A stretch of 64,000 bases of DNA from Eledone cirrhosa (GCA_964016885.1 OZ024741.1:382726001-382790000); one strand, 5' to 3'; positions 1-64,000 are shown, counted from the first letter of the stretch. Numbers and translations: made by a program. The notes: a model not told the origin generated them from the letters alone.

Positions 1-311
1 TAGAACGATTTAAATTACAATTTACTGAAATATATATCTTACACTCTACATTAATATTATATAGCATAGATGTCAAATAATTTGCAAAATTTATTGGTAA
101 GTAGTCATGCTCCCGAATAAATTACACAATCTAAAGCGGCAGCCTCAGTGTGATTACTGAATATCTTCTTAGGATCTACAGCCAAACCTCTAAAATATCA
201 CATCCAAGAAATAGTTTGATCTACTTCATATTGTATACAGAAATATGATGTACTGATTTTCATAAAACTGAAAGAGCGGTTGGTCAGAACTGACAACAGC
301 ATTAATATATT

Positions 312-346
<35 letters not shown>

Positions 347-362
347 TGCTGTCGTCAGTTCT

Positions 363-397
<35 letters not shown>

Positions 398-399
<2 letters not shown>

Positions 400-1400
400 C
401 GAAGGAAATGTGGTAAGGAACCAGGTGGACCATAACGCACCAAAGTACTCAATACTTGAGGTAGTAGAGTGGGTAATAGGAACCAGTAAGACCCCGACAG
501 CTGAGCTCAAGCCGTTTCGACGGTATAGAGATTGTTTTAGCAAGAAGCTAACGGCATTCTATAACATATATGCGACTATAACGTCAAGATGGGAAAAGTA
601 GTTAACGAAAGATTTAGGAAAAGTAACTCAAACTCATCTCAAAAGAGAATCAGGATATAAATTCATCCACAGAATTTAGTAAAATCCAGGGAAAAATCTA
701 TAGACCTTTAACTCATGATAAAATAAAGTTTGAAACACTTATCCTTCAATTTGGAATAACATCAAATGCTCCGTATAGTCTTAAAAGACTATTTCATGAA
801 AACTTTCAGTGGAGATGGTCACGGTTGGAGTTCATTCATCAGCAGAGCTCAACAGAAACCAGGGCTCTCACAGTAATATAATCCGAAAAAGGGAGTTCTA
901 AAACTGGCTAGTTTGCCTTCATGTGTATTTATGAAAAAGCACATGAGGAAAAAACGGGGCTAGTGACGTCAGGATGGAAGTGAATGTTTATTTACAAGAA
1001 ATAGCAGTCAAATACATTCTGAATAAAAACTCTACAAAAGAGTTCAGCAAAATAGCAATAATTATCACAGTTTTTATGAAAAAAACCGGGATTAGTCACA
1101 GATAGTTTAAGCACTCTAGGAAAAGAATCCGAGTATAAATATAAATGAGAGGTATAGAGATTGTTTTAGCAAGAAGCTAACGGCATTCTATAACATATAT
1201 GCGACTATAACGTCAAGATGGGAAAAGTAGTTAACGAAAGATTTAGGAAAAATAACTCAAACTCATCTCAAAAGAGAATCAGGATATAAATTCATCCACA
1301 GAATTTAGTAAAATCCAGGGAAAAATCTATAGACCTTTAACTCATGATAAAATAAAGTTTGAAACACTTATCCTTCAATTTGGAATAACATATCCTTCAA
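398..1400 (-). mobile_element. Non-autonomous PLE-like/retrozyme element(s) in a (TA)n tract with ~630 bp direct repeat
   Basis: 522-760 repeats directly at 1151-1390. 398-523 recurs at 46463-46590 and inverted at 32705-32842. 522-750 recurs at 32440-32665. Flanked by TA runs and contains an HHR. Confidence 0.7.
768..848 (-). ncRNA. Type I hammerhead ribozyme
   Basis: Minus strand reads GCUCUG-CUGAUGA-AUGAAC..GUUUUCAU-GAAA-UAGUCUU UU AAGACUA-UA-CGGAGC. All three stems pair and the core is canonical. Confidence 0.85.
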
Positions 1401-1563
1401 TTTGGAATAATATATATATATATATTTATGTGTGTGTGTGTGTGTGGTGGTTGTCTACTCTTTGTAGAACTTAGCCGCAACTTGCACCTATATTTGCTAA
1501 TTCTTAGCTTGAGATCTTAATCGACTTTTGATCCCTGAAAGGCGTTTGAAAATCTGACTGTAA

Positions 1564-1607
<44 letters not shown>

Positions 1608-1608
1608 A

Positions 1609-1713
<105 letters not shown>

Positions 1714-1739
1714 CTGTGTGTGTGTTTTGCAATTTTTGG

Positions 1740-2400
1740 ATGTGAAATCGTAAGTTGAAACAGATATTGTTATATTTGGGGAGGGTCATATTGTTATAAT
1801 ATTGCCAGAAATATTAATAGAACACATCACTGTTTGCCTTGGATTAGTTTTTGAATCTGTATATTTTATTTCTCTATAGTTTACTTAGATGGCATTCAAT
1901 GTTTATCATATATATATACACAAGTACCATAACAACAAACACATATAAACACACATTATTGAACAAAGATAGAATACAAAAACAAAAACACATACACTCA
2001 AACACGAATACACACACCAAACATAAAAAACACACGCATGCGCAATCAGAGACAGAGACAAGAATAGATGAATAAATAAATAAAATAAAAATGGCATAGG
2101 CATTACAATACAACGGGAGGAAATATAATATTTCCACTGATGATGTCACAGATGTGTGACGAAAGAATTTTGACATATATATTTATATCTATATTTGTAA
2201 CCGTTGGTCAATCAATGATAAACATTGATTGCCAGATAAATTAAGTATTGAGATATGAAAGATACTGAAGCGAAAATCAACACACACCAAACAGTGTGTT
2301 CTGTTATTATTTCTGGCAATATCATAAGAATATGATCCTCCCAAGTATAACAATATTTATTTCGACACACGATTTCATATAAAACAACTGCAAAACAAAT
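1740..2400. mobile_element. Non-autonomous PLE-like element with partial inverted duplication
   Basis: 1740-1850 is an imperfect inverted copy of 2280-2400. Family members at 31995-32190, 44515-44910 and 61070-61540. Bounded by microsatellites. Confidence 0.65.
2134..2175 (+). ncRNA. Minimal hammerhead-like motif (degenerate stems I/III)
   Basis: CUGAUGA-U-GUCACA gaug UGUGAC-GAAA. Homologs at 44715-44756 (-) and 61303-61342 (+) have GUUGC(A)/(U)GCAAC, a compensatory stem II change. Confidence 0.6.
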
Positions 2401-2511
<111 letters not shown>

Positions 2512-2703
2512 CAAATAACGAAACGAAATTAAATTTCGTTTCGTTTGTAACTCACTTTTGTATGACTGACGCTTAAACAATTAAGTTAAAAATGTACGTA
2601 CTAACACTCTATGCAAATTAGTCTGCCCACTACTAATTTTCATAGAAAAAGCATATAACGATATGTGCTTTTACGATTCTCCAGAAAGGCCGGAAGATAG
2701 GTA

Positions 2704-2748
2704 AATATTGCTGACGAGTTGTAACAACAACGAAACTAGTTCAATATT
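2704..2748 (+). ncRNA. Minimal type I hammerhead ribozyme
   Basis: AAUAUUG-CUGACGA-GUUGU aaca ACAAC-GAAA-CUAG(palindrome)-UU-CAAUAUU. Stem I is extended by flanking inverted repeats ttctccagaaag/ctttctggagaa. Confidence 0.85.
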
Positions 2749-2969
2749 CCTTGTCTGGCTTTCTGGAGAATAGAGGAAAGGTGTTTCCTCAAAAACCAGT
2801 ATGACTCTAAAAACCGGTTTGTCTGTGTGTTTACATACAGAATAGCCGGACACTCACAGTAAAGTGACCAGTGAAAAACTTGGTACATCTACATATGTAT
2901 ACGTGTGTGTATTCATATGCATACTAGTATTTCAGTATACATATGTGGATGTACATTTTTAACTTAATT

Positions 2970-3054
<85 letters not shown>

Positions 3055-3417
3055 CAAAGCTCTTTCGACACAGATTCTTTGACCTCCGGATGTAGCGCGT
3101 GCGCAAACTAAGCACACAACACAGAAAAATAAGATGGTGTAGGATAGGACAAAGGAGAGACACATAAAATACAAGCCTAGTGACTAAAGAGGTCACATAA
3201 TGTGTGACAAATATATTTATACAACCTTCCGGTTATCGAACCAATGGACCAACCGGAAATTTGTAATAAATAGAAAAGGATACCAACAGGTGCGTGTGTT
3301 TCTATTGGGAATATTATCATACGAAAGTATAAAAATATACGTTCCAAGACACGTTTTCAGATAAGAAATCTCGCAAAACAAATTCAAAAACGAATTATAT
3401 GTACATATATATATATA

Positions 3418-3700
3418 AATGAAGTAATTCCGGAGGAAGGGTAAAGGAAAAGAGAGTGCTCTATGTAGGCTACAGAGCTTTTTAGTTATGTAATAAACAA
3501 CATAAGATAATTAATTCATTTACCAGTAGTTTCTTAAAGACAGATATTTATATCTGTCTTCAGTTGTCAGAGTGAATGACATGGAATGTTTATTGAATAT
3601 GGATTTCAAAACAAAATTTAGGAAATATAAATGTGAGGCTGAAATCAAATAACTGGCAAAAAATTGAGGGGAAATATATATAAATAAATGTCCAGAACAT
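3418..3700 (-). mobile_element. Non-autonomous PLE-like element with degenerate HHR (CUGACAA..GAAA CUACUGG UA)
   Basis: Homologous to 26815-27020 and to inverted 31055-31170. Lies between TA runs. Confidence 0.55.
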
Positions 3701-3941
3701 AAACATACACGCACTCAAGCACACACCCATATATATACACATAAACACACACACATATATAAATATGTATACACACACACATACACATACATACAAACAT
3801 ATACAAAAGTCTCTATACATACACGCACGTATATATACATACCCATATATATATACACACACACATACACACACATATCCATATATATATATATATATAT
3901 ATATGGATATGGGTGTGCATGCGTGTTTGTATATATGTGTG

Positions 3942-3985
<44 letters not shown>

Positions 3986-3991
3986 TATATA

Positions 3992-4655
3992 TGAATGTAT
4001 ATATAGTGTATTTTGCAATGCATTGTATGCTTAATAAATAGCATTTTGAAGACCTTATGCTATTGTTTTAGAGTAGTGACAGACTCACTTACTTTAATTT
4101 CAGCAAACAGGGGGAGATAAAGCTGACAAGGCGCAGTTTCTGCATTTATTGATGCTTATCAAAGCCAACTACTCCTCCCGTTTGCTGAGAACCTGGATGT
4201 TTTGGTTCTTATAGAATACTAGTAAATAATCAGGAACTGATTATACAGAGCGGTTGCCGGTCAAGCAGAAATAAAGAAATAGAATTGTTTCTCTGAAATA
4301 GCTATATATATATGAATGTATATATAGTGTATTTTGCAATGCACTGTATGCTTAATAAAAAGCATTTTGAAGACCTTATGCTATTGTTTTAGAGTAGTGA
4401 CAGACTCACTTACTTTGATTTCAGCAAACAGTATAATCAGTTCCTGATTATTTACTAGAATTCTATAAGAACCAAAACATCCAGGTTCTCAGCAAACGGG
4501 AGGCGTAGTTGACTTTGATAAGCATCAATAAATGCAGAAACAGGGCCTTGTCAGCTTTATCTTCCCCTGTTTGCTGAAATAAAAGTAAGTGAGTCTGTCA
4601 CTACTCTAAAACAATAGCATAAGGTCTTCAAAATGCTTTTTATTATAAAATGCTT
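3992..4655. mobile_element. Retrozyme-like element, ~321 bp monomer (1.4 direct copies plus inverted partial), diverged relative of the 310 bp array
   Basis: 4001-4110 repeats at 4322-4431. 4433-4645 is an inverted copy of ~4030-4245. Shares gagcggttgccggtc..gcagaaat..tctgaaatagc.atatatat..cattttgaagacct with the 310 bp monomer. Confidence 0.75.
4511..4556 (+). ncRNA. Hammerhead ribozyme, U3:A8 core variant (second copy at 4121-4166, minus)
   Basis: G(A/G)CU-UUGAUAA-GCAU caauaa AUGC-A-GAAA-CAGG gc CUUG-UC-AGCU. Distal stem tcagcaaac/gtttgctga. Confidence 0.65.
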
Positions 4656-4656
4656 T

Positions 4657-5085
4657 TTATGTGTAGGTGGTCGTGATGGCATTTTTTGCCAGCTTATTGT
4701 AGGTCTGTGGGTCTACCTCATAAACGCTTTTGATTTTATCGAAGGAGACATGAAGATTAGGGGATTTTTTTATATTCCGCAATTCAGTGTTTAAGTAGGC
4801 CTGGAATGGTGTAGTGGCTCTACGGAATTTGATATCTGTGATCATCTTGAAGAGGTTTTCTCCAAATGGTTCAAGTAGGCTGTTGGTGGATGTTGCCTTA
4901 TTCGTTTTGAAGCCGAACTTCTCATCATTGGTAGATGCTACATCAGGGTTGTCGAGGAAGAAGGCTCTCCATCTAATTCGCTTGATGAACTCGTCGGTAC
5001 GTCTGATGAGTGTTTTTAAGTAAAGTTTCCTTGGAGGGATGGGGATGTTCTTCATGGAGACATCAAGGTAGAGTTTGGTCAGCAT
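4657..5085 (-). pseudogene. 5' fragment of Penelope-like (Naiad-type) ORF
   Basis: SMKNIPIP..IKRIRWRAFF..FGFKT..L.PF...L..MI..IKFR..DK is the N-terminal region also seen at 59561 (SLKDIP..IRRMRWKAF). Truncated before the RT domain. Confidence 0.8.
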
Positions 5086-5129
5086 GGTTCCTTGGAGATG
5101 GTTATAAGGGGCACAGAGGGTGCTAAAAG

Positions 5130-5700
<571 letters not shown>

Positions 5701-5721
5701 ATATATATATATACATGGGGG

Positions 5722-5940
5722 TGGGTTGCACCAAGAGTGTTGCTCTGCGAGGCACAAGTCCAAGCAATGTTATTTTGTGGAAGTACAGCAGCTTCTCATG
5801 CATGCCAGTCTCCCCTCTCCACGTCATCGATGTTGTCCAAGGGAAATGCTAATGGTGATGCAGCTTGGAACCAGTGAACCCAATTTCTAAAGCTGTGTAA
5901 ACTGGAGCAACGTGAAATAAAGCATCATGCTCAAGAAAAT
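5722..5940 (-). mobile_element. SINE fragment with RTE-related segment (octopus-type SINE family)
   Basis: gtctcccctctccacgtcatcgatgttgtccaagggaaa...aactggagcaacgtgaaataaag..tgctcaagaa is recognised from memory as a cephalopod SINE / RTE 5'UTR-like sequence. Confidence 0.55.
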
Positions 5941-6107
5941 GGAAGCCCATATATATAGTGTAAGTCCATATATAAATATATAAATATATATAATCTGAGT
6001 TTTTTCGAATATTAATAATAATACTCGAGTATGCAAACAGCCTCTTTCAAGCCATGTCAGTAGAATGACTACATCATTCTTGCTCTCTTGTTGGCATGTA
6101 GACACAA

Positions 6108-6152
6108 CTGCAGACACTAAAGTTTCTGGGTGATTAACCTTCATCAGTACAG
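6108..6152 (-). ncRNA. Hammerhead-like motif
   Basis: CUGUA-CUGAUGA-aGGU uaauc ACCca-GAAA-CUUUAGUG-UC-UGCAG. Stem I pairs, stems II and III are weak. Confidence 0.5.
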
Positions 6153-6362
6153 TATACTGCTTACCTGCCAACTGTCAGAACTAGTGAAAATATATATTTC
6201 CTAAAATATATAATGACTGATCGGCCTGATATCCATATTAACTGACTGCCTAATCAATCAGATCTGCATATTAGCAAACCCACTGATCAGCCAGATTTGC
6301 ATATCAGCAGATATGCCAGTCAGTTTCATGTTTACGAGTATATAATATATATATATATGTGT

Positions 6363-6439
<77 letters not shown>

Positions 6440-6881
6440 CATACGAACAGAAATATTGATTGTTGCGTGTGCAAGCGTGAATGACGTTGTGCTTCCTTGT
6501 ACCACGCCTAATCACCTCTGGTTAGAAGGAAGGGGTGAGGTCATTACAATGCTATAGTTTTGGTTTTTTTTTTATTCCTGTTTAGTTTACATTCTTCATC
6601 CGTACTGTCTTTATCTTTCGTTATTCTCCAAATGAAAAAATAAAATGCTACATCATTCTCACGCTTTTCTCCTCTTCTCTTTCCTCCTCCTTCTCTCTAT
6701 ATTCCTCTCATTTCTCACATTCTTTAGACCATCTGTGTTTCATTCTCTCTCTCTTTCCTGTATTCCGCTCAATATGAGGTCATATTTCATCCCGCCCTGT
6801 TTACAACTACTTCCGTGTTGAGATTCCTACAATTTTATGAACACTCATATACACTCATCAGTCCTATCCTTTATAATCAAT

Positions 6882-6986
<105 letters not shown>

Positions 6987-8604
6987 ATTTTGTAGAAATT
7001 TACTTTTATATATTGACATTTTTCCTCTTCTTTCATTTGATATATCGATTTAAATTTCGATAGATATGTGTACATGTTAAACACCTGATATTTGTGGACA
7101 TTTGTTAATCGGTAAATCCTTTAGATATATTTTGTGGCTTAAACTTTTGATCATATTTTAATAATTCCTTTGTTTGATTACCCCACTGTAAGAAGACCAT
7201 AAATTAGCATGGCACAGATATAATCTATAACTCTTCTAATCTCCTGCTTTATCAATCAATCGGGCTCTATGAGAGCTAAATGTATCCCGTAGTGATTCAA
7301 TAATCCTGAAAATGTAACTAAATTACATATATATGTAGAGTATGTTTATTTAACGTTTAGGCTCTTCCATTGCAGATATTATTTAAGAAATAATGACAAT
7401 GACAACTAAAGAAATAAATAGGAAAATAATTATACTCATATTCTAGTGCACTTGTTTGCGTATATTAATTAGGTTCATGTAAGACTCTACAAATCTAATC
7501 TCGGGTAGGAAAGTAAATACGTGAAAAATATACCAATTATCTAATCCAAGTATGTTGGATCATTTTAAAACAATTTCTCAGTTAACAGGATTTGAAACTA
7601 TGTTATGAAACTAAGCTAGAATGAATTCACGACAATCTGCTTATGCGCATTAATATTGATTTGGTTAAAGAGCATTAATAACCGACTTCCCATGTATCTT
7701 CCCATGTACATACCTATTTGCTGGTTATATACGAATCCGCGATAACAGGTTTTTCAAAAGTAATAACATTAAAATCATAAGAACCAACAAATACTTGAAT
7801 TCCTGATCAAATCGGATTGTTAAACGTTGCTTATAGAGAAATCGATATGCTAATAGTCCGACAGAAATCATTAATGGATATACAAATTTAGACTCGTCAT
7901 AAGTAAATACGCATCTGGTGTTACTATCTCTTTTATTTACTATTAAAGTACTCAGAGAACATTCTTTTCCTGCAGTTTTAAAGATTATTAAATGTTCCAC
8001 TAATCGCTCTACTGAATTCAACATGGCGGAAAGTAAAATATCAGATGCTAGCTCAATGCAGCAATCGTTTACCGACTGCTAAGAATCAACATTACGGAAT
8101 GAATAAAGAAAATAAAACATACTGCCAAAATAGATATTGCATTTCAAAGGCAGTTGTATATACGAAGAACAAAAAATATTCGTAACTGTCAGTGAACTGA
8201 ATAGATTTATATAAAACAAAATATAAATAGTCAGTGAAAAAAATAACAAAAAGCACAAATATATTCATTCAGGCAAATATTTAACTAGGTGTTTAAATCT
8301 TTGTTATTGGCTGTGTTCTATGTTTATACATAGATTTCATTTAAAGTGGTGTTTACTTGCAATTGCTGTCGCTTTGACTTGATCGCTCCAATCCCGATAT
8401 GTATCAAACAAATGTATTGACTTAAGTGAATAGAATCTCCAATAAAAATATGAAAGCACATATGATTGAAACACACACAGACATGCATAGATATTTATAT
8501 ATATATATATACATATACATACATACATATATATGTGTGCGTGTGTGTGTGTGTTTATAATATATATATAATATACATATAACATATAGATATGATTTAA
8601 TATG

Positions 8605-8674
<70 letters not shown>

Positions 8675-8684
8675 TATATATATT

Positions 8685-8762
<78 letters not shown>

Positions 8763-9437
8763 TATAGATACATACATATGTAGGTAGATAATAGATTCAT
8801 ATATACATACATATGAAATCCCAACATATTGTTAGGAATTTCATTATAACTAAGCACCAAGGTAAACTACGTCTTGCTGACATTAATGTAAATATTTACC
8901 TGGTTGGAATTCAGATAATTCTCTACTACTGATTAATGAAAGAATTCACCAATATTGAATAATGCTATGTGAATTTGATAAAGCATTAGTGCAAGATATA
9001 CACGCTCCAGAACGTACTCCTACTCTTTATATCAAACTTGAACTTGAAATCATTATCGCTTTGTTTTTACTACAAATTGTTAAATTAAATGTATAGGTGT
9101 CAGTCAAAAGAAATATATTTTATTAAATGATGAGTGTGATTAATAGAACGGAAACAGTTTTCGGATATAATTAAAAGATAATATACTGAATAGGCTTTAC
9201 ATTTTTATAAATATGTTTTTTACAAATAAACTTACACCAGTTATTTGAAAACGTGGAGCATTTATTTTATCGATCCAACGAATTACTACTTGTAAAGAAG
9301 TTTTATTTAAAAGAGTTTACCACACACCCACATGATCGCAACTTAATTCCCTCGTCTGATTCAATATTGTACAATGTGAGAAAACTGACCAGTTGCTTTA
9401 CTGGTATAATCTAAATATAAAGAGATAGAAGAATTAT

Positions 9438-9534
9438 TCATAGCCCACCCGCCTCTGCCCCATATAACTGGTCCTTTCCTGGTTGGTGCTTCTGATAGGG
9501 AAACATGCCATTAGAGAAGCTTACGGCTACTAAA
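9438..9534 (-). CDS. Candidate terminal coding exon of an unidentified host gene (..LVAVSFSNGMFPYQKHQPGKDQLYGAEAGGL*)
   Basis: Acceptor tgaattttcttgcag, GC-richer than the flanks, open to TGA, AATAAA downstream (~9261). Phase-compatible with 10886-10943. Confidence 0.35.
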
Positions 9535-10885
9535 CTGCAAGAAAATTCATGGTGTAATTGTTACACGAGAAATAAGAAATGGAAGCTCAAACCTTAGAAA
9601 AAGTAATGTCGAATTAAATGCCTAATACTATTTAGTTTCATTTTTCTGCGAGGTGTGCCTACATGTTTCTGAAAACCTTGCCGTTAATACATAAATAATT
9701 AATTTAATATATAATGGTCTTGTTTTGACATCAGCACAACCTTCTACAAAATCTTGCTACTCTCTTTCAAAAGAAGAAATTATTAATTGTAAAGATATAT
9801 AGGATCTAACATTTGTAGCAATGCTAGTTATTCTTACAACATTTGTAATATTTACGTTCTTGTATTTCAATATTTTACGAGATGCTTTACTATCGTATTA
9901 TAAAATCCTTACATTGATTTTATTATTTACTATAATAAAGTATATTTTCATGGGACTGCACATATCATATGACAAAATGCTATATTATTTCTCCATTTGC
10001 TTTTACATGTATTATGCTTTACATTTTCAATGATTTTCTTTGATTTCGTATTTTGTATATTGATATATATTCTTACTGTGCGATATATTATATGATTTGC
10101 TTTTTTTCATATTAATATATACTACTGATTCTTATATATTCTATTTCGTACTTATCATTATTGTATCGCAGACATACATTCGATTGACTTCATAGTTTGG
10201 CAGTGTGAGTAAGTTGGTGTTAATTTTAAATGCTATGTCTTAGACAGATGTTCATATAATATATGATAGATAATGTCTCTGTTACTCAGGAAATATTTCT
10301 GTGAATGTTTGATTTATATGCCTTATTGTTATCATATTCCTCACATAGCAAGAAAAGTGTATATATATGCGAATTCTGTTTGCAACTTAAGTCAATTTTA
10401 TCTTTTATCAAGAAAGATGGCTTGAAATTGTTTTATTTTAAATGATTGCGTCTTTTTCTCTGGCTGAAAAACATTCCGTATCTCATCTATACCAGCATGA
10501 TGTCTGAATGATGTACAGCTAAGATGAAATCAGATCTATATAGTTTTCTTTGAACGTTTTTCATGTATATGACAGAAGGCTTATCCTTACGATGGAATAC
10601 ATTGAAGCAACTCTCATCCATGTGAAAGACATGTTATTTTATGTTGCTTTTTAGAATTTCTTCTGCTATCCAGGTTTATGAAAATATCTGAGTAACATGT
10701 AAGGTAACATCTTACGTAGTAAATAGATGAGTAGTGTGCCATCAACAATTTTAATAAGATAGAAAGAGGAAGTGTGACGCTTAAATTACAGAGGAAGGAA
10801 ATAAAGGAGAATATAATAGCTCCAAATAATACTTTCAACCATTCTCTATTAGTGATACCCCTGGGGAAACGATCTTTACGACTAC

Positions 10886-10943
10886 CTCAAATCCGTTACT
10901 CTTTTTTTAGATTTGATGAGTCCAAGCCCGCTGATTGTGCCAT
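10886..10943 (-). CDS. Candidate internal exon (DGTISGLGLIKSKKRVTDL-S)
   Basis: Acceptor gtttttaag and donor gag|gtagtc. 58 nt, splices in frame (AG|T=Ser) to 9438-9534. Confidence 0.3.
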
Positions 10944-11634
10944 CTTAAAAACAGTTTAAGCTATACATTTACTATATTTCCACATTCAAATGTCGAGATT
11001 ATTTTAGTTTGCTTATAGACCTTTCTGACACATTTTTCAAATTAAATACATAGAAATAAATAATTTCTAATGTAGATATTTTAGCATTTAGACTTATAAT
11101 TTGTAATCTATCTAGTGTGGACACGTTTGCTTCGTTAAAATTAAACACTATTCCATCACTAGTAAAACTTTACGTTCGAATTAAGAAATTATGAGTATAG
11201 GAGATGTAGAATATACTAGTGGTGAGAACTGTCATTTAATATTCACCATTTACATCTTCTTCAAAGTAAAAAGTTAATCGGACCTTTGCGCAAAATCTAA
11301 GATATATGAATACGAAGTGCGTGGGTTGAGTTCACCCACTTGAGGGGTTGTATGGCAACAAACCAAAGATTTTGTATGATACGGTCTGAGTTATGTGTTC
11401 AGATTGTTCGTATACATGTAGAACATTTGGCCCGAGAATTAAGGAAAAAGCAGAGTGGTGACGTCAGACAAAACTCTATTGCGTGTTCGCCACTATACAT
11501 AGCAGAGAATTCAAGTTGTAAGAAACGCTTTTTAACATGAGTAATGTTGAATGCTGCGAGAGGGAAATCTTTTACTCTTACCATTCTTTTTCTGATAACC
11601 GATTACTGCAGCTGGTGCATTACTGCATCTGCCC

Positions 11635-11900
11635 ATGAAATTATTGCACGTGATTCAGCCTCCTAAGTTATATATTCTAATAGGGGACTCCGATGCACAT
11701 GTTGCCACTAACAACTTCACTTGGAAATCAGTGACTGGAAGGAGGGGCGATCTCAATCTAAATACTAATGAGGAGGCCTTATTAGGTTACTGTTCTAGTA
11801 ATCAGCTCTCTATTATGAACACCTGTCAGCACAGTGTCATCCATAGATACATATGGTATAAGGGAAATGAGGACCAGAGATAAATTATTGATTTTGTTAG
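11635..11900 (+). pseudogene. RTE-clade LINE apurinic endonuclease remnant
   Basis: ILIGDSDAHV..WKSVTGRRG..LN.NEEALLGYCSSNQLSIMNT..H..IHRYIW matches the GDFNAHVG..LLDFC..L.ITNT..H..TW motif. Confidence 0.7.
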
Positions 11901-12259
11901 TACTTCTGAATGATGCTTTTGAAGCCAAACGCGGTCAACTCATTCTAGAGTCAATACAGTACCGTACAAAACGTTTTACAGTTTATTGGTGCTGTTGTTA
12001 TTGTTATTACACACTGTTTAATCTTAGTGTGGCCTCGGTAGTTATTATTTACCAATACCACGTAATGGCAACTCTCTGGTAGAACTTTGTTTGGTTCGTT
12101 ATATAATCAATAAGAATATTAAAGAAGCCCTAAAATATTTAATGTAGTAAGGAAACAGGAAACAACTAATGTTTTGATGCCATATTGGGCTTAAATTCAA
12201 TATAAGATGATTCCATTAAGGTGACCGGTAATTAATCTAATTGACTTCAATTCAGAAGA

Positions 12260-12325
12260 CTGGAAAGTGTTCACACTGGAATGCAAGTGTGCACACTGGA
12301 ATGCAAGTGTTCACACTGGAATGCA
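12260..12325 (+). repeat. 20 bp minisatellite, ~3 copies
   Basis: (ctggaatgcaagtgt[t/g]caca)n. Confidence 0.8.
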
Positions 12326-13344
12326 ATATCAAATTTAGAAATAAACCAGGATAGTTTCACAGCTTTATGTTCATATAGATAACGATGATTTATAAACATC
12401 TAATGACAAAACAAGAGAAATATAATTTTAAAGGACGGAACCGAGTAGCAAGAGTAGTACACATTCAAATAATAAATAATACATGAATGTATTCTAAAAA
12501 GCTGTCTATTGTTTGTTTTAAATATAGCATTGAACTTATACGCCACACAAAACGCCAATGTCTCACATCAAACAAATATAAATAAGCGTTTTAGGTCAAT
12601 GTGTAAAGAATATCAGAGAAAATGTACCGTCTTAATATATATAACACTGCAATATATTTCTTTTTAAATAAGTGAAACAATAATAGTTTTTCAAGAAATA
12701 GAACCAGATAATCCGTGAAAGATTAGCATATGGATACTAAGCAAAGAATCATGATTAAGTCGGATAAATTTATAATGACAGAGGGCTTAAAAAGGATTTA
12801 TGGTGAACAAGAATATTATGAGAATCAGTGTACACAAACCAAGTGCAAATATCTAGATAATACTTCTTAATGATTTATGCCATTAATAGATATTTCCAAG
12901 TACTATAAATATTATCAATTATTAAGCGGTGGAGATGTTGCAACGAAAAAATCATCACCATCTGTTGAAATCAGTAAAAAGCTGAATTCTTGTCTTTCTA
13001 AATTATAATTTTAAGCCATTGTCTATTCCATCCATAATCACTGCTATCGGAATGAAGTTGGCTGCGGGCAGTTTCGAACCCTGTGAGAGGGAACGGTTGT
13101 TCCAGGCCGCCTCCTTCAATATTGTCTGGAAAAATATATTCTCCACCCTTTCAGCCGGGACACAGAGGCGGAGGGTAATGGAGGTGGATGGTACTCGTTT
13201 GGACGTCACTCATTTCCTCTTTTCGCCTCACTTTCACTCACCCGACCTCACTTGTTCATATTTACGTCAAGATTTATCTTTCATAACACAGTCGAGAATA
13301 TGTACAGGATACTCTAATGTGTTTCTTTTTACTTTGGATGTAAC

Positions 13345-13563
13345 TAATAGTTTCTTATATAGGCACAAGGCCAGCAATTTGGAGCAAGAGAAAAGTCGAT
13401 TAAACCGACACCAGTGTGTGACTGGTACTTTATTTTATCGACCCCATAACGATGAAAGGCAAGGTTAACCTCGGCGGGTTTTGAACTCAGATCATAAAGA
13501 GCCGTAACTCTATGCTGGAAAGCATGGCATCCGACCCTCTACCGATACTGCCAATCCACCGCC
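13345..13563 (-). mobile_element. tRNA-derived SINE
   Basis: Reverse complement has A-box tggcagtatcggt, B-box gagttcaaaaccc, core ttgcctttcatc..ggggtcgataaaataaagtaccag and tail gctggccttgtgcc. Confidence 0.85.
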
Positions 13564-15329
13564 CTTTGGATCTAAATAATGGATGTAAATAATGAAAGAA
13601 AAACATTTTTGGGGCCTACTTTATGAAGGATTGAAGTAGGTTTACGTATAGGCGATGCTACTGTAATGCAGAAAATTATACATAATAATTGACTAAGTCA
13701 CGAAACGTACCACTGGAGAAAAGGAAGACGTAAAACGCTTGAGATTATGTCCTCTTTGTCCGGCTCTATAGGATACTTTACCAATTTATTTAACCATTAT
13801 TTTTAGTTATCTATTATAATAGATAATTATGTATAGTTATCTATATTACGACGGCTTTCCTGAAGAGCAGGCATATTTTCACTTTTAGAAACCAAGTTAA
13901 TTAATATAGTGCATATGAAGCTATATCATAAATATAACACCCGGTGTCTTTTTTAAATAAATGGATTCAATCAGAATCGTGGGATTTCTTCTTTACCTTC
14001 GTTAAACTAGAAATAATTTATGTGCTCAGGAATAGTCAGGATGAACCTGTACATCTGCATGACCCTTTTGGTCTGCAAGGCAATTTCAGAACTCACAGCC
14101 AGAGTATCTAATACAATGAACCCTTCAATCTCTAACATAGAGAAACCGAAATAATATAATTGTTAACTGAATGTATATCCTAACAAATGAAATAAGAAAA
14201 ATCCCTTGGCATTTATCTGAATTATAAAAACAAATATACATGAAAGATTTTGTATTTTAAGGAGATATTTAAGCTATATCAAAGCTGGAGAAAGTTGTCC
14301 TTATACACAGGATTTTGTTTCTGAACAAAGAAAACATTTAATACAAAAGTGACGTTTATAAACATGTAGTTTCTATTCATGGCAATAGCTCCTTCTCGAA
14401 TATAGATAGTTAATCAATAATAAAGTGCTGTAATTGGATGCCCAACGTATGCAAATTTTGTCGCAAACTTTGCAGCTTTCATTTCTAGGTTGATACGTGT
14501 ATATAATATTGATTGTCTGACTCACGTTCCTCAGTAAGCAAATTTATGTTTTCATATTGTTAAGGATCATTTTCATACTGTTTTGTTAATGTAATTCATT
14601 AAAACTATATAACATTACCTTCTTTGTTGTAGATGTTATAGAAGAAAACTAATATTAATGTAAATTGCGTGAAACAGCGGAGTTCAATCTTGTATCTAAT
14701 TTCATGGGGTACCGTATCACAAGTGCAATAATGTCGAGTAGAGCCAGCAATATTATATTCTGGATAGTTGTCGATTTTGAAAGGTAAGCACAAATGTAAT
14801 GAGTCATATGTTGTCGGGTGAGGTGAGACTACTCATACAATTCCAGTTTCCCGTGTATTGTAACAAATATATTTATAAGGTTTATTGTATTATATGTCTA
14901 GCCCTTCCGATTTATAAAGAGTACACGAAAAGACTTCTTCTGTCTAGTAGCTACAGCGAAGTAAGTTATATCGGAGATTTATCTAAAAGGATTGAGGGCA
15001 GGGATCTTACTCTCCGGTTAAACATTGATCACATTTCTGTTTTCTAAGCAAGAGATGGTACTTTCAATTCCCATGGTGCAACAGAATAGTCCATGATCCT
15101 ATTTGGGATTCTGTCTGGAATAAACCTGAAATGCATTGCTCAAATATTGGGGAATCGGTCTGTATTGACATTCGTTATTGTTATTAATTTGTATTGTTAT
15201 CCACATTTAATGCAGTGTCTATGATTGGTATTCATACTGTTTTGCTTTACATTATTTAAATACATTTCTGAAATGATTTGTCCATGTATCATACCCAATG
15301 TCTGCAACTTAGTGTCCAATAAAACAAAT

Positions 15330-15508
15330 CAGTATAGGTAGGGGGTCGGACGCCATGCTTTGACGCATAGAGTTACGGCCATTCTGACTTCAAATCCTGA
15401 CAAGATTAACTTTACCTTTCTTCCTTACGGGGTCGATAAAATAAAATACCAGTAATGCACTGCGTAATTGCTGGCCTTGTGCCAAAAGTAGAATCAATTA
15501 TTGTTATT
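15330..15508 (+). mobile_element. tRNA-derived SINE (same family)
   Basis: gggtcggacgccatgc..cttcaaatcc..ggggtcgataaaataaaataccag..gctggccttgtgccaaaagtagaa followed by an (att)n tail. Confidence 0.85.
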
Positions 15509-16229
15509 CGTCTGATCGGACGTCTTTTTGCTCGGTCCCAGTAAGTCGTTTTGTTTACCTGTTATAATTATTTGTTGTTAAATTTGTCTTGTTATGTAAG
15601 GGATATAAGCCCTTGGACTTTGCCATGTGAATGGGAAAGTATAATATTTGGGCCTTTTGGCTCAAATACTTGAACATTTTACTTTTAAAAATTATTTTTA
15701 AAAAACATGGCTGTTCCACGCCCCCCAGCAATATGTCTGCTGTCGTGTGACCACGGCGTAAAAGTTGAGAGGAGGTTTACAGAAATTGATGCAACAAACA
15801 CCACCACAAACAACGTGAACAAAGACAGCACTGACAACAACACTGAGAACATTATATTTTTTAAATTACCACACCAACTACAACAATAACAGCGACAACC
15901 AAAATACAGACAACAGAAAAAAATGACAACAAATGCATCAACGATAGTAACACCACTAACAAGAAAATAAACAACAGCAACACCAACAGCAACAATACGA
16001 ATTGCACCGAGAACAACAACAACGGTGGCACCAAAAACACAACCATCTACAACAGCGATAACATCAACAACACCAACAACACCGTTTGTAGCAGTAGCAA
16101 CAGCAACAGCACCAACAACAAGACCAATAGTAACAGTAGCGGCAGCAATAATAGTGCCGCTGAAAAAGGAGCCACTCTTTCACAGGTGTGGCCCGAAATA
16201 TAGAGACACTGCTAGTTACCGAGGAGGAG

Positions 16230-17580
16230 ATGGAGTCGCAAGGGCCATGGCGACAAGAAATGACAATAGAGTGTCCCTGAACATTCCACCCGATTTTTTC
16301 AAGGACCTGCAGCTACGGACGCTGACATAACGCACCGTAAGCAAAATGTCACATCGTTTGGAGAGAGCCATGGAGGGTCAAATCCAAAAGGCCTCGGGGT
16401 GCGTCTGGGCGCGCAAAACGCACATCACTCGAGGCAACAAGTAAGCCACAGTAGACGTACTTTTCGCCACCCACATGAGGCGAAGTCTCACTCTTTGGAA
16501 ACCCTAAAGAGTAAGGACATAGTCTTGGTGCCCTCCTACTGTGAGGGTCAAAGTGACCCCCGTCTCGCCCGACGAGCCCATACTTTAGTTGGCCGCGTCT
16601 GTCCTTGCTGGAATCGAGGACAGGACCACCATACTGCAAATACAGAGAATTGGAAGAGAGAACTGCTCAAGTATAGGCATGCAAATGCAAATGCAAACGA
16701 CCAGGAGTGTATCTAGGCCATCCCTGTTTTCAGAGATCTCTATGAAGGACTCCAACACCCTATACACGTGGAAGGAAGTCGCCCAAAGTGCTATCTCTGT
16801 GGGCAAAAGGGTCACCTCAGGGCCTTTTGCTCGCAGAAGACAGCCAAGAAAAGGGCCCCTTTCCTTCCGACGCCTGATCCGCTGCTACCAAGAGCAGGGC
16901 AGGCAACAGAGGCAGAATACCCTTCTACAGTGAGTAGTAGGACAACGTCCGTGGCATCCATACCAAGGCCACGGACAACTAAAACAGCGGCAGCAGTGCT
17001 GCATTTCAAGTAGCTACATTTTAAGTAGCTGCACCAGCAACAAAATCGCCGGAGAGTGCTATACTACCACCACCAACAGCGGTGGGGCACCTACCCCTTC
17101 CAGACGCCAGGGAATCCGACATGGAGTATGAGGCGGGAGTGAAGTGGAAAAAGATCTTCCACAAAATCAAAAACGAAAGAACCACTTTGATTCGCCCTCC
17201 AAAAGCGATGACAAACCAAGAAGGGTAAGGGCTGTAAAGCAACATGCAGCAACGCCACTTCCATCACCACCACAAGCATCTGGCTAATGGCTGCCGTCCT
17301 CGCCGGCATCGAGACCAACACCAAAATAATTGAAATATCAAAAGAAAAGCAGGAGAACTGGTCCGGATCTGGGATGGAGCTCCTGATACAAGCGGACCAA
17401 AAAAGTATTGAGGAAATCCTAGAGGCAATAGACCTCACTGAGGGCAACCACCTCACCGTAATCGTCGAGGGCAGAAGGCATAGGTGTGTCGTTTGTGGTG
17501 AAGGAACCCACCTAAAAGCTTTCTGCCCTCAGGCTAAGAAGTTGACGCTACCTCACTTACCCACCCAAGTGACTCAACCA
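16230..17580 (+). pseudogene. Tx1 ORF1 (gag-like), frameshifted, with two paralogous CCHC modules
   Basis: AASVLAGIED..EGSRPKCYLCGQKGHLRAFC (16589-16830) and AAVLAGIET..EGRRHRCVVCGEGTHLKAFC (17287-17527). Confidence 0.75.
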
Positions 17581-18412
17581 TGAACACCACCAGCAGCAGA
17601 AATTGCATCAACAACTGTAGCAGCAACAACAGAAGCAACTGTAGCAGCAACAACCCCAGCAACTGTAGTAGCAAAACCAACAGCCCCACCACCCAACGCG
17701 CCAGAGGTAACACCAGCGCCTACACCATCCACCATCCACAACCAAAACCAACGCCTGTGGAGGATTTTCCACTCCCCGACCTATCGACGAGGAGTGGGAA
17801 ACGGTATCAGAAAAAAAGAAAAAAAGAAAAAGAAACCAAAAAAGAAAAATCCCCTTCCTTCTCCCTCCAAAAACAAAATACAGAGGGAAACAAATAAATA
17901 ACAAACAAAAATTTAGGACAGCTATGCCACCATCCACACCAGCATCACCAACACCATCACCACAAACACCAACACCATCACCATCATTAACCCCAACACC
18001 ACCATCACCGACACCACAAAAGTCACCAAAAAGCGAAACAAACAAACCCACAACAAACGCAAACAAAACAACCCAAACGATACACACTACACAGCATTAA
18101 ATTTGAACAACAAACAATTATTACACTACATCCAACACAACACCAGCATCACAGAAAAAGACTATACAACACCCCAAAAGTTCACACCATCTCCACACAT
18201 ACAAATCACTCGCATCACACAGAAAACGTACACGACACTAAAACAAAAATTCCCCAAAGACATCGGAGACTTCTGACAAGCACTCTCCAGGAGGATTTAT
18301 AAGGACATCCTTCCAGAGGAGGCCACAAGCAGTGAAAAGGATGGACAAACCATCCTTCGTCTACGAGAAGTAAGGTAAGTGGTCTTTCCCATCTTTTCCA
18401 CTCCTTTTCAAC

Positions 18413-21050
18413 ATGACCTCACTCAGAATAGGCACCATAAATGCGCGTGGCTTGGAGTCGTCATGGAAGCAGGGCCACCTGCTGAACGACCTCATGTCAC
18501 TAAACATAGATGTGGTGGCCATCAGCGAGATATCTTCCGGTGTCTGGAGACCTTTCTTGGAACGTCCCGCTTTTTAGTGTTAGTGGGCGACTGGAACGGG
18601 ATCTTAGATGCACGCTGGGACTGTGTGGGATTAGCGGATAGGGGAGGAGGGTGCAATAGCCTCACCAACCTGCTCAGGCGTTTTGAACTGTCTGACAGGT
18701 ACCGATTGGATTTCCCGAATGTGCCAATGTGGAATTGGACAAACCGCATCGGGTCATCCAGATCATATCTAAATAGATAGGTCTAGCATAGGCTGTCCAC
18801 TAGTCAAGATAGTCAGCTACACGGACCAAAAATTCGTGATCTGTGTGGTTGACTTAGATAGGCTTCATAGATAAGCAGCCGGCTACTGGAAACTAAACAC
18901 GACCTTACCAGCGCGCAAGTCCTGCAGATACCGGATTAGCGAACTAGTTAAGCGGGCGTTGATGGGGGTCATCGTCAACAACAAGTGGTGGTTTGCTCTG
19001 AAAAGAGCGATTAGAATAGTGTCCATTAGGTTTAGTAAGGCTTTACCTATAGAGAAAAATAGAGCAGAGGGAGACCTAGTTAGAAAATTAGACGAGTCGC
19101 TTAGCAAAGGCATCGCGACCGACGTACTTGCCCTTATCCAATTCTTCAATGCAAAGCTCGAAGGCTGCGTTGTCAGAGCTAGGGTGCGTGCCCTCAGACA
19201 CGAGAGGACGAAAGCCGTTCAATGGGCCTATCTGAACAAGGGGGATAACATAGATAATTTCAGGCCCATAACTCTGCTAAACACAGAGTTCAAAATTTTG
19301 GCCGAGGTGCTACCAAAGAGGTTGGCGCTGGTCGTTGGTGGTCTGGTGGGAGAGGCCCAGACATGCGCCATTCCCGACAGATCCATCTAGGACAACCTCC
19401 ACTTCATGCGATACATCGTGGAGAGGGTAGCTAGGGAACCTGGCAAGAGTGGGTCCTTCATCAATTTATATCAGTCGAGAGCTTTTGATAGGGTCGACCA
19501 TCGTTACCTAGAGGCACTCCTGAAGGCGGCTGGCTTTGGGCCCGTCTTCAGAGGCTGGATCGCTGCCATGCACAGCGACATCTGCTCTGTAGTGAGAGTG
19601 AACGGTCACCTTTCGGAACCGTTAAACTTCACGCGCTCGGTCCGCCAAGGATGTCCCCTCAAGTCTGGAGACGTTGAGGGGATCACCCGCGCGAACTAGG
19701 ATGCGGAAGATCCGTGTCAGCATAAGCGGACGATGTCACCGTAGGAGAGTCGAACGCCAAACATCGAGCCCCTCGGCACTACACTAACTTAATTCGAAGC
19801 GGTGACGGGAGCAATTATCAACCAGAAGAAGTCAGTGGGCCTGCAGCTCGACACCTGAAGAGGCAGATCCATGCCGTCCAACGGCGTCGTCGGGCGCTGG
19901 ACGGACGGACCGGTTAAATTGCTAGGGTTCTGGTTCGGTCCGGATCTCCCGACGGACAAAATCTGGGACGAGGTGACGAGCTGGGTGGCTTCTCTCACCC
20001 AGAACTGGGCGGAGATGAAGCTATCCCTGAAAGGTCGAGCGGAGGTGGAGAAGGCGTACATCGCGTCCGTCATCTACTACCGCCTAACCGTCCTACCTTG
20101 TCCTAAGACCCGCCTGACTGCGCTGGAGCGTTTGCTCTTTCGCTTTTTGGGGAAGGGACGCGCTCCGATGGTTAGGCGGTCCGAGGGCTGGGCATGCTCT
20201 GGCTGATGATGCGCAGACACGCGCTCACTACGACATCTCCACCTCTTCCTCGACGATGATCAGGTGTGGTCGCCGTTTGCTAGACGCGTCTTTCCCCAGC
20301 TCGTCTCCATGACGGAGCTGTAGACCTGGGTCAAGCGAAGACCGAGAGGGAGCGCTTGGAGACTGGAATGTCTTCAGGCGCTCACAGCCCTCGACCAATC
20401 GGGCAATGTGATCGGTGGAAACTCCACATAGGCGTTCTATAGATGATTTGTGGAGGGGAAGAGTGACGACGTCCTTGGGGAAACTCTAGACGTCGACGAA
20501 AATCAACTAGCCAATCTCTTCGGAAGAACTTTCGGGCCGGGGCCTATGGACAACTTCCAGAAATGCCTGGCCTAGCAGTGCTACCGAGGAGCTTTGTCAG
20601 TTTGGGATAAACTCTACAGGCATGGAGGTGCCGTCAGCCGGGCATGTCCGAGATGTACGCAGGGCGACGAAACCGTCCTGCACGCACTCGTCCAGTGCCC
20701 GAGCATTGCTGACATGTGGGTTTATGTCGAACTGCTGCTGTCGCGTGCAAGACGGATCCGGCTATTAGCTGAGCCCACCGTGAGGATTGCCCCGCCCTGT
20801 TCCTTTAGCCGGAAAGGGCAGACATTTTTTATCTCTCTGGTGACTATGGCGAAATAGATAGTATGGTGGACACGTTTGAAAGGGCTGAAGACGAGCACTT
20901 ACCTCTTCGGTGATGCCCTGATTAACCTTTTCAAATTTCATTTCAAAAGGAAAATCACGGTAGAGAGGGAAGTGCTCTCTTCCCAGCATGTTGTTGAAAG
21001 ATGGGTGAGAGAGACAAGAATGGCCCGTGTGAATACCCTGAATATGTGCC
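18413..21050 (+). pseudogene. Tx1 ORF2 (endonuclease-reverse transcriptase-zinc finger), multiple stops and frameshifts
   Basis: MTSLRIGTINARGL..DVVAISE; LVGDWNGIL; NFRPITLLNTEFKIL; RAFDRVDH; SVRQGCPL; mutated YADD (taagcggacgat); CPRCTQGDETVLHALVQC. Confidence 0.9.
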
Positions 21051-22355
21051 TCAGAATATGTGCCTGTAAATTGAAGGTGGAAGACTGATAGAGGGCACTT
21101 GCCCTGGTGGTCAGGGTCACCGTGGCTTTTCTTAATGCGCTTTCTCCACGAATGTCTCTCGGAAGTCTCACCCCTATTGGGGAATTTTTCATTGTTTCTT
21201 TTTTTGTTACATCCTCTGTTTTTGTTTTTTTTACACGCAGAAATGCCCATTTGTACCGTCCTATATTGTCCTGTACTGTCCTTAATGTCTACTTTGTGTA
21301 AACCTTTGTGGTTAATAAAGAAAGCATTATTATTTTTATTATTATTAGTATTATTATTATTTGATGTTTCAGGTATTCATGTTATTCAACTGGAATGCAA
21401 GCCCTAATGAATATCAAGCTGCTACCTGCAGCCTCACATATTCAGGACATATCTGAGGTTCCTTACCGTTCCAAAACTCTTCGAAAACAGAGGATTATTA
21501 CTATTGAGCCCCTGTCACTCACATGAAGCTAATTAATTCACTTCAGCTGGCAACAGATTGTTAGATCATCTTTACAAAATGAAAAAAATACTTTTATTTT
21601 TTTTTTATGTTAATATTCACATCTTTACTTAGCCATATATGTCCACAATAACACATTTCTCATATTCGAATATGTGAACAGAAGCAACTACATATGCATT
21701 AGTAGTTCTATGATTTTATATTGTTCCGAATCTCAATTAAGTTGGAAGTCTTACTTTAAACAAGAATTAATAACATGATGGATACAATATATAGAAGCAA
21801 ATACAAGTACGATGCGTTGGAGAGTTTAAATGATATAAATGTTAGAAGGAAATGGAAGACATTTCATTTCCTAGGTTTTAGCTTTCGGTTAGTTTTATGA
21901 TTAAAATTCTGCCTACTGTATTTAACTTGCAGTAGTCATCAATCAGGATGACTTTTAATTTATCTACTGATAAGAAAAGAATCTTGTAAAAAAGAAATAT
22001 TCACTATACTATTAAGAAAACTAATTGAAATAAGAAGAGTTAGTTTCTTCCGTATATGTCATTAAGAGGAGTATTTATTCGATTGTTTTCCAAAGCTTTT
22101 TTCCTACACTTTTCATCCAGTCATCAATTCAATTTCAAAGAATCTGCTATCTTCAACTGAAACTTTTACTATGCTTTAAACAATTTGAACCTGGTTAATG
22201 ATCGCAGTTTGGGTAATGGTCTAAAACTCTGTATCTTCAATATGCTAATGACAGGAAATATTTCTAATTTTGAGAATTAGAATTAATATCGTGATCGTTC
22301 AAATTTAACAATACCCAGATATTTTGTTTAATCATAGCTCATTATATTTCGAATG

Positions 22356-22537
22356 TGTGGATTGGCCGTATCGGTTGAGGGTCGTACGCCATGTTTTGCC
22401 GCAGAGTTGCGTCCCTTTACTGACTGCGTTCAAATTCCGCCGAGGTTAACTTTGCCTTTCATCGGGATCCATAAAATAAAGTATCAGTAATACACTGGAT
22501 TAATTGCTGTCCTTGTGCCAAAAGTAGAAACAATTAT
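22356..22537 (+). mobile_element. tRNA-derived SINE (same family)
   Basis: ggattggccgtatcggttg..gttcaaattccgccgaggttaactttgcctttcatc..ttgtgccaaaagtagaaacaattat. Confidence 0.85.
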
Positions 22538-22676
22538 ATTTCGCATAATATCATCATATACGAGCTCAGAGCTATTCTACTTGTGAACACCTTTTAGTAA
22601 AGATACGAAACTATATAAACATATAAATAGTCCATTACTCCCCCACACACACACACATAAACACACATACACACAA

Positions 22677-22736
<60 letters not shown>

Positions 22737-23253
22737 TAAAATAACAGATTAAAGTTTAAGCAAAGAATCGCTGCTTTCACCCTTAACGGGATCTTTTGAA
22801 ACTAAAAAAATCAATCTGTGAACGCAGAAGTAAATATTTCGAAAAACGTTGCAACCGAAGGAAGACAGGAAGACGATACTTTTGTTCGTGGAAACGTTCC
22901 CTGTCAAAGAACGGAAAAAAACTGATGTCGTAGACTAAAATTCTATTTATGAAACCGAATGATTCTCGGCTTCAGAGTTAAGAATATTAGTTTACGAATT
23001 CATGTATACCATAAACGTGGTTTTGTCTTTACGTGTAATTGTTTTCACCGCTCCAAATAATGTTTTCTACTTTTGGCACAAGGCCAGCAATTATATCAGT
23101 GCATCACCGCTAAAATAATGACGTATTATCTTCGTTTTTTTTTTCGTTCTTACCAGGGAACGTTTCCACGACCCAAAATATAGTCTTCCTGTCTTCCTTC
23201 GGGTGCAACGTTTTTCAAAATAATTACTTCTGCGTTTACATATTGATTTTCTT

Positions 23254-23304
23254 AGTTTCAGAAGATCCCGTTAAGGGTGAAAGCAGCGATTCTTTGCTTA
23301 AACT
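23254..23304 (+). ncRNA. Hammerhead fold with CAGAAGA (U4A) core
   Basis: AGUUU-CAGAAGA-U-CCC guuaa GGG-U-GAAA-GCA gcgauucuu UGC-UU-AAACU. The same core occurs in the minus copies at ~27415-27465 and ~60855-60905. Confidence 0.6.
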
Positions 23305-23359
23305 TTAATCTGTTATTTTAATAAATATTTGCTCTACGATTCTTATATATTTGATATAT

Positions 23360-24048
23360 CTATCTATCTATCTAAGGCGGGTAAAATTCCCGAGATCCAT
23401 GGACGAGTTCTCTCCAGCGGTCTCTGTCCCTCATTATCGCTGCCATATCCTGCATCTCCAACAGACCAGTGTCTGTCCTTAGGGCATCAACATATGTTAA
23501 CCTTAGTCTTCCTCTTCTAGTGTGTCCATGTAGGGGCTCCCAAAGGAGCACTGAGTGCAATGTCAACTCTGGATGTCGGTGAGCATGTCCAGCCAACCTC
23601 AGTCTCCTCTGTGTCACCTTTGAGCTGACTTTTGGGATGCTCCCATACAGCTCTGAGTTTTTCATCCTCAGTGTATACTGATTAATGTTCAGAGCCATCC
23701 TCAGCATTCTCGTGTAGCACCCATCCACCATCTGAGTGAGTCTCTTGGTCAGTGTCCAAGTCTCAGACCCATACAGCAGCACAGACTCCACTACAGCAAT
23801 GAAGAGGCGGATTTTCAGGTCTCTACGAAGGTCCGACTTCCACACCGATCTCAAGCTGTGACACGCCGCCCAGGCCTTGCTCTTCCTCTCAACCACATCA
23901 TATTCCGTATTCCCAATCTTTGCTCCCAAATACAGGAAGTCCTCAACCAATTCCAGCGGCTTCCCGCCTACATTAGTGATCCCCTCTGGCTTCTCAACAT
24001 TCTCTACCAGATATTTTGTTTTAGTCTCATTCATTCTCAGCCCCACAC
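23360..24048 (-). mobile_element. 5'-truncated RTE-clade LINE (RT C-terminal region, 224 aa open) with (TAGA)n tail and 11 bp TSD
   Basis: GLRMNETKTKY..VEDFLYLG..KIRLFIAVVESVLLYGSETW..RRLRLAGH..LLWEP.HG..RRGR. TSD ATTTGATATAT at 23349-23359 and 24049-24059. Confidence 0.9.
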
Positions 24049-24116
24049 ATTTGATATATATTTATCCTTATCGAGCCCTCTTTGGAGTTTAGTCTTCAAA
24101 TTTATTATTATTACTG

Positions 24117-24180
<64 letters not shown>

Positions 24181-24297
24181 GTAGGAGGTGAGTTTTATTG
24201 TAGTACAATAAAGCAATGCAGATATCGGATATGAAGCATCCTACAGTTTGTAGGACTGGAGTATACATAATATACATATATATATATATAATATATA

Positions 24298-24377
24298 TCA
24301 AAAGATGGTTAAAAGAGTTCCATGTATTTTATTATGCGCATTTCAAAATACATGGAACTCTTTTAACCATCTTTTGA
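24298..24377. repeat. 33 bp perfect inverted repeat (hairpin) between TA runs
   Basis: tcaaaagatggttaaaagagttccatgtatttt / aaaatacatggaactcttttaaccatcttttga. Confidence 0.85.
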
Positions 24378-24387
24378 TCTTATATAT

Positions 24388-24516
<129 letters not shown>

Positions 24517-24887
24517 CTGTGTGTGTGTGCGCGCGCTTATATAAATCAGTCTAGTCATTAGGCCGTATAATAGAAATATATGACCTATGTAGCTATCGAA
24601 ACACAGCTGCTTAGGATATGTTCTGATAAATTAAACAACGAAAATCATTTCACTAGGAGTGTTTATAATGTTTATAATGTTTCATTTCATTTCCTATTTA
24701 TCATTAACATTTCCACCTGCATTATATGAGAACGACTTTTAACGACATTCTTGTGGAAGCTAAACTGCTGCCACTTTCTTTGTTTCAGATTGTCATCTAT
24801 CATATCTTTAATATTATAGTCATATTTGTATTATTTATATATCAACGATGCGTACACTCACAACCACCTGCATATAAATGTATGCAT

Positions 24888-24994
<107 letters not shown>

Positions 24995-25078
24995 GGCGGA
25001 TTCCCCCATGGAGATCGGGAGGTGGCCAGAGAAGGTACTCAATATGTTGGAAGAGTAACACGCATTATAGATATGTAT

Positions 25079-25134
<56 letters not shown>

Positions 25135-25249
25135 AGAGAGAGAGAAGGGAGGGAGAGAGATAGAGAGAGAGAGAGAGAGATTATCAACAATGCTTGGCTA
25201 AGTTAAGAAGCAATGAAAAATATGCCATAATTTCAATACATATTGCTAT

Positions 25250-25438
25250 AATAATTGTTTCTACTTTAGGCACAAGGCCAGCAAATCCCCCAGTGTATTA
25301 CTGGTACTTTATTTTCTCGACCCCGCAAGGATGAAAGGCAAAGTTAACATCGCCGGGATTTGAACTCAGACTGTAAAGGGACGTAACTATGCTAGAAAGC
25401 ATGGCGTCCAGCGCTTTACCGATACTGCCAATTCACCA
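25250..25438 (-). mobile_element. tRNA-derived SINE (same family)
   Basis: ggcacaaggccagc..gatgaaaggcaaagttaac..gatttgaactcag..accgatactgccaat. Confidence 0.85.
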
Positions 25439-25527
25439 ATAACTTATAACCATAACTAACGCCAAAATGACATTAACCCGCTAAAGAACGTATCTCCCCC
25501 TCCTCTCACTCTCTTTCTCTCTCTCTA

Positions 25528-25603
<76 letters not shown>

Positions 25604-26184
25604 AAGATTGAAGAATAACATGGTAACATGGTCGGCTGTTCAACAAGGGGCTTTATTTCAAGTATTAACAATTGTTTCATTGATCGCTAATCACTCGAAG
25701 TTGCGTCACTCGACCTTAAATACAGTGTTTACCTCTAGCCAAATCACTAAAGTCACATCAACCCCATTAAGATAAGACAATCAGCATGCTAAGCCTTTAC
25801 CACACACACATACAAATTCTTCTTCCCCGTCCTTAGCCCGACCCCTTATGTATCATCCTCGTATCTCTCACTTAATTTTTTAATTTATTATTTTTTATCT
25901 TTCATCTGTCAATTGTTACTACCTTTTATTCTTTACTTCTAACCCTCTGAGATTTGAGCGCCAAGTATGTATGTATCTAATGTTGCTTTCCATATTAGTA
26001 TTATCTACACCCTAATATATTTATACATACACCAACTCACTACCACCACTATTATCAGCAATTGTATTCTGTACTTATATTTTCTTTACTTATTTTACTT
26101 CTGTACCTCTTTATCATTATATTTTATTATTGATCTCAATGTTTTAATTCTACGTTGTATCTATCTATCTATATATATATACAT

Positions 26185-26226
<42 letters not shown>

Positions 26227-26239
26227 ATATACTTTTATG

Positions 26240-26291
<52 letters not shown>

Positions 26292-26432
26292 GTTATATTG
26301 TAAGGTGCATTATTGGTTGTGTAAAATGGTCCAATAACTTTATGTTAGCAATATTAACTTCTCCACGATTTTGTATATCTCCAATTCCATTCAAGGGAAC
26401 CGCTAGATGATGTAAAACGGAGTATTAGTATC

Positions 26433-26790
26433 AAAATGAAAATCCGAAGGCAAGGTAAAATTCCAATCATTTAATCCCCACACATGTTTCAATAAGAGAT
26501 AGATCGATTGTGAAGCCATGATCGATTATCACTGATCTCATCAGGTGAAAATGAATTGTCTTCAAATTCTTGATATGAGGGAGAAGAAATAACGATGTAT
26601 GAGGGAATGAATTCTGAGAGAGAACATCATTATTTCTTCTCCCTCATATCAAGAATTTGAAAACAATTCATTTTCACCTGATGAGATCAGTGATAATCGA
26701 TCATGGCTTCACAATCGATCTATCTCTTATTGAAACATGTGTCGGGATTAAATGATTGAAATGTTACCTTGCCTTCGGAGTTTCATTTAT
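26433..26790. mobile_element. Head-to-head inverted element with hammerhead-like motif in each arm
   Basis: 26433-26600 is inverted relative to 26624-26790. CUGAUGA-GAU..AUC..GAAA-CAUGUG-UC at 26678-26745, with imperfect stem I. Confidence 0.6.
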
Positions 26791-26845
26791 ATATATATAT
26801 ATATATTTATATATAGTTATGTAATAAACAACATAAGATAATTAT

Positions 26846-26903
26846 TTCATTTACCAGTGGTTTCTTGAAGGCAACTAAAATTGCTTTCATTCATCCGAAT
26901 GAA
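26846..26903 (-). ncRNA. Hammerhead fold with CGGAUGA core
   Basis: UUCAUU-CGGAUGA-aUGAAAGCAA..UUGCCUUCAa-GAAA-CCA c UGG-UA-AAUGAA. Confidence 0.6.
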
Positions 26904-27199
26904 AAAATCCTGGTGTCTTTATTGACAGTGGATTTGAAAAAACAAAAATATAACAGATATAAAAGTGAGGCTGGAGGATAAAAAAAAGGGGAGGGGATAA
27001 TAAATAAGAATATATAACAATACACACGTACACACACACACGCACACACGCACACGCACTCACATATACACACATATATACGTATATATATACATATATA
27101 CACGCATATATACACATATATATATACACAGGGACACATACACACACATATACATATATATATATATATACATATATATATCCATACATAAACACACCA

Positions 27200-27232
<33 letters not shown>

Positions 27233-28459
27233 GTAATAATTGTTTCTACTTTTGGCACAAGTCCAGCAATTACCAACCAGTACATTACTGGTACTTTATA
27301 TATATAGTAATAATAATACATTTTAAGACTAAAATCCAAGAGGGCTCGATAAGGATAAATATATATCAAATATATAAACCCGTAGAGCAAATATTTATTA
27401 AAATAACAGATTAAAGTTTAAGCAAAAAATCGCTGCTTTCACCCTTAACGGGATCTTCTGAAACTAACAAAGTCAATCTGTGAACGCAGAAGTGAATATT
27501 TCAAAAAAACGTTGCAACCGGAGGAAGACAGGAAGACGATACTTTGGTTCGTGGAAACGTTCCCTGGCAAAGAACGGGAAAAAACGAATATAATACGTCA
27601 TTATTTGGAGCGGTGAAAAACAATTACACGCAAAGACAAAACCACGTTTATGGTATTAAAGAAGTCGTAGACTGATATTCTATTAGGTGGTTCATAGAGA
27701 CGTTCTCTGGCAATGAACGGAAAAAACGAAGAAAATACGTCATATGTGGAGCGGGGCGAACAATTGCACGCAAAGTCAAAACCACGTAAATGGTATAACA
27801 GAAGTCGTAGACAAGAATTCTAACTAGGAAACCGAATGATTCTCGGCTTCAGAGTTAAGAATAGAGTAAATAAAATACAGAGGTAATTGAAATTAAATAA
27901 ATACGTACACGCATCCATAAACGTACATACACAAGCATACACGAAAACACTCGCAATAGGTATACAAATACACGCACGTACACAAATAAAAAAATCCCGC
28001 ACGCACTTACAGAACCCACACAACGCCTGTACCCGCACGGATACGAATGTATACACCAAGTACACATAAAATTATTTATTAAAATATATATATATATATA
28101 TGTGTGTGTGCGTGTATACATATAATTAAATAAACGTATATAAATAAATACGTATATAAAAAGCGCACACACTTACCGACATGTAAATACACATATGTTC
28201 GGAGACAACGTCAACCAAAATACAAAGTACACATATACACACACCCTACATACGTACGAACCCGCATACTCACAGAAACGCAAAACTAACGTATACAAAT
28301 AACTAAAAGCATATGTAACAGAATATATAATATATACGCCACAACATATACAATCAAATATGCGTACGAGAAAGTATACGTATCTTCACAAGACATACAG
28401 GTAATATATACTTACCTATACAAATAACTAATGGTTTAAACATATCATATACTTAGCTA

Positions 28460-29015
28460 CCACATCAAGACGTAAAATATCCGCGTATAGTTCGTACTAT
28501 CCGTTAGGGTATAATGTGGGGCTGTAATACATAAAAGTTGTGAGCAATTTATGTTTACAAGCCGAAATTGCCTCAGATTTTTTGTTTCAGATGTGGTCTT
28601 TGGCGTAGAGTATTTCCAGGGCCTCAGGGGCGCAGAGGTCACATGGTCTTTTATTTCCGTTATACGATCTAGCCCTAGATAGGATCTCCCAGTGTAACTT
28701 ATATTGGGTGTGATTGTCTTTTAGACTCGAGATATAAGCTGAAAGTGACGTCATATTCCTTCTTAAAGGGTAACGAAAAGAATGGGTATGCATGTAATCT
28801 ATAGGTTGTTAACCCTATGTAGGCCCTACGGGGCGTGGGTGTTTCAACCTTACATTTGTAGACAATGTTACTAGAGAGGCATTTCCCGCATAGGGGGCAT
28901 TCAACCCGATTACTACAATTACAGTTAGTACTAACTACAGGGTTGTACGTGTTCCTACGGCTAGGCAGTTTAGCCAAATTTGAAGCTGTGATGTTATGTG
29001 CAAGGTTAGGAGTCG

Positions 29016-29018
<3 letters not shown>
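28460..29018 (-). pseudogene. 3' fragment of Naiad-type PLE (Cys linker plus GIY-YIG endonuclease)
   Basis: NCNCSNRVECPLCGKCLSSNIVYKCKV..AYIGLT..H.HSFR..TSLS.YI..LKD..W.IL..CDLC..E. Begins at a TA run. Confidence 0.85.
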
Positions 29019-29077
<59 letters not shown>

Positions 29078-29429
29078 TATATATACATGCACACACACAC
29101 ACATATATATATATACATGTATATATATATACACACACATACACATACACACATGCATACACACACACATATATATATATACACACATGCATACGTACTC
29201 ACATATAAAAGATACATATGCACAAACACAAATAAGGTTAAATAATCATAGTAGGTCATTACATACAAATAAGCAAATAAAAAATAAGGATTAAGAAAAA
29301 AAATATATATATATTTAAAAATATTATTAAGTTGACAGGATACAAGACGGCAAAATTTAAATAAAAATAAAAATAATAAAAATAATAATAATAAATGACG
29401 TAAAATAAGAAAATTTTTAAAAATGTTCT

Positions 29430-30118
29430 TACTTTACGTCTTTTATATTATTGTTCTGCATCCTCCTGCATTGAACCACCTAGGTACTATGACATAACCT
29501 GTGTATTTGCTGGCATTAGCGTACATCTGTGCGCTTATGTTAGTAGATATATTAAATTATCTATATTTATCTCCAAATCACTGATTTGTCGAGCAAACCT
29601 GCCAAAACCACTTCTAAATGTTTTGGGGGTGTTAGTAGGCGTCTGTCATCTTACCATCCCATTCCTACTGACTAGCCTCTGTGTCACGTGATTGATTCTT
29701 TAGAATCGGCCATATGACCAGTGGCAGTGAGAATTTTCAGTGCCTGGAATCCAGTCCTCGATAGCTGTTCCATTTACCGAATTATTATTATTTTTATATG
29801 AGTCCCCAGTGTCCGCGCATTGCCTGGAGACTTGGCTGAGAATAGATCACCCTGATGACGCAATGAAATTCTCAACAGTTCATTACGTAACTGTCTTTAT
29901 CCCATTGCAGAAACTAATTAGTTGGAGTGAAAATTTAAGTAAGTTAGTTAATTTAAACAATTTTTTTTTTTAAATCTTCTTATTTTACGTCTTCTATATT
30001 ATTGTTCTGCATCATCCTGCATTGAACCACTTAGGTACTATGACATAACCTGTGTATTTGCTGGCATTAGCGTACATCTGTGCGCTTAAGTTAGTAGATA
30101 TATTAAATTATCTATCTA

Positions 30119-30120
<2 letters not shown>
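29430..30120 (+). mobile_element. Retrozyme-like element, ~552 bp period direct repeat
   Basis: 29433-29565 is repeated at 29985-30115. HHR inside. Confidence 0.7.
29847..29930 (+). ncRNA. Type I hammerhead ribozyme
   Basis: UCACC-CUGAUGA-c-GCAAUG..CAUUGC-a-GAAA-CUAAUUAG(palindrome)-UU-GGAGUGA. Confidence 0.75.
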
Positions 30121-30174
<54 letters not shown>

Positions 30175-30630
30175 CACATATATATACATACATACAGACA
30201 AAACATAAAAATAAAGGTAGGGAAGGGGTATTCAAATAGTAGTGCAGACGCCAAATAAAAAATAAAGGTATAACAGTTTATAGCTGATTAAGGGCACTCA
30301 ACAGTTCCTGGAGCAAATAATCAATAACAGTAAGCATTAAAATACTCTGTATGTAATTATGCATATACATACAAAACCATACATACACACACACACAACT
30401 AACTACATACACATATATATACATATACACACATATATATATATACATATATATATATATACGCACACACACATATATATACGCACATGTTTATATATAC
30501 ACACACACACTAATATACAAACATAAGTACAAAGGGTTAAAACACCACATGAATAAAAATACACACACTCACACATATATATATATATACACATTCATAC
30601 ACATACACATATATAAAAAAATGTATACAT

Positions 30631-30695
<65 letters not shown>

Positions 30696-30922
30696 CACTT
30701 AATTACACATATCCACGACAAAATACATACACGTAAATTAATATCTAAAAATCAAAAGGTGTGGGTATGTAAAGGGAAAGATAGAGAGTAGGTGGGAATA
30801 AGGAAAATGAATAGCATAAGAAAAAGTTAAAAAATAAGAGGAGATAAGGGTGAAAGAGAAAATAAGGGTACAGAAAGTGAGTTCAGAGAGTAATAAAAGT
30901 CGTAGTAGATGTAAGGCGTAAA

Positions 30923-31030
30923 GAGCAAAGAAGAAGTTCAGGGTGGTTAAGTTATCGTAGCAAAGAAGAAGTTCAAGGTGGTTAAGTCTTCGTAGCAAAG
31001 AAGATGTTCAAGGTGGTTGAGTCATCGTAG
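30923..31030 (+). repeat. ~35 bp minisatellite x3
   Basis: agcaaagaagaagttca(g/a)ggtggttaagt..tcgt repeated. Confidence 0.8.
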
Positions 31031-31164
31031 GAATATCAATCCAGTTACAGAGCAAGAAACCACTGGTAAATGAAATAATTATCTTATGTTCTTTATTGCA
31101 CAATAAGCTCTATAACTTACATAGAGCACTCTTTTTTCCTGGACTTTTCCGACGGAATTAGTTC

Positions 31165-31217
<53 letters not shown>

Positions 31218-31572
31218 GATAGATAGATAGATAGACAGATAGATAGATAGATAGATAGATAGATATATACGGGTGTGTATGATTGTGTGTAGAAGATTAT
31301 ATTAATAAGAGGAATTCCAACTTTGTCTGATTTCCTCGTTTTATTTACAATCCTTTAAAATTTATAATGGTATTATAATGAAATAGTATGATAGAATATT
31401 AAATTCTATGTGTTAATTGAACAAGTACTTTCATGCTTTCGCAATCTTCAGGTTCATAATATGTGGTGACAGTCAAGTTTGCAATTTTCAGTTGAAAATT
31501 GCAAACTTGACTGTCACCAAACTTGATTGTAAATAAAACGAGTAAATCAGACAAAGTTGGAAATTCCTCTTA

Positions 31573-31626
<54 letters not shown>

Positions 31627-31647
31627 ATTGCCATATGTGAAATCTCT

Positions 31648-31760
31648 AGTATTCTGATGACTTGATCAGAGGTAAACACTATATTTAATGTCGAGTGACG
31701 CAACTTCGAGTGATTAGCGGCCTTTAGACTGAACTGATCAATGAAAAAATTGTTAATACT
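31648..31760 (+). ncRNA. Hammerhead ribozyme with large stem II insertion
   Basis: AGUAUU-CUGAUGA-c-UUGAUCAG-[~60 nt]-CUGAUCAA-u-GAAA-(a/C)AAUUG-UU-AAUACU. The homolog at 25600-25740 (minus) has palindromic CAAUUG. Confidence 0.7.
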
Positions 31761-32199
31761 TGAAATAAAACCCCTTGTTGTACAGCCGACCATGTTATTC
31801 TTCAATCTTTCACTATTATTATTCCAAGTATAACAAGCATACGAATTCTCGCGAACTCGCTACCTAACTATGGAAACATGTTGTTGGGTCAAACAAAGCC
31901 GTACGTTAAAACTATCCATAATACAGAGTACTCACAACCTTCTAACTGGATTACCTATAACGATAACTTGTTATCCCATATATATATATATATGTGTGTG
32001 TGTATATGTTTTGCGAGGTTTTTGATATGAAAGTGTGTGTCGAAACAAATATTGTTATACTTAGGGAGGGTCATATTGTTGTAATAATATTGCCAGAAAT
32101 GCTAACAGAACACACTCACTGGTTGGTTTTCGCTCCTGTAGCTTTTATATCTCCACAGTTATTTCATTCGGTCCCTAATGTTTATATTTGAAAAATACA

Positions 32200-32384
32200 G
32201 GCGTTGGATTGGCAGTATCGGTAGAGGGTCGGACACCATGCTTTGAAGTATAGAGTTACGGCCCTTGCCATTCTGAGTTCAAATCCCGCCGAGGTTAACT
32301 TTACCTTTCAACGCTACGGGGTCGATAAAATAAAGTACCAGTAATGCACTGGGTATTTGCTGGCCTTGTGCCAAACGTAGAAAC

Positions 32385-32390
<6 letters not shown>
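32200..32390 (+). mobile_element. tRNA-derived SINE (same family, full length)
   Basis: A-box tggcagtatcggt, B-box gagttcaaatccc, conserved core and tail. Confidence 0.9.
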
Positions 32391-32434
<44 letters not shown>

Positions 32435-32666
32435 GAAAGGTATAGAAAACATTGTAGCAAAAAGCCAACAGTATTCCATAATATATATGACTCTCGCGTC
32501 AAAATGGGAAAAATAGTTAACGTAAGAATGGGAAAAATAATTCAAACTCAACTCAAAGAGAATCAGGATATAAATTCATCCACATAATTTAGTGAAATCC
32601 AGGGAAAAATCAATAGAGCCTTAACTCATGATAAAATAAAGTTTAAAATACTCATCCCTCAATATC

Positions 32667-32703
<37 letters not shown>

Positions 32704-33000
32704 CGACCAGAAATAGCCGTCGAAACGGCTTGAGCTCTGCCGGCGGGGTCATACGTTTTCCTATTTCCCACTCTACTACCCTAAGTATTGAGTACTCTCG
32801 TGCCTTATGGTTCATCTGGTTCCTTACCACAATTCCTTTGTTATATATATATATATATATATATATTAATAATAATAAATTAGAAGACTAAAATCTAAAG
32901 AGGGCTTGATGAGGATAAATATATATGAAATATATATGAACCCTAGAGCAAATATTTATGAATCTGTTATTTTAATATATATTTATATATATATATATAT

Positions 33001-33128
33001 ATAAACTATTAAAAAAATAATGAATAAACAAAGAAACAGTTCCTTATATTAAAAATTAAAATAATGAAAATTTTTTTTAATATAAGGAACTGTTTCTTTG
33101 TTTATTCATTATTTTTTTAATAGTTTAT
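33001..33128. repeat. ~54 bp perfect inverted repeat at a TA run
   Basis: ataaactattaaaaaaataatgaataaacaaagaaacagttccttatattaaaaa and its reverse complement. Confidence 0.85.
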
Positions 33129-33256
33129 CTTGACTCTGTTTTCCGTTTATTTTTCACCGAAAGTAGTTTTTGAATGCATCTTCTCTTTTCATGATATCCG
33201 GATTACATTGAGTTCTTCATACGGATTGGACACTACCGTAAACTTCTGGTAGATTT

Positions 33257-33289
<33 letters not shown>

Positions 33290-33294
<5 letters not shown>

Positions 33295-34885
33295 AATAAA
33301 GAATTAGAAATAGAAGCCATGAATATCCGTCATCAGTGGTCTACTGGCCACCTTAGATATTTCTTCGAATTACAGACCATATACCTCAAGATAGGGCGAT
33401 ATAATAACTAAATTAAGTTGTTGGGATAAAAAGAGTTTGGTGGAGAAAGAGAGACAGGTAAACGAACACGAATGGTGAGGCAACGTAAAGAAACGAACAA
33501 AATGAGAAAATCAAGTCAATAATTCATTTTGAGCATAAGAACTTACGAATATTGACGAGAAGGCAAAGACTCATCTTGGTCGTGCGGATGTGAGCGAGGA
33601 AAGAATCTCGTACGGTGTGGGACGATGGAGGAAGTGAGAGAGAGGGTGAGTAGCAGAGAGTGGGTGAGTGAATGTGTGAGTAAGAGGCTAGCCGAGAGAG
33701 GGTAACTTTGCAATGAATGAAAGTAAGAGGGAGAAGTAGAGAGAAGTGGGAGAGAGAAAGAGGATAGCAGTAAGGGAAGAGAAACGGACAGGTCACAGCG
33801 AAGGGGCAAGCTGATATGAATGAAAAATGGCGAGCTGTGTGTTGCAAATAGCATATATATAATAAATGAAGAATTAGAAATAGAAACCAGGAACATCCAT
33901 CATCAGTGGTCTACTAGCCATCATAGGTATTTCTGCACATTACAGAACATATACCTCAAGCTAGGGTGAAACAATAACTAAATTAAGTTATTGGGATAAA
34001 AAGAGTTGAGTGGAGAAAGAGAGACAGGTAAACAAACACGAATGGTGAGGCAGAATTATTGACTTGATTTTCTCATGTTTTCCTCTCTTTACGTTGCCTC
34101 ACCATTCATGTTTGTTTACCTGTCTCTCTTTCTCCACCCGACTCTTTTATCCCAATAACTTAATTTAGTTATTGTATCGCCCTTGCTTGAGGTATATGTT
34201 CTGTAATGCGCAGAAATACCTATGATGGCTAGTAGACGCATATTCCTGGCTTCTATTGTTAATACCTTCATTTATTATATATATATCCAATTTGAAACAA
34301 CACAGCTCGCCATTTTTCATTCATATCAGCTTTCCCCTTCGCTGTGACCTGTCTTTTTCTCTTCCCTTACTGCTATCCTCTTTCTCTCTCCTTCTCCCTC
34401 TTACTTTCACTCACCACCTCTGCTAGTCACCCTCTTTCGGCTAGCCTCTTCCTCACACTTTCACTCACTCCCTCTCTGCTACTCACCCTCTCTCTCACTT
34501 CCTCCATCGTCCCACACCGTACGAGATTCTTTCCTCGCTCACATCCGCACGCCCAAGATGTGTTTTTGCCTTCTCGTCAATATTCGCAAGTTCTTATGTT
34601 CAAAATGAATTATTGACTTGATTTTCTCATTTTGTTCGTCTCTTTACGTTGCCTCACCATTCGTGTTTGTTTACCTGTCTCTCTTTCTCCACCCGACTCT
34701 TTTTATCCCAATGACTTAATTTAGTTATTGTATCGCCCCAGCTTGACGTATATGGTCTATAATGCGAAGAAATACCTAGTATGGCTAGTAGACCACTGAT
34801 GGCGGATATTCCTGGCTTCTATTTCTAATTCTTCATTTATTATATATATATCCTATATGCAACAACACAGCTCGTCATTTTTCAT
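33290..34885. mobile_element. Non-coding ~565 bp monomer, 1.4 direct copies followed by 1.5 inverted copies
   Basis: 33295-33482 recurs at 33862-34052. 34053-34885 is the reverse complement of the monomer. TA-flanked. CUGAUGA is present but a full HHR was not resolved. Confidence 0.75.
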
Positions 34886-34900
34886 ATATATATATATATA

Positions 34901-35582
34901 TAATTGAATAAACAAGAGAGATGAACACTAATATAAACATACATGTGTTTGAATCGTAAGGACCAAATTTGCTAGGGTGAAAATATACTAACTACAGCAA
35001 TATGGTTTGTTATCTTTAACTTTAAATATTAAATTAAGAAAAATGAAGAAACATAACAGACCTATATTGGGCAAAACGCCTGTTAACAGCTAGACAGTAT
35101 TGGAGACTGTTTCGCAACATCTTATTAAGTGAAGTTCTCACGTCTCTCTGCTCCTCAGTAGTTGTTGAGAGATTAGTGTCCTGTCATCCAGGCAACTATT
35201 TTTTAGCGGCAGGGAATTTCGAGACAAGCTGGGTTCCGAATGACACGTGCGATATTTCATATCGCACACAATTCATTCTCTAATATTTTTAGAAGTGAAC
35301 GGATCACTAATTTCTCAACAACTACTGAGGAGCAGAGAAACGTGAGAACATCACTTAATAAAATGTTGCGGAACAGTCTCCAATACTGTCTAGTTTTTAC
35401 CAGGCGTTTTTCCCAATATAGGTCTGTTATTTTTCTTAATTTTTCTTAAATTAATATTTAAAGTTAAGGATAACATACCATATTGCTCTAGTTAGTATGT
35501 TTTCACTCCAGCAAATTTGGTCTTTACGATTCGAAAACATGTATGTTTATATTAGTGTTCATCTCTCTTGTTTATTCAATTA
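34901..35582. mobile_element. Head-to-head inverted element with ~280 bp arms
   Basis: 34901-35178 is inverted relative to 35305-35582. Confidence 0.8.
35088..35163 (-). ncRNA. Type I hammerhead ribozyme (mutated copy at 35320-35395, plus)
   Basis: AACUA-CUGAGGA-GCA..UGC-GAAA-CAGU cuccaau ACUG-UC-UAG(C/U)U. Confidence 0.8.
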
Positions 35583-35746
35583 TATTGTACGGCTCGGAAA
35601 AGCTTTTTTCTTAGAGGTATTTAATTGTAAGAGACTACTCTGAGTTCTTAACTCTCTCTCTATATATATATATAAAATAAAGGTTTAGCAAATAGAGAAA
35701 AAGTTTTAAAATAAATTTTAAAAAGTTCGCTATACTTACTATATGT

Positions 35747-35830
35747 ACCTTTACCGCACGGTTTCAAATCCCAAAATAAATGGATAATCCAGGCGGACAC
35801 CCATTGAGAAGGGGATTTTCGTCAGAAGGT
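35747..35830 (-). ncRNA. Type I hammerhead ribozyme
   Basis: ACCUU-CUGACGA-AAAUCCC..GGGAUUU-GAAA-CCG ug CGG-UA-AAGGU. Confidence 0.85.
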
Positions 35831-36199
35831 TCTTCTCGCTCGGAGAATATAAAATTCTCGAGTCCAAATCACAAACTGGCGCCATACAAAACTGTTCCCG
35901 GATGAGAGTGAATGAGGAAGGAAACAATTTTGTTTAGTGCCGTGTGTAAAGACAGAAGGCAAGGGCGGACATGTCAATGTCCTGCCACTAGAAATAGCAG
36001 CGGTTCAAATGGAAACTATCCTTATAAAACCTTATTTATTTTATTATATATATTTCAAGGGTACCAAAATTCTGGTACACCTCGCATCAAATAAAATACA
36101 ATAGTTGTTTTACATATAGTGATAATGACATATTCAAGACTAGACCTTGACGTTTTGAGTTCTGTTTGAATAGTATGAATATATTTATATATATATATA

Positions 36200-36231
<32 letters not shown>

Positions 36232-36234
<3 letters not shown>

Positions 36235-38118
36235 AGGATAATGCACTCTTCAATCTCTTCGGCCACACGTACAAACAAATCTCTGGGCTACCTATGGGCT
36301 CTAGTCTGTCCGGCATACTTGCGATCTCGTACATGGACCACCTGGAACGCAAGGCACTCAATACCTGCCAACCCAACGCCGTCGCCTTCTACTCCAGATA
36401 CGTTGATGACATCCTGATACTTACTTCTTCCCGGGAGATGGCGAATGAAATTCACCAAATCTTCAACGATACTGACCATCACGTCGATTTCACCATCGAA
36501 CACCCAGGAGAAGACGGGTCACTCGCCCTCCTCGAATTTCGTATCAACATCTCGGAAGAAGGAGACATAAACACCACCTTCTACCGCAAAGCAGCGTGCA
36601 AGGACTTATTTGTGCATTATAACTCAGCCCTCCCCAACAACGCTAAGAGAGGCTATGTCCTAAATGAACTGACACGGATCACTAATAGATGCAGCGACCC
36701 GATGGGTGGTCTCACCCATACCACGCAATTCCGTAATCTACTCAGATCTAATGGTTATCCCAAGCGACTGATTAACGGAATTAGAGACCCCAGACTCAAT
36801 AGACAGACACCCACTAGAAACTTAAATAAAAGCAGGTGCTTCTTTAAAATCCCCCACCTGAGTGAATATACCACGAACGCCATCCGCAGGGCCATACGGA
36901 CGGAGGGACTTGACATACATTTGGCCCACACAGGACCTTCGCTGCGAAGATGCCTCTCCAACAAACCCGACGAGTCAGATGGGACGTGTTCCCTCAGCAA
37001 CTGCCCGATACGGGGGGCAGATTGCCTACGCACCTATGTCGTATATAAGATTCAATGCGATAAATGTAACAAGTTTTACATAGGTAGCACCATCCGACCC
37101 CTACATGTTCGTATCAAGGAACATATCAACACCAACGCATCTTCCTTCCGTAAACACATCCTTAAATGCGGAAACCCACACGGTAGACCCTTGGTCACAG
37201 TCCTAGCGACTGAACGCAGCATCGGATCCTTAAGGATAAAGGAAGCACTTGTTATTAAGAACCTCAGACCCCCACTTAACAACCGGGCTGAGAGAAATGA
37301 GCTGACATGGCTAACTTAACCATAGTGACCATTTACAGCCTACGGCCTGCTATCTTCACACACACGCACGTATATGCATACCCATACGCATACACACACA
37401 CACATCTATATTTATACACGCACACATGTTTTTACAACCTACCACCTTTCACACCCTTTGATTTCCAGCTTCTACAGCCCACTATCTTTCACACACAAAC
37501 GCACTCACACATATACACACACAGTTACACACACATGTATACCCATACGCTTACACACACACATCTATATTTATACACGCACACATGTTTTACAACCTAC
37601 CACCTTTCACACCCTTTGATTTCCAGCTTCTACAGCCCACTATCTTTCACACACACACACACTCACACATATACACACTTACACTTATACACACACAGTT
37701 ACACACACATATATATTTACACACACATATCTTACGGCTTTCACACGCTAGCGCACCCTCTTGATTTAACCCATTTGGTCAGTAGGTTTTGCCACAGCCT
37801 ATCACGCGCACACGCATTCTTTCCCTCGTTTAAATTTTAAATAATTTTCTCCCCATAACGGCATTCCTGTCTTAACGACATCACAACTTTCTCCGCTTGG
37901 CCTGTTCCCCCCCCCCCCCCACCCTTTGGAACTTTTCCCCCGTTGATGGGCGTGAGCCCGAAATATTGGGATTAAATCTCCACTACGGTAACCCTTCTAC
38001 CTTTGTTTTGTTTTCATCTTTGTCTCTCTCAATTTTCACTTTCACCTGTTTTTCCTATCTATCTTTCACTTCCTACCTCGAGATTTCCCTCTGCATTGTT
38101 GTGGCTTTCTTAACTACG

Positions 38119-38125
<7 letters not shown>
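36232..38125 (+). mobile_element. 5'-truncated Penelope-like element (Neptune/Nematis-like), inserted in TA
   Basis: Starts directly after a TA run and contains the ORF below. (CA)-rich 3' UTR with an internal duplication. Confidence 0.85.
36294..37319 (+). CDS. PLE reverse transcriptase C-terminal half plus GIY-YIG endonuclease (open 341 aa, N-truncated)
   Basis: MGSSLSGILA..YSRYVDDIL..NGYP..CSLSNCPIRGADC..VVYKIQCDKCNKFYIGSTIRPLHVRIKEH..EALVI..LN. Confidence 0.88.
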   Translation: MGSSLSGILAISYMDHLERKALNTCQPNAVAFYSRYVDDILILTSSREMANEIHQIFNDTDHHVDFTIEHPGEDGSLALLEFRINISEEGDINTTFYRKAACKDLFVHYNSALPNNAKRGYVLNELTRITNRCSDPMGGLTHTTQFRNLLRSNGYPKRLINGIRDPRLNRQTPTRNLNKSRCFFKIPHLSEYTTNAIRRAIRTEGLDIHLAHTGPSLRRCLSNKPDESDGTCSLSNCPIRGADCLRTYVVYKIQCDKCNKFYIGSTIRPLHVRIKEHINTNASSFRKHILKCGNPHGRPLVTVLATERSIGSLRIKEALVIKNLRPPLNNRAERNELTWLT

Positions 38126-38150
<25 letters not shown>

Positions 38151-38432
38151 CCAAAATTAAATTAAGGCTTGTCATGTCTGAGAGACATGCGTCATATCCA
38201 CTCTGCAGAATAAGCTCAAAGATTCCAATGAATAGATCCGACTATTTTATATCAAGTACAAATAGATTGACATATTATATATATATATATATAAAATAAA
38301 CATATGAAACAATCACAAGGAATAATTTGTAAAGTGTGTAAGAACACATATCCAGGTAGATAACTAATTAAAGTTTAACTAGAACTTCAAATATAGATAC
38401 CTTTTAATCACTTTAATATGTTTATTATATAG

Positions 38433-38504
<72 letters not shown>

Positions 38505-39065
38505 AAAGGATAACAAGGACGATCGGTTACTCCTTCATTACATTTATTGGTAGGTGACGCGCGTTTCGCCACTGATCAGCTCAAGGTTAGATCTGTATCG
38601 ATCTTATCCGACTCAATGATTGGCAGCTCGACGGACCCTTTAAAATGCTATAAGAAAATGAAACACATGCTATGTAGTAAAGACAGAAGTTCAAGAGTTT
38701 GACAATATGAGTTGTTTTGATTGGTGGGAGGGATCAAAGGGATGTACTGGCCTGTAGCGTATGTGGGGATGGATGTGATGATAAGATGGTGGTGACGGTC
38801 GCTGACTGGGATGGGCTGTGGTGTGGGGGTAGTGGGCTGTCGGTAGACGGGTTGGCGTGTGTGGGGTGTGGTTGTGGTGTTGTTGTTTATGGTAGTGGTG
38901 TTTGTGGTGGTGTGGTGGATGTGTTGGTGGTGTCGAGTCCATGGGGAGATACATACCTAGACACTATTAGTCTGACAAATACGCTGTATATATATATATA
39001 GATGCGCATATATACTGATATATATAAATACGTACACACTTATATACACATACACAGAAAAAAAA

Positions 39066-41437
39066 CTTTTTAAATCGACGAAAAACCCAACGCACAACCC
39101 ACTCCTAGATGTGTTTGAGGACAGGATCATTACCATGCTCCAGACCATTAGATTCAGGAAACCACCGCGAAAACCTGACAGAAGTGCATTCCTGTCTGGG
39201 CTCGCATCTACTGTAAAACAGACTAGGAATAGCCCAGGCATCATCGTACCAGCCGATAAAACAGGAAACTTTTACAATGTGGAGTACAAAACTTACAACA
39301 AATGCATTACAAACGAAATCGCTAAAATATACAAAATATCAACACGGCAAAACCTAGCACACATAAACAAACAGGCGAAAACAATAATGACCGAACTGAG
39401 TATTGACGACAGGACTCATTCCTACAACCCTAGGACACCGAGACTAACTATTAAAGACCGGACTTCTAGTCATAATTACCGGTCAGGTTCATAGCCCCGT
39501 CTAAATCGGACCTAGGAAGACTTAGCAAATTAATCATTGACCGAATTATACCTGAACTTAGAAATAAAACTAAACTCAGCCTATGGTCCTGTACAAAGGA
39601 GGTAATCGACTGGTTTTGTGGCATTGAAACTAAGTTGAATGTTCGATTAGTCCAATTGGAGATTACGAACTACTACGCTTCTATATCCCAATCATCCTTA
39701 ATAAGGCACTGATCTCAGCCATGAACAGATCAAGCCTCACTAGAAAGGAAGTAGACATCATACTAACAGCTAGGAAAACTTTACTAGAATTTGACGGTAG
39801 ATTGTGGGAGCGACAGAACAGACCAGATGGCTTCGACATTACCATGGGATCGTCTGACTCCACACAGGTTACAGATATAGTAGGCATAAACCTCCTAAAT
39901 ATATTAACAGACGAGATCCTCTCCTTGGGCGGTGGCTTATACTGTGACGATGCCCTACTAATGACCCGTGGACTCAATAATAACCAATTAGATAGACTAC
40001 ACAAACGACTTAGGTACATCTTTAAGACCCAAGGATTAGCGGTAGAAATTGAACCTAACAATAGGACAGTAAATCTTTTAGATGTCACGCTAGAATTAGA
40101 CTCAGGCCTCTACCGTCCATACCACAAACCTTATGAAAACCTTAAAAACGTCAACAGACACTCCGACCACCCTAGGAGTATAATTAACTCAATAGTTAAA
40201 AGCGTCTCCAATAGAGTGTCCACTCTGTCGGCTAATAGAAATATCTTCAACCAGCACGCGGAATACTACAACTCTGCACTTGTAAACGCAGGTTACATTG
40301 AGAAGATTTCTTACATCGACCCAAATATAACCGTAAACATAACCTGACCCTTAGAAACGAACATATAAGAAGTCACCACACCTAGGACAAATAATAACCT
40401 AAGACCATCCGTAGCCGGCAGGGCTTCCAGCTTCACACACAACTGTCAAGGAGATAAAGCCATACTCTCCAACCCCAATAAGGACTCCGACTGTCGCACA
40501 CGTTTGCGTAGCAATAGAGACAAAAGACATAACGCCAATAGATTGCTTGGAACCCCTATGACACATACGCCTAACCAAAACGCACCCAAACTACCACCCA
40601 AACACAAAAACCTCACTAAACACCACAGAACCCGAAGTAGACCTGTCACATGGTACATTCATGGTATATTCTATACACGTCGCCACCCATATATCGGGAA
40701 CTTTCTTCACGGCACTCGAACAATTTTTTCCACGCACACATAAACACCTCAAGCTCTTCAATAGATACACTGTAAAATTCTCTTTCTCCACAGCACCAAA
40801 TCTAGGCCACACAATAGCACACACTAATAGGACAAAAATACGAAAACACATGGTTTCCCCACAACAAACCACCATCACAACCCAGAACGAAACCACACAC
40901 ACAAAATAACACAACAACCCACATACCATATACACACCGCATGCCACCAACCGCCAACGTGCCACCACACCGGTTACACCCAACTGCAACTGCAAAAAAC
41001 GGGCCGAATGACCACTAAACTGGGAGTGCCTCGTTAAAAACATTATTTACCGGTGTGATGTCACAGCCGGCAATAAAGAGTACTCATATATAGGTGCGAC
41101 ATCCACTACGTTTAAGGAGTGTTGGTATAACCATAGAAGCTCCTTTAAACATAGGCTGAAACGATCCAAAAACAGACTGGCCGATTTGATCTGGGACCTC
41201 AAGGACAGGAACATCGAACCCCAGATCTCGTGGTCAGTGAAAAGACGCGTGGCACAAATCCCCAGTGACAGAAACTACTGTATATTATGCCTGGCCGAGG
41301 CGCCAGAAATAATTAAATTAAAATCTGCCATAAACTGTAGGTCAGACATAATTGTCAATTGCAGACACACCAGGCTGAACACATTTTCCGCACAAACATT
41401 CGGTGGAGGGCCCCACACTAACCATGACCCAGCATAA
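39066..41437 (+). pseudogene. Naiad-type RT plus GIY-YIG ORF, frameshifted
   Basis: PADKTGNFY; FDITMGSSDS.QVTDIVG; GGLYCDDAL; NLLDVTLEL..YRPYHKP; SDHP; NCNCKKRAE*PLNWEC; YIGAT..FKE.W.NH..SFK; CILCLAE; CRH. Confidence 0.9.
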
Positions 41438-42276
41438 TAATAACCATCTCTGCCCCGTCTCACCATCGCCCATCTCAGTGAATTTATTTTATTGTATTGC
41501 ATGTAACCATTTGTAAGCCCATATTTTGTATATAATGCCGCATACATCACCCCCACCAAAAATCACATCGCCATACACCCCTCATCCTTGCAACATTGTG
41601 TTCTATCTGTCCTCTCTGTCAGGTTTTACCTTGAGGACCAGAGTAACATCTGATCCTGTAAATATAATGTCGATCACATCACACCATCGCCACCACCACC
41701 ACAGCACATATCGTCATATGTCTACCATCCACACCCGCAACCTTATTCCCCCATGTTCCCTCTGTCTACTCTAACCTACAACCCCACGCTAAATTCGACC
41801 CTGTAAATGTACTGTCGCACACACCACCACCGCCACCACTAGATACATCCACATACTTCAACAATCATTAACATCATTAACATCATCAACACATATCATC
41901 CCTCACTCCCAGATCGACTGTGTTATAACCGCCCTCCGTCTGCCTTACCCTGTAACCCACTGTAACATCTGATCATGTAATGATTTTGTTGAACATATCA
42001 CCCGATCACCACCCCCACCACCATGACCACAACACACATCGCTATACGTCCTATGTCACATTTTAACCTGTATTATTCGATCCTGTATATTTTTGTCGCT
42101 CACAACTTCACCACCACCACCACCACCACAAGACACAACTCCATACCTCAACATCCATTAACTTCATCAACACCGCCAACATATACCTTCCCTCTCGAAC
42201 CAACGCAAGTGTGTGTCTGTGTGTAAGTATTTTATATATATATGTGCGTATACATATATGGATATGTATATATATA

Positions 42277-42720
42277 GTTAAGGAAGCAGAAAATTGCTTT
42301 TTGTGATCTAGTTCGTGGTTAAGAAAGTTTCATGGATGGTTTCAACGTACGGTTAGGGGTAACTCCACAAGTTTGTAAGAATTCCGTTCAATCTTGGAGT
42401 ATAAAGTATAAAAGAGAAATCACAGGTAAGCATTAAGAGAAGGATTTTATCCAGGTATTTACGACCGTTCCATTGGTAAGTGCAACCTTATATTGCTATA
42501 CTGCAAATAGCAGCCACTCAATTATAATTGTTGTTCACAGTCCAAATTTTCAAAATAGTGAGTAAGTTACTCTTGAAATAATTCATAATATATAGAGAAA
42601 AACATTTATTTGGAATTGTATTTACTAGTATATGGAGAGAGGATTCAGAAGGCGAGGGGACAAACGGAATAGTATAGAGAGAGGGGAAGGGGGTAGAGTT
42701 AGGAAGTAGAATGACAAACT
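42277..42720. mobile_element. Non-coding TA-inserted repeat (second copy 61627-62065)
   Basis: High identity direct copy at 61627-62065. Both copies begin at a TA run. Confidence 0.75.
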
Positions 42721-43136
42721 GAGATGGAGGGAGGGGTAGAGGTGGAAGGATTCCTTGATCAGTTTTGGTAAGTAGACTTCATTTCGTGGAATGTAGTGAG
42801 TTAAAGAGAATTAAATTGATCATAGTGGGAGGGGTGGTTAGAGAGAGAGAGAGAGGGGCCGATATAAAGAGATAAATATATATATAAAAAATAAAGATAA
42901 AGATGATAATGACAAAAATAAAAGCAAAGAAGGGGGAGAAAGAAGAAAAGAAAAGATAGCCAAAAAGTGGAGGTAAGAAAACAAAGAAATAGAAGAGGAA
43001 TGAAGGGGAAGGGGGGATATAGGTATTGGTTTTTGTGGGTAATTAAAAGGGTTTAGATACAACAAGAGGTTATAAAGTCTAAGTATATGCAGTTTGTCAG
43101 TTGGTAGTAAGAGGTTAAGAGTTCGATTTGCACTTG

Positions 43137-43170
<34 letters not shown>

Positions 43171-43446
43171 TATATACGGGGTAACAAATTATTGTTATAG
43201 GTAGTCCACTTAAGTGTAGTCCAGTTATGGTACTCCGGGTAGTGGATGCCCTACCAGGTCAGAGAAACAATTGTCAGCAATGAGATTAAAAACCTTTTGT
43301 GTATAGCAAACCGTGTCACTCGTCATTCCTGATTTATATATATATATATATGTATATATATATGTGTGTATATATGTATATATGTATGTGTGTGTATGTG
43401 TATGTTTATGTATACTTGCGTGTACGTCTATGTGTGCATATCCGTA

Positions 43447-43480
<34 letters not shown>

Positions 43481-44191
43481 TATGTATGTATGTGTATGTC
43501 TATATGTACAACAACATCTCCATTGGCTCTCACCTTCCCTCTATCTTTGTTCTACGCCACCCCCACCGATACACCCCAACTCTCTCTCTATATATATACA
43601 CACGTCCGCATGCACATACATGTGTGTATATATGCTTATATATATATGTATATGTGGATCTATGTGGGCGCGTGTATGTGTGGGTATATAAGTGTGTACG
43701 TATGTATATATATATATCAGTATATATGCGCATGTATATATATATATACAACGTATTTGAAGACTAAGAGTGTCTAGGTATGTATCTCCCCATGGAGCCG
43801 ACGCCACCAACACATCCACCACAGCACCACAAACTCCACTACCTTAAACAACAACACCACAATCACACCCCACACACGCCAACCCGTCTACCGACAACCA
43901 ACTACCCCCACTCCACAGATCATCCCAGTCAGCGACCGTCACCACCATCTTATCATCACATCCACCGCCACATACGCTACAGGCCAAAGCCAATCCGCCA
44001 CCACCACACCACAGCCCATCACAGGCAGCGACCGTCACCAACATCTTATCATCACATCCACCCCCACATACAGTGGAGGCCAGTACATCCCTTTGATCCT
44101 TCCCACCAATCAAAACAACTCATATTGTCAAACTCTTGAACTTCTGTCTTTACCACATAGCATGTATTTCATTTTCTTATATCATTTTAAA

Positions 44192-44278
44192 GGGTCCGTC
44201 GAGCTGCCGATCATTGGGTCGGGTAGGATCGATACAGATCGAACCTTGAGCTGATCAGTGGCGAAACGCGCGTCACCT
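44192..44278 (+). ncRNA. Hammerhead fold in Naiad pLTR with CCGUCGA core (copy at 38552-38638, minus)
   Basis: GGGU-CCGUCGA-GCUGCCGAUC..GAUCAGUGGC-GAAA-CGCGCG-UC-ACCU. Confidence 0.6.
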
Positions 44279-44429
44279 ACCAATAAATGTAATGAAGGAG
44301 TAACCAATCGTCCTTGTTATCCTTTCAATATATTACACTCTGTATAGCTCTACACCTCATCACAGAAGTGAACCTAAACATTGAGTGCTCTCCCGGGTGA
44401 ACCTGCAGTAACTCCAAGTTACACCCCCT

Positions 44430-44515
<86 letters not shown>

Positions 44516-45336
44516 TTGGGGAGGGTCATATTTGTGTAATATTGCCAGAATTAATAACAGAACACACTCACTGTTTGGTTGGTTTTCGCTTCTCGCTGTC
44601 TTTTATATCTGCGATCTAACTTAATCGGTCCTCAATGTTGCCATTGACTGACCGACGGTCAAAAATAATACAGATACAATATAGACACAAACACATATAT
44701 ATAGTTTACATAATTTTCATAAATCTTTCGTTGCACATCTGCAACATCGTCAGTGGTGTTATATTTTTTCCTCCTGTTGTGTTGTATGTCTACGCCATTT
44801 TTTATTCAGTCTGTCTATATATTTATTTATTTATTTATTTGCTTGTTTGTTTATTTTATTTTGTCTTCTTTGCGCATGCGTTTGCGTGTGTGTATAGTGT
44901 TACGTTTGCTGTATATATAGAAAAGGCTTCTACAGCACTGTTACTCTTTCTTTCATTCGGGGGAAATCATCAGGAAGCCTACTGTCCAAATAATATGGTT
45001 GTCGTTATATATTTTCTTGTGGTAGGAGAGGGTGGTGATTGGGATGGGTGGAGGTCATTGGTTGATGGGTTTAAAGAAAAGGGAATTCTTTAAAAACTCA
45101 ATTTAGAATAACAAAGGCAGAGAGAATTCTATAGAGAGGTTCACCTTGGGGGTGCCACTCCTGATTTTTAAGGTTCACTTAAGCTAACAATGCCTTGGGT
45201 CAGGTGTCTACAAGAACATTTACACACGTACATATATAAAGCCCGCACTCCCAAATATATACATACATATATACACACACACTGACACACACACACGCAT
45301 ACACGCACAGAGACACATATATATATATACATATAT

Positions 45337-45387
<51 letters not shown>

Positions 45388-45547
45388 AACATATGCATAT
45401 ATATATCAACACTTATATACACAGATACATACATATAAATGGACACACGCACACACAATATATACATACATATACCTATATATACATATATACATATATA
45501 CACATATATATATACACACACACACATAAATATATATATATATATAC

Positions 45548-46435
45548 AATATACAGAGAAACACACAGATAAATACGGACACATACATATACATGAATAT
45601 ATCCACATCCATCCTTGAGTTAATGGTGCCAACCTTAACCGATGTTGCTCTATGAATAACTGGGACAAACCAATCCGAATGGATTAGACTGAACCAGTAT
45701 CAGAGCTATAAAGTACATTACGAAGAGAGAAGAAACATTAGATATAATTAGTAATAAGATGTATCATACCTAAACTGCTTCTAAATTCCTCGACTACGTA
45801 GTTTCGTGGCATATTCAAAAACAATACATCACAGGGATATAGAGTGTTTGTGAGGTCTGCCGACTTATCAAGAGGATACCTCATTAAGGGTTTCAAAAAC
45901 ACGTCTGTAAGGTGCGAGATAGAATCCCGAAAGGCGGAGGTGGCGTCAATCACGTGATACAGCGGTCAAGAAACAGAGCTAAGCCTCTTATAACCCTGAA
46001 AAAGATACCACGGAGGCGGAGGGGATATTTATATCGAGGCCGTAGAAGAGGTGGTTAGGGAGGCAAGAAGTATGAGTAATGGTAGCTTTCCAGCAGTCAC
46101 TACACTTCAAAGGTTACTCGACCAATGGGAGTTATAAACAATATACAGAGAAACACACAGATAAATACGGACACATACATATACATGAATATATCCACAT
46201 CCATCCATGAGTTAATGGTGCCAATCTTAACCGATGTTGAGACGTGTTTTTGAAACCCTTAATGAGGTATCCTCTTGATAAGTCGGCAGACCTCACAAAA
46301 ACTCTATATCTCTGTGATGTATTGGTTTTGATTATGCCACAAAACTACGTAGTCGAGGAATTTAGAAACAGTTTAGGTATGATACATCTTATTACTAATT
46401 ATATCTAATGTTTCTTCTCTCTTCATAATGTACTA
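45548..46435. mobile_element. Retrozyme-like element, ~590 bp period direct repeat plus inverted arm
   Basis: 45548-45647 recurs at 46138-46238. 45710-45905 is inverted at 46240-46435. Confidence 0.75.
45787..45876 (-). ncRNA. Hammerhead ribozyme, U3:A8 core variant (mutated copy 46270-46359, plus)
   Basis: UCCUC-UUGAUAA-GUCGGCA..UGCCAC-GAAA-CUACGUAG(palindrome)-UC-GAGGA. Confidence 0.75.
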
Positions 46436-47368
46436 TATATATATATATATATATACATATATAACGAAGGAAATGTTGTAAGGAACCAGATGGACCATAA
46501 CGCACCAAAGTACTCAATACTTAGGGTAGTAGAGTGGGTAATAGGAACGAGTAGGACCCCGACGGCTGAGCTCAAGCAGTTTCAACGGCTAATTCTGGAC
46601 TAATTGTAGAGCTAACTCTGTTGAAAGGACTTGACTGCTGTTTCTAGTTGTCGATAACCCTATTCACGCCGGTGGGACGAAGCTGGTATGATGTGTGTAT
46701 TTCTAGTAGATACAGCATGTGTTAGTGGCCAGTCGCTGATTTGAACTTAATGCGTAGACATAGATCGCTGGACTTCTTCCTTGTTGAAAATCCAAGTACC
46801 GGCATCCGCCGTTTACCATTCGATTAATTGGTGAAATATATTTCTTTAATGGAATATATACAGGGAAGATTAATCATATTATAAGGTAACTATTTTTGAA
46901 GTTCTAGTTAACTTTATTTAGTTACCTACCTAACTATGTGTGCTTACACACTTGTAAAAATTATCTCCTGTGATTATTCATATGTTTACTTATATGTTAA
47001 TCAATTTCTAGTTGTTATATATATATGAAATAATTAAGTCAAATATGTAAAATTTGGCTTCGTTTATTACAAATTATAGATATACTGCTATATATATTTC
47101 GGTGACAGCCATCATTGTCTGTGACCTCTTCATGCATATATATATATGTATGTGTGTGTGTCTGTGTATGTGTGTGTATGTGTGTATGTGTGTATGTATG
47201 TATATGTGTGTATATATATATGTATATATATATATATATGTGTGTATATGTATTTATATATATATATATATACTTATATATATATATATATATGGCCATA
47301 TATATATATATATTTGTATATATGTGTATGCGTATTTTAAAAATATATATATGTATATCTATGTACAC

Positions 47369-47450
<82 letters not shown>

Positions 47451-47453
<3 letters not shown>

Positions 47454-50400
47454 GCTCTAGACCTAGCTATTGACCAGTTAATTTTATTGTTCATTTTTTG
47501 TCGATTCTATTAAATGATGAATAGCCCCTGTTTATTTTAACATGTCTATTGAGCACTCTTATTCGATATGTGTATTTCCACATTTTCCCGAATATTTTTC
47601 GCGGATATAGAGGTTATCTCCCTTGCCGAATTCCATGTGCGTATTTAGCTTGGGTTATGCCTTTTCATTCGTTTGGACAAAGCTCGTTGAGGAAGTAAAT
47701 TTCCTGTCCGCTGGTATCTAGAAGTCTTATATATTTTTATGTGAGCTGATAGAGAACAGTTTAAGTATTTACAGAAACCCAAGAAGCTAGATTTAACATC
47801 TTTCTAGCGGGTCCGGGTATGCTTTTTACATTCATTTGATTTATTGATTTATTGATTTTCTATCTGAGTGTCCCGAATCTTCCAGATCGCAACTTTTCGA
47901 TCGTACGGTTGATTATAGACTTGTTCTATGTGTGACGGTATTTTAACGATAGTTATAGCTCTGATTTATCTAAATTATGGAGCCCTCTGCCGCTCATATC
48001 GAATTTTGTTTATCGTGAACTCGTGCGCCGATTTTTCGATACTCGATTATTCTACTATATTTAGCTCTAGACCTAGCTATTGACCAGTTAATTTTATTGT
48101 TCATTTTTAGTCGATTCTATTAAATGATGAATAGCTCCTGTTTATTTTAACATGTCTATTGAGCACTCTTATTCGATATGTGTATTTCCACATTTTCCCG
48201 AATATTTTTCGCGGATATAGAGGTTATCTCCCTTGCCGAATTCCATGTGCGTATTTAGCTTGGGTTATGCCATTTCATTCGTTTGGACAAAGCTCGTTGA
48301 GGAAGTAAATTTCCTGTCCGCTGGTATCTAGAAGTCTTATATATTTTTATGTGAGCTGATAGAGAACAGTTTAAGGATTTACAGAAACCCAAAAAGCTAG
48401 ATTTAACATCTTTCTAGCGGGTCCGAGTATGCTTTTTACATTCATTTGATTTATTGATTTATTGATTTTTTATCTGAGTGTCCCGAATCTTCCAGATCGC
48501 AACTTTTCGATCGTACGGTTGATTATAGACTTGTTCTATGTGTGACGGTATTTTAACGATAGTTATAGCTCTGATTTATCTAAATTATGGAGCCCTCTGC
48601 CGCTCATATCGAATTGTGTTTATCGTGAACTCGTGCGCCGATTTTTCGATACTCGATTATTCTACTATATTTAGCTCTAGACCTAGCTATTGACCAGTTA
48701 ATTTTATTGTTCATTTTTTGTCGATTCTATTAAATGATGAATAGCTCCTGTTTATTTTAACATGTCTATTGAGCACTCTTATTCGATATGTGTATTTCCA
48801 CATTTTCCCGAATATTTTTCGCGGATATAGAGGTTATCTCCCTTGCCGAATTCCATGTGCGTATTTAGTTTGGGTTATGCCTTTTCATTCGTTTGGACAA
48901 AGCTCGTTGAGGAAGTAAATTTCCTGTCCGCTGGTATCTAGAAGTTTTATATATTTTTATGTAAGCTGATAGAGAACAGTTTAAGGATTTACAGAAACCC
49001 AAGAAGCTAGATTTATCATATTTCTAGCGGGTCCGGGTATGCTTTTTACATTCATTTGATTTATTGATTTATTGATTTTTTATCTGAGTGTCCCGAATCT
49101 TCCAGATCGCAACTTTTCGATCGTACGGTTGATTATAGACTTGTTCTATGTGTGACGGTATTTTAACGATAGTTATAGCTCTGATTTATCTAAATTATGG
49201 AGCCCTCTGCCGCTTATATCGAATTGTGTTTATCGTGAACTCGTGCGCCGATTTTTCGATACTCGATTATTCTACTATATTTAGCTCTAGACCTAGCTAT
49301 TGACCAGTTAATTTTATTGTTCATTTTTTGTCGATTCTATTAAATGATGAATAGCTCCTGTTTATTTTAACATGTCTATTGAGCACTCTTATTCGATATG
49401 TGTATTTCCACATTTTCCCGAATATTTTTCGCGGATATAGAGGTTATCTCCCTTGCCGAATTCCATGTGCGTATTTAGCTTGGGTTATGCCTTTTCATTC
49501 GTTTGGACAAAGCTCGTTGAGGAAGTAAATTTCCTGTCCGCTGGTATCTAGAAGTTTTATATATTTTTATGTAAGCTGATAGAGAACAGTTTAAGGATTT
49601 ACAGAAACCCAAGAAGCTAGATTTAACATCTTTCTAGCGGGTCCGTGTATGGTTTTTACATTCATTTGATTTATTGATTTATTGATTTTTTATCTGAGTG
49701 TCCCGAATCTTCCAGATCGCAACTTTTCGATCGTACGGTTGATTATAGACGTGTATAGACGTGTTCTATGTGTGACGGTATTTTAACGATAGTTATAGCT
49801 CTGATTTATCTAAATTATGGAGCCCTCTGCCGCTCATATCGAATTTTGTTTATCGTGAACTCGTGCGCCGATTTTTCGATAGTCGATTATTCTACTATAT
49901 TTAGCTCTAGACCTAGCTATTGACCAGTTAATTTTATTGTTCATTTTTAGTCGATTCTATTAAATGATGAATAGCTCCTGTTTATTTTAACATGTCTATT
50001 GAGCACTCTTATTCGATATGTGTATTTCCACATTTTCCCGAATATTTTTCGCGGATATAGAGGTTATCTCCCTTGCCGAATTCCATGTGCGTATTTAGCT
50101 TGGGTTATGCCATTTCATTCGTTTGGACAAAGCTCGTTGAGGAAGTAAATTTCCTGTCCGCTGGTATCTAGAAGTCTTATATATTTTTATGTGAGCTGAT
50201 AGAGAACAGTTTAAGGATTTACAGAAACCCAAAAAGCTAGATTTAACATCTTTCTAGCGGGTCCGAGTATGCTTTTTACATTCATTTGATTTATTGATTT
50301 ATTGATTTTTTATCTGAGTGTCCCGAATCTTCCAGATCGCAACTTTTCGATCGTACGGTTGATTATAGACTTGTTCTATGTGTGACGGTATTTTAACGAT

Positions 50401-50502
50401 AGTCATAGCTCTGATTTATCTAAATTATGGAGCCCTCTGCCGCTCATATCGAATTTTGTTTATCGTGAACTCGTGCGCCGATTTTTCGATACTCGATTAT
50501 TC

Positions 50503-50508
<6 letters not shown>
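47451..50508 (+). repeat. Tandem array of 5 x 610 bp monomers (retrozyme-like), TA-flanked
   Basis: ttagctctagacctagc starts at 47451, 48061, 48671, 49281 and 49901. Copy 4 has a 10 bp duplication. Confidence 0.95.
47682..47818 (+). ncRNA. Large hammerhead fold with UUGAGGA core in each 610 bp monomer (also 48292, 48902, 49512, 50132)
   Basis: GCUCG-UUGAGGA-a-GUAAAU..AUUUAC-a-GAAA-CCC..GCUAGA..UCUAGC GGG-UC-CG(A/G)GU. Confidence 0.6.
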
Positions 50509-50562
<54 letters not shown>

Positions 50563-50567
<5 letters not shown>

Positions 50568-51858
50568 AATATAGACATAGAATATTCGAAAATATTCCGC
50601 ATGTTTACAATAAACATTTTGAAGACCTAATCGCTATAGAATAGAATACGTCACGTATTACAATTAGATTCTCGATAAAAGCAAGGGAAGTAATCTACGC
50701 GTTTCATTCTCGTTAGAAATCATCAGGACTACATATCCAGTGCTTTTATCGAGAATGACACAGCTAGAGACTTATAGAATACTTAGCTGTGTACAGGAAC
50801 TGGTTTGAAAGAGCGGTTGCCGGTCCGGCAGAAATTAGAAATTGGAATAAATGCTCTGAAATAGCGATATATATGTGAATATAGACATAGAATATTCGAA
50901 AATATTCCGCATGTTTACAATAAACATTTTGAAGACCTAATCGCTATAGAATAGAATACGTCACGTATTACAATTAGATTCTCGATAAAAGCAAGGGAAG
51001 TAATCTACGCGTTTCATTCTCGTTAGAAATCATCAGGACTACATATCCAGTGCTTTTATCGAGAATGACACAGCTAGAGACTTATAGAATACTTAGCTGT
51101 GTACAGGAACTGGTTTGAAAGAGCGGTTGCCGGTCCGGCAGAAATTAGAAATTGGAATAAATGCTCTGAAATAGCGATATATATGTGAATATAGACATAG
51201 AATATTCGAAAATATTCCGCATGTTTACAATAAACATTTTGAAGACCTAATCGCTATAGAATAGAATACGTCACGTATTACAATTAGATTCTCGATAAAA
51301 GCAAGGGAAGTAATCTACGCGTTTCATTCTCGTTAGAAATCATCAGGACTACATATCCAGTGCTTTTATCGAGAATGACACAGCTAGAGACTTATAGAAT
51401 ACTTAGCTGTGTACAGGAACTGGTTTGAAAGAGCGGTTGCCGGTCCGGCAGAAATTAGAAATTGGAATAAATGCTCTGAAATAGCGATATATATGTGAAT
51501 ATAGACATAGAATATTCGAAAATATTCCGCATGTTTACAATAAACATTTTGAAGACCTAATCGCTATAGAATAGAATACGTCACGTATTACAATTAGATT
51601 CTCGATAAAAGCAAGGGAAGTAATCTACGCGTTTCATTCTCGTTAGAAATCATCAGGACTACATATCCAGTGCTTTTATCGAGAATGACACAGCTAGAGA
51701 CTTATAGAATACTTAGCTGTGTACAGGAACTGGTTTGAAAGAGCGGTTGCCGGTCCGGCAGAAATTAGAAATTGGAATAAATGCTCTGAAATAGCGATAT
51801 ATATGTGAATATAGACATAGAATATTCGAAAATATACATAGAATATTCGAAAATATTC
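50563..51858 (-). repeat. 310 bp retrozyme-like tandem array, left arm (4 full copies plus partial)
   Basis: aatattcgaa at 50581, 50891, 51201, 51511 and 51821. Minus-strand HHRs at 50690, 51000, 51310 and 51620 (43 nt each). Confidence 0.95.
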
Positions 51859-54800
51859 CAAAATGTTTATTGTAAACATGCGGAATATTTTCGAATATTC
51901 TATGTCTATATTCACATATATATCGCTATTTCAGAGCATTTATTCCAATTTCTAATTTCTGCCGGACCGGCAACCGCTCTTTCAAACCAGTTCCTGTACA
52001 CAGCTAAGTATTCTATAAGTCTCTAGCTGTGTCATTCTCGATAAAAGCACTGGATATGTAGTCCTGATGATTTCTAACGAGAATGAAACGCGTAGATTAC
52101 TTCCCTTGCTTTTATCGAGAATCTAATTGTAATACGTGACGTATTCTATTCTATAGCGATTAGGTCTTCAAAATGTTTATTGTAAACATGCGGAATATTT
52201 TCGAATATTCTATGTCTATATTCACATATATATCGCTATTTCAGAGCATTTATTCCAATTTCTAATTTCTGCCGGACCGGCAACCGCTCTTTCAAACCAG
52301 TTCCTGTACACAGCTAAGTATTCTATAAGTCTCTAGCTGTGTCATTCTCGATAAAAGCACTGGATATGTAGTCCTGATGATTTCTAACGAGAATGAAACG
52401 CGTAGATTACTTCCCTTGCTTTTATCGAGAATCTAATTGTAATACGTGACGTATTCTATTCTATAGCGATTAGGTCTTCAAAATGTTTATTGTAAACATG
52501 CGGAATATTTTCGAATATTCTATGTCTATATTCACATATATATCGCTATTTCAGAGCATTTATTCCAATTTCTAATTTCTGCCGGACCGGCAACCGCTCT
52601 TTCAAACCAGTTCCTGTACACAGCTAAGTATTCTATAAGTCTCTAGCTGTGTCATTCTCGATAAAAGCACTGGATATGTAGTCCTGATGATTTCTAACGA
52701 GAATGAAACGCGTAGATTACTTCCCTTGCTTTTATCGAGAATCTAATTGTAATACGTGACGTATTCTATTCTATAGCGATTAGGTCTTCAAAATGTTTAT
52801 TGTAAACATGCGGAATATTTTCGAATATTCTATGTCTATATTCACATATATATCGCTATTTCAGAGCATTTATTCCAATTTCTAATTTCTGCCGGACCGG
52901 CAACCGCTCTTTCAAACCAGTTCCTGTACACAGCTAAGTATTCTATAAGTCTCTAGCTGTGTCATTCTCGATAAAAGCACTGGATATGTAGTCCTGATGA
53001 TTTCTAACGAGAATGAAACGCGTAGATTACTTCCCTTGCTTTTATCGAGAATCTAATTGTAATACGTGACGTATTCTATTCTATAGCGATTAGGTCTTCA
53101 AAATGTTTATTGTAAACATGCGGAATATTTTCGAATATTCTATGTCTATATTCACATATATATCGCTATTTCAGAGCATTTATTCCAATTTCTAATTTCT
53201 GCCGGACCGGCAACCGCTCTTTCAAACCAGTTCCTGTACACAGCTAAGTATTCTATAAGTCTCTAGCTGTGTCATTCTCGATAAAAGCACTGGATATGTA
53301 GTCCTGATGATTTCTAACGAGAATGAAACGCGTAGATTACTTCCCTTGCTTTTATCGAGAATCTAATTGTAATACGTGACGTATTCTATTCTATAGCGAT
53401 TAGGTCTTCAAAATGTTTATTGTAAACATGCGGAATATTTTCGAATATTCTATGTCTATATTCACATATATATCGCTATTTCAGAGCATTTATTCCAATT
53501 TCTAATTTCTGCCGGACCGGCAACCGCTCTTTCAAACCAGTTCCTGTACACAGCTAAGTATTCTATAAGTCTCTAGCTGTGTCATTCTCGATAAAAGCAC
53601 TGGATATGTAGTCCTGATGATTTCTAACGAGAATGAAACGCGTAGATTACTTCCCTTGCTTTTATCGAGAATCTAATTGTAATACGTGACGTATTCTATT
53701 CTATAGCGATTAGGTCTTCAAAATGTTTATTGTAAACATGCGGAATATTTTCGAATATTCTATGTCTATATTCACATATATATCGCTATTTCAGAGCATT
53801 TATTCCAATTTCTAATTTCTGCCGGACCGGCAACCGCTCTTTCAAACCAGTTCCTGTACACAGCTAAGTATTCTATAAGTCTCTAGCTGTGTCATTCTCG
53901 ATAAAAGCACTGGATATGTAGTCCTGATGATTTCTAACGAGAATGAAACGCGTAGATTACTTCCCTTGCTTTTATCGAGAATCTAATTGTAATACGTGAC
54001 GTATTCTATTCTATAGCGATTAGGTCTTCAAAATGTTTATTGTAAACATGCGGAATATTTTCGAATATTCTATGTCTATATTCACATATATATCGCTATT
54101 TCAGAGCATTTATTCCAATTTCTAATTTCTGCCGGACCGGCAACCGCTCTTTCAAACCAGTTCCTGTACACAGCTAAGTATTCTATAAGTCTCTAGCTGT
54201 GTCATTCTCGATAAAAGCACTGGATATGTAGTCCTGATGATTTCTAACGAGAATGAAACGCGTAGATTACTTCCCTTGCTTTTATCGAGAATCTAATTGT
54301 AATACGTGACGTATTCTATTCTATAGCGATTAGGTCTTCAAAATGTTTATTGTAAACATGCGGAATATTTTCGAATATTCTATGTCTATATTCACATATA
54401 TATCGCTATTTCAGAGCATTTATTCCAATTTCTAATTTCTGCCGGACCGGCAACCGCTCTTTCAAACCAGTTCCTGTACACAGCTAAGTATTCTATAAGT
54501 CTCTAGCTGTGTCATTCTCGATAAAAGCACTGGATATGTAGTCCTGATGATTTCTAACGAGAATGAAACGCGTAGATTACTTCCCTTGCTTTTATCGAGA
54601 ATCTAATTGTAATACGTGACGTATTCTATTCTATAGCGATTAGGTCTTCAAAATGTTTATTGTAAACATGCGGAATATTTTCGAATATTCTATGTCTATA
54701 TTCACATATATATCGCTATTTCAGAGCATTTATTCCAATTTCTAATTTCTGCCGGACCGGCAACCGCTCTTTCAAACCAGTTCCTGTACACAGCTAAGTA

Positions 54801-55351
54801 TTCTATAAGTCTCTAGCTGTGTCATTCTCGATAAAAGCACTGGATATGTAGTCCTGATGATTTCTAACGAGAATGAAACGCGTAGATTACTTCCCTTGCT
54901 TTTATCGAGAATCTAATTGTAATACGTGACGTATTCTATTCTATAGCGATTAGGTCTTCAAAATGTTTATTGTAAACATGCGGAATATTTTCGAATATTC
55001 TATGTCTATATTCACATATATATCGCTATTTCAGAGCATTTATTCCAATTTCTAATTTCTGCCGGACCGGCAACCGCTCTTTCAAACCAGTTCCTGTACA
55101 CAGCTAAGTATTCTATAAGTCTCTAGCTGTGTCATTCTCGATAAAAGCACTGGATATGTAGTCCTGATGATTTCTAACGAGAATGAAACGCGTAGATTAC
55201 TTCCCTTGCTTTTATCGAGAATCTAATTGTAATACGTGACGTATTCTATTCTATAGCGATTAGGTCTTCAAAATGTTTATTGTAAACATGCGGAATATTT
55301 TCGAATATTCTGTCTATATTCACATATATATCGCTATTTCAGAGCATTTAT

Positions 55352-55357
<6 letters not shown>
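51859..55357 (+). repeat. 310 bp retrozyme-like tandem array, right arm, inverted (11 full copies plus partial)
   Basis: aaatgtttat at 51861 + 310n up to 55271. Copies appear identical. Confidence 0.95.
52058..52100 (+). ncRNA. Minimal type I hammerhead ribozyme (repeated every 310 bp to 55158-55200; 15 copies in total)
   Basis: GUAGUC-CUGAUGA-u-UUCU aacg AGAA-u-GAAA-CGCG-UA-GAUUAC, flanked by a perfect 16 bp inverted repeat attctcgataaaagca/tgcttttatcgagaat. Confidence 0.92.
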
Positions 55358-55448
<91 letters not shown>

Positions 55449-55591
55449 GAGTATATGTCGGTTGTATACCAACACCTCAGTATGCAGGCTGGAGCACTCA
55501 ATGGAGTGATCAGGTTGGTTTGGTAACTGCGGAGTAATGTAAAATAATGTAAAATAAAAAGTCAAATGTTTAAAATTTAGCTTCGTTTATT

Positions 55592-55648
55592 ACTGCTATA
55601 TATATATTTCGGTGACAGTCATCTTTCGCTGTGACCTCTTCAGGCAGT
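55592..55648 (-). ncRNA. Type I hammerhead ribozyme in Naiad pLTR (copies 60380-60432 plus, ~47083-47135 minus)
   Basis: ACUGC-CUGAAGA-GGUCACAG..CUGUCACC-GAAA-UAUAUAUA-UA-GCAGU. Confidence 0.8.
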
Positions 55649-56889
55649 CCGAATTAGTGTTGTATAGACAATACATATGTTGTTTAGGTGTATAATTTTG
55701 TCAATACTCTGATATGCCCAGTTCCTGGTTGGGTTGTTTTTTCACTGAGGAACTGGAATCATATGAATTCAAACAAACGAATTCAGTGTTAAAGGGCCTC
55801 TTCTCCTCTCATTGCTCAGTTGTTAGAACATTCCTCATTCAAAAATCTATAGAAGTTCGTTCTGAGGCAAGCCAATCTGTAGTTGTTGTTCTTGTTATTG
55901 TTAGGTACATCTGACCTCAATTCTTGTGTTGGTAGTGTTGTTATTGTTGGAGTTAGCTTAACAAATTGATAAAGTGGTAGAAGGAACAAGGTGGCAAAGG
56001 ATCAAAATAACAAAAAATGTCAACCTTCCCATTGGTCAGTCTGAGAGTATTCCTCAGTCAGAAGTCTATAGAAATTATTTCTGGTGTGAGGCTCCCTGTA
56101 CTGTTTTGTTTGCTATTGTTAAGTACATTTGTTCTCTACTATTATTTCGGTAGTGTTGTTGGTGTTGTGGTCAGCTTATGTCTTGCTGCTGCTGACAATT
56201 TAGAAGTATCTGTGTGTTATTTTTCTTCGTCCCTTCTGCCATCATCTCCCGTGGTGCTGGTGGTGGGGCGGTTCTTCCATGTATATGAAGAAATATAAGG
56301 CAATAAATGAAGAAAACAGAAAACTTGAAGAAAACAGAAAATAAATAATAAATAGAGAATAAAGAATAAATGAAAATTTGGTGAAAAAGTAATGAAAATG
56401 AATATGGAGAAGTGAAAAATAAAGTGTGTGTGTCCTATAACCAATCTCAAGGTCAGAAATATGTTGGATAGATTGGTATGAGGAACAAGATGTTAAAATA
56501 ATAACATAATAAGATAATAAAACAAAATGTCTTTGTGTTATAATCAATCTCAACTTAAAAATAAATATAAGGTGAAGAGAACAGAAAACAAATAAATTAA
56601 TAAAGAGAAATCAAGAATTAAAATTGGAAATTGAAAATCAGAAATCAAGTAAATTAAAATGTGTCTATGTTATATAGTCGTTGGCCAATTTATAATGGCT
56701 GTGTCCGATTCAATCTCTAGGCTATCATGGTGTCTGCTCAGCCTGGGTTGTTCCCTATGGCTTGAGGGGAGTTCACAAACTAGGGTGTTGTTACTGCCCA
56801 TATAGCTTGAGGGAAGTCTGGCCGAGAGGTGTCTACATGTTCTGGAGAAGTCCCTATAGCTTGAGGGGAGTTCACATCTTCTTGTGTTG

Positions 56890-59561
56890 CTACTGTCCAT
56901 ATATATTGAGGAAGGTCCCGGCTCTAAGGTGTCTGCATGTCCCGAAGAAGTCGGTTTTGAGGTTTATCAGGCCGCTTCCACCTCTTAGTATCCCGAGGCT
57001 CTCGTTCAGACATAGTTTGCATATGCAAGATCCCCCTTTATCGGGTGGTACTTTCCTGATGATGTACCAGGCCAGAGAGTACGGGGTCCTGTCCAGCTTA
57101 AGCTTCCAGATCAGGTCGGAGAGAGTCGTGCTTTTCCTTTTGGCCTCCTTATTGAATGAATGGCGATGGTTGAACCAGCGTTCTTTAAAGCTCGTTGATG
57201 TGGCTCCTATGTAGAGGTGTTCGGATTTGGGGTTTTTAACCCTACAACCGTATACTAGGTTCTTCTTAAGGCATTCATTAACAAGGGGGCATGATTCGGG
57301 GTTTCTGCAGTTGCAGAGCGTGGTCGACCTCTGCGTGCGTAGATTGGGGTTCCCGTTAGGTGTTACATGGTGGTCTTCCCCCAGGCATGGTGGGGGGTCC
57401 CTGGGTCTATTTGCGTTTTTTGGGTGCGCCCTGGGTCCCCCTTTCCCTCCTTTCACATTGTTCTGCTGAGTGCTTGTATTGCCATCTTCCGGTTGTGTGT
57501 GGTTTTTGAGCGTACTCCTGTTGATGCTAGCTATGTGTTGGGCCAGATTTCTCGTGGTGGAATACGAGAGCTTCACAGTGTGTCTGTGGTATCTATGGTC
57601 CCACGGGAAGCATTTATCAAGTGCACCAAAGAATGATCGGGCCAAGCTGTTCTTTAGGGCCGCTGAGTAGGGTGGGTTCTACCACGTGATTTTTCTGTGT
57701 CTCCTCCTATATGTGTGGGCCGGGGGCGTCGTGATTTGTTGGAGATTTGTTGGGTTGCTGGTGGTTCCCGCACTGTTGCTTCCTCTTTGGGCGCTATGCT
57801 TTTTGTTATCTTCACGGCCCGAATCTGTGGGGTGGTCTTTGCCCGCGCTGGGAGATCTATCGTTGGGTGGTGCCCCGTTCCCCCGTACGTGTTCTGCGGT
57901 TGGGGTCGTCGGTCCTGGGGTGGTTAGCGTCACCCCTGAGACTGCTACTCATATTGGGCTTCATCTCGTGGTTAAGCGTACTAGTCACCAACGCCCGTGT
58001 GGTGGTGTCGGACACATGGTGCCTATTTGTTTCTGCTCTGCCTCTATTGTTAGGGTCCCCCCCTCCCGGGAAACGCAGGTGTGGGTGTCCGTTGGGCCAT
58101 CCCCATCCCGGCGTTTCGGACTATATGTTATATTTTGGCCATGTACCGCCTTATTTAGAGCTGCGTTGTAATATTCCGCGTAGTTATTGAATATTTCCTT
58201 ACTTGAGTACAGGCTGGAGATCCTGTCCGAGACACTCATTACCACTGCCTTAGTTATGGATCTAGGGTGGTTTGATTTGGCGTTAACATATACGAGTTTC
58301 TCGTTGGGCTTGTGGTAGGGGTAGTATTGTTCGGTGTTCAGGTTTCGGGTGGTGTCTATGAAGTTAACTACCTTCCTATTTGGGTGGAAGTTCTATACTG
58401 AGCCCCTGGTTCTTAAATAAATGGCAAATACGCCTCCTCATTCCCTCCAACATATTAATGATGTGGTCATATACTGTAAATAGAGCATCATCACGATATA
58501 ATCCGCTGCCCAGGTAGGGGATTTCATCTTTTATCTGCTTCAGCAGGTAGAGCCCAACAAGGTCCGTTACCTGTGCTGAGTCGCGGGAGCCCATCGTGAT
58601 GTCTAAGTTATTTGGCCAATCACTCCTGGTCCAAAGGTCTCCATAGAAACGGATTAAGGTCTTTCCTGCGGCGTGGATGATGCTCACCTCCTCTCGGGTT
58701 AGGTCCGTATTGGACATCGCTAAACATAGGGCCTTATTAAGTACTGTGGGTTAGATTGAGGAGTAGTAGCTTGCGATGTCCAGTTGTATAAAGCTGGCCT
58801 TACTTTTCTCATGCAGTATCTTAAACCATTCTATTACTTCTCCCGTGCATGACCATTGCTGTAATTTAGTTTTCTTCCGAAGCTTGGACAAAATCCTATC
58901 CAGTATTCTTTTACTGACGATCCCTAGGTCAGATCTAGAGGGGGCTATTAGTCTGACAGGGAAGTCGGACTCAAAGTTTGGCTTGTGATCTTTAAGGGTA
59001 ATCCGCGGCTCCCTTGGTTGGTATGGGGCCGTCCTGTCCTCTAGGCCGAGTCTGGATATAATCCTGTAAGCTGTGGCATTTATCTCACCCAGGGTAAATC
59101 CAGGTGTTTATTTGTAGCACTTCCTCAGTTCCCTGAGAATTAGCTTATTGTACAGTTCAGTGTTCATGTTGTAGAGGTTGTTTGTTTTGTCAGCATGTAC
59201 AAGTATTCCAGTTGTCTCTTTAAGTACTGTAATCCGGTTTCTCAGGTCTCTGAGGTATTCCTGACGTCTGGTTGGGTTTCCGGAGAATTTAATGTTGGAT
59301 ATGATGTTAATCATCTCGTTTTCAAACTCCTCCATTAGTCTGTTGTGTGTGTGCGGGGGGGGGGGGATTCCTCCTTGATCGAAAAAGGTACTCCATGTTT
59401 CGTGTGTTGGTAATTTTTTGCGTTCCTCTTTCGAAGTGGAACGCTTTCCATCTCATCCTACGGATGAGGGAGTCCGTACTCTTGATGAGATCACTGGTGT
59501 ATTCTCGTTTGTCAGGTAGGGGGATGTCCTTCAGTGACGCTAAGGTTACCAGTTTATCCAT
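56890..59561 (-). pseudogene. Naiad-type RT plus GIY-YIG ORF with a few frameshifts and stops
   Basis: SLKDIP..IRRMRWKAF; HADKTNNLY; KDHKPNF; DITMGSRDSAQVTDLVG; GLYRDD; RKITW; CNCRNPESCPLVNEC..VYGC..YIGATSTSFKERWFNHRHSF..CKLCLNE..CRH. Confidence 0.92.
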
Positions 59562-60476
59562 AGTGACTTAAGTCCCCTACTGTTTGAAGCGCTCAACCCG
59601 TGTGGGAGCTAGATATATTTTGAGTATATGTTGGTTGTATACCAACACTTCAGTATGCAGGCTATTCTCTATTTATTATTTATTTTCTGTTTTCTTCATG
59701 TTTTCTGTTTTCTTCATTTATTACCTTATATTTCTTCATATACATGGAAGAACAGCCTCACCACCAGCACCACGGGAGATGGTGGCAGGAGCGACGAAGA
59801 AAAGACACACACAGATACTTCTAAATTGTCAGCAGCAGCAAGACATAAGCTGACCACAACACCAACAACACTACCGAAATAATGGTAGAGGTCAAATGTA
59901 CGTAACAATAGCAAACAAAAACAGTACAGGGAGCCTCGCCCCAGAAAGAATATCTATAGACTTCTGACTGAGGAATGCTCTCAAAACTGACCAATGGGAA
60001 GGTTGACATTTTTTTGTTGTTTTCTTCCATCACCACCTTGTTCCTTCTACCACTTTATCAATTTTTTAAGCTAACTCCAACAATAACAACACTACCAACA
60101 CAAGAATTGAGGACAGATGTAACTAACAATAACAAGAACAACAACTACAGATTGGCTTGCCTCAGAACGAACTTCTATAGACTTTTGAATGAGGAATATT
60201 CTAACAACTGAGCAATGAGAGGAGAAGAGGCCCTTTGACGTTGAAATTCGTTTGTTTGAATTCATATGATTCCAGTTCCTCAGTGAGATAACAACCCAAC
60301 CAGGAACTGGGCATATCGGAGTATTGACAATATTATACACCTAAACAACATATGTATTTTCCATACGACACTAATTCAGACTGCCTGAAGAGGTCACAGC
60401 CAAAGATGGCTGTTACCGATATATATCGCAGTAATGAACCGAGCTAAATTTAAAACATTTGAGTTTTTATTTTACC

Positions 60477-60569
<93 letters not shown>

Positions 60570-60572
60570 TAC

Positions 60573-60833
<261 letters not shown>

Positions 60834-61534
60834 TTTATTAAAATAACAGATTAAAGCTTAAGCAAAGAATCGCTGCTTTCACCCTTAATGGCATCTTCTG
60901 GAACTATAAAAAATCAATCTGTAAACGCAGAAGTGAATATTTTGAAAAACGTTGCAACCGAAGGAAAACAGGAAGACGATACTTTGGTTCGTGAAGTCGT
61001 TCCCTGCAATGAACGGAAAAAAGCGAAGATAATATGTCGTTATGTGGAACTATGAGAGATATAAATAAATAAATAAATAAGTATACAAGTACAATAAGAA
61101 CAAACACATATAAACAAACACTAGTAAACAAAGATAGAATACAACAACCAAAACACATACACTAAAACGCGAACACACACACCAGACATTATACACACAC
61201 GCAAACGCATGCGCAGAGACGGAGACAAGAATAAATAAATAAATAAAATAAAAACAGGCGTAGACATTACGATACCATACAATAGGAGGGAACATAATAG
61301 TACAACTGATGATGTTGCGGATGTGCAACGAAAGAACTTTGATAGAATATATATATATATATTTATATCTGTATTTTTAACCGTCGGTCAGTCAATGATA
61401 AACGTTGATTGCCAAATAAATTAACTTACGGAGATATAAAAGATAGAGAGCGAAAAAAAACCAAACACTGTGTGTGTTCTGTAATTATTTTTGGCAAAAT
61501 TATATTACAACAATATGACCCTTATCAAGTATAA

Positions 61535-61632
<98 letters not shown>

Positions 61633-62149
61633 AGAAGCAAAAAATTGCTTATTGTGATCCAGTTTTTGGTTAAGAAAGCCAGTTTCATGGATGGTTTCAA
61701 CGTACAGTTAGGGGTAACTCCATAAGTTTGTAAGAATTCCGTTCAATCTTGGAGTATAAAGTATAACAGAGAAAACACAGGTAAGCATTAAGCGAAGGAT
61801 TTTATCCAGGTATTTACGACCGTTTCATTGGTAAGTGCAACCTTATATTGCTATACTGCAAATAGCAGCCACTCAATTATAATTGTTGTTCACAGTCCAA
61901 ATTTTCAAAATAGTAAGTAAGTTACTCTTGAAATAATTCTTAATATATAGAGAAAAACATTTATTTGGAATTGTATTTACTAGTATATAGAGAGAGGATT
62001 CAGAAGGTGAGGGGACAGACGGAATAGTATAGAGAGAGAGGAAGGGGGAAGAGGTAGGAAGTAGTGTTTTCTCTTTTATACTATATATATATATATATAT
62101 AATCTCTATTACACTTGCATTTCTGATTTGCCTACCTGTTGAGTCATTT

Positions 62150-64000
62150 CTATGTTTAGATTTTTACGTTTTCTATATTACCATTATGTCAAAATATACA
62201 CGGCAAACATATTAAAACAGGTAAATAATTTTCTACTAAACAAAACACAACCAGAACGTCTAAAATGCACATTAACAGTCAATATGAAAAAAATAACATA
62301 TAAGAAAATTAACGAACTTTACAACCAGAAACGCGTTAATATTAAGGAATTTCAAAATCTCACCACTCCAAACGAGATAAATAGAAACATGAACATCATT
62401 CGACATGATACAAAATATGCTTAAAACGAATGCAATAAACATTTCAATGAGAAATTAAGATGGTTGAAGGAGAAAAAACAACAAGAAAAGAGAAAAGAAA
62501 GCTCAGAAAAATACCCTGACAAGATCGACAATATCTATATGACAGATGTCGTATAACCTATAGAATTTACCAAAGACCAGACACTAAATATATATGGTAA
62601 CACTACAACCAGTGAACGTGAACAACATATTCTACATCCCCCACCAACATTTACAATATACAAGAATATAAACTCAGTAGAATGCATGTCAGTGGTAGAA
62701 AAATGTTTCACGAAAATACGTTAGAATGAAAAAATAAATAACAACAATACGGACAACAACAATAATAACGAAAGTAGTTATATAAAAAATAACTTTGACT
62801 ATAGAAATAACAGCTATAATAATAATTGTTTCTACTTTTAGGCACATGGCCAGCAATTACCCAGTGCCTTACTGGTACTTTATTTTATCGACCTCGTAAG
62901 GATGAAAGGCAAAGTCAACCTCGGCGGGATTTGAACTCAGATCGTAAAGGGAGGTAACTATGCTGGAAAGCATGGCGTCCGACCCTCTACCGATACTGCC
63001 AATCCACCTCCATCAGCTATAATAATAATAGTCATAACAATAACAATAGCAGGAGAGATGAAAATAATAATAGTTATAGAGATAGCATGAACAACAACAA
63101 CGATAATATTAGAAATAGCAGCAGCTGAAATGTTAACGATAGACAGGATAACAACAACAACAACAATAATAATAATGGAAATAGCAGGAGCAGCAACGTA
63201 AACGATAGACGAAACAACAACAAAAATAACAATAGAGAAAACAACAATACATTTAACAATAATAATAATGGCAACGGTAGGAGCAACAACAACCATAATG
63301 ACAATAATTGTAGCACACACAACAATGACAAAAGATTTAATGAAAACGCCTTAGAGAACCTATTCTTCAACCCCTTTGACAAAACATACAGAATGAACCA
63401 AATTTATCCCACTAAATTACCTTTTAATAAAAGAGTTTGTGTACCACAACAAATAGATGACGAAACAGAGGCGCAGTTTCCCATAGCTAGACATAAACTT
63501 AGACAGGTAGTAGACCAATATACTAAGAGACAAAGCAGACCAGAAATCCAACAACTTGGAAGGAAACCTGTAGTAGGCCTACTTAGCCTCAAGCAGCGCA
63601 CAAGGGATGGTGAGGTAATGTGTCTACCCACAGATAAATCTGGTAGGATGTCAATAGACAACATGCTAGACTATATCAAGGCTACGCAACCCCACATCAT
63701 CAACATGATCGAAATAACACAACAAAAACATGAGGAGAGAGAGAGGATTCTCACCGCTCAGATGATGAGGTGAACCGACATCCTAAAACCAGGCAGACGC
63801 ACTGCCAACAAATTCCAAGCGTCTAACAATGACATATCACTCTTGTATGGGCTCCGCAAAGACCATAAGACAGTCGACGCCCCGACGACAGGACCACCAA
63901 CAAGACCTGTATGCGGAGCCAATATTTCTAGCAAATACAGGATCTCCTACTTTCTCTAGATGGTTGTACGCCCCATAATTAAGATGTCCCCAGATATATG
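62150..64000 (+). pseudogene. Another decayed PLE ORF (N-terminus and RT start), interrupted by a SINE and (AAC/AAT)n, running off the window
   Basis: GEVMCLPTDKSGRMSI..Y; LYGLRKDHK..GPPTRPVCGA..S.Y.ISYFL are PLE RT N-terminal motifs. Confidence 0.75.
62818..63012 (-). mobile_element. tRNA-derived SINE (same family) inserted in an (AAT)n tract
   Basis: ggcacatggccagc..gatgaaaggcaaagtcaacctcggcgggatttgaactcag..accgatactgccaatcc. Confidence 0.88.

Follow-up and report, generated by a model that had tools for sequence, protein, structure and literature searches.

The locus considered here raises the question of whether a 610-bp tandem repeat lying within a (TA)n run is ordinary satellite DNA or a mobile element built around a working hammerhead ribozyme. 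In the window (the whole stretch of Eledone cirrhosa DNA that was analysed, 64,000 nucleotides long), the 610-bp unit is repeated five times head to tail on the + strand at 47451-50510, with units starting at 47451, 48061, 48671, 49281 and 49901 and measuring 610, 610, 610, 620 and 610 bp. The fourth unit carries a 10-bp insertion, and identity among the five is 96.8-99.7%. The array was found where it had been predicted, as a five-unit insertion between two (TA)n runs, the upstream side of the target microsatellite occupying 47193-47450 and the downstream side, into which the family's fixed 3' end runs, 50506-50564. An internal TATAT is present at every unit junction (48666-48670, + strand, in copy 2), and dispersed copies end there in (TA)n. 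The 610-bp units contained no reading frame of 120 aa or more. Contigs from four sequencing runs, of unrecorded kind, cover the units and cannot span the five-unit array.

Every unit contains the sequences of stem I (GCUCG/CG(A/G)GU), the core UUGAGGA, a stem II of 78 nt in total closed by GUAAAU/AUUUAC, GAAA, a stem III of ACCC/GGGU plus GCUAGA/UCUAGC, and then GUC. In hammerhead numbering the core reads U3 U4 G5 A6 N7 G8 A9, an extra A, G10.1 to C11.1, an extra A, and G12 A13 A14 A15.1. In copy 2 (48292-48428, + strand) stem I pairs 48292-96 with 48424-28, U3 to A9 occupy 48297-303, stem II extends from G10.1 at 48305 to C11.1 at 48382 with the extra A residues at 48304 and 48383, G12-A13-A14 lie at 48384-86, and stem III runs from A15.1 at 48387 to U16.1 at 48422, placing the predicted cut after C17 at 48423. 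Copies 1, 3, 4 and 5 fold on the same strand at 47682-47818, 48902-49038, 49512-49648 and 50132-50268, with predicted cuts after 47813, 49033, 49643 and 50263, respectively. The stems, the UUGAGGA core with its U3-G8 wobble and the GUC site named in the original prediction are present in all five units, and the stem I polymorphism it described was recovered as G, A, G, U, A in copies 1-5, the U of copy 4 giving a U.U mismatch. The fold as drawn had overlooked the extra A on either side of stem II. The array and the hammerhead-like fold are real.

The fold has type I topology, with three helices about a junction and the open end in stem I. It departs from better known hammerheads in that G10.1-C11.1 is present yet separated from A9 and from G12 by one extra A each (in 55 of the 56 copies described below in either case) instead of being joined directly to them, in that the 3-8 pair of the window copies is a U3.G8 wobble and not a strict Watson-Crick pair, and in that stem III (36 nt, -10.2 kcal/mol) is neither absent nor the tiny palindrome of minimal, dimer-dependent hammerheads of Penelope-like elements (PLEs). 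The canonical short loop 2 is absent from the unit's fold. The base of stem II is unconserved between subfamilies past its first 2-3 pairs; a conserved UUAAGGA in the 3' strand of this stem is at most a candidate for a contact between loops 1 and 2. A relaxed type I descriptor found any match in 3 of 3000 dinucleotide shuffles of the unit, and a score of at least 14 was reached in none of the 3000, against 15.5 for the real unit. In single-sequence folding the hammerhead is 1.5 kcal/mol less stable than the minimum-energy fold, and the ensemble gives stem II a pairing probability of only about 0.33 because a competing hairpin occupies the core. Rfam returned no hammerhead for the whole window at the gathering threshold and none for 48000-52600 at E<=10; weak miRNA matches in the window were discarded as the inverted junction and the TA runs.

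A search of the 3.0-Gb genome with the unit gave 2,453 candidates, 40 of which were scored, with 82 matches. The last 19 bases of the unit continuing into TA (TATATA) had 1,578 exact matches, and a reversed-pattern control had none. For the analysis of 5' ends, the first 90 of 100 places listed were taken by position, all on contig C1; 53 of these insertions were at most one unit long, 34 were of one to two units and 3 were longer, and 59 of 89 5' junctions abutted TA. The dispersed copies thus combine what is seen in retrozymes (tandem units that do not code for protein, one type I hammerhead in every unit, and dispersed monomers, dimers and multimers) with what is seen in non-autonomous PLEs, namely insertion into (TA)n microsatellites, partial tandems, 5' ends truncated to varying extents and a 3' end fixed at the internal TATAT. 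The fixed 3' end, 5' truncation and partial tandems are those described for PLEs in the text of Craig et al. (2021; PMC8557442), and TATAT would be the start site of reverse transcription. Two sister families with homology to the 610-bp unit along its length were met beside the copies: family 2, with 5,012 candidates and 576 exact 3' ends, and family 3, with 2,951 and 363. Sister families and PLE ends often adjoin within one TA run, as successive insertions (L011, L015, L077).

Conservation was assessed on 56 copies that span the hammerhead; they come from 48 insertions and match the window unit at 75-99% identity. A variant common to at least three of the copies was found in 0 of 17 core columns and in 171 of 537 others (p=0.0024). 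U4 G5 A6, A9, G12 A13 A14, A15.1-U16.1 and H17 had no variant common to copies, and U3 was present in all 56; N7 was G in 18, A in 14 and U in 24, and position 8 was G in 29 and A in 27. Pairing was examined in an alignment of 28 sequences (527 cells), the copies being related and not independent; the stems were paired in 97.0% of cells, a value reached in 0 of 500 shuffles, with slid registers giving 28-50%. Pair 10.2-11.2 varied among U-A, U.G and C-G, and one stem III pair between A-U and G-C, but changes on both sides occurred in only 2 of 19 pairs, and 312 of 500 shuffles gave as many. Covariation among genomic copies, which had been named as a check, was therefore borne out insofar as the stems stay paired, but not as an excess of two-sided changes. 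RNAalifold predicted stems I and III independently; it did not recover the base of stem II, where the alignment is gapped.

On a tree of the 56 rows, with the position 8 column masked in rows of families 1 (the 610-bp family) and 2, at least five changes at position 8 are forced. The window's U3.G8 clade stems from U3-A8 ancestors, one of its subclades reverts to A8, and C3-G8 is confined to part of family 3. Among relatives the 3-8 pair is U3-A8 or C3-G8, with C3.A8 in 0 of 44 cores; positions 3 and 8 can pair throughout, as U.G, U-A or C-G. U3.G8 was rejected as a decayed C3-G8, since the tree derives it from U3-A8. Because of this ancestry, and because position 8 switches, the wobble is a tolerated state of an amplifying lineage and not the decay of one copy; for the same reason G8A is as natural a comparator as U3C. 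The conservation pattern indicates that the hammerhead fold is under selection. With the dispersal, the conserved core and the pairing kept in diverged copies, the earlier description of a retrozyme carrying a conserved non-canonical type I hammerhead holds.

The 5' ends of dispersed insertions form a hotspot at unit positions 371-389 (48431-48449 on the + strand in copy 2), 7-25 nt 3' of the predicted cut, with a mode at +13 (11 ends). In the interval from -5 to +30 around the predicted cut, which was picked after the ends of three families had been viewed, so that the p values are optimistic, and which was used unchanged in the later controls, lay 22 of 87 ends in family 1 (hazard x4.7, p=5e-8), 6 of 28 in family 2 (x3.1, p=0.02, one duplicate row dropped) and 12 of 30 in family 3 (x7.3, p=2e-6; by eye, L251 among these 12 probably reaches further). 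In each of families 1-3, the 36-nt window with the most ends in the whole unit was the one at the cut site (24 ends versus 11 elsewhere, 7 versus 4 and 12 versus 4, respectively), and no 5' ends were found in the unit's best TA-like stretch (278-285). The mode at +13 falls at a TACAT resembling the target and not at +0 to +4, despite a TAT at +4. In family 1, 17 of 71 cDNAs stop at the first site and 5 of 18 at the second (p=0.004). Linear monomers simply mixed with clean circles would not leave stops at both sites; the stops are in line with multimers that were cut in part, with template jumps or with pausing at a ligated junction. The prediction of a slow-cleaving variant that yields multimers is in this way indirectly supported, about a quarter of cDNAs stopping at each predicted site, the second included. 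A ranking of cleavage between families as C3-G8 > U3-A8 > U3.G8 (first-site stops 12/25, 6/18 and 17/71, p=0.04-0.19 depending on the window) was rejected, as the families mix core states.

Three other families were used as controls. An autonomous PLE with a minimal hammerhead had 4 of 30 ends at the site (p=0.35), and 14 of 30 lay instead 57-75 nt upstream of it, probably at a transcription start; a fixed 5' end need therefore not be a cut. A 310-bp family neighbouring the array had 4 of 14 unclipped ends at the site (p=0.08), and an 845-bp family had 3 of 27 (p=0.37). In the latter only 1 of 29 ends lay at the base of a stem II of -36 kcal, and the lack of a pile at so strong a stem argues against simple stalling at helices. 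The pile-up of 5' ends in the three related families suggests partial cleavage in vivo.

The history of the array and of its source was reconstructed from shared variants. Array units 2 and 5 have four variants in common and units 3 and 4 two; an origin of the five-unit array in one pass of a rolling circle was rejected, as non-adjacent units share variants, and the distribution indicates growth by later duplication or from a mixed source. In dispersed copies, repeats inside one insertion are set apart by 94 differences over 6,997 sites (1.3%), nearly all of them private, against a median of 3-20% between insertions, so that both repeats would come from one RNA sequence, as expected of a circle, of a jump or of a young tandem source. 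The 41 of 48 insertions that are 85-99% like the window unit carry private changes of at most 1.3% and form a ladder on the tree, and the source lineage is therefore likely to have changed about ten times faster than the copies aged, a gap for which exact-match sampling, which favours young copies, accounts only in part. Comparable variability was noted in the text of Cervera and de la Pena (2014; PMC4209133).

These results are probably best explained by a dispersed non-coding element, likely a non-autonomous PLE (a non-LTR retrozyme). Its type I hammerhead is large and conserved and probably cleaves itself only part of the time. A (TA)n-targeting PLE protein of Neptune/Nematis type would nick the microsatellite and prime reverse transcription at TATAT. 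The cDNA would extend back toward the ribozyme; on cut RNA it would end at about 0.38 or 1.38 units, and RNA that was uncut, re-ligated or jumped across (about three in four) would give longer-than-unit copies and possible new sources. With its long stem III the hammerhead would be able to fold in monomeric form, whereas the minimal PLE hammerheads depend on a dimer, and the U3.G8 wobble together with the A/A at the base of stem II may keep cleavage partial.

The same element and fold could also produce the hotspot if transcription started just 3' of the hammerhead and the ribozyme made only the 3' end of a unit-length RNA, or cut at another stage. The sharp pile of the autonomous PLE away from its hammerhead (14/30) is in keeping with this, as are the TCATT/TCAGT words that closely follow the cut on its 3' side in families 1 and 3 and that we take to be initiator-like, a mode at +13 and not +0, and the lack of a second pile elsewhere in the unit that could mark a start. 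We nevertheless consider a start site unlikely, since the piles of families 2 and 3, whose sequences differ there, both have their upstream edge within 0-4 nt of the predicted cut, and since several family 1 ends (371-379) fall 5' of the putative initiator A at 384. Selection on a non-cleaving structure (a protein-binding site or a pause for RT), with the hotspot made by RT stalling at the 3' base of stems I/III, would account for the restriction of the hotspot to families with a long stem III, and a possible extension of stem I would end near 376, the duplexes having only -5 to -7 kcal. C3U is expected to reduce hammerhead activity, as mutagenesis indicates. Against such a structure, the catalytic residues and GUC are all conserved and N7 is free, the pattern expected of catalysis, and far stronger helices, as well as equally stable windows of the unit, have no pile; stalling is on these grounds quite improbable.

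At the opposite extreme, the array would be ordinary satellite DNA with a chance or dead look-alike of a hammerhead, spread by DNA recombination. The variants shared by units 2/5 and 3/4 do speak for shuffling at the DNA level in this array, and Rfam gave no match, but satellite DNA would have to account for about 1,600 sites at which the 3' end is fixed and the 5' side truncated, for a conserved core, for a descriptor score that none of 3000 shuffles equalled, and for the small, mostly private differences within insertions beside the large ones between them. Satellite DNA is extremely improbable and already largely refuted.

For comparison with known systems, the text of the cited articles was used, together with further literature on hammerheads and PLEs (PMC7151607, PMC6765202, PMC8490949). 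The likeness to retrozymes is known here from genomic DNA; expression as circular and linear unit-length RNA belongs to the known retrozymes, and the 610-nt circRNA of the original prediction is, for this element, a putative product. As in animal non-LTR retrozymes, the repeats are non-coding, low in GC, tandem or dispersed, carry one type I hammerhead per unit and occur in a PLE-rich genome. The monomer had been called longer than typical, which is so against the 170-400 nt given in the text of Cervera and de la Pena (2020; PMC7229834) but not against the 51-972 bp in that of Li, Clavereau and Pollet (2026; bioRxiv 10.64898/2026.07.22.740005). The axolotl HHR_Amex2 is likewise mismatched (U.U) at the base of stem II, and the 2026 preprint reports that 8 of 9 Xenopus retrozymes failed to cleave in vitro. 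In contrast to the animal retrozymes as described in these texts, the 610-bp element has U3.G8/U3-A8, A on both sides of stem II, a 78-nt stem II and a 36-nt stem III, is strictly (TA)n-targeted, and has no pLTR homology to an autonomous PLE among the 50 GIY-YIG loci compared.

With the minimal PLE hammerheads, as set out in the text of Cervera and de la Pena (2014; PMC4209133), it shares type I topology, an extra nucleotide between A9 and G10.1, a conserved G10.1-C11.1, a short stem I and great sequence variability inside one genome. The same text reports U3-A8 in Schistosoma Cercyon elements and a large helix III only for fungal and protist PLEs. The minimal hammerheads it describes have no stem III or a tiny palindromic one and act as dimers; the 610-bp element differs in its long stem III, in the second extra A between C11.1 and G12, and in U3.G8 as a stable state. 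Natural core variants including U3-A8 covariation and a U10.1-U11.1 mismatch are documented by Perreault et al. (2011; PMC3088659), whose main text has neither U3.G8 nor A/A at the base of stem II. The 610-bp element resembles Neptune/Nematis-type and Naiad PLEs and non-autonomous Chlamys elements, according to the text of PMC8557442, in its partial tandems, 5' truncation, inversions and (TA)n targets, and reverse transcription would begin inside the RNA as it does for the Poseidon element PAc in the text of Frangieh et al. (2024; PMC11167929). The 610-bp element encodes no protein, unlike the Neptune/Nematis-type, Naiad and Poseidon PLEs, and its 3' end is an internal TATAT matching the target, whereas the PAc priming site is not homologous to its target. 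Frangieh et al. further report, in the same text, a PLE hammerhead that needed protein in order to cleave, that insertion in vitro could do without, and at whose site RNA-seq showed no ends.

The texts compared already document retrozymes that are non-autonomous PLEs, units of as much as 972 bp, the U3-A8 pair, an additional base following A9, and U.U at the base of stem II. The same literature, mostly the main text of open-access papers, contained no natural stable U3.G8, no A on both sides of stem II, no long stems II and III together in an animal retrozyme, and no 5'-end or truncation hotspots at hammerhead sites. Judged by its genomic copies, the 610-bp element behaves like a retrozyme and departs from the strict hammerhead core consensus in two features.

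It is possible, though we put this forward with some doubt, that the element represents a class of large hammerheads, as yet undescribed, that fold as monomers, carry A/A at the base of stem II, toggle their 3-8 pair among U-A, U.G and C-G and are tuned to cut only about a quarter of the time. Such hammerheads would determine in vivo where the template for retrotransposition has its 5' end, and would thereby control the number of longer-than-unit source copies. If so, the pile-up of 5' ends would be a genomic footprint of hammerhead cleavage in a Penelope-type cycle, and the change of at least 15% along the ladder, against about 1% of copy ageing, would reflect very rapid serial copying, possibly from RNA to RNA. 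The role of hammerheads in PLEs and retrozymes is debated, activity being weak in vitro and dispensable in one reconstituted system. The thousands of genomic cDNAs here are a countable read-out pointing to the predicted cleavage site, and the graded natural states of the 3-8 pair in one scaffold make the role directly testable. Surveys based on CUGANGA or Rfam miss thousands of conserved hammerheads in one genome.

A partner supplying the protein was sought among 10,596 GIY-YIG candidates in the genome, of which 150 were scored. One family of PLEs has a 938-aa stop-free frame with RT, CX4CxxC and GIY-YIG, a pLTR, and a minimal hammerhead with U3-A8; its copies are 92-99% alike, with 4,238 exact 3' ends in (TA)n. 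From its RT motif we take it to be Neptune proper. Its linker and C-terminal nuclease place it with Neptune/Nematis as these are described in the text of PMC8557442. At the young representative locus, L303 (G000:C1:145868000-145877000), the family is one in which 14 of 30 sampled insertions are pieces of about 205-223 bp ending 57-75 nt upstream of the cut site, likely at a start site in the pLTR. At L023 (G000:C2:146169953-146173555) an inverted and a direct PLE 3' piece are fused, with no TA between, to unit position 8, and the joint has a template-switch-like TAG microhomology. Of the 89 flanks sampled, 3 contain 3' pieces of this PLE, a number that a common target could by itself produce. 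No DNA homology was detected by blastn between three unit sequences and 50 GIY-YIG loci of the 10,596 candidates, so that the case for a partner rests on the shared target, similar youth and one chimera; a PLE of the L303 type is a plausible partner of the 610-bp element. Naiad PLEs were also considered for this role, since they target TA and lack canonical hammerheads. As for the broken PLE at 56890-59600, it was rejected as the evident partner, as its 3' region has a different, canonical minimal hammerhead. A two-copy 99-bp repeat (56752-56952) overlaps the end of this PLE frame and its 3' region.

The window and the genome contain further hammerhead elements. A second, classical retrozyme lies in the same TA run as 310-bp units at 50557-55357, with 4.1 inverted and 11.3 direct copies that are 99-100% alike. 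Each unit has a minimal type I hammerhead with a canonical core, U.U at the base of stem II and a palindromic stem III; the first copy on the + strand starts at 52058, with the predicted cut after 52094. The genome has 1,015 exact 3' ends of this family, and 16 of 30 sampled insertions exceed 1.5 kb. The unrelated TA-targeted 845-bp family (L385, L397 and L071-L078, e.g. G000:C1:14063564-14066588; 348 exact 3' ends) has a hammerhead with A on both sides of a long stem II (about 81 nt), C3-G8 and a short palindromic stem III. Many more hammerhead families, with U/U, A/A, C/A or A/G at the base of stem II, were seen at L001-L090 and L273-L322; Rfam detected none of those that lie in the window. 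The genome appears very rich in PLE-linked hammerheads.

A pattern search for a canonical C3 with A/A gave 96 matches against 14 in the control, a count rejected as unusable because about 27 of the 96 come from a single coding stretch that is repeated and that, in the four loci examined, belongs to a Helitron-type helicase frame. Such frames are abundant (L051, L060, L061, L067), and their codons mimic the hammerhead core pattern. The version of the A/A motif with a short stem II gave 17 matches against 5. At L079 (G000:C1:152492200-152502199), a 529-bp tandem array of about 13 units has an A/A hammerhead in which the triplet GUU is kept across units, and U17 recurs in further hammerhead families.
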